Assembly: GCA_963792585.1 (NCBI GenBank)
Contig: CAWBWI010000002.1
Location: 346,160-410,159, forward strand
Origin: Candidatus Eiseniibacteriota bacterium
GTDB lineage: Bacteria > Eisenbacteria > RBG-16-71-46 > CAIMUX01 > VGJL01
Direction of reading: 5' to 3'
DNA: 64,000 nt
Position 1 is the stretch's first letter. Every line of letters begins with the position of its first letter. The notes beneath the pieces are model-generated. The model was not told the origin of the DNA, did not search any database, and worked only from the letters and a program-made list of their open reading frames with translations. Position numbers and translations under genes: made by a program. Shown piece by piece: positions 1 to 64,000 of the stretch.

Positions 1-278
1 GGGACCGCAATCGCGCGCGCCACCGTCTCGCCGTCGATGGTCCAAGGGAGGTTCACGGCGCGGCATGCCCTCCCGGATACCGGGCCGGCCACGGCAAAGC
101 ATGCCCGCCGAATCTTCTCCCCGCCTCGAGCCAGGAAGTCCTGGGCCATCCTCGACAGGGAGGGGAACCTCGCGGTTTCCAGCCGTTCTTCACGAAGCGA
201 TAGAACGCGATTCCCCCTACGTTCGAAGACAGCGAGGTATGATTTCGTGCCACCAATGTCCGCGGCCAGGACCCTCAC
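1..278 (-). CDS. glk: Glucokinase, N-terminal part (runs off the window); not in the supplied ORF track
   Basis: Manual translation from GTG at 278 (AGGAGG RBS upstream): MRVLAADIGGTKSYLAVF...ACFAVAGPV...VNLPWTIDG, containing the DIGGT, AGPV and NLPW motifs of Glk. Confidence 0.85.
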   Translation of the reverse strand, partial: MRVLAADIGGTKSYLAVFERRGNRVLSLREERLETARFPSLSRMAQDFLARGGEKIRRACFAVAGPVSGRACRAVNLPWTIDGETVARAIAV

Positions 279-288
279 CGGCTTCCTC

Positions 289-990
289 CTATGGGAGATC
301 GAAGAACAGAATCTCCGCCGGAGCGTCGAGCGTGTGCACGCCGACTTTCGGCTCTTCCTCGATCGCAGCGGCGTCTCCGGCACGGAGCTCCGTCTCACCG
401 ACCTGGCATCGTCCACGGGCCACGTGCAGCCATCCATGTCGACCCGAGCGGAGCGACAGATCGAGAGTCGACTCCGCGTCGAGCAGGGATGCATAGACGT
501 CGGCATCCTGGTGGATCGTCACCGACCCGTCCTTGCCGCCGCCGGAGGCGACCAATCGCATCCGTCCGCGCTTGTCGTCGTCGGAAAAGCGCTTCTGCTC
601 GTACTCCGGTGCAAGCCCCTTCCGGTCGGGGAAGAGCCAGATCTGCAGGAAGTGAACCTGCTCCGATTGCGAAGGATTGAACTCGCTGTGGAGCACGCCG
701 GTCCCGGCGGACATCCTCTGCACGTCGCCGGGGCGGATGATCGAGCCGTTTCCCATGCTGTCCTTGTGCTCGAGCGCCCCTTCAAGGACGTAGGAGATGA
801 TCTCCATGTCGCGGTGTGGATGTGTGCCGAACCCCCGGCCCGGCTGGACCCGGTCCTCGTTGATCACGCGGAGCACGCGATACCCCATATGTTCGGGGTC
901 GTGATAATCAGCGAATGAGAAGGTGTGATACGTGTTGAGCCAGCCGTGATCGAAATGGCCACGATCTTCTCCGCGTCGAATGCGGATCAT
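289..990 (-). CDS. Pirin family protein (YhhW-like)
   Basis: HGWLNTYHTFSFADY, FGTHPHRDMEI, MSAGTGVLHSE and LQIW motifs; start overlaps the upstream stop (TGATG). Confidence 0.92.
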   Translation of the reverse strand: MIRIRRGEDRGHFDHGWLNTYHTFSFADYHDPEHMGYRVLRVINEDRVQPGRGFGTHPHRDMEIISYVLEGALEHKDSMGNGSIIRPGDVQRMSAGTGVLHSEFNPSQSEQVHFLQIWLFPDRKGLAPEYEQKRFSDDDKRGRMRLVASGGGKDGSVTIHQDADVYASLLDAESTLDLSLRSGRHGWLHVARGRCQVGETELRAGDAAAIEEEPKVGVHTLDAPAEILFFDLP

Positions 991-3131
991 CAGTACCTCC
1001 GTATCTCTCGCGCCGCTGCGAGGATCTTCCCGGTATCGGGGAGGATCGCATCCTCGAGCGGCGGGCTGTACGCATAGTGGGTGTCTGGAGTCGTCACCCG
1101 TACGATCGGCGCATCGAGGGCGTCGAACAACTCCTCCGCGACGCGCGCCGCGATCTCGGCGCCGAGGCCCGAGAATCGGCGGTCCTCGTGGACGATCAGC
1201 AGCCGGCCGGTCTTGCGGACGGAGTTGCGGATCGCCTCCATGTCGAGCGGCTTGAGGGTCCTCAGGTCGACGACCTCAGCATCGATTCCCTCCGCCGCGA
1301 GCGTCTCCGCCGCCTCCATGCAAAAGGAGAGGGTCGGGCCGTAGGTGACAATGGAGAGGTGAACCCCTGGGCGCCGAATCGCTGCGACCCCGATCGGCAC
1401 CACGTCCTCCACGGCAGAGAGGTCGGCCCGCTCCCGTCGGTAGAGATACTTGTACTCGAGGAAGATGACCGGATTGTCGTCCCGGATCGCAGACTTGAGG
1501 AGGCCTCTGGCGTCGGCCGCGGTCCCGGGCGCGAGGATCTTGAGTCCGGGGGTCGAGAGGAAGAACGACTCGACGTTCTGGGAATGGAAGAGCCCGCCAT
1601 GGATCCGCGCTCCTGACGGTGCCCGGATGACGAGACGGGGGGCGACCCGTCCAGAGTGACGGTAGCTCATCGTCGCCGCGGTATTCACGATCTGATCGAA
1701 TCCGCACGTGATGAAGTCGGCGAACTGCATCTCCGCGACCGCGCGCATCCCGACGATCCCGGCGCCGACGGCGGCGCCGACGATCAGGGACTCGCTGATC
1801 GGGGTGTCGATCACCCTTTCCTCGCCGTACTTCTCGATCAGCCCCTTGGTCACTCCGAAGGCGCCGCCGAGGGCCCCGATGTCCTCGCCCAACAGGATCA
1901 CGTTCTCGTCGCGTTCCATCTCCTCGTCCAGGGCGCGACGGAGCGCTTCGATGTAGGTCGTACCCTCCTTCGCGCGGATCGCCGGATCGGCCCCGGCCGT
2001 TTGATCCCAGTGCATCGTTCCGTCGGGGATCTCCGCGCGCACGGGGAGGCCTCCTGCGGACTCGGTCGGACCGCTCGTCCGGCGCGGTGGGATCGGATCG
2101 ACCGGCGGACCGGCGGGGACCGTGTTCGGGTTGCACCAGATCGCCTCGAGAGCCTCCTGTGGGTCGGGGAACGGGCTCGCCTCTGCAAAGGTGATGGCCC
2201 GATCGGCGATCTCTCGGGACTTCGCGCGCGTCTCTTCCCGCATGGCGGGGACGTCGTGGCCGCGCTTGGCGAGGTGCAGTTCGAAGAGCTCGATCGGATC
2301 GCGGCCCTCCCACTCGACGAGTTCTTCTTGCTCTCGATAGCGGGCTGGATCATGTTCTGAGTGACCGTGGATCCGGTAGGTGAGGCACTCGATCAGCGTG
2401 GGCCCCTCGCCGGCGCGCGCGCGCCGGGCCGCCTCCTCGGTCACGCTGAGGACGCGGAGCAGATCGTTGCCATTGACCCGAACGCCCTTCATTCCATATG
2501 CCTCTGCGCGCTCAGCCACGGTCTCGACCGGCATCTGGAGCCGGGTCGGGGTCGAGTAGGCGTAGAAGTTGTTCTCGCAGAGGAAGAGGACCGGCAGCTT
2601 GTGGATGCCAGCGAAGTTCAGCGCCTCGTGGAAGTCGCCGCGACTCGAGGCCCCCTCGCCGAAGAGGGCCACGGATACATTCGGGCGTCGCCGGATCTTG
2701 AACGCGAGCGCCACGCCGGTCGCGACCGGAAGGGTTGCTCCGAGCATGCTGGTCGCGCCGATCACCCCTTTGCCGGGATCTCCCGTGTGCAGGAACGAGT
2801 CTCGGCCGCCGGAGAGCCCGTCCCGCCGGCCCAGCAGGCCGGCCATCAGAATGCCGGGATCGATGCCGCGTAGGATCGGTACGCCGAGATCACGGTGGAG
2901 CGGAAAGATGAGATCGCCGTCCTGCAGAACGTGACAGATCCCAACCTGGATCGCCTCCTGCCCTCGTCCGGAATAGGCGCCGCCGACGATCTTCCCCTGC
3001 TTGTGCAGGATCGAGACCCGGTCATCGAACTCGCGCACGAGGCAGAGCGCCTCATACAGCTCGCGATCGGGGCGGGGTGCGGACGTTCGGGGAGCGCCGG
3101 TGGTCCTGCCCGCCTTGCCTCTCGATGCCAT
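990..3131 (-). CDS. Fused 2-oxoacid dehydrogenase E1 alpha+beta subunit (TPP-dependent)
   Basis: Alpha half: GEGASSRGDFHEALN, ENNFYA, TYRIHGHSEHD. Beta half: GEDIG, DTPISE, EMQFADF, HSQNVE, VVDLRTLKPLD. Start placed at MASRG by RBS. Confidence 0.9.
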   Translation of the reverse strand: MASRGKAGRTTGAPRTSAPRPDRELYEALCLVREFDDRVSILHKQGKIVGGAYSGRGQEAIQVGICHVLQDGDLIFPLHRDLGVPILRGIDPGILMAGLLGRRDGLSGGRDSFLHTGDPGKGVIGATSMLGATLPVATGVALAFKIRRRPNVSVALFGEGASSRGDFHEALNFAGIHKLPVLFLCENNFYAYSTPTRLQMPVETVAERAEAYGMKGVRVNGNDLLRVLSVTEEAARRARAGEGPTLIECLTYRIHGHSEHDPARYREQEELVEWEGRDPIELFELHLAKRGHDVPAMREETRAKSREIADRAITFAEASPFPDPQEALEAIWCNPNTVPAGPPVDPIPPRRTSGPTESAGGLPVRAEIPDGTMHWDQTAGADPAIRAKEGTTYIEALRRALDEEMERDENVILLGEDIGALGGAFGVTKGLIEKYGEERVIDTPISESLIVGAAVGAGIVGMRAVAEMQFADFITCGFDQIVNTAATMSYRHSGRVAPRLVIRAPSGARIHGGLFHSQNVESFFLSTPGLKILAPGTAADARGLLKSAIRDDNPVIFLEYKYLYRRERADLSAVEDVVPIGVAAIRRPGVHLSIVTYGPTLSFCMEAAETLAAEGIDAEVVDLRTLKPLDMEAIRNSVRKTGRLLIVHEDRRFSGLGAEIAARVAEELFDALDAPIVRVTTPDTHYAYSPPLEDAILPDTGKILAAAREIRRY

Positions 3132-3289
3132 CGATTGACCTCTCTTTCGTCGGCGGCCCATCCGCTGGACTTGGAAGTCTAACGTCCGCGCCCCCGACTT
3201 GCATCCTCCCGGTCATCGGGCGCAAAGCCGAAGTCATGGGGGTAGGCGGTCTTGCCGATCATACGTCCGGGGGGTACGATCCGGCGCGA

Positions 3290-6200
3290 ATGACCACTGA
3301 AGAAGCCTGCCGCGCCATCGAATCCGAGTTCTCCGTCGCGCTCGGGAATCCGGATCGCGTTGCCGTGGCTTGTGGAATCCTGCGGGAGGGGCTCCGTGGC
3401 GGGCTGGAGCCCGAGTCCCTCGTCCGCCTGACCCCTTTGCTCGAAAGGCGCTCCGGCGCGATCCTTCGACCACTCTTCGAGCTCTTCGAGGATGCGGTCC
3501 GAAGGGCATCGGATCCAGACCCGATCCTGATCGGCATGCTGGGAGTGAGGGACGGGGACCTGAGCCGCAGAGTCCTCGATCGGACCCTCGAGCTGGGGGA
3601 AACGGGTCGTGCCGAAGTCGGGGAGGACTTCGCCTCCAGGCTTGCCGAGACGGTCGAGAGGGAGGGAAGTCCCCTCGTCGACGCGAATTCCCTCGCGAAG
3701 ATCGGTCGAATCCTGCGAATCGCCTCCTGGGTGGAGCCCCGGCCCGGCCTCGAGCCGTGTGTGGACCTGTACCTTCATGCCTCCACGCGCTCCGTGCGCC
3801 GACTTGCCGCGCGGCTACTCGACAACGAGGCTGCGCCGCCGCCGAAGCGGGTCGAGGCGATGCTCGGGCGCGAGGCGTACCGGTTCCTGGCCCCCTATCT
3901 GGCCTACGCGCAGGCAACCCATCTGGATCTCCTCGAACTCGCGGGAAACGGGCGTCTTTCCGATCATCTCCTTGAGGACTTGGCCTCTGCGGAGGTGATT
4001 CTCGGTGAGCGGCTCCTGCGTGAGGTGATCGTGGCGGCCGGCTGGGCCCGGCTGAATCTAGGCATCGAGGTGCGCGAACGGGTCGGGCTCAGCGTGGACG
4101 GCTCGTTCCCTTTGGCCCTCTCTCCTTCCGAAGCGAAGCTGATCGAGTCTTGCGCGGGGGTTCGGCGGACCTGGCGGCGTTTCCTCGTCCTCGTCCATGG
4201 AGGTGGTGTCGGGGGAGAGACGCCCGGCGTTTCTGCGGACAGTCCCGTGCGCCGCTTTCGGGCCTACAACCTGGCGCATGCCGAGGCCCTAGGCGAGATC
4301 CTGAGTGTGGAGCCCCTTTCCAAGGAACGGATCGAGCGAATCGTCACCCTGTCGGATCGCCTCGTGGAGGACTTCGTTTCCCTCTTCTCCGGATTCGACG
4401 AGGAGGCGGCAGACCTGCCGAGTGCCTACGCGCCGATGCGCCGGGCCGTGCTCGAGTCGGTCGCCGCGTACTCAGGCGGCGCGCCTCCGTCCAAACTGAC
4501 CCGGCTCGTGCAGATGTTCGAGGACCCGCGATCGCTTACCGAGGTCCACACCCTGCACGGTTTGAAGCGCTACCTTCACCAGAAGGGACTGAAGCTCGGC
4601 TTTCGTCTCGTCGAGACGGGGCGCGCGACGAATCGGACCGTCGATCTCCTGCTCGTCGGATCCGAGAAGATCCAATCGATCGTACGGAAGATCCAGTACG
4701 TCGACTTCGAGCCGGATGAGGACGATGGAAACGAGGGGGCGCGTGTTCCGTATCCAGTCCAGATCGTCGCAGAGGGAATGGGACGACACATTCTCCACGA
4801 CGCCACCTCCTTTCCGGACGTGAAGATCTTCTGCTATGGCAATGAGGTCCACTACTACGCCTCCTACGGCACCCACCCCGCGTTCCTTCGGATTGACTTC
4901 GCTCCACCGGTTCGGGGAGGGATGATCGACCTTGAGTACTACGGCGTGAGCAAGAATGACCTCGATCACCATCCGGCTCCTCAGCTCGATGCGATCCGGC
5001 TCTTCTTCCGGGGAATGGAATTCGACTGCACGGTTGCCCGCACCCGGATCCATGCGCGCTACGACAAGGAGCGGGCGGGCGACCTCGGCGATCTCTGCGC
5101 GAAAGCCGAAGGACTCTTCCGACTCCTTCCCCTTCTCATGGATATCGATTGGGTCATCGGCTCCCTCCATCTCGATGAGGAGGCGCGGGGAAAGGTGGCG
5201 GCCTCGTGGTGCGACTTCTTCCTTCGCTGGGGGGTCCTTCCGATCGAGCAGTTCCTGACAGCGGATCGACTCGGAATTCTCACGGGAGTCGCGCCCGATC
5301 CCGCCGGCGGGAATCCAATTGCCTGGTCGGGACGGGGAGCCTATCAGGACCGATTCTCATCGACCGCGCCCGCGCGTCTGGCGCTCGAGATGGTGAACGC
5401 TCTCGGGCGACATGGACTCTCCGAGGTCGTGCCGTTCGTGGACACCGCCCCGCGATCCTTCGGCCAACTGACGCTTGAGAGGGACGTCCTTCGCCCGCTC
5501 CGGGATGCGGTCGCCCGCGGAGAGCTGCTCGAGGGGCCGGGCGGGCTCGAACCCGCCACGGGACGTTTCCGGCGCGACCATGAGGCCGAGAGGTTCGCGG
5601 CGCTCCTGCAGGAAGGCGGAGAGGGAATCGTCCTGGCAGCGGAACTCGCGCGGCTCATCGGAAGTATCGAACGGTCGATTCGGTTTCGTGCGACGGGAAA
5701 TGTGAACGGGTACGAGGTCGCACGGGCTTGCCTGGAGCTTCGCGGCGAGACGGCGGCCGCCTATGTGCTGCGCGACCGAAGCGGGATGGCGCGGCTGGCC
5801 ATCTTTGCCCGAGAGGGGCGGCTGTTCTCGTCGCGCGCATCCGACGGCGGCCTGTGGCGGTCCAATGGAACCATCGATGCTGTGCGGGTTGTCTCCCACC
5901 TCAGACGGGCGACCTACCTCTCCGCAGGGACCACAGTCGCGTCGCCGGAAGACGTCGACGCGCTGCGGGATCTCTTCGCGTCTCCGAACCCAATCCGCAG
6001 CGCCTCCCCGGTGCCGGGCGAACGCGTGCTCGCAGGGGTGCGAGCTGCGCCGGGGAGAGCCTCTGGACCGGCGGTCCTCGGGACGCTGGGCCGCACTCCC
6101 GCGGATCTCGAGGGGGCGATTCTCGTCTCCGCAAGCGTTCGTACCGATGACAACGCCTTCATCTATCACTCGGCCGGAATCGTCTCCACGGGCGGCGGAA

Positions 6201-8278
6201 TCCTCAGCCACGCCGGTTTGCTCGCGCTGCAGTTCCAGAAACCGGCACTCCTGATCGACGCGGGCTGGGATGAGGCAGGGCGCGCCCTGGTCTACCGCTC
6301 GGGGGAGTACGAAGAGGAGCGCTCCAGCAGGGGAGCATTCTCGTTTGCGGCGAGAAGGAACCTGCGCGAGCGGGAGGAGCGAATCGTCGACGGGGACATC
6401 CTCGAACTCGATGTCGAAGAGGGATTGCTCCGCAATCTGGGCAGGGAACCCGACGCCCTCGCCCTCCACGAGGGACTTCGTCAGATGAACCTGGCGGGTC
6501 GCTCGCAGTCCCAGGCGACCGGAGACGCGCAGTTGCTGGCCCTGCGCGGCCAACGCCTGCGGGCCCGTCATCAACTCGAGCGTCTCTTCCGCCGCCTGCG
6601 GGATCCGAATCTCGCCCGTCATGCCGTTCGCGAGCTGTTCACCGGGTCGGCCTCGACGGGCGGCGCGCGCGGCGAGTGCGCGGCCCTGGTCGTGCTGCTG
6701 CTGGAGAATCGATCCGTGGCCGACGCGGCAAAGGACTGTGTGGCGGGCGTCCTTCGGGATCTGGAGGGGCGAGATCGGACATGTGTCGAAGAGGCCCGCA
6801 CGCGCATCCCGATGACGACCGACCCCCATGAGGTCCTATCGCTCCGCCTCGATGCGACGCGTGCCCGAGAGCGTCTACGGGAGGCGCTCTCGATGGCGGC
6901 CGCGAGCGGGCTCGAGCAGGCATGGATTGGGGCCGGGGGAGAACCGTCGTCGGTGGATGCGATCGACGCTCTCGCGCGGGGCAGGTTGGATGCGATTCGG
7001 GAAGGTCTAATTCACGAGCTCAAGGCCGCGACCCTCGGACATCTACGCAGGCACCTGCTGCGCAGGATCGGAACCCTCGACTCCGTGCTGGATGTTCCCG
7101 CGGCGGATGTGGGAGGACTCCTCGTCACCGCCCGTGAACTCCAAGCTGAAGAGAATCTGATGAAGGCCCGAATGGGAGACCGCGTGGTCCTAAGTGCCGG
7201 AGATGCGGGGCTCGAACTCGCGCCCCTGATCGGAATGAAGGCAGCGAACCTCTCCGAGATCGGCCGTGTCCTCGGTCCCGATGCGGTGCCCGACTGGTTC
7301 GTCGTCACGGATGCGGCGCTCGAGGCAATCCTCGATGTTCCGGTCGAAACAGAGGGGGGATCTCCTCGGCTGCGGGACGCGATCGACGAGATCCTCAGTC
7401 TCCCCGGGGCGAATGAGGTGCAAAAAGCCTCCCTGATACACAAACTGTGGTCGAGCATCAAGATTCCGGAGCGGATCGAGAGGGCCGTCGCCGATGCCTA
7501 CCGCCTCCTCGGGGCGCAGGATCCGCCGGAATCCGAGGAGGGCGCGGGCAGAACGCCGGTCGCCGTTCGCTCCTCCGGGCGGGAGGAGGACACGGAGAGA
7601 GTCGCGGGCGCAGGGGAGTTCGACACATTCCTCTTCGTGCGCGGGGAACGGGAGGTCCTCGACACCATACGGCGGGTCTGGAGCGGGCTCTGGAGCGAGC
7701 GCGCGATCCACAACCGCGCCGTCCTCGGGGCCACCGCGTTTGGATCGGGAGGTGGCGTTCTCGTGCAGAGGATCTGCTGGTCGAGGGTCTCGGGAGTTCT
7801 GACGACCATCAACGTGGGGGAGGGCCGGATGCGGGAGATGGTCGTCAACGGGGGGCTCGGACTCGGCGAGGGAATCGTCTCGGGAGAGGTTGGCGCTGAT
7901 CAGGTCATCGTCGCGAAGGTAGAGGAGCCCGATGAGAGTCCCTTGCGCTTCCGCTATCTCACGAACGACAAACGGGAGAAAGTCGTTTTCGATCGCAGAC
8001 GCGGACAGGGGACCGTTCGGGTCGAGACCCTGTACCATGAACGCTTCCGGCCCGCCCTCGAGTACGTCGAGCTTTGCGAACTCGTCCGCGCCGCGACACG
8101 CCTCGAGCGCGTCTACGGCCATCCGCTCGACATCGAATTCGGAATCGAGGGTGACCGACTGCGGCTCCTACAGGCCCGCCCCGTGACCCGAACGGCGGCG
8201 ATTCTGCGGGAGACGATCGACCGCCACCCCCTGTCCGCCCCCCGCACGGAGCGAGGCGAAGGGAAGGAGACACGATGA
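3290..8278 (+). CDS. Large PEP-utilising/dikinase-family protein: long N-terminal region, phosphohistidine swivel domain, C-terminal ATP-grasp (PPDK_N-type) domain
   Basis: STGGGILSHAGLLA (His codon 6209-6211); IGMKAANL, VAVRSSGREED, GEGIVSG, DIEF and LLQARP in the last ~350 aa; start uncertain (ORF open from 3077). Confidence 0.8.
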   Translation: MTTEEACRAIESEFSVALGNPDRVAVACGILREGLRGGLEPESLVRLTPLLERRSGAILRPLFELFEDAVRRASDPDPILIGMLGVRDGDLSRRVLDRTLELGETGRAEVGEDFASRLAETVEREGSPLVDANSLAKIGRILRIASWVEPRPGLEPCVDLYLHASTRSVRRLAARLLDNEAAPPPKRVEAMLGREAYRFLAPYLAYAQATHLDLLELAGNGRLSDHLLEDLASAEVILGERLLREVIVAAGWARLNLGIEVRERVGLSVDGSFPLALSPSEAKLIESCAGVRRTWRRFLVLVHGGGVGGETPGVSADSPVRRFRAYNLAHAEALGEILSVEPLSKERIERIVTLSDRLVEDFVSLFSGFDEEAADLPSAYAPMRRAVLESVAAYSGGAPPSKLTRLVQMFEDPRSLTEVHTLHGLKRYLHQKGLKLGFRLVETGRATNRTVDLLLVGSEKIQSIVRKIQYVDFEPDEDDGNEGARVPYPVQIVAEGMGRHILHDATSFPDVKIFCYGNEVHYYASYGTHPAFLRIDFAPPVRGGMIDLEYYGVSKNDLDHHPAPQLDAIRLFFRGMEFDCTVARTRIHARYDKERAGDLGDLCAKAEGLFRLLPLLMDIDWVIGSLHLDEEARGKVAASWCDFFLRWGVLPIEQFLTADRLGILTGVAPDPAGGNPIAWSGRGAYQDRFSSTAPARLALEMVNALGRHGLSEVVPFVDTAPRSFGQLTLERDVLRPLRDAVARGELLEGPGGLEPATGRFRRDHEAERFAALLQEGGEGIVLAAELARLIGSIERSIRFRATGNVNGYEVARACLELRGETAAAYVLRDRSGMARLAIFAREGRLFSSRASDGGLWRSNGTIDAVRVVSHLRRATYLSAGTTVASPEDVDALRDLFASPNPIRSASPVPGERVLAGVRAAPGRASGPAVLGTLGRTPADLEGAILVSASVRTDDNAFIYHSAGIVSTGGGILSHAGLLALQFQKPALLIDAGWDEAGRALVYRSGEYEEERSSRGAFSFAARRNLREREERIVDGDILELDVEEGLLRNLGREPDALALHEGLRQMNLAGRSQSQATGDAQLLALRGQRLRARHQLERLFRRLRDPNLARHAVRELFTGSASTGGARGECAALVVLLLENRSVADAAKDCVAGVLRDLEGRDRTCVEEARTRIPMTTDPHEVLSLRLDATRARERLREALSMAAASGLEQAWIGAGGEPSSVDAIDALARGRLDAIREGLIHELKAATLGHLRRHLLRRIGTLDSVLDVPAADVGGLLVTARELQAEENLMKARMGDRVVLSAGDAGLELAPLIGMKAANLSEIGRVLGPDAVPDWFVVTDAALEAILDVPVETEGGSPRLRDAIDEILSLPGANEVQKASLIHKLWSSIKIPERIERAVADAYRLLGAQDPPESEEGAGRTPVAVRSSGREEDTERVAGAGEFDTFLFVRGEREVLDTIRRVWSGLWSERAIHNRAVLGATAFGSGGGVLVQRICWSRVSGVLTTINVGEGRMREMVVNGGLGLGEGIVSGEVGADQVIVAKVEEPDESPLRFRYLTNDKREKVVFDRRRGQGTVRVETLYHERFRPALEYVELCELVRAATRLERVYGHPLDIEFGIEGDRLRLLQARPVTRTAAILRETIDRHPLSAPRTERGEGKETR

Positions 8279-10544
8279 TCCGTCGAGAGGAGTCGCTCGA
8301 GTACCATGGCGGCCTGCGTCCCGGGAAGATCGAGCTTCGCGCGATCAAGCCGTGCCTCTCCCCGCGAGAGATGCGCCTGGCATATCTTCCGGGTGCGGCG
8401 ATTCCCGTCCGCCGCAGATCGCGGCCGACCCGAGAGCGGCCTTCCTCTACACGTCGCGCGGCAACCTCGTCGGGGTCGTGACGAACGGCTCGGCCGTTCC
8501 GGGCCTGGGAGATGTCGGGCCGATCGCGGCCAAGCCGATGCAGGAGGGGATCGCGATCCTCTTCAAGCGGCTCGCCGACATCGACGTCTTCGACCTGGAG
8601 CTCGACACGCGCGACCCCGACGCGCTTCGTGGAGACAGTCCGGATGCTGCGCCCCGACGTTCGGGGGGATCAACCTGAAGGACCTCGCGCGCCCCGGACG
8701 GGCTCCTGGCATCTACGACCGTCTCCGCGATGCGCTCGACATCCCCGTCTTCCACGAGAACCTCTACAGCACGGCCGTCGTGGCGGCGGCGGCCCTCTCG
8801 AACGCGCTCGGAGCTGGTGGAGAAGGAGATCTGCCGCCGTCCGCGTGGTCATCTGCGGGGCCGGAACGGTCGGGATCGGCTGCGCCCGTTTGCTCCTTCG
8901 ACTCGGCGTCGATCCGAGAACCTCCTCGTCTACGACGTACGCGGGCTCATCCATCCCGCAGCGGACGACCTCACCGAGTACCAGCGCGCCTTCGCCGCGG
9001 GGAGCGAGCGCGCGCGCGTTGGGCGAGGGTCTGCGGGGCGCGGACGTCTTCCTCGGCGCCTCCGCCGGCGGGGTCCTCACCCAGGAGATGGTCCGGCTCG
9101 ATGGCCCGCTTCCCGATCGTCTTCGCGCTCGCGACGCCGGAGCCGGAGATCGGCTACGAGGAGGCGCGCGCGAGCCGTCGCGACGTGATCGTGGCGACGA
9201 GCCTCGGGGAGCACCCGAACGCGGTCGTCCGATCTTCTGAGCTTCCCCTACGTCTTCCGTGGCGCGCTCGACGTCCAGGCGACCCGGATCACCGAGGGAA
9301 TGCTGCTGGCCGCGGCCCGCTCGCTCGCGGACCTTGCCCGCGAGGATGTCGTCGAGGAGGTGAGCCGCGCCTACGGCGACGAGCGTTTCAGCTTCGGTCC
9401 GGAGTACCTCCTCCCCAAACCCGATCGATCCGAGGATCCTCGTGCGGGAGTCAGCGGCCGTCGCGGCACAGGCGATCGCCGAAGGGGTGGCCCGGCGACC
9501 CCTGGAGATCGAGGCCTACCAGGAGAGCCTCGCGCGTCCGTCTCGGGACCGGCCGCGAGACGCATGCGTCAGCTGATCCTCAAGGCGCGGCAAGAGCGCA
9601 AGCGCGTCGTCTTCCCCGAGGGAACCAACGAGGACGATCCTGCGCGCCTGTCACATCCTCGAGGACGAGGGAATCGCGACCCCGATCCTGCTCGGGAGCG
9701 AGGACGAGGTCCGGTCCGAGATCGCAGCGGCTCGGCGTCGACCTGGGCGGCATCACGATCGTCGATCCCGCCCGGAGCCCCCGTTACGAGGCCTATGTCG
9801 ACGAGTACTTTCGACCTGCGGCGCCGCCGCGGGGTCACCGCCGCGTCGGCGCGGACTCACGCGGCTGCGGCCGGAGCACTTCGGCGCGCTGATGCTGCGC
9901 GGAGGAGACGCCGACATGATGATCTCCGGAGTCACGGCCCACTACGTCGACTCGCTCCGGACGGTCCTCGAATGTGATCGGCACGGCGCCCGGTACCCGG
10001 CGCGTCTCGAGCCACTACATGGTCCTCCTCCCCAAGGAGGTCTACTTCCTCGCCGACTGCGCGGTGAACATCGATCCGGACGCGGAGGACCTCGCGGAGA
10101 TCGCTTTGCTCGCGTCGCGGATGGTCCGTTCGCTGGGCATCGAGCCGCGGATCGCGATGCTCTCCTTCTCGAACTTCGGGAGCGTCGACCACCCGCATCG
10201 CCGTGCAGCGTCCGCCGGGCCACGGAGCGCGTGAAGGAGCGAGCCCCGGAACTCGTCGTCGATGGCGAGATGCAGCTCGCGACGGCCGTCGACGGCGACG
10301 ATCCGGCAGCGCTTACTTCCCGTTCTCGGATCTGAAGAAGGACGCCAACGTTCTCATCTTCCCCGACCTGCAGTCGGGAAACCTCGCCCTGCACCTGCTG
10401 CAGCACATGGGGGAGGCGGTGCTGGTCGGGCCCGTCCTGATGGGGACCGCCCACCCCGTTCACCTGCTCCAGTACGGCAGCTCGGTCGAGAGCATCGTCA
10501 ATCTGACGACGATGGGGATCGTCCAGGCCGCGGCGAAACGATAG
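8275..10544 (+). CDS. MaeB-like protein (malic-enzyme fold + phosphotransacetylase-like domain), broken by many frameshifts (probably sequencing indels); catalytic residues substituted
   Basis: Successive frames give [117 protein letters not shown] overlap with the upstream gene. Confidence 0.85.
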
Positions 10545-10750
10545 TCCGGTGGGGTTCGCATAGACAAAGGCGGAGTTGCCGTCCGTCAGCTCCGTGCAGG
10601 TGGGGCTCGGCTCATAGGTGGCATTGTCCGAGAGCGTGATGCCGTCGGTGCCCCAATCGCGGACTCCGTCGGGGCCGATTCGGCATGCGTAGACGTCGAG
10701 ATCGTCCCCCGCGCGGGTATCGGTGAAGATGATGACCGCATGTCCCCGCG
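10545..10750 (-). pseudogene. Orphan fragment of a beta-propeller-repeat secreted protein
   Basis: GHAVIIFTDTRAGDDLDVYACRIGPDGVRDWGTDGITLS reads like a repeat unit of secreted proteins; no independent start/stop context. Confidence 0.4.
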
Positions 10751-10779
10751 CGGACAACGCAACGCGTGCAGGGAGCGCG

Positions 10780-11847
10780 TCAGCAGATGCGGGGCAGCTG
10801 TTCTCCGCTGAGCATCTCGATGATGCGGGAAGCTCCGATCCGGCTGCGCAGGACCGCTCGCCCGGAGGGGTTCGACTCGACCGTTCCGATCACCTCCGCC
10901 CCGGACGAGACCGGGACGGATCGGAGTGCGGTTATCGCACGTTCGGCGGCATCCTGGGGAACGAAACAGATGAAACGCCCTTCGTTCGCGACGAACATCG
11001 GGTCGAAGCCCAGGATTTCGCACGCCCCCCGCACCTCTTCCGGAATGGCGATCCGATCCTCGTCGACGCGGATCTGGAAGCGCGCCGTGCCCGCAATCTC
11101 CACCAGGGCGCTGGCGAGCCCGCCTCGCGTCAGGTCGCGCATGCAGTGGACTTCGACCTTCTCCGCGAAGAGGCGCTCGACGCTTCGCGTGAGCGGAGCG
11201 CAGTCGGTCTCGAGCGTGCTCTCGAATGCCAGCCCCTCGCGGGCGGCCATGATCGCGATCCCGTGACGGCCGATGTCCCCACTCAGGATCACCGCGTCAC
11301 CCGGTCGGACCCGATCGGGACCGACCGCACGATCGCGCGGCACAACGCCGATCCCGGCGGTGTTGATGTACATACTATCCGCCTTGCCCCGATCGACGAC
11401 CTTCGTGTCCCCCGTGACGATCGAGATGTCCGCCTCGGCAGCTGCCCCACGCATCGACTCGACCACCCTCCAGAGAGTCTCCATCGAGAGCCCCTCCTCG
11501 AGGATGAAGCCGGCGCTGAGGTAGCGCGGTCGCGCGCCGCACATCGCGAGATCGTTGACGGTCCCGTGAACGGCGAGGGAACCGATATCGCCGCCGGGGA
11601 AGAACAGCGGCTGCACGACGTAGGAGTCGGTCGTGAAGGCCATCCGCACCCCGTCCGCTTCGACCACGGCGCCGTCGTGTCGAGCCTCGAGTGCTGGATT
11701 GCGGAAGCTGGGGAGAAACATCCGCTCGATCAGCTGGTGGGTGAGTCTGCCCCCTCCGCCATGGGCCAGGAGAATCTGGGGATACTGTGCGATGGGGATC
11801 GGGCAGCCGAATCCCGAACCGGTGCCCTCGGGCCGCTCAATGTTCAT
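10780..11847 (-). CDS. hypE: Hydrogenase maturation protein HypE
   Basis: [52 protein letters not shown]-terminal GEQLPRIC. Confidence 0.95.
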
Positions 11848-12957
11848 GGGATCCCACCTCTCCCGATTCCGACTCGAGTCGACGATATCGGTAGTACGCC
11901 GCGCAGGCTCCCTCGGTCGAGACCATCGTCGCGCCAAGCGGCTGCTCGGGGGTGCATCGGGTTCCGAAGGCGGCGCATTCGAGCGGCTTGCGCACACCCC
12001 GAAGGATCTGGCCGCTGATGCACTCGGATGATTCCGCCTCCACGATGCCCGCCACGCCGAATCGAGTCTCCGCATCGAGGTCTGCGTATTCCCCGCGCAG
12101 GCCGAGGCCGCTTTGGGCAATCTCCCCAACGCCACGCCACTTCCGCGGCACGACCCGGAAAACGCGGCGGATCGCTGCCTGGGCGGGAAGGTTGCCGTCA
12201 CGACGTACGGCGCGCGCGTACTGGTTCTCCACCTCGGCGCGGCCTTCTTCGAGTTGCCGCAGACACATCAGGATCCCCTGCAGGATGTCCAGAGGTTCGA
12301 AGCCGGTCACAACGATTGGGATCGAATAGCGGCGCGCGATCGGTTCATATTCCTCGGTCCCCATGACCGTGCAGACGTGCCCGGCCGCCAGGAAACCCTG
12401 CACGCGATTGTCGGGGGAGGAGAGGATCGCCTCCATGGCGGGGGGACGAGCACGTGCGACACGAGGATAGAGAAGTTTGCCAGTCCCAGGCGGCGTGCCT
12501 GCTCGACCGCCATGGCGTTCGCCGGCGCCGTCGTCTCGAAGCCGACGGCAAAGAAGACGACTTCCCGCGCAGGGTTCTCCTGAGCCGTACGGACGGCGTC
12601 GAGCGGGGAGTAGACGATCCGCACGTCCCCACCTCCCGCCTTCACGCTGAGCAGATCGCGCCGGAGTCCGGGCACGCGCAGCATGTCTCCGAAGGAGCAG
12701 AAGATCACGTCGGGCCTAGAGGCGATTTCGAGCGCCTTCTCGATCGTCTCGAGAGGGGTGACGCAGACCGGGCAACCGGGGCCGTGGACGAGGGTCACGC
12801 GCGGCGGGAGCAGCTCGTCGATGCCGTACTTGACGATCGCGTGGGTCTGACCGCCGCAGATCTCCATCAGGGTCCAGTCACGGGTGACGAGCCCGCGGAT
12901 TGCCTCCGCGAACCTCCGGGCGATCTCCGGATCGCGATACTCATCGATGAATTTCAT
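11837..12957 (-). CDS. hypD: Hydrogenase maturation protein HypD (one frameshift in a G run at 12440-12445)
   Basis: [23 protein letters not shown], then [31 protein letters not shown]; adding one base to the homopolymer joins the two ORFs. Confidence 0.93.
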
Positions 12958-13211
12958 GCGTCGGGGTCTGGCTCGAGATCCGCCAAATCCCCCATCTGCT
13001 GGAGGTAGCGGAACACCTCTTCCGCCTCTCTCTCATCGATGGTGCTCAGCGCGACCCCGACGTGAACCAGTACGTAATCCCCGACCTTCGCCTCCGGCAC
13101 GCAGCCGAGGTGGACCGTCTTGGTGATCCCGCCGAAGCTGACCTTTCCGGTCCGAAGTAGGGGATCATCGCCCTGGAGACTTTCGATCCTTCCCGGAACC
13201 GCCAAACACAT
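12954..13211 (-). CDS. hypC: Hydrogenase assembly chaperone HypC
   Basis: MCLAVPG start; [12 protein letters not shown]. Confidence 0.95.
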
Positions 13212-13389
13212 CCCAACCGTCTCCTCTCTCCCGCCCATGCCGCGCATCCCCGAGCCGATCATCGCGCATTTCAGGCCCGGATCATAGCCTGGGGGCGAGG
13301 TTCTCGCGGGGGGGGGGGGCCAGAGCCGACACAGAAGAATCCGGTCGGCCCCCGAGGCGATGGGAGCGTGCAACTCGGCGTACTCAAGA

Positions 13390-13425
13390 CAAAAAGAAGC
13401 GGACGGCCAGCGATGGCCGTCCGCT
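13390..13425 (-). terminator. Rho-independent terminator after the PEP-CTERM gene
   Basis: Stem AGCGGACGGCCA/TGGCCGTCCGCT (13398-13425) followed on the minus strand by a T-rich tract. Confidence 0.8.
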
Positions 13426-13451
13426 CAGGAGAGTGATCGCGATCGACGGTA

Positions 13452-14081
13452 TTAGGCGGAGGCCTTCTTCTTGCGCCTCGCGATTCCCGCACCCAGGAGC
13501 CCAACTCCGAGGAGGAGCATCGAGGCCGGCTCGGGAATAGGGGTCGTGAGCAAAATCTGGTTGTCGAGGTCATTGTTGGGATTGAGCAGCAATCCGCTGT
13601 CCGTGCCGGCATCGCCGAGCAACGCGTTGACGTCGTTGACAAGCGCCCCAGTGTACTGGAAGTTGCCGCTGGCCAGATTGTTCACGTTGTCGTAAATCGA
13701 CTCCCACAACGCCAGGTTCAATGCGGTCGCCTTGTTGGCGGTATCCGCGACGGGCGCGTACTTGTTGTAGAGGTAAGCCGCGCGGTCGGCATTGGTGACG
13801 CCCCACGTGTTCCCGTTCGTACCCTGGGTCGCGAAGTCATACTGTCCGGGAACCGTGATGAGGCCCGGGATGTCGACGCAATAGAGGGTATTCCAGGGGG
13901 CCCCATTCTGGTCAGGGGACTTGCTGTTGATGGCCCCTGTGAAACTCGTGTGCTGGACGTTGTAAAGGATGAACCCGGTCTCTTGGCCCAGACCCCAGTC
14001 AATATAAAGGGGCAATGCGGATGCCGGCTGGGCTGAAACCAGCAGTCCAAGTGCTATCACGACTAGTGCAATACGCTTCAT
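13452..14081 (-). CDS. PEP-CTERM sorting-domain secreted protein
   Basis: N-terminal signal peptide (MKRIALVVIALGLLVSAQPASA); C-terminal IPEPASMLLLGVGLLGAGIARRKKK. Confidence 0.9.
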   Translation of the reverse strand: MKRIALVVIALGLLVSAQPASALPLYIDWGLGQETGFILYNVQHTSFTGAINSKSPDQNGAPWNTLYCVDIPGLITVPGQYDFATQGTNGNTWGVTNADRAAYLYNKYAPVADTANKATALNLALWESIYDNVNNLASGNFQYTGALVNDVNALLGDAGTDSGLLLNPNNDLDNQILLTTPIPEPASMLLLGVGLLGAGIARRKKKASA

Positions 14082-14417
14082 GGCGATCTCTCCTCGCGAA
14101 GTAACAACAGACTAACTTTGGCTATGCATGCCATGCTCTCGTGGCATATATCCATTCTACATCAGCCCGGGGCTATGGCCAAGGGAAAATACGAATGGTG
14201 ATCCGAGTCTGGAATGAACGAAACTTATGGTCCATACAGGAAATCGCCCATATCTTCATGCATCGCAATATGTTACGGCATTCAACATAATGTTGGACCA
14301 AAGTCCCATAGAAGGTGGGCTTTTTGACCCAACAAACACCCAGATCGACGTATTTCGTTCGTTTTCATGGATCAACTCGCTGGTCATCGGTATCGATGGA
14401 GTCTGTGCGGATTCGAG

Positions 14418-14443
14418 GGAACCTCCGCCCTCGGCCTTGCGTC
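14418..14443 (+). promoter_or_regulatory. Putative ECF-sigma promoter (autoregulation)
   Basis: GGAACC-N16-CGTC directly upstream of the ECF sigma gene. Confidence 0.65.
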
Positions 14444-14493
14444 TTCGCCTGCGAGGATGGAGCTTCGGGATGCATGGGGGAGATCGTCATTTC

Positions 14494-15078
14494 GTGGAAT
14501 TGACCGACCTGATCGAGCGCTGCCGTAGCGGTGACGACCTAGCCTGGGAGGCCCTCGTTCGACGCTTCCAGGGTCGCGTCTACGGTCTGTCCCTCTTCTA
14601 CCTTGGGAATGCGGAGGAGGCCCGGGACCTGGCCCAGGATGTCTTCATCCGGCTATATCGGCGATTGGACCGATGCACGAATGACGAGACGTTCGTTCCC
14701 TGGATGCTTCAGATCACACGGAACGCTGCCATCGACCGCCTGCGACGGATCAAGGCACGACCGGCGACCGTCTCCGTTCCCGTCGACGAGATGCTCGATC
14801 TCGCCTCTTCCGACCTCCACCCGGACGAGGAGTGGCGGCGCAACCGGAAGCGGGATCTCGTCCACCGAGCCCTGGACCGGCTGAGCAGGATCAACCGGGA
14901 GATTGTCATCTTGAAGGAAATCCAGGGGCAGAGCCTTGAGACCATCGCCTCGTTCCTCAACCTCCCGCTTGGAACGGTCAAATCTCGATCGCATCGCGCG
15001 CGAATCGAACTTGCCCGCGAGGTTCGCGCCCTCACCGAAGAGGAGCCGGCACCCCCGGGAGGAGGCTTCCAACCATGA
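14494..15078 (+). CDS. ECF RNA polymerase sigma factor
   Basis: AWEALVRRFQ, ARDLAQDVF, WMLQITRNAAID, IASFLNLPLGTVKSRSHRAR; GTG start with RBS (ATG 14470 is an alternative). Confidence 0.92.
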   Translation: MELTDLIERCRSGDDLAWEALVRRFQGRVYGLSLFYLGNAEEARDLAQDVFIRLYRRLDRCTNDETFVPWMLQITRNAAIDRLRRIKARPATVSVPVDEMLDLASSDLHPDEEWRRNRKRDLVHRALDRLSRINREIVILKEIQGQSLETIASFLNLPLGTVKSRSHRARIELAREVRALTEEEPAPPGGGFQP

Positions 15079-16094
15079 ACTGCAGCCAGTTCGACGAGAA
15101 GCTGCACCTGCTGGCCGACCCCGCCGCGCCGGAGTTCTTGAGGTGGGCTGGATCCGCGCACGCGGCCGGTTGCGATCGGTGCCGGCGCCTGCTCGAGATC
15201 GCATCCGGGGAAGGCGACAGCCTCGATCCGGCGGTTGAGGAGGATCTGACGACCAAGATTCTGCAGGGTACCACCGGCGCCATCTGCGATCGAATCGACG
15301 CACAGCTGTGTGACTGGGTGGACGGGCTGCTACCGGCCGAGGACGCCGAACTGCTCCGCCAACACCTGGACAGGTGTCCCGGGTGCAGGAATCTCGTCGC
15401 GGACATGAGGGAACTTGGGGGGATGCTGCCCCAGTTTGCCGAGATTGCGCCCGACCCGCGCTTCGTCCGAGACGTCCTTGACCGGACCACCCGCGCCGGG
15501 AGTCTCCGCTCGAGGCCCGCGAGCGCGCTGGAGCGATGGCTTTCCGGGCTCGTGCGGCGCCCCCGTCTACCGCAGGAGGTCGCCTACGTGGCCGCGATGC
15601 TCCTGTTCCTGGCCATCGGCGCGTCCCCCGGCCCCTTCGTGCGATCCGGCACAGGAAACAACCTCCCTCTGATGGACGCGCCCCTGATCGCCGCGGGCGG
15701 GTTCGGTCAAGGAATCGAGAGCGTCTCCCTCTTTGCAAGGGACATCGGCGCCGGGATCGAGGAACTCACCGGCCGACACTGGCTACCCGAGTTCCACACG
15801 TACGCCCCGGCACTTGCTCGGACCGGCGCCCGCATCGATGCGAGCGCAGGATGGCTTGCGCGAGACGGGTCCAGGGCGGCCGCCGCGCTGATCCGGCTTG
15901 ATACGGTGGAGATCTGGAGCGCTTTCGTGGAATGTCGCGATGGGATCCGGCTGTGCTGGAAGAACCCGCAGTCAACCGAACCTTCCGGCGCCCCACTGCG
16001 TAATCCCGGCCAAGCCGACCAACCGCAGAACGAACGGCGGCTCGAGAAGGAGGAGAATCATGGCAACGACGATCGAGACGCTGGCGCAAAGTGA
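15075..16094 (+). CDS. Membrane anti-sigma factor with two zf-HC2-like motifs
   Basis: HAAGCDRC and HLDRCPGC; one hydrophobic segment; ATGA overlap with the sigma gene. Confidence 0.8.
   Translation: MNCSQFDEKLHLLADPAAPEFLRWAGSAHAAGCDRCRRLLEIASGEGDSLDPAVEEDLTTKILQGTTGAICDRIDAQLCDWVDGLLPAEDAELLRQHLDRCPGCRNLVADMRELGGMLPQFAEIAPDPRFVRDVLDRTTRAGSLRSRPASALERWLSGLVRRPRLPQEVAYVAAMLLFLAIGASPGPFVRSGTGNNLPLMDAPLIAAGGFGQGIESVSLFARDIGAGIEELTGRHWLPEFHTYAPALARTGARIDASAGWLARDGSRAAAALIRLDTVEIWSAFVECRDGIRLCWKNPQSTEPSGAPLRNPGQADQPQNERRLEKEENHGNDDRDAGAK
15977..16002 (+). promoter_or_regulatory. Putative internal ECF promoter for the downstream membrane protein
   Basis: CGAACC-N16-CGTA, same spacing as the motif at 14418. 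Confidence 0.55.
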
Positions 16095-16638
16095 GGAGGG
16101 GATTTCCATGAACCCAGTCCAGAATCAGCAGCCTGCCGCATATGGGGAGCGCAGGAAACTCCCGTTGCTCGCGGGGTTCCTGTCGCTGATGCCGGGGCTC
16201 GGCCTTATCTACGTCGGCTACTACCGGCGCGGCTTCACGAACATCCTGGTCGTGGCGGGGGTGATTGCGCTGGTGGCCTCGAACGACCCGGGCATGAGAG
16301 CGCTCAAGCCTTTCCTCGCGTTGTTCCTCGCGTTCTTCTGGCTCTACAACATCCTCGACGCGGTCCGGACCGCGGGCCTCTACAACGATGCGGTGGCGGG
16401 GATGGCGCCAGAGGATCTGCGGCGCGAGCTGGTTCTGACCGGTCGGGGAGGCTCGATCGCCGGCGGCCTCGGCCTCATCGCGCTCGGCGTGCTCTTCTTC
16501 CTGAACACGATGTTCGATGTTCCGCTCACCTGGCTGAAGGACTGGTGGCCCCTCGCGCCGGTCATCTTCGGCGCTTACCTCCTCGTTCGCGGCATCCAGG
16601 ACCGTCGCGAGAAGGCGGGAGCGGGCAACAGCCGATAG
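16060..16638 (+). CDS. Multi-pass membrane protein (LiaF/DUF5668-like C-terminus)
   Basis: LSLMPGLGLIYVG, GLGLIALGVLFFL, DWWPLAPVIFG; strong RBS. Confidence 0.65.
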   Translation: MATTIETLAQSEEGISMNPVQNQQPAAYGERRKLPLLAGFLSLMPGLGLIYVGYYRRGFTNILVVAGVIALVASNDPGMRALKPFLALFLAFFWLYNILDAVRTAGLYNDAVAGMAPEDLRRELVLTGRGGSIAGGLGLIALGVLFFLNTMFDVPLTWLKDWWPLAPVIFGAYLLVRGIQDRREKAGAGNSR

Positions 16639-16893
16639 GGTGAAGGGATCCGCACGGAGGTCGTCCCGGGAAGCCCGTGGACGGCCTCCTGCATTCCTGC
16701 AGGCGGCACGGTCTTCGTGCCCCCGAGTCCGACGCGATCCGTGCCGAGGTTGCCCCGGCCGTCAAGATTGCTACAATCCCTACGGTGCGAGTTGCCCCCG
16801 GTTCCGGCGCGGCCCGTTTGCGACCGATGAACGGAATCGCCCGGATACCGCGTCCAATCTATATAGGATGGTTCCGATCCATAGGAGGATCCG

Positions 16894-17640
16894 ATGTCCC
16901 TCGCTGCGTCAGCTGGAGCCTCACGCCCTTCCGTCCGGCGATTGTTGATCATCGGTCTTGGACTCATCTCCACCTGCATCGCCTACTCCGCGGCGCAGGG
17001 TCAGGCCGCCCCAACGCCGGCCGAGGCGGACGAGTCGAGTAGGATGGCCGTGGAGATCCTGGGCTTCGATACGGTGGAGGCGCGCGAGCGCGATGCGATT
17101 TCTCGGGATCTGGACGCCGTACGCGAGGAGATCTCCGATCTCGAATCGCGCTTGAACTCCGCCCGACCGATCGAGTCCGCGGCCAAATGGCGGATGGAGC
17201 CGAAGAAGAAGATCATCGACGCGATCAAGTCGAACCTGGATCTCGCGAAGAAGGAGAGACGGGAGTCGGACGTGCTGCGGCTCGAATCGCTCAAGAAGCG
17301 AGCTGAAGCCGAGCTGAAGTTCCTCGAGCGAGTCGCCGGGATGCGGACAGCAGACGTCAAGCGCTTGGAGAAGGGCAAGGAATACGCCGATGCCCGCAAG
17401 AAGGCGCTCGATCTCGAGTTGATGCTCAATGAGAGAAGGGCGGCGTTCAAGGCGCTCCCCGAAGGGGATCCGACCGCTCCGACGAGGCAGGCGGAACTCT
17501 ACGAGTTCGAGAAGCAGGCCCTCGCCGCGCTCAGCGACGCCGCGGAGAAGGGGAGTGACGCTGCGGGGAGGGCGAAGGAGTTCGCGGAGAAGCGAAACGA
17601 AGTGTACGAGGCGATCGTGGAGTACCGGAAGCTGCCCTAA
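16894..17640 (+). CDS. Secreted coiled-coil hypothetical protein
   Basis: Signal-like N-terminus followed by E/K/A-rich helical sequence. Confidence 0.6.
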   Translation: MSLAASAGASRPSVRRLLIIGLGLISTCIAYSAAQGQAAPTPAEADESSRMAVEILGFDTVEARERDAISRDLDAVREEISDLESRLNSARPIESAAKWRMEPKKKIIDAIKSNLDLAKKERRESDVLRLESLKKRAEAELKFLERVAGMRTADVKRLEKGKEYADARKKALDLELMLNERRAAFKALPEGDPTAPTRQAELYEFEKQALAALSDAAEKGSDAAGRAKEFAEKRNEVYEAIVEYRKLP

Positions 17641-17727
17641 CGAGGGCTCCGTCGGCGGGGGAGACAGGGACCTCCAACACGCACGCGGTACGCGCTCACC
17701 ATGCCGCGCGCAGGGGGATCCAGATTC

Positions 17728-19881
17728 ATGATGCTCAAGTCGCTCGGTCACTACGAGATTCTCGAGAAGATCGGGTCCGGCGGGATGGGAGAGGTCTATC
17801 GGGCGCGCGATACCCGGCTCGAACGGATCGTCGCCCTGAAGGTGCTGAGCCCGGAAACGGCGATACAGCCTGGGATGCGAAAGCGGTTCGAGCGCGAGGG
17901 CCAGGCGGTTGCCTCGCTGCAGCATCCCAATATCTTGACGATCTACTCGGTCGAAGAGACCGACGGCGAGCTCTTCCTCACGATGGAACTGATCGAGGGT
18001 CAGAACCTCTCCGACGCGATTCCGGTCGGAGGGTATCCGCTGGGCCGGTTTCTCGACCTGGCGATCCAACTCGTCGATGCCGTGAGTTGCGCCCACCGGA
18101 CGGGAATCACCCACCGCGATCTGAAGCCGAGCAACGTCATGGTCAATGCCGACGGGCACCTCAAGGTCCTGGACTTCGGGCTGGCCAAGCTCGTCGAGCC
18201 CGAAGGCGGGCCGTTCACGGACCTCGGAACAATCACCTTGGGCGTGACCGAGGAAGGGGCGATCCTGGGAACGATCGCCTACATGTCCCCTGAGCAACTG
18301 CGCGGGCTATCGGCAGACTACCGGTCGGATATCTTCTCGCTCGGGATCGTCCTCTACGAGATGCTGACCGGAACGAACCCGTTTGGGAAGGACACGTCCG
18401 CGGACCTCATCTCCTCGATCCTCCGCGACCGTCCAAAGCTTGCCTCGGCCATGCGGCCGGACATTCCTCGGCGGTTGGCGCAGGTGATCGACCGCTGCCT
18501 GGAAAAGGATCCGAACGTGCGCCTGCAGTCGGCTCTTGCCCTCCGCAACGACCTCGAGGAGCTCAAGAGACACATGGAGTCGGGGGAGGCGGAGCGCATC
18601 CGCTCGATCGCCGTGCTTCCGCCGGTGGACCTGAGTCTGGAGGGGGACCAGGAGTACTTCTGCGATGGCCTCGCCGACGAGCTGATCCAGGATCTGGTAC
18701 GGATCCGCACGCTCCGCGTCGCCCCTTCGACCTCCACGATGCTGATGCGGAGAGCCGTCGCCAATGCCCTGGAAATCGGCCGGCGCCTCGACGTCGAGGT
18801 CGTTCTGCAGGGAGGGGTCCGCAGGATTGGAGACAGTCTTCGCATCCAGGTGGAACTCCTCGAAGTGGCGACCGGCCGCCTCCTTTGGTCGGAGCAATAC
18901 GATCGCGCGCTCAAGGATGTCTTCGTGATCCGGGCCGAGATCGCGAGAAGCATCGTGGAGGCGCTTCAGGTCACGATGACGATGGGGGAGAAGCGATCCC
19001 TCGAGACGAAACCGACCGCCGATATCGAGGCATACGACTATTACCTGCGGGGACGTCGGTGCTTCTATCAATATCGCCGAAAGGGGATCGAACTCGCCCT
19101 TCAGATGTTCCGTCTCGCGACCAAGCATGACCCGGGTTACGCGCGGGCCTATGCCGGGATCTCCGACTGCTTCTGCTTCCTCTACCTGTACGCCGATCGG
19201 AGCCGAACGAGCCTCGATGAAGCGGATCGCGCGAGCCATACGGCGCTCGAACTCAACCCCGACCTTGCGGAGGCCCACGTGTCCCGCGGGCAGGTCCTTT
19301 CGCTCAGCGGACTACACAGCGAGTCGGAGGCCGAGTTCGAGACGGCGATCCGGCTCGGGCCGAAGCTGTTCGAGGCGCATTACCTGTACGCCCGGGACTG
19401 CTTTGCCCAGGGGAAACTCGAGAAGGCCGCCAACCTCTTCGAACTTGCCTCGAGCGCGCGGCCCGATGACTACCAGGCATCGCTTCTCGTCGCGCAGGTC
19501 TATGAACGGCTGGAACGAACTGCCGACGCGCGTTCTGCGCAAGCTCGCGGCGTTCGCATCGCCGAGGAGCGGCTGAAGCTCGACCCGGACGATGTGCGCG
19601 CTCTCTACATGGGGGCGAATGGGCTGATCTCGCTCGGAGAGCGGGAGCGAGCGTTGGAGTGGGCGACGCTCGCGCTGGAGATGGAGCCGGACGAGCCGAT
19701 GGTGCTCTACAATGTGGCCTGCATCTTTTCCCTGGCGGGCAACCTCGACGAAGCCATCGACTACCTGGAGAGGGCCGTTCGCTTGGGTCTGCGGCAAGTG
19801 GGATGGTTTCAGAACGATTCCAACCTCGATCCGCTGCGCACGCTTCCCCGCTTCGCGCAACTGATGAAGGAAATGCTCTAG
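17728..19881 (+). CDS. Hanks-type Ser/Thr protein kinase with TolB-N-like and TPR domains
   Basis: IGSGGMGEVY, VALK, HRDLKPSN, DFGLAK, GTIAYMSPEQ; SIAVLP...QEYFCDG; TPR repeats. Confidence 0.93.
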   Translation: MMLKSLGHYEILEKIGSGGMGEVYRARDTRLERIVALKVLSPETAIQPGMRKRFEREGQAVASLQHPNILTIYSVEETDGELFLTMELIEGQNLSDAIPVGGYPLGRFLDLAIQLVDAVSCAHRTGITHRDLKPSNVMVNADGHLKVLDFGLAKLVEPEGGPFTDLGTITLGVTEEGAILGTIAYMSPEQLRGLSADYRSDIFSLGIVLYEMLTGTNPFGKDTSADLISSILRDRPKLASAMRPDIPRRLAQVIDRCLEKDPNVRLQSALALRNDLEELKRHMESGEAERIRSIAVLPPVDLSLEGDQEYFCDGLADELIQDLVRIRTLRVAPSTSTMLMRRAVANALEIGRRLDVEVVLQGGVRRIGDSLRIQVELLEVATGRLLWSEQYDRALKDVFVIRAEIARSIVEALQVTMTMGEKRSLETKPTADIEAYDYYLRGRRCFYQYRRKGIELALQMFRLATKHDPGYARAYAGISDCFCFLYLYADRSRTSLDEADRASHTALELNPDLAEAHVSRGQVLSLSGLHSESEAEFETAIRLGPKLFEAHYLYARDCFAQGKLEKAANLFELASSARPDDYQASLLVAQVYERLERTADARSAQARGVRIAEERLKLDPDDVRALYMGANGLISLGERERALEWATLALEMEPDEPMVLYNVACIFSLAGNLDEAIDYLERAVRLGLRQVGWFQNDSNLDPLRTLPRFAQLMKEML

Positions 19882-19906
19882 ATCCAGTATGCGGAGGACA
19901 AGAACG

Positions 19907-19935
19907 AAGGGCCCCGGCGAATCGCCGGGGCCCTT
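19907..19935 (-). terminator. Hairpin terminator, probably the native tRNA-fMet terminator displaced by integration (may also serve the kinase gene)
   Basis: AAGGGCCCCGGCGA-A-TCGCCGGGGCCCTT; on the minus strand it lies 5 nt after the duplicated tRNA ...ACCA end and is followed by CGTTCTT. Confidence 0.8.
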
Positions 19936-19940
19936 GAAGT

Positions 19941-19953
19941 TGGTAGCGGGGGT
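19941..19953 (+). repeat. Attachment-site core, distal copy (TGGTAGCGGGGGT)
   Basis: Identical to 57320-57332, the reverse complement of the last 13 nt of the tRNA. Confidence 0.88.
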
Positions 19954-20145
19954 CCGGTACGAGGCCCAACAGAGGAATCGGGGGAGGGAGATCGAGGTCG
20001 TAGATCTGGCGTTCGAGGCGCGGGGGACGGCGCTGCTGCCGGTGGGAGCAGCCGGGGCATAATGCCCAGCCGTGGCACATCGGTTCCTTTGGGCGCCAGG
20101 CCCTCGGGTGGCCGGCGACCGCACGTCTCGTAACGTGGGAGAGCC

Positions 20146-20733
20146 GTGAAACAAGCTACCACCCGTACCAGCTCACCACGTGGGCGGCGGCCCGAACGGG
20201 TTTCCCTGCGGGAGTACGCCCGCAGGATCGGGGTCTCCCACGTCTCGGTGATCCGCGCGATCCGCTCGGGGCGGATCTCCACGGTCGGCGGCAAGATCGA
20301 TCCTGCCGTGGCCGACCGGGAGTGGCGGGAAAACACGGATCAGAGCAAGCCGCTGAACCGGATCACCGGCCGGCCGAGGCGCCGGCGCGCACCCGATCAG
20401 CCGGCGATGCCCATGGAACTTGCCGGCGGCGGATTCGGCGTCGGAGATGGCGACGCCACTACAGCCGGCTACGCCCGGGCGCGCGCCGCCCGGGAACTGT
20501 TTCTAGCGCAGCTCGCCAAGATCGTGCTCGATGAGAGGCGCGGTATCCTCGTCCGCGCCGATGAGGTTCGGCTAGGAGCGTTCACCATGGCGCGCAAGGC
20601 CCGGGACCAGCTGATCGCGCTCCCCGAGCGCGTGGCCGCCATCCTTGCCGCCACCCAGGACCCGGCGGAGGTGCAGTGCATCCTCGAAGAGGAGATCGAG
20701 CGGGTCTGTCAGGAGATCGCGGAGGTTGGATGA
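20146..20733 (+). CDS. Terminase small-subunit-like (Nu1-like) protein, copy 1
   Basis: N-terminal HTH (SLREYARRIGVSHVSV), GKIDPAVAD, YARARAARE, RDQLIALPERVA; paralogous to 45838-46350. Confidence 0.7.
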   Translation: MKQATTRTSSPRGRRPERVSLREYARRIGVSHVSVIRAIRSGRISTVGGKIDPAVADREWRENTDQSKPLNRITGRPRRRRAPDQPAMPMELAGGGFGVGDGDATTAGYARARAARELFLAQLAKIVLDERRGILVRADEVRLGAFTMARKARDQLIALPERVAAILAATQDPAEVQCILEEEIERVCQEIAEVG

Positions 20734-20790
20734 TAGGGGCCCCTCTGGAGCAGACGGGACCGGGCCTGGCACCGGGCAGGCGCCGAGGCT

Positions 20791-22440
20791 CTACCCTTTG
20801 TGCTCACCGGGACCATCGCGATCGGGTAGCTCGAGATCCTGCTCAACCGACACCTCGTGGCGGATCACGTGCTTCGGGTTTGTTCCCGAACGCCTCCGCT
20901 CCTCAGCGCTGACGAGAACTGCCACGGAGAACAGGGCGGACTTCACAATCCGGAGTAGGCGTAGCGTCTCCCAGACCATGGACTTGTATTCAATACGCAT
21001 CACACCTTCCGGATCGGTTCCATGCAGCGCTTTCTTGCTGAGGACAAGGCAGCGGTGGGTATGGGCGTTCCTTATGTCCGAGATCCTCTTGTACCGTTCG
21101 TGTTCCAGGTCCAGGGCCAGATCTACCAGCGACACGACCCCGTAGTCGTCGCGGTCGCGGAGGCTTATTCGGACACGAGTTGCGGACGCAGGCACCTTTG
21201 CCTTCAGATCTTCGTCGTCCCGCCAAAGGACTCTGAAGCCAGTCCGCCTCGATGGGATACCAAGCCCGAGATACTCGTTCACCAGGAAGGCGATCTTGTC
21301 GAGAACGTCGAACGCCTGGCCGAATGCCGCTTTGAGAAGCCCCCCATACAGATGAGACACCGCTCCATCACGGAGATCTGCAAAGAGGGTGGTGCGGCTC
21401 ACGGCATCCCTATCGGGGTCGCGGTCGAGCGACAGAAACGTGAGGTAACGCGCGACCGCGTAGTCTTCCTTGATCTGATTGAAACGGATCGCCAAAGCCG
21501 GGAACCGAGAGGGCTCGCTCTTCCCTTCCAGTGTCTCGACGAATACATCATCGCGGAGTGCCGCCGAAGCCTCCTCGTCACATAGGTGGTACGTAAGGAA
21601 GAGCCGCTCGTCCCTGCTGAACGCCAGGAAACGCCTCATGAGCGGTGAGAGCGCCGCGAGGTCTGCGGGCCTATGCGTTCGAGGCTCGTCGGCCCGGATG
21701 GCTTTCCCGAGAATTCCCTCGATTCTCTTGAGGTCGCTGCCCCAGTGCTCACGGACCTGTGCACCTCCTGTCCCAGCGAGTCTCGGGTCGCTCGTGGCTT
21801 GAGCAAGAAGCCGGCCTGCCTCGTGAAGGGCCTCGACCCGGGACACGCCGAGCCTCGGCGCGATCGCTTCCAGTGCCTCTCCCTTGTTTCCCTTCGCCAT
21901 GGGATGTCCGGGATTCAGATGTAGGGCTTGGTCGTATGCGTACAAGGCTTCGAGCTTCCGGCCGACGAGGGAAAGGCGGTTTCCGTAGTTGACCCAATGC
22001 TCGGGAGAGGTCCCGGTCTTCTCGTCCTCCAAGAGCTCGGCGAAGAGATGCTTCGCTCGACGACAGCTTTCGTTTTCCTGCAGGTTCCAGTAGGTCCATG
22101 CCTGGGCCATCACCTGAAGCCGACCCAGGCCGTCCAGACCGTTTGCGAGGTTGTATTGAATGATCCTCCGTGTTTTAGGGGGGAGCTTGATCTCTAGAAG
22201 CCCGTCCAGAATGGCGACCCCGCGCTCAATCAGCGTGGACTCCTCCGAATGCGAGCCGATGTCGATCAAGAATCCGGCGCAGCTCCCCAGAACACTCTCG
22301 TTTGCCCCCGGCTTCGCCAGAAGGCTCTCAGTCTTAGCGAGCGCCTCGGACAATTGCCCCTGGCTGATCAGGGCGTGAGCAGCCCTGAGGGCGTCCTCCC
22401 ACTCGGCCGGCGTTAGCTGGCTGTCGTTGTCGGATGTCAT
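20791..22440 (-). CDS. TPR + HEPN protein (LA2681-like)
   Basis: TPR helices (WVNYGNRL...EALYAYDQAL), FNQIKEDYAVARY, FDVLDKIAFLVNEYL, RxxxxH motif RNAHTH. Confidence 0.75.
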   Translation of the reverse strand: MTSDNDSQLTPAEWEDALRAAHALISQGQLSEALAKTESLLAKPGANESVLGSCAGFLIDIGSHSEESTLIERGVAILDGLLEIKLPPKTRRIIQYNLANGLDGLGRLQVMAQAWTYWNLQENESCRRAKHLFAELLEDEKTGTSPEHWVNYGNRLSLVGRKLEALYAYDQALHLNPGHPMAKGNKGEALEAIAPRLGVSRVEALHEAGRLLAQATSDPRLAGTGGAQVREHWGSDLKRIEGILGKAIRADEPRTHRPADLAALSPLMRRFLAFSRDERLFLTYHLCDEEASAALRDDVFVETLEGKSEPSRFPALAIRFNQIKEDYAVARYLTFLSLDRDPDRDAVSRTTLFADLRDGAVSHLYGGLLKAAFGQAFDVLDKIAFLVNEYLGLGIPSRRTGFRVLWRDDEDLKAKVPASATRVRISLRDRDDYGVVSLVDLALDLEHERYKRISDIRNAHTHRCLVLSKKALHGTDPEGVMRIEYKSMVWETLRLLRIVKSALFSVAVLVSAEERRRSGTNPKHVIRHEVSVEQDLELPDRDGPGEHKG

Positions 22441-23270
22441 CGAATGGACCCCCGGTGAGTGGCCGGTTGAGGAGGTCGGCTAACGCTGATGCGGAACTCG
22501 GTCGCGGAGCAGATGAGCCAGAACTTGCACTGCCGTTTGTGGGAGAGGCCATGGCCGACCAACTCCGCTTCGATCTCGTAGGTACCCGCCGGCAGGACCC
22601 AATCCGGATTCCTCCAGCCGGGTCCATAGAGGTAGGAGCGGTCATTGAAGTGGTAGAACTCGGCCTCGTCCTTCCGCTTCATAGCAAACGCGATGTGCCA
22701 AGGTCGTTCCGGATCTTGGAGATCGGACGGGTAAAGTCGCGGAAGCCGGTGATTCGTCTCAACGGCCCGGAGATCGATCTTCCCAGCGGTATCAAGAGGT
22801 TGGATCACGTCCCCCCATCGTCCAAACCTCCACTCGGTCCAATGGTCGCCCGTCCCATCGCCACAGTAACGAAACCGGACAGCCGCGCCCCCGACCGGAG
22901 TTCTGGATCCGAACGCGCGTATCCACCGTGGTGCGTCCTGATGTTCGATTGTCGTCCCAAGTATCAGGAAGCCCCGCAGCCAGTTCTGATGCCGGGCCAG
23001 ATCGAGAGCTTCACCTTCGAGTCCCTCCTCTGGTGAAGGTTCAGGGTGTCCCAGTGGGTGGGCCGCTGCGTCTACCAGGCGGAACTTCGGATCGGGCAGC
23101 AGAGCGTAACGGAGGACCAGCTGGAGAAAGGCATGCGCGGCGAATGAGAGCCCGATGAACTTCAGCCAGTCATCGACCCGAGTGGGGGCGCCGAGCATCG
23201 CAAGTGCGATGAGCGCCGCCACGCCGATTACAGCCATGCGGATCACAATGTCGAGCAGTTTCCCGGACAT
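22437..23270 (-). CDS. Hypothetical protein with two N-terminal transmembrane helices
   Basis: GGAGG RBS; two hydrophobic segments; stop overlaps the HEPN gene start (ATGA). Confidence 0.6.
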   Translation of the reverse strand: MSGKLLDIVIRMAVIGVAALIALAMLGAPTRVDDWLKFIGLSFAAHAFLQLVLRYALLPDPKFRLVDAAAHPLGHPEPSPEEGLEGEALDLARHQNWLRGFLILGTTIEHQDAPRWIRAFGSRTPVGGAAVRFRYCGDGTGDHWTEWRFGRWGDVIQPLDTAGKIDLRAVETNHRLPRLYPSDLQDPERPWHIAFAMKRKDEAEFYHFNDRSYLYGPGWRNPDWVLPAGTYEIEAELVGHGLSHKRQCKFWLICSATEFRISVSRPPQPATHRGSIR

Positions 23271-23487
23271 CGGACCTCCGTCCCCCATCGTCCAGGCGTA
23301 CCCCCACAGGATTCGGCTGGAAAGTCATCGGGCGGGTGCAGCCATCGGACGCAGCCAGACGGAGCATAACGGAGCCTGTGGCCTGCGCCCACCATCGATC
23401 CAAACCGGCTCCTCTTTGGTCTAGCCGACGGAAACCGGCTCGCACTAGGCTCCAACACCGCTGGTGTCAACGGGTCGGGGGGGCGAC

Positions 23488-23670
23488 ATGACCAGGCGGG
23501 CCGATCCACGCGAGCCTTGGGTGCCCGTCGATGACGTCGTCGCGTATCTCGGCGAGGCCAAGGACAGGGTCCACCGATTGATTGGATCCAAGGCCTGCCT
23601 GCCCGCTGGCTCGGCCGCCTCTGGAAGTTCAATCTGAGCGATGTGGACGCCTGGGTGCGAGTCCGCTCGG
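23488..23670 (+). pseudogene. Excisionase-family HTH protein, frameshifted
   Basis: EPWVPVDDVVAYLGEAKDRVHRLI, then in another frame LGRLWKFNLSDVDAWVR. Confidence 0.65.
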
Positions 23671-23709
23671 AGCGCGATTGCGGTCCCGACGCCCATCCGC
23701 CCGGAAGGG

Positions 23710-24810
23710 CAGATGCGTACCTTGCTCGCGGGAACGCAGGTCAAGGGTCAGTGCTGCCCTGGGAGGTCGTTCACCCCGAGCGGCGGGGGGAGCAGTACCT
23801 GTTCCGGCTGCGCTGCGGGCAGGACGTTCTCCAGGGAATGGAGATCGACCTGTTCCACCCCTTCGAGGCGATTCATCGGATCACGACCCGATTTGACCCG
23901 CGCCGCGTAGAGCGGCTGCGTGAATGGCTGCTCGACCACGACACTTTTCTCCTGGGGCAGGCCCTCGGTCCTTCGGCGGTTCTCACAGTTCAGCCCGGTC
24001 GCCTCGACATCGGGCCTTGCCAGCTGGTCCAAGTCATGGGCGCCGAGTGGATGAGCCGGCGCGGCTGTTGCTCGCGGATGGCGTCGAGCTGGGCAAGACC
24101 GTCGAGGCGGGCGTGGTCATGGCCGAGCTGATCGCCGGGCGGTGCGCGCACCGAATCCTGATCTTTTCGCCGGCTGGGCCGCTCCTCGATCTGTGGCACC
24201 GCGAGATGCGCGACAGCTTCGGCCTCCGGTCCGCGGCGATCCGGGGCGCGGGGGGAGCTGCAGGAAATCCGGCGGCCCCTCGTCCTCGGAGCCAGTCCCT
24301 TCGACCATGTCTCCTCCTGCCTGACCTCCGTGGACTGCGCCAAGCAGGAGAAGGTCCTTCAAGAGCTCGAGCGGAGCGTGTGGGCCCCAGTCATCATCGA
24401 TGAGGCGCATCACTGCATGCGTCTGGGGTCGGCGGGGGACTGGGAGGACTCGCGCCGCCGTCGGCCGGTCGAGGTCCTCGCGCCTGAGCCGGATGGTCTA
24501 CTGCAGCCTCACGGCTACTCCTCATGACGGCTACGACCCGCACGTCGCATCGATCGTGGATCCGCTTGAGCCGAGCCAAGTGGAAGAGCGTGGAGTACTC
24601 CGAGGCGAGCGATACCGTGGCACGTGGTCCACCGCCTGAAGCAGCACATCAAGGACCCAGAGACCGGGCAGCCGCTCTTCAAGACCCGACAGGTCACGCC
24701 GTGCCCAGTCCCATTCGACTGGGTCTCGAGGCCTGCGTTCCCGGCCCACCAACAGGCATTCCTCACCGGCCTCGCGCCGCGCTTGCGACAGGCCGTGCGC
24801 GAGCGCCATG
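23710..24810 (+). pseudogene. Decayed SNF2-family helicase (DISARM DrmD-like), N-terminal part only
   Basis: Fragments [47 protein letters not shown] across several frames with degenerate motifs. Confidence 0.7.
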
Positions 24811-25220
24811 GAGAATTTCCTCCACCTGGCACGTCAGGGCGCCAGAGTCTCGTATTCCGGCACCCGGACGAGCGAGTGCTGCTCGACTACCCCAACGTCC
24901 GGTTCGTGCCGCTGCCGCTGGGGGAGTGCCTGCTCGAGGTGCCGATAACGCGCTCGAGCTGGCTGCCCGATCATGGGAGCGACGCCACGGGGATTGCGCC
25001 CGACCGCCCGCTCCCGCAGGATGTGGACGGCACGGAGTTCACGGACGCTGTGCGCGCTGGCCTCGTGATTGCTTATTGATCGGTGGCGCCGCGCCCCATC
25101 GTCGGTGGATCGGATGCGCCCACATCGGCCTTCGCTTCGCGACGGGCACGCTGTCTGGTTGGACGGGATTCTCTGCCTCTGTCTACATACCCGGCGGGAG
25201 CTCGAAGTGTCGGACTGGGC
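24795..25220 (+). repeat. Diverged direct-repeat copy A (degenerate 3' end of the S41 peptidase gene plus downstream DNA)
   Basis: Aligns by eye with ~26013-26433 (e.g. GACGCCACGGGGATTGCGCCCGA, CACGGAGTTCACGGACGC, GTCTACATACCCGGC). Confidence 0.85.
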
Positions 25221-25308
25221 ATCCACCCAGCGGGCACCGGCCTGTTCGGTGCCGAGCGAGGACTGCACCCGGGATCTGCTGGCGCGGCCGCACGAAAGCG
25301 AGGGGGCG

Positions 25309-26295
25309 ATGAACGGATTGGCGGATTTCGAGGCGCTGCGGGCCTGCGTCGAGAGCGACTACGCCGGCTGGGCGGACAAGACAGCCGGACGGTTGGCAGA
25401 GTTGGCCGCCCTGACCGAGCGCATCCGCGGCGAGCTGCGCGCGCCGCGCGAGCCAGCCGAGGCCACAGCGCTGCTGCGTGAGTGGGTCGCCTTCTTCGAC
25501 GACCGGCACCTGACCGTCAAGGAGACGGCGAAGATGGCCGCCTGGCGGGCGTCGCTCGAGCGCCGGGAGCAGGCGCCGTGCCTCTGCGAAGCGCGGGCAG
25601 ACACGCTCCTGCTCGTGATCCGGTCGTTCGCGTCGGAGTACCAGGAACCGCTTGAGATGCTCCTGCATGCCTGGGCGGAACGGCTGGCCGCGGCGCGCTT
25701 CCTGATCATCGACGTGCGCCACTGCGAGGGGGGGAGCGACGCGACCGGCTGGCCGCTCGTCCCCTGGCTCTACTCGGGCCCGATCGCGCGGGTGGGCTGC
25801 GACGTGCGCGTCAGCCCAGGGAACGTCGACGCGCTCCGTGAGTACGCGGGCAGCCCCGCGCTGGCGGCGGAGGCACGCACAGCGTGCGGGCAGATCGTGG
25901 CACGGATGGAGGCGGTCGGGGGAGGCTTCGTCTGCCTCGCCCCGGACGACGAGATCCGCCTGGAGGAGGTCCGGCCGCGCCCCGAGCGCGTCGCGGTCCT
26001 GATCGGCGAACGGTGCGCCAGCGCCACTGAGGAGTTCCTCCTCCTGGCTCGTCAGAGTGCCAAGGTCTCGCTCTTCGGCACCCGCACGAGCGGCTGCCTC
26101 GACTACTCCAACGTGCGCCTCGTGCCACTCCCGTCGGGGGAGCGTCTTCTCGGGGTGCCGATAACGCGTTCGCGCCGAATGCCCGATCACGGGATCGACG
26201 CCACGGGGATTGCGCCCGATCGCCCGCTCCCGCCGGATGCGGACGACACGGAGTTCACGGACGCCGTGCGCGCTGCGCTCGCGATTCCTTGTTGA
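25309..26295 (+). CDS. S41-family peptidase-like protein
   Basis: LIIDVRHCEGGS, CASATEEF, LFGTRTSGCLDYSN, GIAPD. Confidence 0.7.
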   Translation: MNGLADFEALRACVESDYAGWADKTAGRLAELAALTERIRGELRAPREPAEATALLREWVAFFDDRHLTVKETAKMAAWRASLERREQAPCLCEARADTLLLVIRSFASEYQEPLEMLLHAWAERLAAARFLIIDVRHCEGGSDATGWPLVPWLYSGPIARVGCDVRVSPGNVDALREYAGSPALAAEARTACGQIVARMEAVGGGFVCLAPDDEIRLEEVRPRPERVAVLIGERCASATEEFLLLARQSAKVSLFGTRTSGCLDYSNVRLVPLPSGERLLGVPITRSRRMPDHGIDATGIAPDRPLPPDADDTEFTDAVRAALAIPC

Positions 26296-26433
26296 CCTGG
26301 GGGGCCGCGTCCATCGTCCGGAGATCGGGTGCGCCCACAACTGCCTTCGCTTTGCGACCGGCTCGCAGACTGGCTAGACGGGGTGCTTTAGTTGTGTCTA
26401 CATACCCGGCTGAAGTTCGAGATGTCGGCTTGG
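26013..26433 (+). repeat. Diverged direct-repeat copy B
   Basis: See copy A. Confidence 0.85.
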
Positions 26434-26671
26434 CGAACAATACGTTTCTGGATGCCACTTGCAAGTGCCCAGGCCCTGGCGGGCTAGACCTGAATGGACG
26501 CACACCGTCCGCCGGTCTAGACTCATTGCGGCGATGTCCAGGAGACGATGCTTCGGGAGTGCCGGGCAAGATGGTCGGGTAATCGCACCGCTGCTTACGA
26601 GGCGTTCGTTGGGCGACGTCTTTCTGTCCCACCGCCAAGGTGGTTATCGACACACGAGGAGCAATTGGCGA

Positions 26672-27775
26672 ATGAGCCTTCAAGAAGAACTCGACAGGGC
26701 ACGGTCCGAGATTCGCACGGATGGGTATCCAGTATCCGTCGGTGAGTGGATCAGCATCTACGAAAAGCAGGAACTCGATATCCATCCAGAGTTCCAACGT
26801 TTCTTCCGTTGGACATCCAGGCAGAAGTCGCGCCTGATCGAGTCAATCTTGCTTGGCATTCCGATTCCCCAGGTTTTTGTCGCGCAGAGACCCGATGGCG
26901 TGTGGGACGTCGTAGATGGACTGCAACGCCTTTCTACGATCTTTCAGTTCGTCGGAATCCTCCGTGACGAAAACAGCGCGACGCTTCAGCCGCTAACGCT
27001 GGAGCGCACGACATATTTGCCGTCTCTCGAGGGCCTTCGATGGCAGGATGACGATCACCCAGATCAATCGTTGAGCAACGCCCAACGGCTTCTCATCAAG
27101 CGCGCGAAAATAGATGTGAGCATCATCCTCCGGGAAAGTGACGAGCAGACCAAATTCGAATTGTTCCAGCGCCTGAATACTGGGGGCTCCCCACTTTCCG
27201 ATCAGGAGATGCGCAACAGTCTGCTGGTCATGTTGAACCGCGACTTGTTCCGCTGGATGAAGGACCTGTCAGACGACCCACATTTCTTGGAGTGTACCGC
27301 CCTATCGGACCGGGCCGCCGATGAGCAGTACGACATGGAACTGGTCCTGCGCTTCTTGGCACTTCGCAGCGCCGCAGAGAATCAGCTGACAAGTCTAGGT
27401 GATCTCGGTGAGTTCCTGACCGAGAAGGCACGGTCTATAGCGCTCGACAAGAGCTTCGATCGAAGAGGAGAAGAGCTCGCCTTCCGCGAGACCTTTGCGA
27501 TGCTAGATAGCCAATTGGGTAACCAGAGTTTCAGACGATATGACGCGGCATCGAGTCGTTTCTTGGGCGGCTTTTCGATTTCCGCCTTTGAGGTTGTTGC
27601 GCTCGGAGTGGGGTACAACTACAGGAGGCTTCAGGCTGCACCTGAGGTGCTGATGGACAAGGTGAAGAGCATCTGGGGCGAGCGCGAGTTCGTTGAGAAT
27701 TCCGGAGCCGGAGTCCGTGCCAGTTCCCGAATCCCCAAGATAGTGCCATTCGGTAGGCAGCACTTCGCGGCATGA
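26672..27775 (+). CDS. DUF262 (GmrSD N-terminal/ParB-like) domain protein
   Basis: PEFQRFFRW, LIESILLGIPIP, VVDGLQRLST, LFQRLNTGG. Confidence 0.88.
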   Translation: MSLQEELDRARSEIRTDGYPVSVGEWISIYEKQELDIHPEFQRFFRWTSRQKSRLIESILLGIPIPQVFVAQRPDGVWDVVDGLQRLSTIFQFVGILRDENSATLQPLTLERTTYLPSLEGLRWQDDDHPDQSLSNAQRLLIKRAKIDVSIILRESDEQTKFELFQRLNTGGSPLSDQEMRNSLLVMLNRDLFRWMKDLSDDPHFLECTALSDRAADEQYDMELVLRFLALRSAAENQLTSLGDLGEFLTEKARSIALDKSFDRRGEELAFRETFAMLDSQLGNQSFRRYDAASSRFLGGFSISAFEVVALGVGYNYRRLQAAPEVLMDKVKSIWGEREFVENSGAGVRASSRIPKIVPFGRQHFAA

Positions 27776-27885
27776 AGATTCGGACCGAGACGATACTATG
27801 CGATATCATCGACTCCGATCTGATCTGGCGCAAGAAGGAACTCACCCAGATCGGGTTTCTTCTCGAGGGGAGCTGTAGTCGCGAC

Positions 27886-29310
27886 GAAGGTGTGCCAAAC
27901 TTAGTTGGTAAATTGAAGCGGCTCCAACCCTGTGGTTTGATGGGGATTGCAAAGTCTCTCATCACCACAGAAGAAAGGAGCCGTCGATGGGCAGTGTCCT
28001 GCGTCGGGTTCGGAAGCGCAAGCGGTCCTTCGGGGAAGTCACGGTGCTGCGGCGCGAGGAGTACGAGGAGCTGGAGTTGGACGCCAAGGTGGAAGCCATC
28101 CGAGGCTTGATTCCATTGGGGTTGATGCACGTCCAGGAACTGCTGGATCAGGAAGTTATGGTCCTTGCCGGCCCGCGGCGGGCGCGGGAGGACGGGGCTC
28201 CGGGGATGCGCTACGGGAGCAACCCCGGCTCGGTCCGGCTGGGCGGACAGCGGGTGCCGATCCGGGTGCCGCGCGTTCGCACCGACCGCGGCGAGATTCC
28301 CCTTCGGGGCTACCAGGCAATGCATGATTCGGGCGAAGTGAATGACCAGTTGCTCAGGCGAGTGCTCTACGGGATTTCGTGCCGGAACTACGGGGTGGCG
28401 GCCGAGTCGATTCCGGGAGCTCTGGGCCTGTCGAGTTCCTCTGTGTCGCGGGCCTTCGTGGAGGCGAGCGCTGCGAAGCTCAAGGAGTTCCAGGAACGGG
28501 ATCTGTCGAAGGATCACTACGTGGCGCTGTTCCTGGACGGCAAGAGCTTCTCCGACTCGACGCTGGTGATCGCCCTGGGAGTGACGAGCCGCGGGGAGAA
28601 GCGATTCCTGGGGTTCGTGGAGACGGACACCGAGAACGAGAAGGTTCTCACGCCTTTCCTGCGCACGCTGCTGGAGCGTGGGCTCGACATCTCCGCGGGA
28701 CTGCTGGTGGTCCTGGACGGAGCCAAGGGGCTGCGGGCCGCGGTGAACCAGGCCTTCAAGAAGAAGTCTGTGGTCCATCGCTGCATGTGGCACAAGCGGG
28801 AAAACGTCGTCAGCTACCTTCCCAAGGGGGAGCAGGCGAGCTGGCGCCGGCGCCTGCAACGCGCCTACGACCGGCCGACCTACGCGGAGGCGAAGGCGGA
28901 GCTGATGAAGCTGCTCCGGGAGTTGGAGCAGCGTAACCAATCGGCCGCTGCGAGCCTCGCGGAAGGCATGGAGGAGACGCTCACCCTGCATCGGCTCGGG
29001 GTGTTCGCGCTTCTGGGTATGTCCTTCAAGACGACGAACTGTCTGGAGTCGGCGAACGCACTGATCGAGGAGCGGTGTGCCAAGGTGGATGCCTGGAAGA
29101 ACTCGAGTCAACGGCATCGGTGGCTTGCAGCGGCGTTGCTGGACATCGAGCCCCGGTGGCGACGGGTGCGAGGCTACCAGCATCTGCCGAAGCTCGAGGC
29201 CGCGATCGCACGAGCACTCAAGATCAAGGTCGCACCCCTCCGTGAGAAGAGGGCCGCATGAATGTTCAACACGAGCCGCCATGTTTATCAACTAAGAATG
29301 GGCTTGACTC
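27886..29310 (+). mobile_element. IS256-family insertion sequence, 1425 bp, with 8-bp target duplication GTCGCGAC
   Basis: TSD at 27878-27885 and 29311-29318; imperfect terminal IRs GA-N12-CTTAGTTG(G/A)TAAA. Confidence 0.9.
27987..29261 (+). CDS. IS256-family (mutator-type) transposase
   Basis: IRVPRVR, LFLDG, IALGVT...GEKRFLG, LDGAKGL, HRCMWHK, TTNCLES. Confidence 0.92.
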   Translation: MGSVLRRVRKRKRSFGEVTVLRREEYEELELDAKVEAIRGLIPLGLMHVQELLDQEVMVLAGPRRAREDGAPGMRYGSNPGSVRLGGQRVPIRVPRVRTDRGEIPLRGYQAMHDSGEVNDQLLRRVLYGISCRNYGVAAESIPGALGLSSSSVSRAFVEASAAKLKEFQERDLSKDHYVALFLDGKSFSDSTLVIALGVTSRGEKRFLGFVETDTENEKVLTPFLRTLLERGLDISAGLLVVLDGAKGLRAAVNQAFKKKSVVHRCMWHKRENVVSYLPKGEQASWRRRLQRAYDRPTYAEAKAELMKLLRELEQRNQSAAASLAEGMEETLTLHRLGVFALLGMSFKTTNCLESANALIEERCAKVDAWKNSSQRHRWLAAALLDIEPRWRRVRGYQHLPKLEAAIARALKIKVAPLREKRAA

Positions 29311-30217
29311 GTCGCGACGATCGGCGGGCGGCCTTGCTTCGGGCAGCGATGGCGCTTCTTTATGCACATTGGGAGGGGTTTATCAAGACGGCCGGGACTG
29401 CGTACGTGGAATTCGTCGCGGCCCAGCGGCTTCGGCTCGACGAGCTTGCGCCAAACTTCCTCGCGCTCGCGAGCCGGAGGGCGCTAATGGCGGCCACAGG
29501 TGCGAGGCGAATTCACGCACACATAGAGCTGACTAAACTGTTTCGCTGTGGTTTGCACGAAGTAAGTTCCATGCCTCATCAGCACGCTGTCAATACACGA
29601 GCAAACCTCTCGTCCGAAGCGCTTCGGGATGTTATGGACACGCTGGGTCTCGATTACAGCCCGTTTGCAACAAAGGGCCAGTTGATAGACGAGACTCTAC
29701 TGGCTTCAAGAAACACCATCGCGCACGGGGAGTACCTTACGATCACGGAGTCCACGTACCGCGATACTCACAAGGAGGTGCTCCGGATGATGGAGACGTT
29801 TCGGACCCTCGTTCAGAATGCCGCCAATTCCGGCGGGTATAGGGGCCCGACTCCTGCAACGAGTGGCTGAGCGGAGACTAATGACGAGGTGGGCCGGCTG
29901 GGCGTGCCAGTCCGCGGTCGGCGCCTTCAGAGAATTGGTGCGTTGACGCTCCCCCGGAACTGTTCGAAGCGTGGGATCGGGTCGCGGTAGGAACCGTTGC
30001 GTTAACCGCGAGAGTTGTGTTGAGGAGAGAATCCGAGAGTTTTCGGACCTCTCTTTGGGGCTCGGGGGGAACCATGACGTTTCCCACGGGACCCCGGTCG
30101 CTCTCGCTCGAACTAGAGTCTCCGGGCCGCCCGGCCCGACCGGCGCAGGCGCCCGCGCCAACAGGCGCTTAGCGAGAAACCCCGCGACTTCTCGGCCCCG
30201 AGGTTCTCCACTAGCAA

Positions 30218-30244
30218 GAACGCCGCGATGAGTTCGCGGCGTTC
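30218..30244. terminator. Perfect hairpin between convergent cargo units
   Basis: GAACGCCGCGA-TGAGT-TCGCGGCGTTC; no clear U tract. Confidence 0.4.
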
Positions 30245-30451
30245 GATTGGCTCCCCATAGGGAACCCTCTTCGGAACGAGCAGAAAAGCGTCGCCGCATG
30301 TTTGGCCTAGGGTCTAGGGTTCTGCCCGCATTAGAAGGTCTGGTTCCAAGAGATGATCGGCCGAATCCCTCGGGCCTCTCCAGGTTCAAGCCTATGCCCT
30401 GCCAGGATCCACATCACACCAAAAGTCCACACCAAATCTTGGTGTCCAAGG

Positions 30452-30916
30452 CTAGCTGGGCACAGTCAATGTGATATGAGTACCTGACACCAACAAGACC
30501 ACCCACACTCCAACAATCAATAATCCAAACGCCGCTGCGGTTCCCCCCAGGTCCGACTTCTTCCGCCCAATCTCGGAAATCTGCACGAGCGGAATTCGAG
30601 TCGTCGTATCCGGCACCGACACGGAACGAACATGACGAAATGCACCAGACACAACGATGATAGGATCTGGACGACATTCAATTCCCTCGAAGAGACACTC
30701 CAGTCGCTCGCCATCTATCAGCGAGATTCTGATGCGGTCCTTACGCACGAGACCATTGATCTTGCACTTGCTATCACTGGGCTGTTCATGGCCAGGGCCA
30801 TACAGCGTTCGCTCTCCAGTGCAATCAACGGCCCCGCAAAACACCAGCCCCAATATGGCCATGAGTATTACACGCATCCGAAGCCCGGGCGAGTAAGCTT
30901 GCTCACTCACTGCCAA
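30452..30916 (-). CDS. Hypothetical exported/membrane protein
   Basis: Hydrophobic segments at both termini; visibly lower GC region. Confidence 0.45.
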   Translation of the reverse strand: MAVSEQAYSPGLRMRVILMAILGLVFCGAVDCTGERTLYGPGHEQPSDSKCKINGLVRKDRIRISLIDGERLECLFEGIECRPDPIIVVSGAFRHVRSVSVPDTTTRIPLVQISEIGRKKSDLGGTAAAFGLLIVGVWVVLLVSGTHITLTVPS

Positions 30917-31070
30917 CGAGGATCACCCTTGGCTTCCCCACATCCATGCGGCTCCGTCACCATGAGAATATGCCCTTCCGAACGGATTCACTCCCTTGCT
31001 TCTCTACCCCTTCTCAAGGCTTTCCAATGTCGTCACAGTCCAAGGCTGCCATTGTTGATAGCGTACATTC

Positions 31071-31760
31071 CTAACGATATAACAGACGAAGTCGTCCCCA
31101 AGAAAGTGGCATCAGGGGAGTTGGAGATTCGAACGAACTCAGTTGATACGTGTCCGAGGTTATATACTGCACGCGTCCGATACCGTCCGTCCACCAATCC
31201 GTGCTCGCGTCAGGTCTCCGGGAGCGAGCATCTCGAACCACACCATCGAAGCTCACGGATTCAAACCCAGACGGAAGGTCCGGCCCCACATCAGGTAGTC
31301 CGATACCAAATGCCTCGTACGTCCCCGCCGGAACCGTCACGACGCCATCCTGATAAACTTCGAAACCAGCCCGATAATGGCCAACATAGGTCGTGCCTGG
31401 AAGAGCGTACAAGTCGAACTCCGAACTCCATGTCATGCCGACATGCAGCGGGGGAGCAACCAGGGTAATGGGAGGGTAGTAAAGATACCCAAATCCTTCG
31501 ACAGATCTGAAGAATCCCCAAATCATGACTGAGCCATCCGAATCCGTGGTGTAGTAACTTGCAAGCCCCTCGTTTTGGGTGCTGTCATGATACTCGAGCA
31601 CAGAGGTTTCCACGCCCCACCACGCCATTAGCCCTGCGACTAGCACCGTCTCATTCTCTCCGGCCAACCCACTATACGCCCAAGTCGTTCCAGCATCCAG
31701 CGGGAGATAGGTCTCGCCCCTTGAACGAGATGACAAACCAAACACGCAATTCAACAGCAT
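31071..31760 (-). CDS. Secreted beta-rich protein with C-terminal SWGRLRLLYR motif (start uncertain)
   Basis: YLPLDAGTTWAY, VTVPAGTYEA, WWTDGIGRV; ends PTPLMPLSWGRLRLLYR. Confidence 0.65.
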   Translation of the reverse strand: MLLNCVFGLSSRSRGETYLPLDAGTTWAYSGLAGENETVLVAGLMAWWGVETSVLEYHDSTQNEGLASYYTTDSDGSVMIWGFFRSVEGFGYLYYPPITLVAPPLHVGMTWSSEFDLYALPGTTYVGHYRAGFEVYQDGVVTVPAGTYEAFGIGLPDVGPDLPSGFESVSFDGVVRDARSRRPDASTDWWTDGIGRVQYITSDTYQLSSFESPTPLMPLSWGRLRLLYR

Positions 31761-32114
31761 CCACACCGCAAGGACGAATTGACCGCACCAACCCCTAGAT
31801 GGCCAGGGACAACCTAGGACACGATCCAGCCTCCTATCAGATTGGGTCACGCTCAGATGAAACCACAGGAGACCGCGACATCGGCGCACAGGTAGTGAGC
31901 ATTCCATGACGCAAGTCATCCTCTCGTCAATCCAAAATCCGTGTGGGCCTTCGCCCCTCTCTCGGATGTCCACAGAGAGTATATCACAGCCGACGGCAAA
32001 CGCTCCAACACCCAGTTGTCGTTCAGCAGTGCGCACGGCCGGCCAGATGGGATTCGGAAATCTCATGGGGCCAGGAGGTCCGGCAGGCCAGCCATCCGCT
32101 CAGCTGGGCATCCC

Positions 32115-34886
32115 TTATCTAACGAGCACCACACGCCGCGCCATCCGCCCCGTCCCCTTCCCCTCAATTGCAGCGTAGTAGATTCCAGATCCCACTCTCA
32201 TCCCCCTATCATCACGGCAATCCCAATCAAATGACCACACCCCGGGCTCAAGATCGACGCGACGCACTAACCTCCCGGCCACATCGTAGATGGCAAGGCC
32301 AGCATTCGTCTCTCTCGCTACCCATCCCTCCATCCGAACGCCGCCACCATTAACAACCGATCCGAATACGCGAAAAGACGGAATACCCGTCAGGGTGGCC
32401 TCCTCAGCCGATGCGGATTGGCAATCCCCAGATATGTCTGCGTGGAGGTCGAATGCATCCGGCGCATTCTCGTGTCCGCCCCCGTAAACAGCTAGGCGGA
32501 TCGATCCAGATCCGCTTATCCGGCTGTAGCTGAAGACGTACTTCCCGTTCACCGGCATACCTAGGTTAATCGCATAGCAACCGTCACCGCAACTCGTCGA
32601 TCCTTCAACCACAACGTTTCCGCTCACCCTGATCACTTTCGCCATGCCTGACTCCCCAAATTGCGCAGGAACATTAAACGCAATCGCCTCTCGGCTACCA
32701 TCCCCGCACATCCTGAACCGCCCAAGGTAGTCGCCCCAAAGGGGGGTGTCGAAGAACCCTATCGAAACGGTGGCAGGGGGCTCATTTCCCCAGCGCTGCT
32801 CCTGCGGATCCAAATGACATAGCATCCAATTGTGCTCCGTTTCTTCGTTCGTCGGAGCGGTTGGTGAACTCGTATGCGTATTGCCAATCCCGGTCGCTCC
32901 CAAAATGCCGCAGATCTGGCTCGGACAACCTTCCGGACATTCATCTCGCCCCTTCCCGAAATGACCTACAAATCTCAAGAACTCCTGTGGTCCCTCATTG
33001 TGGCCAGCCCAGTCACATCCATGCGCATCAAGTGCCGTGACATACTCGCCCATCGGCGTCAGCGTGTTGTAGTTGAAGAATGCGTGACTCCCAATCGGAT
33101 TTCCAGTAATGTTATAGTCCACAAAGTCCCACCGTCTGAAGTCGCAATCTCCGCCAGGGGGGTCCGCAATAATCTTGTATCGTTCAGCGTAGCGGTTGTA
33201 GCTCGCATGTGAATTCGCGGCGAGCCACACATGAAGGTGCGTATGTCCCTCATCGAAACCCTGCTGCATCTGCCAGTAGGTCGACTCATTCGTTGTAGAC
33301 CACCAGCAGTCGTCACTTCCTATAACCTCGCCACCATTGTGCTGGTAGAAGTTGACCACGGTTGGAACCCACTTATTGTTGCTCTGAACGGCGTAGAGGG
33401 AAACATGTTCCCAGTCGCCTTCGTGGTAACCGAGACCCCATTGGTCACTGGTGTCGTTTGAGTTGAACCAATACCAGTACTGCACAACGACACCCTCTGC
33501 ATAGGGGTAGACGTGGTAATAGATCGGCTGAACTGTTGAACCAGATGCGTGAATGTAATTGTTGTCGACATTCAGTACCCAGAAGAACACCGCGTCATCC
33601 CGGTACCCGAAGCTGTCATAAGCACAGTTGTTGCCAGTCACATGGAGTGGTACGGCCGGATAATCAGGGCCATAGATGCGTTGACCACCGATGTTGAAGG
33701 CTTCAAGACTCGCATGCTCCGTGATCGTCTCTTCCACATCGCCCAGTCCTTGTTGACTTTCCAAGTACCCATGTTTGTGCAAGACGGGCGAGAAGCGGCT
33801 GGCGAGTTGCGACTCCCGCGTAGCGTAGATGACATGCGTAATATCGCCGGTGCCAGGTTGCCACCGCACGATTATGGCGCCGTCGGCGGTCTCTGGGGCG
33901 AGCCAGCCAGCGTGGGTATGTTCCCACCAGCAGGGTGGGTCATCTCCATCAAAGTAGCAGGGTACATAATCGCGCACGGTCATTTGCGCTAGTCCGCTTC
34001 CGTCTGTGGTGAGGTGCCAAGGCTGATTGACGACCGATTCTTGGCATGGTTCGGTACAACCCGGCTCAGCGTTGCAGCATCGTGTCTCATTTCTTTGCTG
34101 TGTGATTGTCAGGCCGACTCCGGCCAGAGCGGCACCGGTTTCGGAATCTAGGACCCTGGCCTTATACGTAATCCACAGGGGTGGGTAGGCTGGCGAGTCG
34201 TCTGAGCCGCCCTCTCCTCCATCTGTTGAGGAGTCGCCGCCGTCCTGATCCATCACCGCATTTGCGGGGCAACTGTTCTGACCCGAAGCACCCCAGCGGG
34301 CAGTTCCGAATCCCGCCACGGGATCCTCTTCGGGCGGATCACCACCGTCCACAAACACCGCAATGTCAGTTGTGGGATACGTCCTCGTCCCGATGTACGC
34401 CCCCTCAAACCCATATGCGGCGAACCATTAGAAGGGGAAGAGCAGATCCGTCTTCGCTGTCGACCCGAATGACAGTAGGTTCCCGAAACCCGTCTCCGGC
34501 CATCCGGTGTCAGGCAGTTCCAACCCTCCGCACTTTTCGTACCGCTCGAAATACCCCTCGTTCGCCGGCAGGTTGTGCTCGATCCCGAACTGGATCGCTG
34601 TGACGGCTGGCGACGAGGTGTCGGGGAATGCCGCTAGCAGCCAGATCACAGCCGGCGTGTCCTCGTCCTTGTCGGTCCTCGTGATTGCGGCCTCGCACGA
34701 CGCGGGCAAGAAGCTGGTGGCGCAGTAGTCGTCAGTTCCAGTGTAGGTCACGGTGTCGTCCGTGTGAACGATCAGAGCGCCGTTGGCGTTCCGGCCGGCA
34801 ATCGCGAGATGGGTGCTCATCAGCGACAAAAGCACGATCGGGACCAGAATTCTCAACGGGTCTGGGTACGACGGTACGGGTCTCAT
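32115..34886 (-). pseudogene. ~920-aa secreted protein (HEGDWEH Vps62/NPP1-like region, C-terminal FlgD-like domain) with one in-frame TAA at 34428-34430
   Basis: ORFs 34428-34886 and 32115-34358 share a frame; signal peptide and AGGAGG RBS at 34886; QYWYWFNSN...HEGDWEH; AIYDVAGRLVR...WDCRDDRG...GSGIYY. Confidence 0.7.
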
Positions 34887-35349
34887 GCGGGCGGCCTCCT
34901 TCATTCCACGACATGGTAGGTGCGCCGGGTTGTCCCCGGGATCGCAGGAGCGAGGTTTGCTTGGATGATGATCGACCGTTTCTGCGGGGGTGGCTTGAAG
35001 GCACTGCGAGATATGAACGCGCCTTCGTCCTCTCGGACGAGGGGCGCACCCCGCGGCATAGCCATGTTTGCGGCTTTCATTGCGGCCCCAGGTTCTCAAC
35101 CTCGCATCTTCGCGTATTCGGTGATCGCCGTAGCCCCACAGCGACCAGCTCTGGAGAAGTCGCGAGTAGGATAGGTCAGATCAGGTGGGTCGTCCAACGG
35201 GATGTCGGAATGCCAGGGATACGGGGATCTTATGGGGTATCGCGTGCAGGCGAATGCGACGCCGGTCGTCGCTTCGGGAGCTGAGAGAGAAGGAAATCCG
35301 AGTTACCGCACGCGTGCACAATTTCAGGGCATTCGGCCACTGCGTTGCC

Positions 35350-35490
35350 CTATTCCTGAATCTCCAGCACCCCCCGCCCGTTCTCCTTCGTCCCGATGCC
35401 GCTCAGGATCGTGCGCAGCGCGTGGAGCGTCTTCCCCCGCTTCCCGATGACCTTGCCGAGATCGCTCTCGCCAACTCGCAGCTCGCAGAC
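35350..35490 (-). pseudogene. KhpA-like KH-domain fragment
   Basis: CELRVGESDLGKVIGKRGKTLHALRTILSGIG...VLEI; typical N-terminal half not evident. Confidence 0.65.
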
Positions 35491-36159
35491 CCGTCGTGGA
35501 GCAACCACGCCGTTGGCCCAGACCTGGCCGAGGGCTCGACGAAGCGCTGGGCGCATCGGCCCCATCGGCCCACTCCCAGTCTGGTGAGTGTCCGTCGCTA
35601 CGGGGTCCGATGATCAGATGGCGGAAGTCCGTTTCGAAGGAAAGATGTCGGCTCATGCATGAGGGTTCACATGTCCCAAGCCGGTCTGGATTTCGGGGCC
35701 ACCCGAAACGCCTCCGAGTCTTGGGCATTTCGGATGCCAATATATACTGACCCCGGATGTCCGGTATATGGATTCGGAGCGATCATAGACCACGCGTTCC
35801 GAGAGCTCACCCTCACGATGCCAAGCCGATGAGTGCAGACTGTCCCAAACTCCTGCCATTCAGAGGCATCTCTGGTGTCATACGCAGCACTCGGCTCACC
35901 TTCCTCCGATGGGGAAGTGCCGCCGCCATCTCTTGTCACCGAAGAAAGTTCCGGAAATAGCCACTCTCCGAGTGTCAATAGTTGCGCGCGCGTGAGACCT
36001 CGCAGGGTGTAGCCGGGCATGGGACGGCATCGGGTAGGCTTCCCAATCCGCCTCTCGGCCGCCTAGGTTGATCTGAGTCGGTGAGACCGCTCATGTTGAC
36101 CACGTCCACTGCTGGGAATCGGACCTGATGGCCCCCCATTGACGATCTCCGCGACGGCG

Positions 36160-37665
36160 CTATCTCTCATAAAACACTTGCGACACAGCCAGGTCACACC
36201 TCGGATCGAGTTCAGTCACCGGCCAGCCCAGCGTGTGAAGTAGTAGCCGTTCAGTAAGCGCACGAATTCGAACCCCAGCAACGTGCATCGCATCAGAGTC
36301 CGTAACCAACGCACTGTGGACAAGGGCGTTCCGTATCTTGGTCGCCCGTCCGATGATCTCTTCAAATGGAAACGAGGAAATGTTGCCTACCTCGATCTTC
36401 AACACCTCGACCGTGCTGATAATCCTCTCCGCAATTGGTCGCCGCAACAGTTCGCCCAGTTTCTTCCTGGCCACGTCCGCGGCTTGTCCACATCCAGGTA
36501 TCGCCGCCAGCTCGCCCAGGAACTCATCGATCTTCCGTTTGATCTTCGGCGTGAGTCGCTTCTTCCGGTCATGATCACATAGTTCGATCGTCAACTCGAG
36601 CGCTGCGAACGCAAGAATGAAGCTCGCCTCGAGCAAGTCTTCGGTATATGAGGTCGAGAGGAAGGAAACGGCTCTCGACATTCGATCATCATCATTTGCG
36701 GTGGTCCATGCATCCAGAAGGCGCTGGAAGCCGCCTCCCATGAGGTGTCTAAGATCAATGAGCGGTCTGTCCCACTCCCCGAGTTCCCGAGTTGGACGTC
36801 GGAATCTGACGCATGCATTCAATGGTGGCCGATCCATGGACTCGGTCCACTCCTCGGAGTACCGAATGTCGTAGAACTGGACAGGAAGCCGAAAACACAT
36901 GGACAGGATTCTGCAAGCTACGGTGAGCTCCGCGACGAGCCGCCCGTGCGCCTCCGTCAGCGTCGAACCCGGTGCTAGCGCGATCTCTCCGGAAATAGCT
37001 GTGCCTTGTGTAGAGACCCTGATGTCGTTTCCGAACTTACGGTCGCTATGGTACTGGAACGCTTCCGCGATCTCTCGCCCTCCAAATCCGCTTTCAAACT
37101 CCACGACCCCACTCCCTGCGCCCTTGACCTCGATCGCCCCGTTTGGGTGAGGGGAAACTATGCATGGTCTGGTCGCAATGCCACTCGGCGTCAATTGCGC
37201 ATTGAACCAGTACCGCGTCGGAGTGGTGGGTGGTGGAACCTGAAAGTCGATTCGAACTTCGTCCACAACGAAGATAGCCCGGGAGCCATCCATCTGATGC
37301 CAGAATGCCCTCGGAAACTGGATGGATCTTGCTCCATTCTCAAGATCTCGGATCAGCAGTTCATCGCCCTGATGCGCTTTGAGATATTCCTCTGTCGCAC
37401 AGACCTCGTTTGAATCTCCTAGAAGCTCGCACTCCGCCAGGATCTCACTAGGGTTGCTCTGATCCCACGCAACGTGGGCAATCACCCTGTGCGCTACCTT
37501 GCCATCGGCGATTGCGCCCTGAACCCGGTGTCGAACTCTCTCCGGATCTAGCATGACATTCCCCGCGGCCTCCCAATTCTCATCGCTGAATGCGGCGTCC
37601 CTCTCCCACTCGATGAAGTCCTCGCCATCCGCTAGGCGTACCGCGGGCGGCTGCGAGTCGCACAT
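36160..37665 (-). CDS. HEPN protein (ApeA-like)
   Basis: FILAFAALE helix and C-terminal RNALVH motif followed by LTERLLLHTLG. Confidence 0.6.
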   Translation of the reverse strand: MCDSQPPAVRLADGEDFIEWERDAAFSDENWEAAGNVMLDPERVRHRVQGAIADGKVAHRVIAHVAWDQSNPSEILAECELLGDSNEVCATEEYLKAHQGDELLIRDLENGARSIQFPRAFWHQMDGSRAIFVVDEVRIDFQVPPPTTPTRYWFNAQLTPSGIATRPCIVSPHPNGAIEVKGAGSGVVEFESGFGGREIAEAFQYHSDRKFGNDIRVSTQGTAISGEIALAPGSTLTEAHGRLVAELTVACRILSMCFRLPVQFYDIRYSEEWTESMDRPPLNACVRFRRPTRELGEWDRPLIDLRHLMGGGFQRLLDAWTTANDDDRMSRAVSFLSTSYTEDLLEASFILAFAALELTIELCDHDRKKRLTPKIKRKIDEFLGELAAIPGCGQAADVARKKLGELLRRPIAERIISTVEVLKIEVGNISSFPFEEIIGRATKIRNALVHSALVTDSDAMHVAGVRIRALTERLLLHTLGWPVTELDPRCDLAVSQVFYER

Positions 37666-37793
37666 AGCATTGCGACAGTCGATAGACTCGCTCGTAGATT
37701 GAAAAGGTGCTCAGTTCCCCTTCCTGCTCCTCCCCTCAAACAGGTCCATCGTCTCCCCACCGGTTCGCGTATCGCCCATCGAATCGACCCCTT

Positions 37794-38138
37794 TCAAGCA
37801 GTAGGAGATTCCGGCATTTGAACGAATACTGCGAATCTAATTCGGCTCACGACTGAAGATGTTGTGCCGCCCCCCGCCTCGGCGCCAAACCCAAAAGAGA
37901 GAACCCCGATCCTGCCCTTGGCCCCAATACCTTCGGCAGACGCAACGGCCACGTCGAATTCAACTCGCTGGGCAGACGCGCTGCCCCGGTCGCCGACTTC
38001 CCCAAAGCCGTCCGCGCGGACGCTATAGATCCTCGGATTGATGACGGCTCCACGCCCTCCGGTCGCGGCCTGGGCGTCAGCGATTCCTCCGATGATCTGA
38101 GCTAGCGTCTCGCTCACAAATTCGCGGAGTTCTAACAT
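37794..38138 (-). CDS. Trypco2-like small protein
   Basis: ELREFVSETLAQI...VEFDVAV...SRIRFAV pattern. Confidence 0.55.
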   Translation of the reverse strand: MLELREFVSETLAQIIGGIADAQAATGGRGAVINPRIYSVRADGFGEVGDRGSASAQRVEFDVAVASAEGIGAKGRIGVLSFGFGAEAGGGTTSSVVSRIRFAVFVQMPESPTA

Positions 38139-38270
38139 CCTCACTTCCGCCCTTTCATCTTCGTCGCACGGAATCGCTCCATGTTCCTCTCTCAGTCCTC
38201 GCCTACGGCGCCTCCTTCAAGGTCGCGTCGACGCGCGCGGGCGGTTAGTCAACTGGCGTCTTTTCCGCTC

Positions 38271-38801
38271 CTACGGGAGCCGCAGAGAGTGATCCTGCCC
38301 GATCGGAGGCATCTTCGTCTCGATGAAGTCCTTGGCGTCGGCCTCAGTCATGTCTTCGGTTGTCGCGAGCATGTGTGCAGAATATGGTTTGCCGTCGAAG
38401 TCAAATCCGAGAAGTAACCCAAGAAGCCTCTGGGTAACCCCTGGTACCGGTTCCGGGAAACGCGCTTGCCACCGTTCGTTGTGGTTGGAACCAATAACCA
38501 GCAAGAGCAGATGACCGTGTTCGAAAACCACGTCACCCTTGTACTTGAGCAACTTCTCCTGCCCGATTGTCTCGACCTTGATTCCCCCAAGAACGGCGCG
38601 CCTGATCTTCAGATGCTGATGTCTAAACTGAATCTGCCCCGAAGAGCGTGAGTAGTGGTAGGTATGCCAATCTCCTGCCATGACATGAGGACGCCACCGG
38701 GCTACCACCACGTACCTTCCGCACCTCCAGAGATTCGGAAGCTGCCAGCCAATGGCCGCACCTACCAACGACTGGACAAGGAGCGTTTCAACGCTCGACA
38801 C
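38271..38801 (-). CDS. Hypothetical protein (N-terminal hydrophobic helix, beta-rich body)
   Basis: GGAGGA RBS; same strand as neighbouring cargo genes. Confidence 0.55.
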   Translation of the reverse strand: MSSVETLLVQSLVGAAIGWQLPNLWRCGRYVVVARWRPHVMAGDWHTYHYSRSSGQIQFRHQHLKIRRAVLGGIKVETIGQEKLLKYKGDVVFEHGHLLLLVIGSNHNERWQARFPEPVPGVTQRLLGLLLGFDFDGKPYSAHMLATTEDMTEADAKDFIETKMPPIGQDHSLRLP

Positions 38802-38871
38802 TTGACCATTCCTCCGATCAACATTCGCCCGTCCTGGTCAATTCACCACATTCGGATTCGTATCCGGACTC

Positions 38872-41802
38872 TCAGCGACACCCCTCCATGGCCCGTGCCA
38901 GATTCATCTTGAGCAGCTTCGCCAGGATCTCCTCATCTCCCATCGCGGGATTCCAGCCGTAGGCCGCAAACACGGCAGCATTGAGCCTCTCGTGGGCCAG
39001 CGCGAGCCACGTCGGCCTCTCGTTGTAGAGGTTCGTCAGCGTGTGCTTCGCGAGCTTCCCGGCGCATTCGTCATCGCGGGCGACGAGGCGTGGGTACCTG
39101 ACCGTGCCGATGCCGTGCGCGTCGGGGTCGTGCACGTACCGAGCCCAGGGACCGGTCGTCGACCCTGGGAATTCGAGCACCTCCTCGCGGACCCACTCGG
39201 GCGGGTTGAGCCATCGTGAGCGCAGTTCGTCCAGCTCCCGGGCAGCAGCCGCGATGGCCTGGACCTTCGGGTCGTCCTGCGGCTCGGTGCCGGACGGCCA
39301 GGGGAACGGGAAGGTCTCGAAGCAGGTGGTTGGCGTGTAGCGGAATCCGCTCTCACGCTCGCGCACTTGCGTCCCTTGCGCACGAGCCCAGACCTCGTGG
39401 AGGCGCGAGTGAAGGACGCCGAAGAAGTAGTCATCTGAGCGTGGGAATGCGAAGAGCTGGTGATCTGGCAAGGTCGGTGCCTGCATCCATACGAATAGGC
39501 GGTGTTTCGAGACGGCTACTGTAGTGATGAACCGCGGTAGCGGGAGCAGAGCCTCGCGCATGTCCGATCGGGGCCTGACGTGCCGCCACCAGGCCTGCTC
39601 AGCTTGGGTTCGCCGCATCGCCTCCCACGTCCGCCGAACTGCCGTCTCTATGTGCCGGAAGGGACGCTCGTATCCAGCTGCCGACGTCAGATCCCTCGTC
39701 GTCCCGTAGTCTATGATCCAGTAGCTCCGAGAGCGTCGCGTTAGGTCGAGCCCATTGACCCAAGGCACGATCACATCGGAGTTCGGTCGCCCGTTTGGAT
39801 TAGGGCCAGGGAGCAGTTCGACTGCGGTCATTTCAGGGATCTCGAATGATCCGCCCTTCGTATCCCCCATGAAGACCAAGCCCGCGTTTTCGATGAGCGA
39901 CCGCGCAGTGCAGACGTCCGTCGCGCTGCCGAGGTTCGGGTTGATCGCCGCAACGGGCCTTCCGTCCAGCCGCCTGGAGCAGTCCTGGCCTTGGTCGAAT
40001 CCAACCATCGATACATGCACGTTCGCACCATCCAGAACCCACTCTCGATCGCTCTCGGCAAAGTAGATGTCTCCCGTTTCCTTGATGCGTGTCAGAACCT
40101 CCCGGTTCGCTCCGCCACGGATTCCCTGCGTGGCGAGTAGCCCACCTCGTGCACAGTGGCCCCCCTGGATGTGCGCCCGCGCCTTCTCAAACCAGTAGCA
40201 GCAAAGGTCGGCTTCACGCGGGACTCGGTCGATCCAGGTGCGAAAGAGAGCATCAACGTAGTCGTCCCCGAGCCCCCGCCTCATCAGTTTCCCGCCCAGG
40301 AATGGCGGATTCCCCACGATGAAGTCCACCGCCGGCCATTCAGGCTCTTTCGGATGCTCCGGATCGCTCAGGTCGAGAATCGCGTCCATGCACCGGAACG
40401 TGTCCATGGGCCTCAAGATGGGATCCGGCCCAACTTCGAAGCCGTTGAACTTAACCCATTGCAGGTAGCCGATCCAGACGGTCATCTGGGCGAGCTCGAA
40501 CGCGTACGGGTTGATCTCGATGCCGTAGAGTTGCCACGGCCCGACGCCCGGGAAGTAGCTGGGCAGGTCATGTTCCATCGCCCAGACGACGACCTCCTTC
40601 TCGAGGTCCTTGAGCTTCTGGAGCGTGACGTAGAGGAAGTTTCCCGATCCGCAAGCCGGGTCGAGGACCTTCACGGCGGCTAACCGCCGGAGGAATCGAT
40701 CCAGGCGGATGTCCGCCTCGAGCCGCGCCTTCTCGAATACCTTGCCCGTGGGCTTCTTCTCGCCGCCCTTGGGCTGCTTCGCTCCGGTCGTCAGCACGTT
40801 CTCAACGACACGGCGGACATCGTCCCACTCTCGCCGCAGCGGCTGCATGACGACTGGCTCGACCAGGGTCTCGATGTCCTGGCGGCTGGTGTAGTGCGCC
40901 CCGATCTGGGATCGCTTCGCCGGGTCCAGCCCGCGCTCGAATAGCGTCCCGAAGATCGATGGCTCCACGGCGCTCCACTCCAGCTGGGCGGCTCGATAGA
41001 TGCGGTCGATCGCGTCTTCGCTAAGCTTCAGGGGCTTCCCATCGCTGAACAGGTTGCCGTTGAAGTACCGGATCTCATCGGCCCCGAAGTCGCCGCCCTT
41101 CGCCATCGCTCCGAATAGCATCTCGAGCTGGCGCTGGAAGCGGTCGGGATCGTGCCGGGACTTCTCCACGATGCGCGAGAAGATCTTCGGCGGGAGCAGG
41201 CCGATGTCCTCGGCGAACAAGCTGAAGATGATCTGATCGAGGAACCGGGCCACGTCGAGGGGATCGTGGCCGGCATTCCGGAGCGACTGCGCGATCTCGG
41301 CCAGGTGGGAGGCAGCCTCCTCGGTGATCGCCGCACTCGTTGCACCAGGCTTGAGCTTCTCGGGCTCGTTGAAGGTCGCGCGGAGGATTTCCAGGCTGCG
41401 GGAGTTGTCGAGCTCCTCGATGCGAATCTCGTGGATGACGTTCGGGGTGTTAGTGAAGTTGGTGTGGACCACGATACGGTCCATGTCGCAGACGACGAGC
41501 AGGGGTGGGTTTTCCAGCGCCTCGCGGTACTTCAGAAGCTGTTGGTAGGCGGCGTCGAGATCCTTGTGCTTGCCCTTGTACTCCCAGCCGAAGAACCCGC
41601 GCTTCCAGACGTCGGCCCAGCCTTCACCACCGCCGGTCTTCGCCGCCCCGCGCTCGAAGGTGAACCACTCGCCAGTCGGGTCAGCCTCTGCCGGCTTGGG
41701 ATGGCCAAGGACCTCGCAGAGGTCTAGGAAATGCTGCTGCGAGGCCGATCGCTCCGTCAGGGCGACCCGCCTCCACTTGGCGACGAACTGGGAGACGTTC
41801 AT
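38872..41802 (-). CDS. MmeI-like type II single-chain restriction-modification / N6-adenine methyltransferase
   Basis: ADVWKRGFFGWEYKGK, FNGNLF, GAHYTS, LDPACGSGNFL, GNPPF, FFGVLHSRLH, RYTPTTCFETFPFP. Confidence 0.9.
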   Translation of the reverse strand: MNVSQFVAKWRRVALTERSASQQHFLDLCEVLGHPKPAEADPTGEWFTFERGAAKTGGGEGWADVWKRGFFGWEYKGKHKDLDAAYQQLLKYREALENPPLLVVCDMDRIVVHTNFTNTPNVIHEIRIEELDNSRSLEILRATFNEPEKLKPGATSAAITEEAASHLAEIAQSLRNAGHDPLDVARFLDQIIFSLFAEDIGLLPPKIFSRIVEKSRHDPDRFQRQLEMLFGAMAKGGDFGADEIRYFNGNLFSDGKPLKLSEDAIDRIYRAAQLEWSAVEPSIFGTLFERGLDPAKRSQIGAHYTSRQDIETLVEPVVMQPLRREWDDVRRVVENVLTTGAKQPKGGEKKPTGKVFEKARLEADIRLDRFLRRLAAVKVLDPACGSGNFLYVTLQKLKDLEKEVVVWAMEHDLPSYFPGVGPWQLYGIEINPYAFELAQMTVWIGYLQWVKFNGFEVGPDPILRPMDTFRCMDAILDLSDPEHPKEPEWPAVDFIVGNPPFLGGKLMRRGLGDDYVDALFRTWIDRVPREADLCCYWFEKARAHIQGGHCARGGLLATQGIRGGANREVLTRIKETGDIYFAESDREWVLDGANVHVSMVGFDQGQDCSRRLDGRPVAAINPNLGSATDVCTARSLIENAGLVFMGDTKGGSFEIPEMTAVELLPGPNPNGRPNSDVIVPWVNGLDLTRRSRSYWIIDYGTTRDLTSAAGYERPFRHIETAVRRTWEAMRRTQAEQAWWRHVRPRSDMREALLPLPRFITTVAVSKHRLFVWMQAPTLPDHQLFAFPRSDDYFFGVLHSRLHEVWARAQGTQVRERESGFRYTPTTCFETFPFPWPSGTEPQDDPKVQAIAAAARELDELRSRWLNPPEWVREEVLEFPGSTTGPWARYVHDPDAHGIGTVRYPRLVARDDECAGKLAKHTLTNLYNERPTWLALAHERLNAAVFAAYGWNPAMGDEEILAKLLKMNLARAMEGCR

Positions 41803-42055
41803 TGCGGCGCGCCGCCATGATGCGAAGGCGCTGCCACGATGCGGTCCTTACTATCCAACCTGCTCGTCACCTCGGCCCTCCTCCGCATCTCGCGGGTGCA
41901 CGATCATGGCCGTCAGATGTTACCGAGTCGTAGTATGACCAAGTGCGACAGGCGAGACAAGCATAGCTGCAACTCGTGCCGTGAGCGACGTGGCGGCCGG
42001 AACCGCCGATAGCCCGGCATTGTCCTCTGACGCGGATCCCCCTCCCAAGCCAGGC

Positions 42056-43837
42056 TCAAGCATCGCTCGGCGTCTTCTGTCTCACCCGAACTAGCAGGAA
42101 GAGGACATGAAGCACCCGATCCGCCAGGGTCGAGGTCATCTGATCGGCTCCAATCATACCATGCGCGATCTCATGCCGGACGTTCAGACCCCGCTGATCG
42201 GTCAAGAGGACCTTTGCGTACGCAACGAAGTCGGGGCCAAGGACTCTCTCAACTGCCGACTCCCGTAAGAGCTCATCGATATTCTTCAGGAACAACCCAC
42301 CGTGTCTTCCAGGCCTGTAGATGGTGTCGGTGCCAGCAACAAGAGTCCGAAGTCCGTGCTCGATCTGCGGCACAAGCAGATGGAGGCTCGTGATCCAATC
42401 GCCCTGACGGTGCGCCAGGAGCCCCAGGCGGATGACCGTCAAATGGGTCTCATCGAAGAGCGGGCACTCTCCAAATACTTGGAGGAGCGCAACAAGATCC
42501 ACTTCGTTCCAGAACCGATCCAAGACATGCCGGAGGAAGGGGCTCTCGAGAGCGATGTTGCGCCCCATCTGCAAGACTACGCGCCCCTTGAGATCTTCTG
42601 TGATTCCACCGATCGTCGCGACGGGTCGACCACCGTCGTCGAAGAGCATCGTCGGGAATAGGGACTGCAGGGGGAAGCGCTCCGAGAGCTCGAGCACCTG
42701 TCCTTCCAGAGTCGAGAGAGATGGCTGGAAGTAGACAGCGATGCGCGCGCACTGCTCCCCCACCGGTCGTTTCAGGATCGCATCGGCAACCTTGTCAAGA
42801 TCCTCAATCTTGATCTCGACATGACTCGTGATCCTGCGCATTCCCTCCGTGACGCTCTTCCCCAGGCCCTGGAGCAATGCGAGCACTCTATCAGCGGCGG
42901 CGGTTTGTCCAAAGTCGCGCAAGACCGCCTGAGTTCGGTTCAGCCACACCGTGCCGACGAGGGCGTCGGCTCGGGACGCCACAAGGCTATAGGCATCCGC
43001 AAAAACATTGAGGACTCGACGGACTTCTTCGTGTAGGCCCCTTCTCCGATAATACTGAGCCAACCGCAGGGCCACGCGCTCCATGGGGAAGGGGTCGGGA
43101 ACTGCAGCAGGATTCGCGTCATCGGTCGCCTGGCATCGCTCGGCTTCGAGTTTCAGCAGACTCTCCTGTCGAGCGATGACCGCCGACTCCTCGGCTGCGG
43201 AAAGATGGACCTGCTCAGCCGTTGGGAGGAGGAGATCGCAGGCGAGGCCGAGCTGGCCGGACGGCGCGCTATCCCGTTCGGATCCATCCAGGTCCAGGAT
43301 TGCAAACTTGAGCTGGGCAACGCGATCTTGATCATTAATCTGCAGAGCAACGTTAAGCGCCCGTCCCGCCTTCTCACCAGCCTCGTATTCCGATGGAGTG
43401 AACCTGGGGTCCAAAGCCTCGAGGTAGGCGTCGATTGCGGTCCGAGCCGCGGTAACGTCGGGCCTTAATCCCGGAGTGGTCTGGGCCAGGTCCCAGGCGA
43501 GATCTGCATACCTGGCACGCAGAACCGGATGCCGCACTACCCGGGATCGCTCCAGCCAGTAGGCGATGATCTCAGGCGTAACCTCCGCTCGGTCGGGGAA
43601 GGAATGCTCCTTGCCCTCGTTGTCGGCACCTGACATCAGGGACTGGTAGTAGGCACGCCCCGGATCTCCGAGCGGCGGGCGGAAGGCGAAGGCAATCAGC
43701 TCTGCTCGATCGGCGCCCTCGGCGGAGGGCCCAACGACCTCCCGGATGGAATCAAATGCCTTCGACTCATTGACTTGGATTGTAGGATCGTCGAGGGAGT
43801 CGAGCACACGGAGCAGTGCTTCCGACGGAGAATCCAT
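42056..43837 (-). CDS. DUF4209 (HEPN-like) domain protein
   Basis: LRARYADLAW, HLLVPQIEHGLR, GLNVRHEIAHG. Confidence 0.75.
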   Translation of the reverse strand: MDSPSEALLRVLDSLDDPTIQVNESKAFDSIREVVGPSAEGADRAELIAFAFRPPLGDPGRAYYQSLMSGADNEGKEHSFPDRAEVTPEIIAYWLERSRVVRHPVLRARYADLAWDLAQTTPGLRPDVTAARTAIDAYLEALDPRFTPSEYEAGEKAGRALNVALQINDQDRVAQLKFAILDLDGSERDSAPSGQLGLACDLLLPTAEQVHLSAAEESAVIARQESLLKLEAERCQATDDANPAAVPDPFPMERVALRLAQYYRRRGLHEEVRRVLNVFADAYSLVASRADALVGTVWLNRTQAVLRDFGQTAAADRVLALLQGLGKSVTEGMRRITSHVEIKIEDLDKVADAILKRPVGEQCARIAVYFQPSLSTLEGQVLELSERFPLQSLFPTMLFDDGGRPVATIGGITEDLKGRVVLQMGRNIALESPFLRHVLDRFWNEVDLVALLQVFGECPLFDETHLTVIRLGLLAHRQGDWITSLHLLVPQIEHGLRTLVAGTDTIYRPGRHGGLFLKNIDELLRESAVERVLGPDFVAYAKVLLTDQRGLNVRHEIAHGMIGADQMTSTLADRVLHVLFLLVRVRQKTPSDA

Positions 43838-43982
43838 CTTCGCGTCCTTTGCCTGGCGTTGGCCCTGGGGTCTGTCATCTCCTGCGGACGGGAAGGCCGC
43901 AGTCGCCCATCCCACACGCGTGGCCTCACATGTTGCCAGTGTCGATTATCGCCGAGGGCTTGGCCGGGGACAAGGGGGGCGC

Positions 43983-45845
43983 CTACCGCCAAGCGTTCAC
44001 CCAGTTCCTTCTGTGGGGACGCCGGAGCGGCTGTCTTGGTGCCGCCGGTTTCGGGGGACCCGCTCTCTCCGCCGTCCGCTCGGCCGCTCGCCTGACCAGC
44101 GCGGGCCAGGCCGGATTCAGGAGCTGCAAGGCGGCGAGCGCATAGACCCGGCAGTCCAACGCCTCGTTCCGGGGTCGCGTCTTGACCCACTCTCGGCGCG
44201 GGAATCCCTTGTGGTACCGGGTCATGATCTTTTCGGCCGCCAGCTGTGCGAAGTGTTCCTCGTCGAACTCCGGCCGGACCGGGAAGTGGCAGTAGCCGGG
44301 GCCCGGCTCGGTCAGCCGGAGGCGCGAGTAGATCAGCCCCTTCGCCTCGTCCACACCGACCAGGAACATCTCCACGGGGCGGCGGTTGCGTCCACTCCTA
44401 CGATGCATGGGTGAAGAGACGATGGGACGCCCGACACCCGCCATGCCCTTGATCGCGAAGATGCGTCTGGCCTGCCTCTGCCGGCAGAAATGATAGACGT
44501 TCTGGGTGTGGTGGCCCCCGGAGTCCACGCAGGCGGCGGAGACTCGCATCTTCTCGCCGGATTCGTGCGCGTAGGTCTGCTCGAAGAAGTCCGACAGCGC
44601 AATCCACACCGGCTGCTCCCCCGGGCTGCCCCACAGGACGCGATAGTCAATGGCCCAGCTCTCCTCGCCCGGTCCCCAACCTACAACCTCGAGTTCGATC
44701 CGATCGTCCTGGACGTCCACACCCGCGGTCAGGACGAGCGCGCCGGCAGGTACGTCAGCCGGGTACTTCTCCCGACGGGTGAAGAGCACGGACTCATCCA
44801 CCGTCTCGCCGAGTTCCTCCCAGGATTCACCAAGGACCGTATTCACCCAGGTCTTCAAGGCCTCCACCCCCTCTCTCTTGGCCTTGATGAAGTCCGCGGC
44901 CGCCTGGGTCCACGAGTACCACCCGGGCGGGCTGTAGAGGGCGGAGAGATGGAAGCCGACGACGCCCGGATCCCCCTTCGCGGTCGCCTCCCAACGTCCT
45001 AGCTCGAGCATGCGTCCCTTCTTGGCCTCCGGGATCTCTGCCTCGCATCCCTCACACACCATGACGGCCTTCGACGGCTCGTCCTTCGGCCATCGGATGT
45101 AGGCCCACCGGATCGGTTGGTAGAGGCCGCAGTGGGGACACGGCACGGTGAAGTACCGCTTGTCGCTTCGATCGAATGCGCGCTCGATGCGACTTGCGCC
45201 CTTGAGCTTCGGGGTGGAGACGATCAGCACCTTGCGGTTACTCGCAAACGTCGAGGTTCTCCGGATCGCAAGCTCGACGGGGTCCCCCTCGCCATCCACG
45301 TCGGTTTCGTAGGCGTCGACCTCATCGAGGAAGAGATACCGGGCCGGCATAGAGCGCAGACCCACGGCGCTGTTCGCTCCGGTGAGGACGAGAATGCCGC
45401 CCGGGAATTCCTTGGACATGATTGTGTTGCCGCTGTCCCGGCTGCGGGGTTCCTTCACCCGCTCGCTCAGAGCGGGGCAGGCCTCGATCATCGGGTCGAT
45501 CCGCTGCCTCGAGGTTCGCTTGGCCATCTCGACCGTCGGCTGCACATAGAGCATCGGGCCCGGCGCGTGGTGGATCACATACCCCAGGAAGTTGTTTCCG
45601 CACTCCGTTCCGCCGACTTGGGAGCCCTTCATCAGGACGACGAACTCCGCCTCCGACGACGGGCTCAAGCAGTCCATCACCTCTCGCAGGTACGGGGTCC
45701 GATCGGTCCGGTACGGGCCCGGCTCGACACTCGCCTGCTGGGAGAGCATGCGGAAGGAGTCGGCCCATTCGGAGACCGTGAGTTGAGGCTCCGGCTCGAA
45801 TCCGGCGGCCCATGCCTCAGCGCAGATGCGGACCGGATCACTCAT
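43983..45845 (-). CDS. Phage terminase large subunit, GpA (lambda) family
   Basis: TVSEWAD, RTPYLREVMD, KGSQVGGTE, LFLDEVDAY, STP, VPCPHC, GVDVQDDR, DSGGH, RNEALDC. Confidence 0.95.
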   Translation of the reverse strand: MSDPVRICAEAWAAGFEPEPQLTVSEWADSFRMLSQQASVEPGPYRTDRTPYLREVMDCLSPSSEAEFVVLMKGSQVGGTECGNNFLGYVIHHAPGPMLYVQPTVEMAKRTSRQRIDPMIEACPALSERVKEPRSRDSGNTIMSKEFPGGILVLTGANSAVGLRSMPARYLFLDEVDAYETDVDGEGDPVELAIRRTSTFASNRKVLIVSTPKLKGASRIERAFDRSDKRYFTVPCPHCGLYQPIRWAYIRWPKDEPSKAVMVCEGCEAEIPEAKKGRMLELGRWEATAKGDPGVVGFHLSALYSPPGWYSWTQAAADFIKAKREGVEALKTWVNTVLGESWEELGETVDESVLFTRREKYPADVPAGALVLTAGVDVQDDRIELEVVGWGPGEESWAIDYRVLWGSPGEQPVWIALSDFFEQTYAHESGEKMRVSAACVDSGGHHTQNVYHFCRQRQARRIFAIKGMAGVGRPIVSSPMHRRSGRNRRPVEMFLVGVDEAKGLIYSRLRLTEPGPGYCHFPVRPEFDEEHFAQLAAEKIMTRYHKGFPRREWVKTRPRNEALDCRVYALAALQLLNPAWPALVRRAAERTAERAGPPKPAAPRQPLRRPHRRNWVNAWR

Positions 45846-46350
45846 CGCCGAGTGCCTCCAGGGCCTTTCGGATCTCCAGGTCCAAGATCCGGCGGATCAC
45901 CCGGGCATCCGCCTCGGCTGCCAGCTGCGCGCCCACCCGGCCCGGAATCGCGAGCATCCGGTCTCGGACCTGACGGGCCTTCCTGAAGATCTCGATCTTG
46001 ATCTGGTCCACGCTGACCAAGTTTCCGTTCTTCTCCTCGAACTCGAGACGGGCAAGACGCGCCGCGAACAGCTCCCGGAAGGCTCGAGCCTCCGCATAGT
46101 CGACGCCCGATGACCGACCCGATGGCCGCTCGTCGTGGAACGCCTCCGTCGCCGCTCGGCGGGACGGACTCGTCTGGCGCTCCCACGACGCGTCCGCTTC
46201 CGCGGGATCGATCTTGCCGTGCGTGTTCTTCCGGATGCGCCCGGACTTCAGGGCCTTCTGGACTGCCAGGGGCGTGTGGCCCATCAATCCATGGAGGCGC
46301 CGATGCTCCGCGTAGGCGCGAATGCTGAGCCCTTTCGTGGGGTCCTTCAT
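45838..46350 (-). CDS. Terminase small-subunit-like protein, copy 2
   Basis: LSIRAYAEHR, GKIDPAEAD, YAEARAFRE, RDRMLAIPGRV; overlaps the terminase large subunit start. Confidence 0.78.
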   Translation of the reverse strand: MKDPTKGLSIRAYAEHRRLHGLMGHTPLAVQKALKSGRIRKNTHGKIDPAEADASWERQTSPSRRAATEAFHDERPSGRSSGVDYAEARAFRELFAARLARLEFEEKNGNLVSVDQIKIEIFRKARQVRDRMLAIPGRVGAQLAAEADARVIRRILDLEIRKALEALGDE

Positions 46351-46685
46351 GCGACCTCCCAATGCCGAGCGGTTGACCGGCGATACCAACGCCCTAACTG
46401 GCGACGTGCTGCGGAGTTGGCTTTCCGCGTGGTCGACGCATGTTTCGCCAGACGATCGCCCCCGTAACCATTGACACAACATAGCGTTACGAGATCGATG
46501 CATTCCCGCGCGCACTTCCGACCGTTTACGCACCCATCCGGGGACCCGATAACGCCATAAGCCCCAATGTGTTGCCACCTTGGGGCACTGCATTTTCCCG
46601 GTCGATTCCCCTTCACTCGGGCGCCCAGAAGCTCGTTCATGGGGATGTCGCGGGCGATAGGGCCCGCGCGAAACGGGAGACGACG

Positions 46686-46919
46686 ATGAACCAGAACACC
46701 ACCACCGACCCGAAGGCGATCCGCAAGGCCTACCGGGCATCCATGATGCTGGTGAAGGCCGCCGCCCTCTTGAGGGAAGCCGCAGAGGGATCGACCTGGG
46801 CGCAGGGTAAGGGCGACTTTCTTCGCTACGCCGTCGCGATCGATGAGTTGATCTCCTGCGACAACGGCGAAGGTGGACTCGCGGCCGCGATCACGTTCCT
46901 CTCGAACCGAAGCCGGTAA
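46686..46919 (+). CDS. Small hypothetical protein
   Basis: GGGAGA RBS before MNQNTTT; first of four co-oriented small ORFs. Confidence 0.55.
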   Translation: MNQNTTTDPKAIRKAYRASMMLVKAAALLREAAEGSTWAQGKGDFLRYAVAIDELISCDNGEGGLAAAITFLSNRSR

Positions 46920-46925
46920 CCAACC

Positions 46926-47153
46926 ATGAAGACCATCCCGACTTACCAAGAGACGATCCGCCAGATCCTCGATCGGAAGCAGATCACAGGAATCGAACCC
47001 GCCCACGTCGAGGCGTTCATGCGTGTCTACGTGGGGACGTTGGACGGACTGGATCGGAGGCAGTTCACGCGCCTCGCGATGGATGCCGTCGAAGAGATCC
47101 GTGGATGCGAACCCGAGATCGTGGCGCGCGTGGCTGCGTCCTACGGTCTGTAA
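46926..47153 (+). CDS. Small hypothetical protein
   Basis: Tightly packed in the small-ORF run. Confidence 0.55.
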   Translation: MKTIPTYQETIRQILDRKQITGIEPAHVEAFMRVYVGTLDGLDRRQFTRLAMDAVEEIRGCEPEIVARVAASYGL

Positions 47154-47165
47154 AGGAGGAAAGAG

Positions 47166-47588
47166 ATGAAGCAACGAATCGCCCGACGCAACTCGATCGC
47201 CAACCGGGAGAACGTCTCGGCGCAATCCCGCGAGGTCCGGCGCATCGAGATCACGCGAGAGCAGGTCAGTGAGCTCCTGCGGGACCACCCCGAGGCCCGC
47301 GACGATGCTCGGACCTGGGTACTGTCCGATGCCATCGCTCAGTACGAGGCCTACACCGAGAAGCTCGAGTGGCTCACCCGCAACCTCACCGACGAGGTTC
47401 GCAAGAACCAGATCGTCGGCATGCCCAGCGTCTACGACACAATCATGAGCACTTCCCTGATCCGCGATATCGCCGAGCACGCCTCGAAGTTCACCGCACT
47501 GAAGCGAGTACTCCAGACCACGTGCAGGCGAGTAGACGACCCCACGGCGACGGCCGTCGATACGTTGATCCGTACCCTGAACCCCTAA
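47166..47588 (+). CDS. Hypothetical protein
   Basis: AAAGGAGG RBS. Confidence 0.6.
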   Translation: MKQRIARRNSIANRENVSAQSREVRRIEITREQVSELLRDHPEARDDARTWVLSDAIAQYEAYTEKLEWLTRNLTDEVRKNQIVGMPSVYDTIMSTSLIRDIAEHASKFTALKRVLQTTCRRVDDPTATAVDTLIRTLNP

Positions 47589-47627
47589 CCGGCCGGGCAA
47601 AGACCCAGGCCAGAAGGAGAGCCAACC

Positions 47628-48074
47628 ATGTCCACGAAGAAGGCAAGCCAGGCCCCCAGCAAGAAGAGCGGCAAGGAGAAGCATGAGACGCCGACGACGG
47701 GTCGTGTGCATACGATCGCCAAGGCGAGAACGAGGCCCGCCACCCGATCGCCGAAGGAGGCCCCGGTCGCAGTGATCGTCTCCCCCGAGGAATCGCTCGA
47801 GACAGCAGAGGCCGCCACCAAGACTCCGGATACGGCTAGCCAACCTGCGAGGGGCGCTACGCCCGCGCCGTCGGACGGGTCGCCGGAACTCTGCGTGTTC
47901 GCCTTCCGGCTGACGCAGGCTGAGCGAGACGAGATTCACAAGGCCGCGGGACCGGGCAAGGCCTCCAGCTTCGTCAAAGCCGTGGCTCTCGCGGTCGCTC
48001 GCCTGGATGACAAGGCCATTCAAGAGGCCACCGACGAGGTCGCGGGGCGCGTCAACGCAGCCCACTGCAAGTAG
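47628..48074 (+). CDS. Hypothetical protein, possible ribbon-helix-helix DNA-binding C-terminus
   Basis: AAGGAG RBS; LCVFAFRLTQAERDEIHKAAG...SSFVK. Confidence 0.55.
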   Translation: MSTKKASQAPSKKSGKEKHETPTTGRVHTIAKARTRPATRSPKEAPVAVIVSPEESLETAEAATKTPDTASQPARGATPAPSDGSPELCVFAFRLTQAERDEIHKAAGPGKASSFVKAVALAVARLDDKAIQEATDEVAGRVNAAHCK

Positions 48075-48146
48075 ACAGGGCCTCACCCCCGACGAGCAGC
48101 CCGACGCGCAGGCAGCGGGTCTCGTCGCTCCTGGAGACATCACCAC

Positions 48147-49685
48147 CTACGCCTCCAACCTCGCCTTCTGGCCCGTGAAAACCTCGAATCGCTGGACGAT
48201 CACGTCGCAGTAGGCGGGTCGATCTCCATCAGGAACGCCGCCGCCCGGTCTGCTCCGCACCGATCAGCGTCGATCCGCTGCCGCCGAACAGGTCGAGGAC
48301 GTTCTCGCCAGGACGACTGAGTAGGTCATCGCACGCACGGCGAGCTCGACAGGCTTCTCGGTCAGGTGCACCATGCTCTGCGGGTTGATCTTCTTGACCG
48401 CCCACACGTCGGTGGCGTTGTTGGATCTCAGGTGTGAAGTAGTGCGCGGCGCCTTCCTTCCAGCCGTAGAAACACCACTCGTGGTTGCCCATGAAGTCCT
48501 TCCGGGTGAGCACCGGATGCTCCTTGACCCAGATGATCGCCTGGGAGAAGTAGAGGCTGCTGGCCTTGAGCGCCGGCGGGTAGTTCGCGCAGTTTGCGTA
48601 GCCGCCCCAGATGTAGAACGAGCGCCCGGGCTCGAGGACGCGCGCCATGTTCCCGAACCACGCGAGGAGCATCCGCTCGAAGTCCTCGTCGGTGACGAAG
48701 TCGTTCTCGAGCGGCCGATCCTTCGGGCGCATCTTGCCGGGTGTTGGGGACCGCGGCACCTGGTCGCCGCGCGAGGTCGAGCGCCTGGTGGTGGAGCATC
48801 TTCTGCTCGCCGAACGAGCGACAGACCGGCGGCGATCGCGTTGTTGGACCGCGGCTCGACCTTCACGTTGTAGGGCGGATCGGTGTTCACGAGGTGGATC
48901 GGGGCGCCGGCGAGCAGCCGGTCGACGTCCTCGGGCTTCGATGAGTCACCGCAGAGCAACCGGTGCTCGCCGAGGATCCACAGGTCGCCCGGGCGGGTCT
49001 TCGGATCGTCGGGCGGCAGGGGGACGCTATCCGGATCCACCTCGCCCGCGATCCCGTGAATCCCTGCGCCGAGGAATCCCTCGAGCTCCTCATCACTGAA
49101 CCCCAGGACCCTCAGGGAGAAGTCGTCGTCATAGAGCGCGCGAAGCTCCTCGGCGAGCAGGGCCTTATCCCAGGTCGCCCGCTCGGCCAGGCGATTGTCC
49201 GCGATGACGTATGCACGACGCTGCGCCGGCGTGAGGTGGTCCAGGACCAGGACGGGCACCATGGTCAGCTCCAGCTCGCGCGCGGCGAGGAGACGGCCGT
49301 GGCCGGCAATGATCCCCGCATCCGTCGCGACCAGGACCGGGTTCACGAACCCGAACTCGATGATGGACGCGGCGATCTCGGTCACCTGGTCCCGCGAGTG
49401 CATCCGGGGATTCCGCTCGTACGGCCGGAGCTTCTCGATCGGCCAGAGCTGGATGGAGCGATCGGACGGGCCCTTGGGGATGCCCGATCTCTGCGACTCC
49501 ACGGGGGCACCCACGCTCGCGTCCGCGGGGTGACCCGCATCTGTGTTACCCGCGGCCTCGGAATCGATCGACACCGGCGCGCCTGGACGTTGCTCGTGCG
49601 GACGCGCGGGGCCTGCCCGACGCGGCTTTGCGGACGTCTTGGCGGTGGTGGATCGGGAATGCTTGCGTGTCTCTGTGTTACTCAT
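48147..49685 (-). CDS. ParB N-terminal domain + DNA methyltransferase, frameshifted in the 3' half (probably indel errors)
   Basis: PYERNPR, EFGFVNPV, IIAGHGR, IADNR, HRLLCGDS, TDPPYNV, HLTEKP, VLDLFGGSGSTL, MEIDPPYCDVI. Confidence 0.88.
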
Positions 49686-50099
49686 TGGATCTCCTATCGG
49701 TAGAGGGATTCGGCGCCTGCGCGCGACCCGCTAGAAAAGGCCCCGGAAGTACCTACGCGTCCTGGCGCTGCCAAGGCGCGATACCGATGGCAGGTCGAAT
49801 GTGCAGGGGTACAGAGTGGACGGACTCCGAGTTGGATGCCCTTGAGGCTCCACGGCGGGCCTGTCGCGTAGCGTGGATGAAGCTTCACAACCGACCTCCG
49901 AGCGAAGAACCGGAACCCTCACGCGTCAAGTCATGCGTGGGGATCCCAGCTAATGGGATCGCCCGAAAGTCACGTCGCTTGCTACAGGAGCAGTCTCCTA
50001 CTTTCGTGGATCCCGGTCAACGGGGTGTCGATCCCTCGGACCAGACATGAGCTAGCGGTTGCGATAGACTATCTGCGGATTGGGTGGGGGACTCGACTC

Positions 50100-52058
50100 A
50101 TGAATCGCTACAAGGACATGCTCGATTCGGCTGCCAAGAAGATCGCCGACCAGTCCGGAGTCGATATTGCGAGGACGCGCAGTATCCTCGGACGCTGTCT
50201 CCGTACATACGAAGGGCGCGTGATCTCCGAGGAGGCAGAGTACGATCCTGAGGAGAGCAAGAGCATCTTGTTCTTCACTGAGCTGATGTTGGCAGGCCGG
50301 TACTTGGGCACCGAGAAGACGCTGGATCTGTTTGAACAGGCTGATCTCGATGACCTCGTCCGAAAGCAGATCTTTGCCATCCACTGGTCGCGCCGCGACC
50401 CCTTCCTGTACACGCCGGGAGATCTGGCTGAACGCTGGACCGCGGTCCATAGCCTTCTTGTTCGCAATCGCGAACATCTCTTGAAGACGGGCTATCCGCA
50501 GCTCATCGCGATTGGCGAATCAAACCTGGAGGCCAGTCCCAAGTGGTGGGGGCTCATGCGTCTCTATCCGACAAAGGCCCCCAAGGCGACGTCCACCTCT
50601 GCTGATGATCACGGTAACATCTGCTGCTGTTATACGTGGTGTGACGATTGCAACCCCGCGCATGATGCCTATGAGACTGCCCCCAGGTTCACTTGGCTGC
50701 CCGAAGAAGGCGCCGTCTTCCTCAAGGCGATGCGTCCAAGAGTCCTTCGTCTTGGCACCGCAGTTGCCCAGATTATGAAGGAGGCTGTTCTCTTACCGAC
50801 GAAGGTATCCCTTTGGGAAGTGTGCCGAGAAGCATTCCTCGATGACGATGTGCCTGCAGCGGAACGTCTCACAGCGGATGAAGTCGATCTTCTACTCAGA
50901 GTCGACGCGGTCTATGCACTGAGAGAGCCAGAAATGCGCAATGCGGATCCTCTGGACGAGCCGACAATCTTCGATTGTTTCCATCAGATTCTGCTCATGA
51001 TAGGTCTCAGCGACTGGGTCCGTACGAGTGAGCAACCTCGGGCCATTCGGGAGACCTTGGAACGAGGTGGGCTCATAGAGAAGACCCCGATGGCAACGCC
51101 CCTCATTCGTGTTCGATCGTACTACCCGATTGTTGGGACACCAGCCCAGGAAGCCTTTGATGAGGCGGTTGCCATCTTCGAGTCTGCTCCGATGGCATGC
51201 GAGCAATTTCGCGACGATCACATGAAGCGAGTCAATGACTTCCTAGGGAAAGAAGTGCCCGTTCGAGTCGGGGCGTGGATGCTGGCGCCCCCGCAGCATG
51301 CCGTTGTGACCCGGGCGATTCTCGAAAGTGTTTGCGAGGGCCAGGCCACCAGCTTGAAGCTGTTTGATCACCCCGCGCCAACAAGGGTGGTCTTTGGAGA
51401 TCGAGCAGGCGACGAGGAGTCCGCTCGTGAGGACTCTGCAGTCACTGCTGGGCGCGCCGCCTTCGTCAGGAAGCTCGAGGGCAGCTGGGAGATCGTGTTC
51501 GAAGGCAAGGCGATTCACCCCCGCGATTCACTTGGCCTCCGCTATCTCGCAGAACTACTACGCAGACCCTACAAGCTGATAGAGGTGGCCGAACTTAGCG
51601 CCGCGATCCGAGGCCAACCTGTGAATGATGACGCGGGGATGAATAGCGGTGATGTGCCGTGCGAGGATTCGAGACCCCGCGAACACGGGGATTTCGATGT
51701 GGAGGAGATCGCTGATCGCAAGACCATTGAGGACATCAAGCGCAGAATCAAAGAACTCGGCGAACAAAGTGAGAGGGCAGAGCGGTTGGGAGAGCTTGAC
51801 CGCGCCCAGGCTCTTGACTGCGAGAGGGGTAAGCTCGAGGCATACCTGACATCTGCGAGCGGTCTTGGTGGACGCCAGCGTCGCTTTTCGACGCGGGACG
51901 AGAAGGTCCGCAAGTCCGTCACAGCTGCCATCAACTCTGCAAAGAAGAAGATTCGAGAATCCCATCCTGTACTGGGGGAACACCTAGATGTTTCTGTAAG
52001 GACAGGCACGATATGTAGTTACGAGCCACGTGCCCATGTCCCCTGGGAGGTCTCGTGA
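50100..52058 (+). CDS. Large hypothetical protein with regulator-like C-terminal domain
   Basis: GLRYLAELLRRP...EKVRKSVTAAI...HPVLGEHL...RTGTICSY resembles the C-terminus of AAA/transcriptional regulators; Cys cluster CCCYTWCDDC. Confidence 0.55.
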   Translation: MNRYKDMLDSAAKKIADQSGVDIARTRSILGRCLRTYEGRVISEEAEYDPEESKSILFFTELMLAGRYLGTEKTLDLFEQADLDDLVRKQIFAIHWSRRDPFLYTPGDLAERWTAVHSLLVRNREHLLKTGYPQLIAIGESNLEASPKWWGLMRLYPTKAPKATSTSADDHGNICCCYTWCDDCNPAHDAYETAPRFTWLPEEGAVFLKAMRPRVLRLGTAVAQIMKEAVLLPTKVSLWEVCREAFLDDDVPAAERLTADEVDLLLRVDAVYALREPEMRNADPLDEPTIFDCFHQILLMIGLSDWVRTSEQPRAIRETLERGGLIEKTPMATPLIRVRSYYPIVGTPAQEAFDEAVAIFESAPMACEQFRDDHMKRVNDFLGKEVPVRVGAWMLAPPQHAVVTRAILESVCEGQATSLKLFDHPAPTRVVFGDRAGDEESAREDSAVTAGRAAFVRKLEGSWEIVFEGKAIHPRDSLGLRYLAELLRRPYKLIEVAELSAAIRGQPVNDDAGMNSGDVPCEDSRPREHGDFDVEEIADRKTIEDIKRRIKELGEQSERAERLGELDRAQALDCERGKLEAYLTSASGLGGRQRRFSTRDEKVRKSVTAAINSAKKKIRESHPVLGEHLDVSVRTGTICSYEPRAHVPWEVS

Positions 52059-52189
52059 CCTCCCAAGCCCAGCCGCTAGACGAAACCTAGCGTCGCCAAG
52101 TCAAAAGTAGCGCCAGCCCCTCAGGAGAGCAGTGAACCCGGTCCGCCCGAGACCGGGGGTCAAGACTCGCTTCTGAGGAGGACGCGCTC

Positions 52190-53311
52190 ATGACACGCAC
52201 TTCAACGCCAGAGATCCCCGCTTGGACGAATTCATACGTCCGAGCTGCACTCATGGCGGAGATCGGGCGACTCAGGGGGGTCGCGGCTGGCCGAGCGTGT
52301 GCCACGTTCCGCGCGGCGGCCGCGGTCGGCGGGTTCGTGGCTGCCGGGGAGATCGAGCAGGCGGCAGCCGAGAGGCTTCTCCTAACGGCCGCCACGGAGA
52401 CCGGCCTTCCGGAACGCGAGGCGATCGGCCACATCCGGCGGGGGATCCGTCAGGGAGGGTTGACCCCGCGTCATGTTCCCGGTGCGCGGGTGAGTGACTA
52501 CTCCTTCCCCCTACCGGCCCAGCGGACCTCGACCGCCGCGGGCGCCCCAGCAGGTCTCGCTGAGCCGCTCGATCGCCCACCCAGGGCAGAGGTCGAAGCG
52601 CTTTGGTCCTCATGCATGCCCGTCGGCTCCGATCCCGAGGTTGCGTGGTGGTTTTGTTACCGTTACCACCCATCCGGAGAGCATCAAACGACCCCCGGAG
52701 CCCAGCTTGGAAATGACGAGAGGTCTTGTTACCGTTACCGCCCCTTATTGATTGTCCAGCGCATCGAACTCTGGGACCTGGCCAGGGCAATCCCTGCCAA
52801 CCTCGCCCTGCCACGCTGGGCCTGGTCCCGAGGCGGGTCCTGGACTCGGACCGGACACCGGATCGTCTCTCGGCTCTGGAACCACGCCGGCGAGTGCGTG
52901 TCCCTCCGCGTGCGGTGTGTTGACCCCGCCGTGACGCCCAAGTCCCTCGCCCCTTCCGGGTTCTCCGTGAAGGGACTCGTTCTCGCCGATCCCCTCGGGG
53001 TCCAGCTTCTCTCTGGGGTCGTCCCGGACTGGTGGGAACCTCGCGAGATCGTCGTTTCCGAGGGAGAAGTGGATTGGATGACCTGGGGGGCGCGGCAGCG
53101 CGAAGCCGAGGGGCAGGGCCCGGCCTGCTTCGGTGTCGAGACCGGCGCATGGTCGCAGAGGATCGCAGATCGCCTGCCCAACGGCTGCGCGGTCGTGCTT
53201 CGAACCCATCACGACGAGCCAGGGGAACGATACGCAGAGCAGATCATCAAGACGCTCCGCGGACGATGCCGCCTCTTCCGCAGCCTGCCGGAAGGGGAGG
53301 CGAGACGATGA
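52190..53311 (+). CDS. Primase-like protein (TOPRIM-like C-terminus)
   Basis: VVSEGEVDW...HHDEPGERYA; overlaps the DUF3987 gene; RBS GAGGAGG. Confidence 0.55.
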   Translation: MTRTSTPEIPAWTNSYVRAALMAEIGRLRGVAAGRACATFRAAAAVGGFVAAGEIEQAAAERLLLTAATETGLPEREAIGHIRRGIRQGGLTPRHVPGARVSDYSFPLPAQRTSTAAGAPAGLAEPLDRPPRAEVEALWSSCMPVGSDPEVAWWFCYRYHPSGEHQTTPGAQLGNDERSCYRYRPLLIVQRIELWDLARAIPANLALPRWAWSRGGSWTRTGHRIVSRLWNHAGECVSLRVRCVDPAVTPKSLAPSGFSVKGLVLADPLGVQLLSGVVPDWWEPREIVVSEGEVDWMTWGARQREAEGQGPACFGVETGAWSQRIADRLPNGCAVVLRTHHDEPGERYAEQIIKTLRGRCRLFRSLPEGEARR

Positions 53312-54960
53312 GGGACGACAACGATCGCCTGCGTGCTTGCACTCTACCGAGCGATCCTCTCGCCGACGCAGTTCCGATCGAGGAGACTGCCCCTGAGTGT
53401 CATCCCGAGGCACCCGAGTACAGGCCGTTCCCAATCGACGTGCTGCCGGAGCCGGTCCGTACTTTCGTAACCGAGGCGGCGGGTGCCATTGGATGCGATC
53501 TGGCATACGTTGCGCTCTGCGCTCTGGCGGGCCTCGCCGCATCGATCGGAAACACGCGGAGGATCAAGCTCAAGGGGAGCTGGTGCGAGCCGTCCGTCCT
53601 GTGGACGGCGATCGTCGGAGAGTCAGGCACTCTGAAGAGCCCAGCCCTCGACGTCGCACTCGCACCGCTTCGGCACCTTCAGGCCAAAGCGATCGATCGG
53701 TATCGGATCGAAAAGAAGGCCCACGACGAGAAGGTTGAGCGTTACCTCCAGTCCAACCGCCGGCGCGAGAGACGCATTCTTGGCGGGGGGGAGCCGCGTC
53801 CCGATGCGCCTATAGCCTGGAGGCTCCTCTGCTCGGACATTACCGTTGAGGCCCTCGCGATCCTTCTTCAGAACGCTCCCCGCGGTCTACTTCTTGTTCG
53901 TGATGAACTGTCAGGATGGATCAAGGGCTTCGACCAGTACAAGAAGGGTCAAGGATCCGACGCCCCCCACTTTCTGGGCATGCATCGAGCGGGAGATCTC
54001 CTGATTGATCGCAAGATCAAGAGTGAGCTCATCTACATCCCGCGCGCAGCAGTTTCGGTCACCGGCGGCATTCAGCCCAGGATCCTCAAGCGCACCTTGG
54101 GGGCGGAGCACCTGGACAACGGCCTTGCAGCTCGCCTGCTCCTTGCCATGCCCCCGCGTCTTCCGAAGCACTGGACCGATCAGGAAATCTCACCGTCAAT
54201 CACGACCTGCCTCTCCGACCTGTACGGCCGCCTGCTCGAACTTGATCTCATTGTCAATTCTGGAGGGGAAACGGTGCCGGTCGACCTTCCGCTAACCGCG
54301 AGTGGGAGAGATGCCTGGATTCAGTTCTTCAACCGGCATGGGGTTGAACAGGCTCGACGAGAAGGTGATCTCGCCGCGGCTTTCTCCAAGTTGGAGGGCT
54401 ATTGCGCGCGGTTCGCGCTGGTCATCCATCTAATTCGCTGTGAGGCCGGAGACTTGACGCTCGAGACGAGGGAGGCGGTCGACAGCACGAGCATCGAGGC
54501 CGGTGTGACGCTGACATCTTGGTTCGCTTACGAGACGGAGCGCATCTACGTCGCGCTTGGCATCACTTCTGCAGTCTCGTCACCTTCGAAGCTGCAGGAG
54601 ATCATCCGCCGGCACGGTGGTCGCATTTCAGTACGGGACCTCATGCACGCAACCCGCCAGTACCGAGACTCTTCCGAGAGAGCCCATGCCGCACTTCAGC
54701 AGCTTGTCGATGGAGGTTTTGGCACTTGGGTTCATTCCAGTCCAAGGCAGGGAGGCAGACCTAGCGAGGTGTTCGAGCTCACCCTGGAGGTTGGTAACAC
54801 TGGTAACGGTAACGAAACCCTCCCTCGTGAGAATGCGGCACCGCGCCGAACTAGCGATACGACAATAGGTTACAGCGAACATCAGGAGAGCGCCGGCGAC
54901 AAGCAGGCCGGTAACACAAACCCCGGTTCGGATACCGGAGCGGAGGATTTGCTGCTATGA
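53308..54960 (+). CDS. DUF3987/YfjI-family replication ATPase/helicase
   Basis: FPIDVLP, IVGESGTLKSPA, DITVEAL, RDELSGW, GGIQP, GLAARLL. Confidence 0.85.
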   Translation: MRDDNDRLRACTLPSDPLADAVPIEETAPECHPEAPEYRPFPIDVLPEPVRTFVTEAAGAIGCDLAYVALCALAGLAASIGNTRRIKLKGSWCEPSVLWTAIVGESGTLKSPALDVALAPLRHLQAKAIDRYRIEKKAHDEKVERYLQSNRRRERRILGGGEPRPDAPIAWRLLCSDITVEALAILLQNAPRGLLLVRDELSGWIKGFDQYKKGQGSDAPHFLGMHRAGDLLIDRKIKSELIYIPRAAVSVTGGIQPRILKRTLGAEHLDNGLAARLLLAMPPRLPKHWTDQEISPSITTCLSDLYGRLLELDLIVNSGGETVPVDLPLTASGRDAWIQFFNRHGVEQARREGDLAAAFSKLEGYCARFALVIHLIRCEAGDLTLETREAVDSTSIEAGVTLTSWFAYETERIYVALGITSAVSSPSKLQEIIRRHGGRISVRDLMHATRQYRDSSERAHAALQQLVDGGFGTWVHSSPRQGGRPSEVFELTLEVGNTGNGNETLPRENAAPRRTSDTTIGYSEHQESAGDKQAGNTNPGSDTGAEDLLL

Positions 54961-55253
54961 CTGAGTCCCAGGTTCCAATTTCCGAGGTTCGAATTCGGCC
55001 GGTCCCGAATGGAAACGACGGTTTGATCGCATTCGCCTCGTGCCGGTACGGAAACGTCCTACTGAACGATCTGGCCGTCCGGAAGGACGAGTCGGGTCGC
55101 CTGTTCTTGACCTACCCGCGGAAGCTCGCGTCCAACGGACGGCCGCATCCGCTCCACCACCCGATCGACCGCGAGACTGCCGACCAGTTCGAGGCGGCGG
55201 TCCTCGGCCCGCTCCGCAGTCTCATGGGCGGCGGGGAAGGGTCCAATAGCTGA
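54957..55253 (+). CDS. SpoVG-like nucleic-acid-binding protein
   Basis: ISEVRIRP, LIAFASC, LLNDLAV, LFLTYP, HPIDRETA. Confidence 0.7.
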   Translation: MTESQVPISEVRIRPVPNGNDGLIAFASCRYGNVLLNDLAVRKDESGRLFLTYPRKLASNGRPHPLHHPIDRETADQFEAAVLGPLRSLMGGGEGSNS

Positions 55254-55494
55254 TGCAGGCGGTGCCGGCGCCCGACGCGGTCCTCGATCGGCCCCGGCGC
55301 GCCGCTGCCATCGTCGAGAATCCGCGCATCGTCGTGGTCGAGAGCCCCGACACGGCCGATCCCGACGCCGTCCGAGGCGCCCTCGAACTGCTGGTGAAGT
55401 GGGTTGTACGGGCCCACCAAGGCCGCGAGCAAGCCATGGGCGAATCCACGCCGACTGCAGCTATCGCGGACGAAGACTCTGGAGATTCGACTTG

Positions 55495-55495
<1 letters not shown>
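55253..55495 (+). CDS. Small hypothetical protein coupled to the recombinase
   Basis: TGATG overlaps at both ends. Confidence 0.55.
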
Positions 55496-57399
<1,904 letters not shown>

Positions 57400-57484
57400 G
57401 ATGCCAACTTCTACCAGCATCCGGACGGCGTGTCAAGGACGTGGACTCCGCCCCGGGATTCGGGCGCAGGGGGCCTGTGTGGCC

Positions 57485-57883
57485 CTAGCGGGGCTCGGGC
57501 GGGGGAGCGATCCCGCGAGAAGCGCCGGCCCGTGCACTGTCCGCTCCGCCGTTTCGGTAGATCAACTCGTTTGGGCGGACCATGTCATAGTCTTGACGCG
57601 CGCGCCGCTCGAGGGTGGTCTCCATGTGCTCGTTGTCCCACTCCAGCACCCGGATCCGCCCGTCCGCCTCCGCAATCAGCGATCGCAACTCCGCCTCGCG
57701 CTTCACCAACGACCGCTGGGCGAGGAGACCCTCATCGGTCAGGACGATCGTGTACGCGGCGAGCAGCGCCATGCCTGCCCCCACGATCCATAGCAGCCGG
57801 TTCCGGCTGGAGTTCCAGCCCCGCCCGCCGCCCCGTCGATACGGCGCGCCCGGCATGGACCAAGGATCTTGCTGGAAACCCAT
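57485..57883 (-). CDS. FtsB/DivIC-family septum formation initiator
   Basis: TM helix, coiled coil, LERRARQDYDMVRPNE; downstream of eno. Confidence 0.78.
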   Translation of the reverse strand: MGFQQDPWSMPGAPYRRGGGRGWNSSRNRLLWIVGAGMALLAAYTIVLTDEGLLAQRSLVKREAELRSLIAEADGRIRVLEWDNEHMETTLERRARQDYDMVRPNELIYRNGGADSARAGASRGIAPPPEPR

Positions 57884-57948
57884 CTCGACCTACCCTCCGC
57901 CCGCCGATTGTGAAACGTGCTCCCTCGCGACTACGGAACTTAGAGCCT

Positions 57949-59286
<1,338 letters not shown>

Positions 59287-59407
59287 CTACCCGACCTCCC
59301 AGCAGGGGTCAAGCGGCTTCCCCTTGACGGCCTGGGACTCCGAGGTTAGCTTCCCTGGGGTTCTTAACGGTATGGCGGATCGGCAAATAGCCGGCCGCCA
59401 GGATGTC

Positions 59408-59433
59408 GCAACCTGGCCGGCTCCGTTTCCGTA
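59408..59433 (+). promoter_or_regulatory. Putative ECF-sigma promoter
   Basis: GCAACC-N16-CGTA just upstream of the second ECF sigma gene. Confidence 0.6.
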
Positions 59434-59460
59434 AGGGCGCACAGGCTTTAGGAGCAGGGA

Positions 59461-60078
59461 ATGAGTGAGAGCCCCATCGACGAAGTCGCACTCATCCTCC
59501 TGTGCAGAAAGGGCGAAGCGGATGCAATCCGGCAACTGGTCGAAGCTTACGAGAGACCGATCTACCACATCATCTGGCGATCGGTTGGAAATTCTGAAGA
59601 CGCGCGGGATCTCACCCAGGAGACCTTCGTCCGCGCGATTCGAGCGCTCGATCAGTTCGACCCGACCAGGCCCTTCCGGAACTGGATCTTTCGGATCGCA
59701 TCGAACCTGGCCATCGATCACCTCCGTCGGCGCCGGATACGAACGGTCTCGATCAACGTCGATGAAGACGACGAACGGGGCATGCGGGCCCCGACCCTCG
59801 TGGATCCCGGCAGCCGTCCGGACGAAGTCCATGAACAGACCTGGTTGTCCGAGAAACTCGCGAAGCTGGTCGACCGACTTCCTCCCGAATACCGGATGGT
59901 CGTCCACCTTCGCCATCGTGAGCAGCTGTCCTACGAAGAGATCGCGGAGACTCTGGACGTCCCCCTGGGGACCGTGAAAGCCCGGCTCCACAGGGCGCAC
60001 CACCGGCTACGTGCTCTGTGGATCGGCGAGATGCCCGCCATGGGCGGAGAAGAAGATGATGGACCTGAGGCACTGTGA
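59461..60078 (+). CDS. ECF RNA polymerase sigma factor (SigW/RpoE-like)
   Basis: DARDLTQETF, WIFRIASNLAID, LSYEEIAETL...GTVKARLHRA. Confidence 0.93.
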   Translation: MSESPIDEVALILLCRKGEADAIRQLVEAYERPIYHIIWRSVGNSEDARDLTQETFVRAIRALDQFDPTRPFRNWIFRIASNLAIDHLRRRRIRTVSINVDEDDERGMRAPTLVDPGSRPDEVHEQTWLSEKLAKLVDRLPPEYRMVVHLRHREQLSYEEIAETLDVPLGTVKARLHRAHHRLRALWIGEMPAMGGEEDDGPEAL

Positions 60079-60688
60079 CGATGCGTGCAACCAGGATTAC
60101 TCCCTGGGTGTGCTTGACCCCGACGAGGCCGCCGGGCTCGAATCACACCTGCGTGATTGCCCCGCATGCGCCTCTCAAGTCCGGGAGTACCAGGCCCTCT
60201 TCCATGAGCTGGCCGATCTCCCGCTCCCTCCCGTTCCGAAAGGAATCGCTGCCGGTGTGGTCGCGCGGCTCCGACCGTCGCCCAAGGCTCGCGGGGCGAA
60301 CGCGATCTTCGGCCTTCTCCTTCGTCGCCCCGCATTCGCTGCGGCTGCGGGAGGATTGCTGGGGCTGTGTATCGCCGTCTTTCATGAACCGCTGCTCTTG
60401 TTGTTCGGCCGCATGACCGGCGGCGTCGTTGCCGGCGGGGTGACGCAACTGGCGACGGGCATCCGAGAGATTCTCAAGGATCTCTCGACCCTGACGGTCA
60501 TCGTCCACCCCATCGTGGGAGCAATCCTCAAGTTGGAACCTGTCGTTCGAGTATTGGGGGAGGCGGTCCGCGCCGTGCCGGCCCAGGCGTCGGTTCCCTC
60601 GATCCTCCTCAGCCTGGCAACGGCGGTTCTGCTCGCCCGACTTCTGGGCCAAGTCAGAAGGGAGAAACTCGACCATGCAAAGTCATAG
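60056..60688 (+). CDS. zf-HC2 membrane anti-sigma factor
   Basis: HLRDCPAC plus hydrophobic helices. Confidence 0.8.
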   Translation: MMDLRHCDDACNQDYSLGVLDPDEAAGLESHLRDCPACASQVREYQALFHELADLPLPPVPKGIAAGVVARLRPSPKARGANAIFGLLLRRPAFAAAAGGLLGLCIAVFHEPLLLLFGRMTGGVVAGGVTQLATGIREILKDLSTLTVIVHPIVGAILKLEPVVRVLGEAVRAVPAQASVPSILLSLATAVLLARLLGQVRREKLDHAKS

Positions 60689-61763
60689 GTGGAACCCATG
60701 GCGACCTCTCGGACTCCTGATCGTATTCGTTTGCGCGCTCTCCCTCTCGCCCGCCGGCCACTTCGGCATCGTGATGGCGCGAGCCGACATTACCATCAGC
60801 GTGGATGACGACTCCACGCGCGCCGATTCCGGTCCGCCGCTGGAAAGCGGCGGCAAGGATGTGGTGCGGATGGGCGAGAACATCGAAGTCGGCGCCAACG
60901 AGACCATCGAGGGAGACGTCGTGGCGATCGGGGGGACCGTGACGGTCCTCGGTCACGTCCTTGGCGACGTCGTTTCCGTGGGGGGGGGAGTCGATCTGAA
61001 ATCGACCGCGACCGTCAACGGGGACGTCGTATGTGTCGGCGGGGTCGTGAATCGCGAAGACGGGGCGACCGTCCTCGGCCAAAACGTGAGCGTCGGCGTC
61101 TTGCCGAAAGGGTTCGCGCGATTGATGCCCCATGCCAAATTCGGTAGCCGACACTCGGACGACGAAGGCGGAGGAGTGCTCTCGGTCTGGTGGGCCTTCC
61201 TTCGGTATGCGGGGATCTTCCTTGTCGGCCTCGTTCTCTACCTCGCCTTCCCGAAGCGAATGGCGACGATTCGCGAAACGTCTCGTTCCAGATTCTGGCT
61301 GTGCCTGGTGATCGGTTTCGCCGGGATGATCGGCGTTTCGGTCGGACTCATCCTTCTCTGTATCACGTGCATCGGGATCATCGTCGCCGTGCCGGGGCTC
61401 TTCGCCTTCATTCTTGCCATGATCGCGGGAGGGGCCGTGGCCGCGAGTATCTTCGGGGAGGTCATTCTACGACGCCCGGCGAAGGACACCGGATCTTGGG
61501 CCTCGACCATGGCCGTCGGGATTGGACTCTTGTTCGTCATCAAGGCGCTGGGCTTGCTCCTCGAGTCGACCGGCGGGGCGGGTGAAGCGATCGGCAAGTC
61601 GATCCAGGTGATCGCCTCCACCGCCTGGTTCATCCTCTTCATGTGTGGATTCGGGGGGTTGCTCGTCTCCCGTGTCGGCCGCCCGGAGATCGCCGCCACG
61701 GTCGGGTCGGACCTCCCGGCCGCGCCGGAGCCACCTGCGGGTCCGTCGCCGATCATCTCCTAG
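60675..61763 (+). CDS. Bactofilin-like beta-helix + multi-pass membrane protein
   Basis: Repeats of GDVV(A/S/C)(I/V)GG followed by several TM helices. Confidence 0.7.
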   Translation: MQSHRWNPWRPLGLLIVFVCALSLSPAGHFGIVMARADITISVDDDSTRADSGPPLESGGKDVVRMGENIEVGANETIEGDVVAIGGTVTVLGHVLGDVVSVGGGVDLKSTATVNGDVVCVGGVVNREDGATVLGQNVSVGVLPKGFARLMPHAKFGSRHSDDEGGGVLSVWWAFLRYAGIFLVGLVLYLAFPKRMATIRETSRSRFWLCLVIGFAGMIGVSVGLILLCITCIGIIVAVPGLFAFILAMIAGGAVAASIFGEVILRRPAKDTGSWASTMAVGIGLLFVIKALGLLLESTGGAGEAIGKSIQVIASTAWFILFMCGFGGLLVSRVGRPEIAATVGSDLPAAPEPPAGPSPIIS

Positions 61764-61790
61764 CCAAGCCCATTTCCGTGCCAACGCTCC

Positions 61791-61815
61791 GGCCCCGGGG
61801 GATCCCCCCGGGGCC
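61791..61815 (+). terminator. GC-rich hairpin after the ECF operon
   Basis: GGCCCCGGGGG-ATC-CCCCCGGGGCC. Confidence 0.55.
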
Positions 61816-61892
61816 TTCGCAATTCTCCCTCCATAGGTGGTTACGATCCCTGAACACGGTGAAGGGAACCCTCTTGTCGGTCTTCGCTGTCG

Positions 61893-62960
61893 GTGGTAGA
61901 CTTGTGTCAACGAAAGACGACTACCTGGCACGGGATGTGCCCTGGAGGTCTGCACTTGAGAACCAGCCGTCTCGCGATCCAGCTTCTTGCAGGACTTGCA
62001 GTTGGACTGTTTGCTACGGTCGCTGCCGGCCTCCCTCTCGGCATAAGGGTCCTCGAGCCGGAGCAGGTTCTGCGGGATCGCAGTCAGGTCGGACGGGACG
62101 GGATTCTCTACTTCCAGGACCAGCAAGGCACCCTGCGCCGGTTTGTCACATCGATCGACGATCCGATTATCGTCAACCAGGGGGATGGCCTGTTTCACCC
62201 CGCCCCTGCGCCTTTCGTTCTAGATGCAATCGAGTCGGCAGATTCGCGCTTCCTGACCCGGATCCGCTTTGACGTCTTCATCTTGCCCTACCCCGTGGCG
62301 GACCCTCTAGGATCCTGGGCGGACGGTGGAGCGATCTACCTCTCCCCTGGTGTCCGGGCCCTGTCCGACCGGCAGGTCGAGTTCCTGATCAGTCACGAAA
62401 CCGGTCACCTGGTCCATCGAACCTTCCTGCCCGACAGCGATCAGAACGGATGGGCGCTCTATCGCGCCATCCGAGGCATCGAGGACACCACCCGCTACAA
62501 CGCCGGTTCCATTCACCGTGATCGCCCTCACGAGATCTTCGCCGAAGACTTTCGCACGCTCTTTGGCAGCAACCAGGGTGCCGGCGCGGATGCGATCGAG
62601 AACCCGGACCTCGCAAATCCATTCCTTGTACCTGGTCTACGGGAGTTCTTCCTGGGGCTGATCGGCGAGACGATCGATGAGCCTGTGCTCGCCGCGTTCA
62701 CTTATCCGAATCCAATCGCAGCAGGAGAGGTTCTCAGCCTGGCTCTCCCCAACGCGGTCGCCCCGCAGATGGAGATCTTCGACGTTCAAGGACGCAGCAT
62801 CCGGACCCTGAACCGGCTTCAGCCGAAGGGGGACGGAAGCTATGCGACCCTCTGGGATGGCAAGGATGACGCAGGACGGACGATTCCCCACGGCGCGTAC
62901 TATTGCCTCGTTCGGGACGGCGCGGCTACAGCCCGCATCCCCGTCCGGTTCATCCGTTAG
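61893..62960 (+). CDS. Secreted HExxH metallopeptidase-like protein with C-terminal FlgD-like domain (start uncertain)
   Basis: SHETGHLVH, EIFAEDF; YPNP...IFDVQGRSIR...WDGKDDAG...GAYY. Confidence 0.72.
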   Translation: MVDLCQRKTTTWHGMCPGGLHLRTSRLAIQLLAGLAVGLFATVAAGLPLGIRVLEPEQVLRDRSQVGRDGILYFQDQQGTLRRFVTSIDDPIIVNQGDGLFHPAPAPFVLDAIESADSRFLTRIRFDVFILPYPVADPLGSWADGGAIYLSPGVRALSDRQVEFLISHETGHLVHRTFLPDSDQNGWALYRAIRGIEDTTRYNAGSIHRDRPHEIFAEDFRTLFGSNQGAGADAIENPDLANPFLVPGLREFFLGLIGETIDEPVLAAFTYPNPIAAGEVLSLALPNAVAPQMEIFDVQGRSIRTLNRLQPKGDGSYATLWDGKDDAGRTIPHGAYYCLVRDGAATARIPVRFIR

Positions 62961-62980
62961 GCCACGGTTCGGGAAATCCC

Positions 62981-64000
62981 CTAGGTAGAGCCCCTGGCGG
63001 CCGTGAGCCGCTCTTCCCTGTCCAGGGTCGAGAGTTGTCCGCAGGCCGCCTGGATGTCGCGTCCCTTGCTCCAGCGAACGGTGATCGTCGAGGTCGCCGG
63101 GTGCATCCAGCGCCGAAACTCCTCGATCTGCGGATCCAGTGTCGGAGAGAACCGGGAGTAAGGGTGCGGATTGTAGGCGATCAAGTTGACCTTGCACTGC
63201 AGGCTTCGGGCAAACCCGGCAAGGCGCTGAGCGTCCTCGCGTCGGTCGTTGACGCCCCGGAGGAGGACGTACTCCAGAGTGACCGGTGCTCCCTTGAGGC
63301 TCTGGTATTCGCGGAGCGCGTCCAATACCCCGTGGATCGGGTACTTGCGATTGACCGGCATCAACTCGCCGCGTCGATCGTCGCTGGTCGCGTTGAGGCT
63401 GAATGCGAGTCGAACATCGAGCGGCTCCCGCGCGAGTTGCCGGATCTCAGGTTCCAGGCCGACGGTGGAGACCGTGATCCTGCGGGCGGCCAAGCCGAAG
63501 CCGGGCGTGCCGCACAGTAACCGCAAGGCACGAACAAGGTTCTCGTAATTCGCGAGGGGCTCTCCCATCCCCATGAACACGACGTTGTAAACGCCGATCG
63601 AGCCGCGCGCGGCCATCTCCTCCCGTAGGACGCCGATTTGGGAGAGGATTTCCCCGGCGGTGAGATTGCGGCCGGCCTTCATCGCCGCCGTCGCGCAGAA
63701 GGAGCATCCGTATGCGCAACCGGCCTGTGAGGAGATGCACAGGGTATTGCGCTGGTCATCCCGGATCCAGACAGCTTCGATCGTGGGGCCGTCGTCGAGG
63801 GGAAAGAGGTACTTGGTGGCCGAATCGTCGGCCGCCCGGGTAAATCGGACGGGCCGAATCCGGCGGATCGTACAGGTGGCGCGGAGCTTCTCTCGGACCG
63901 CCATCGAGATGTTCGTCATGGCATCGAAATCCTCGACGCCGTGGCCATACAGCCAGGCGGCGATCTGGCGGGGGCGGAACGTGGGCTCTCCTGCCAGCGG
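62981..64000 (-). CDS. rlmN: 23S rRNA m2A2503 methyltransferase RlmN (5' end outside the window)
   Basis: CISSQAGCAYGCSFC, VFMGMGEP, TVSTVG, EYVLL, DIQAACGQL; frame open to the window end. Confidence 0.95.
   Translation of the reverse strand, partial: PLAGEPTFRPRQIAAWLYGHGVEDFDAMTNISMAVREKLRATCTIRRIRPVRFTRAADDSATKYLFPLDDGPTIEAVWIRDDQRNTLCISSQAGCAYGCSFCATAAMKAGRNLTAGEILSQIGVLREEMAARGSIGVYNVVFMGMGEPLANYENLVRALRLLCGTPGFGLAARRITVSTVGLEPEIRQLAREPLDVRLAFSLNATSDDRRGELMPVNRKYPIHGVLDALREYQSLKGAPVTLEYVLLRGVNDRREDAQRLAGFARSLQCKVNLIAYNPHPYSRFSPTLDPQIEEFRRWMHPATSTITVRWSKGRDIQAACGQLSTLDREERLTAARGST

Follow-up and report, generated by a model that had tools for sequence, protein, structure and literature searches.

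Attachment sites that lie inside the gene of their own recombinase are already published for large serine integrases, namely DsiB and the rumA ICE enzymes, and for phage Mx8. In the ssrA islands of Dehalococcoides, as set out in the sections on dsiB in the original report (McMurdie et al., 2011; PMC3146451), the 3' end of the large serine recombinase gene crosses the att site and lies antisense to the 3' terminus of the tRNA-like target, the islands stand in tandem arrays, and full function is suggested only on the circle or beside an adjacent island. The serine integrases of streptococcal rumA ICEs also have att inside the integrase gene, and the integrase sections of Ambroset et al. describe an exchange of the C-terminus upon integration, with a suggested functional difference (Ambroset et al., 2016; PMC4701971). 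In Myxococcus phage Mx8, as cited in passages of two other papers (PMC4701971; PMC4383910), attP lies inside int and integration shortens the C-terminus, the modified form being less active.

How serine integrases control direction is an active question. In the structural sections of the sources that follow, prediction has most RDFs (directionality factors) anchor themselves by contributing a strand to the DBD2 sheet (Shin et al., 2025; PMC12286644), cryo-EM shows that RDFs redirect the coiled coil through its hinges (PMC11722253; phiC31 preprint 10.1101/2025.05.02.651858), and DBD2 binding alone is reported as insufficient for RDF action (PMC11795197). For SCCmec recombinases it is noted that strands at the C-terminus could obstruct the site of the RDF; whether such extra DBD2 strands do so, or change directionality, was left open in 2025 in the corresponding section (PMC12286644). 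The present study adds a selection test on a swapped integrase tail with controls, a docking prediction of this tail on the enzyme's own zinc domain, and an RDF candidate.

Attachment cores, island and the two integrase endings

The window, by which we mean the whole stretch of 64,000 nucleotides, encodes an integrase with Resolvase, Recombinase and Zn ribbon domains (PF00239, E 1e-24; PF07508; PF13408) on the plus strand at 55495-57363 (622 aa in its integrated form). The serine catalytic domain has the YxRxS motif as YLRRS, and the Recombinase and zinc-ribbon domains are accompanied by an inserted coiled coil, with helices at 476-533 in the model. A 13-mer at 19941-19953 (+) recurs at 57320-57332 (+); it is the longest word common to both regions, has exactly two copies in the 5.4-Mb assembly, which is 84% complete, and a second copy in 64 kb on one strand is expected by chance 0.002 times. 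Reverse-complemented, this core gives the final 13 nt of a tRNA-Met(CAT) gene at 57320-57396 (-), whose 3' end is restored by the island's core. This tRNA is mismatched at T1:T72, and its anticodon stem is closed by three G-C pairs; these are marks of an initiator tRNA. A terminator-like hairpin at 19907-19935 (-), the one site found there against a mean of 0.6 in shuffles, sits on the host side 5 nt past the left core, that is, past the displaced tRNA 3' end and on the tRNA strand, and is likely the tRNA's original terminator. Four same-family genomes hold the tRNA-fMet end; two show the hairpin without an integrase end (L221, L222) and two show an integrase 3' end. By the core repeat, the tRNA end and the hairpin, the locus is an island inserted at the 3' end of tRNA-fMet, with the left core as the host/element junction. 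No empty site was found that shared synteny of the left kinase gene, and no sigma-70 promoter matched near the left or right junction.

The geometry of the sites agrees with the domain content. The arms of the consensus attP mirror each other around a central GG (core positions 11-12) in 9 of 11 bases and the window's own att arms do so in 7 of 11, giving short att sites with inverted symmetry around an asymmetric central dinucleotide, the cut site being placed by this same symmetry with a predicted GG crossover at 19951-19952. By domains and site geometry the enzyme is a large serine recombinase, and its unidirectional, RDF-reversed recombination is putative. In some relatives (L005, L026, L027, L033) the arm restores the tRNA end without an encoded CCA, so that the shared core there is only about 10 bp. 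After other integrases a partial tRNA T-arm look-alike is followed by unrelated DNA (L001, L020, L025, L114, L196, P0013, P0015, P0027, P0043), possibly secondary sites or fragments from other islands.

The right core lies within the integrase ORF as codons V-A-G-V, and the integrated form runs through it to end ...SSFEMVAGV-GFEPTTFGL, with its stop at 57361-57363. The nine last residues and the stop (57334-57363, +) are read antisense to the tRNA T-arm and anticodon loop, the stop itself coming from the antisense anticodon loop, and the nine residues are predicted to be disordered. Joining the two cores in silico keeps the frame and replaces this end by a 35-residue tail with the stop TAA at 20060-20062, giving a predicted circle form of 648 aa. 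The stored 3' end occupies 19955-20062 (+), its first nine or so codons doubling as the attP arm, and its conserved part (residues 11-31; 19985-20047, +) is predicted to form a beta-hairpin that docks on the zinc domain. An earlier note on this DNA had placed the att site inside the serine integrase gene and had described both endings as given above; these points stand, as does its statement that the integrated integrase would be transcribed antisense to the initiator tRNA, which follows from the overlap of the two genes. Like the integrase genes of the Mx8, DsiB and rumA type, which are split by their own attP, the locus thus has an att core in its ORF and, across the element, a second possible 3' end in the same frame. 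It is not a suicidal integrase of the SSV type: the enzyme belongs to the serine family and all its domains stay in the integrated ORF. Another locus (L017), with both ends seen, has the same att-in-gene layout, though just a 3' remnant of its integrase is left. Within the island, the minus strand has its first terminator-like site at 54920-54941 (one found; mean 1.9 in shuffles), so that tRNA read-through antisense to the integrase operon is possible but unsupported.

The two cores enclose 37.4 kb. Directly after the tail stands a terminase-small-subunit-like gene (20146-20733, +; phrog_57, E 4e-23); domain matches further identify a gpA-type terminase large subunit, a small subunit and a ParB/methyltransferase module (43983-49685, -) and primase-like and DUF3987/helicase-like genes (52190-54960, +). 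The ORFs scanned, which are part of the island's ORFs, gave no match to a capsid, portal or tail family; with terminase genes present, the element looks like a defective or satellite-like phage island. The interval 20791-43915 holds defence-type cargo (LA2681-like HEPN, GmrSD, RiboL-PSP/MAE_28990 HEPN, MmeI-type restriction-modification and DUF4209) together with a weak Apea-like HEPN match. There is a mutator transposase at 27987-29261 and a direct repeat of 428 bp (24794-25221 and 26012-26433, 81% identity). In genome G000, ARAGORN also called a tRNA-Ile (TAT anticodon) and a tRNA-SeC, at C3 75042-75118 and C1 683832-683927. The two terminase-small-subunit-like genes, 20146-20733 (+) and 45838-46740 (-), stand in opposite orientation and are 35% alike, and the island may be composite. 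This low likeness would suit a reading in which the left core belongs to another, older element; that may be so, but the whole assembly has just two cores, and among close integrases no non-tRNA partner is commoner than the window's type of tail (4 of 42, level with partial tRNA-like ends).

Coding constraint on the tail and its natural carriers

The case for a coding tail depends on relatives. The codon-like GC3 bias put forward in the earlier note is correct as a value (0.80, against 0.82 in the integrase) but fails as coding evidence, as GC1 of the tail is also 0.80. Since, in addition, an open frame of 35 codons has a chance of about 46% at the local composition and a second frame stays open longer, the single-locus argument from GC3 and frame length is weak and was rejected. 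At the DNA level the opening three codons of the tail mirror the core, forming a palindrome around the central GG; because the R-Y codons mirror the V-A-G core, 'RY' carries no protein information. Conservation of 'RYE' was likewise rejected as protein evidence, being mirrored from the core and part of the sampling patterns that selected for it, and for this reason the main tests exclude codons 1-9. Core copies were collected by pattern scans (50 stretches in genome contigs, 2 viral, plus further scans); the first genome and viral scans preselected the first three tail codons and two later scans did not. Clustering of 142 unique non-tRNA core copies, on the first 28 nt only, gave five clusters with at least four members.

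Conservative amino-acid changes prevailed in 4 of 4 tail families and not in a control cluster that has no conserved tail (n=7; pN/pS 1.00). In the window's own family (n=15), codons 10-30 had a pN/pS of 0.71 (32 of 1000 column shuffles as low) and a BLOSUM loss of -3.57 versus -5.49 (0 of 1000 shuffles as good), and the other families had a pN/pS of 0.54 (n=16; 2 of 1000 as low), 0.72 (n=20; 0 of 1000) and 0.76 (n=8; 138 of 1000, with 6 of 1000 by BLOSUM), all shuffle counts that overstate significance because family members are related. Some statistics went against this: codons 10-28 of the window family were not significant (97 of 1000 shuffles), 14 copies including two outliers gave 0.88 (92 of 300), and a single-linkage cluster that merged families gave 1.03. 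For comparison, pN/pS was 0.13 in the integrase core and 0.69 in the integrase linker. Beyond the arm, the invariant columns of a hand-picked alignment (n=14) fall at codon positions 1-2 in 8 of 8 cases, DNA likeness among relatives drops to background past the tail stop, and the stop position is fixed in the family of 16, with 35 codons in 11 of them. The claim that the tail is conserved as coding sequence is thus borne out in relatives through the conservative changes and the placement of invariant columns. As judged from these alignments, the tail is coding but loosely constrained, much like the integrase linker and far more weakly than the integrase core. Two further tail families are unrelated to the window's in sequence (L150, L175-L177, L180-L205; L152, L171, L172 and others).

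Integrases that naturally end in such tails exist. The tRNA peptide is the ending of 28 of 42 close integrases; four have a window-type tail, four a partial tRNA-like end and six some other end. The search proposed in the earlier note, for recombinases with VAG(V/A)RYE-type tails, did yield natural examples (the four of 42). The tRNA peptide ends 66 of all 93 integrase matches, in a search whose query itself included that peptide. A profile of the tail matched 115 proteins at E <= 0.001, a few of which are repeat artefacts; for 129 proteins examined, the junction could be parsed in 96, and a recombinase C-terminus precedes it in 28 of these. The family appears to target tRNA genes, in several phyla. 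Cultured phages carry only distant integrases (<60% identity), and viral contigs gave one integrase locus and two pattern loci.

Long forms are not confined to circles, as an intact integrase joined to a window-type tail in mid-contig (G029) and the junctions in arrays show. In the former genome a different integrase sits at the tRNA, and we rejected the idea that the two are circle and prophage of one element, their integrase ends being 83% alike. Four cores follow one another in tandem on one contig (G207:C8; L216-L218), where, among the stretches examined, the tRNA-proximal unit alone showed an intact integrase. Arrays have one and the same integrase end in front of tails from three different families, and chimeric junctions are common in them. 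We infer that a new island, on inserting, passes its tail to the integrase of the previous island, as McMurdie et al. suggested, in their passage on the neighbouring island, for dsiB (PMC3146451). There are also arrays of 3-8 kb cassettes (L209-L215; G214, G217, G219, G220, G206, G210), each beginning with core and tail; cassettes in L209-L215 often end in a GC hairpin instead of an integrase, several of these genomes hold 5-10 core copies, and L209-L215 look like a cassette array fed by one integrase. No sequencing run held half or more of the words of the window DNA, and there was no RNA run among those listed. In the contigs of four runs, relatives run into the tRNA and the matches listed include no loose end into the tail, which is neutral for the circle.

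Predicted docking of the tail and control of direction

An AlphaFold2 model of a natural long form (P0028; 97 alignment rows), whose best fold matches are the SPbeta, phiC31 and Bxb1 integrases, has a disordered linker at 586-609 across the att-encoded residues, followed by strands at 614-623 and 626-629 with block pLDDT of 88-95. The window's integrated form (38 rows) is folded confidently to residue 592 and disordered over 596-622 (pLDDT <50); given the difference in rows, the overall scores of the two models are not comparable. When the window's tail was modelled by ESMFold2 with the window's own residues 372-613, the complex scored 0.63, versus 0.00 for the best control, with runs agreeing in at least 83% of contacts and partner pLDDT of at least 62. 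The mark applied to such scores was reached by 116 of 157 solved pairs and 2 of 215 mismatched pairs, though the docked chains here are the two parts of one split gene, and such pairs tend to pass, and strand addition to DBD2 could be remembered by the predictor from RDF complexes. The predicted contacts fall on zinc-domain strands 586-595, 577-583 and 430-444; the ESMFold2 models pair residues 14-20 of the tail with the last strand (586-592) and have its second strand touch 430-444. These models support a beta-hairpin on the edge strand of the zinc-domain (DBD2) sheet. Residues 454-475, which connect the zinc domain to the coiled coil, receive no confident contact; they form a segment of the kind that the SPbeta RDF must restrain according to the structural section of its report (PMC11722253). 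Placed at the anchor position but lacking confident 454-475 contacts, the tail would fit a blocker better than a mimic.

A candidate RDF is encoded beside the integrase. A conserved ORF of 80 codons (55253-55495, +) has a stop that overlaps the integrase ATG (TGATG), and follows a SpoVG-like ORF of 98 aa (54957-55253, +; Pfam E 1e-6, just below the curated cut-off). The last four genes, DUF3987, SpoVG-like ORF, 80-codon ORF and integrase, overlap stop to start, and the SpoVG-like and 80-codon ORFs recur upstream of related integrases. Alignment of 15 sequences gives the 80-codon product a conserved strand-like then helix-like core; it matched no known family, its Atlas matches all being <0.8 and without names, and it had no profile likeness to the tail.

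The mechanism we favour, with a probability of about 0.45, is that the circle form masks the RDF anchor and integration unmasks it. The integrase gene spans its own att site, and the excised circle would encode the conserved 35-residue tail, which is predicted to turn back and add beta-strands to the zinc domain and would cover a site that, by analogy, overlaps that of the RDF. The free form would then be RDF-resistant and set to integrate, and integration, in stripping the tail and leaving a copy that ends in nine tRNA-derived residues, would let an RDF switch the chromosomal form to excision; this RDF may be the 80-aa protein, whose ORF lies immediately upstream in translational coupling. 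On the docking models a directionality role for the tail is plausible. The wider proposal, that tRNA-fMet serine integrases, as a widespread class, set their own direction by recombination, the tail capping the anchor, integration uncapping it and so licensing the co-translated 80-aa RDF, with the islands of an array locking their predecessors' integrases against excision by giving them their tails, is doubtful.

The same docking model would fit a switch of activity as in Mx8, the hairpin completing or stabilising the zinc domain so that the circle form is fully active and the weakened integrated form keeps the island quiet. The lower activity of the modified Mx8 integrase, as cited in PMC4701971, and the proposal of McMurdie et al., in their discussion of dsiB, that the enzyme is fully functional only on the circle or beside a neighbouring island (PMC3146451) lend this weight. 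The short form, however, keeps all canonical elements of a large serine recombinase, with a confident fold to residue 592, and excision still needs a catalyst; we consider this reading unlikely. That the tail has no regulatory role, being a dispensable ancestral gene end past attP whose conservation is partly at the DNA level, both forms behaving alike, would accord with its pN/pS of only 0.54-0.76, with the joining of unrelated tail families to one integrase end in arrays and with the 28 of 42 close integrases that end in the tRNA peptide. It is made improbable by the conservative changes in all four tail families and their absence from the control cluster, by the stop at 35 codons in 11 of 16 members of one family and by the specific docking predicted.

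The earlier note had offered the two isoforms as a switch of directionality or of stability. The first half remains structurally plausible through docking at the DBD2 sheet; the second, a degron as in phage BPs with a short-lived long form carrying a C-terminal proteolysis tag, is weak and in our view distinctly improbable. Only 8 of 96 tails end in AA, LA or VA (15 end in GA), the stop wanders, tail length ranging from 11 to 103 residues, and conservation lies inside the tail, not at its terminus. In favour of a degron, Ala is terminal in 31 of 96 tails, the background being 0.18 (p 4e-4, for sequences that are not independent), five of the eight members of another tail family end in AA and the host tmRNA tag ends in LAA. 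Very improbable, finally, is a built-in RDF, in which the tail mimics the directionality factor and the long form favours excision and blocks re-integration: the incoming circle makes only the long form, yet must integrate, the tail has no confident contacts at the coiled-coil-proximal segment, and, in the section concerned, DBD2 binding alone is reported as insufficient (PMC11795197). Integrase-RDF fusions through a C-terminal linker do work, as described in parts of the phiC31 preprint (10.1101/2025.05.02.651858) and of PMC12286644, and the tail follows a flexible linker of 24 residues and binds the DBD2 sheet in models.

Implications and comparison with known systems

A natural pair of isoforms with and without the extra strands on one enzyme, next to an RDF candidate, makes the strand-blocking question directly testable. 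If masking of the anchor by the tail is correct, what databases list for this integrase family is for the most part the clipped form (28 of 42 close relatives), which matters for mining integrases as tools; if the isoforms behave alike, the locus is one more island with att in a gene. Among the papers listed by full-text searches, none has a title or abstract opening on serine integrases that target tRNA-fMet and swap a conserved tail, subscription papers and LSR-catalogue supplements lying outside this scope; the portions of a 2025 TIGER note considered here do not address them (PMC12424338), and a 2015 resource stated that tRNA genes were not a known target of serine integrases (PMC4383910).

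Of the precedents named in the earlier note, SSV-type integrases and mycobacteriophage repressors, as in phage BPs, do share an attP inside a gene whose product is changed by integration, but DsiB, the rumA ICE integrases and Mx8 are closer. In the sections describing them, SSV-type enzymes are tyrosine integrases that are split into two pieces (PMC7253208), and the gene concerned in the integration-dependent immunity of BPs is a repressor with an ssrA-like tag (PMC4557955). Mx8 also differs, as cited in PMC4701971 and PMC4383910, in that its tyrosine recombinase goes from 112 to 13 residues at this end, by another chemistry and with no coiled-coil/RDF mechanism. The rumA ICEs target a protein gene, swap ends reciprocally with rumA and change the frame, and the integrase sections of that study involve no tRNA and no structural analysis (PMC4701971). 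The islands of DsiB have a tmRNA as target and a second serine recombinase, DsiA; the dsiB sections call the ends divergent, and a conserved tail, a selection test and a structural role are absent from them (PMC3146451). Finally, the SCCmec Ccr recombinases share C-terminal strands on DBD2 (Shin et al., 2025); as described in that part of the work these strands are permanent, whereas the integrase studied here would gain and lose them by recombination (PMC12286644).
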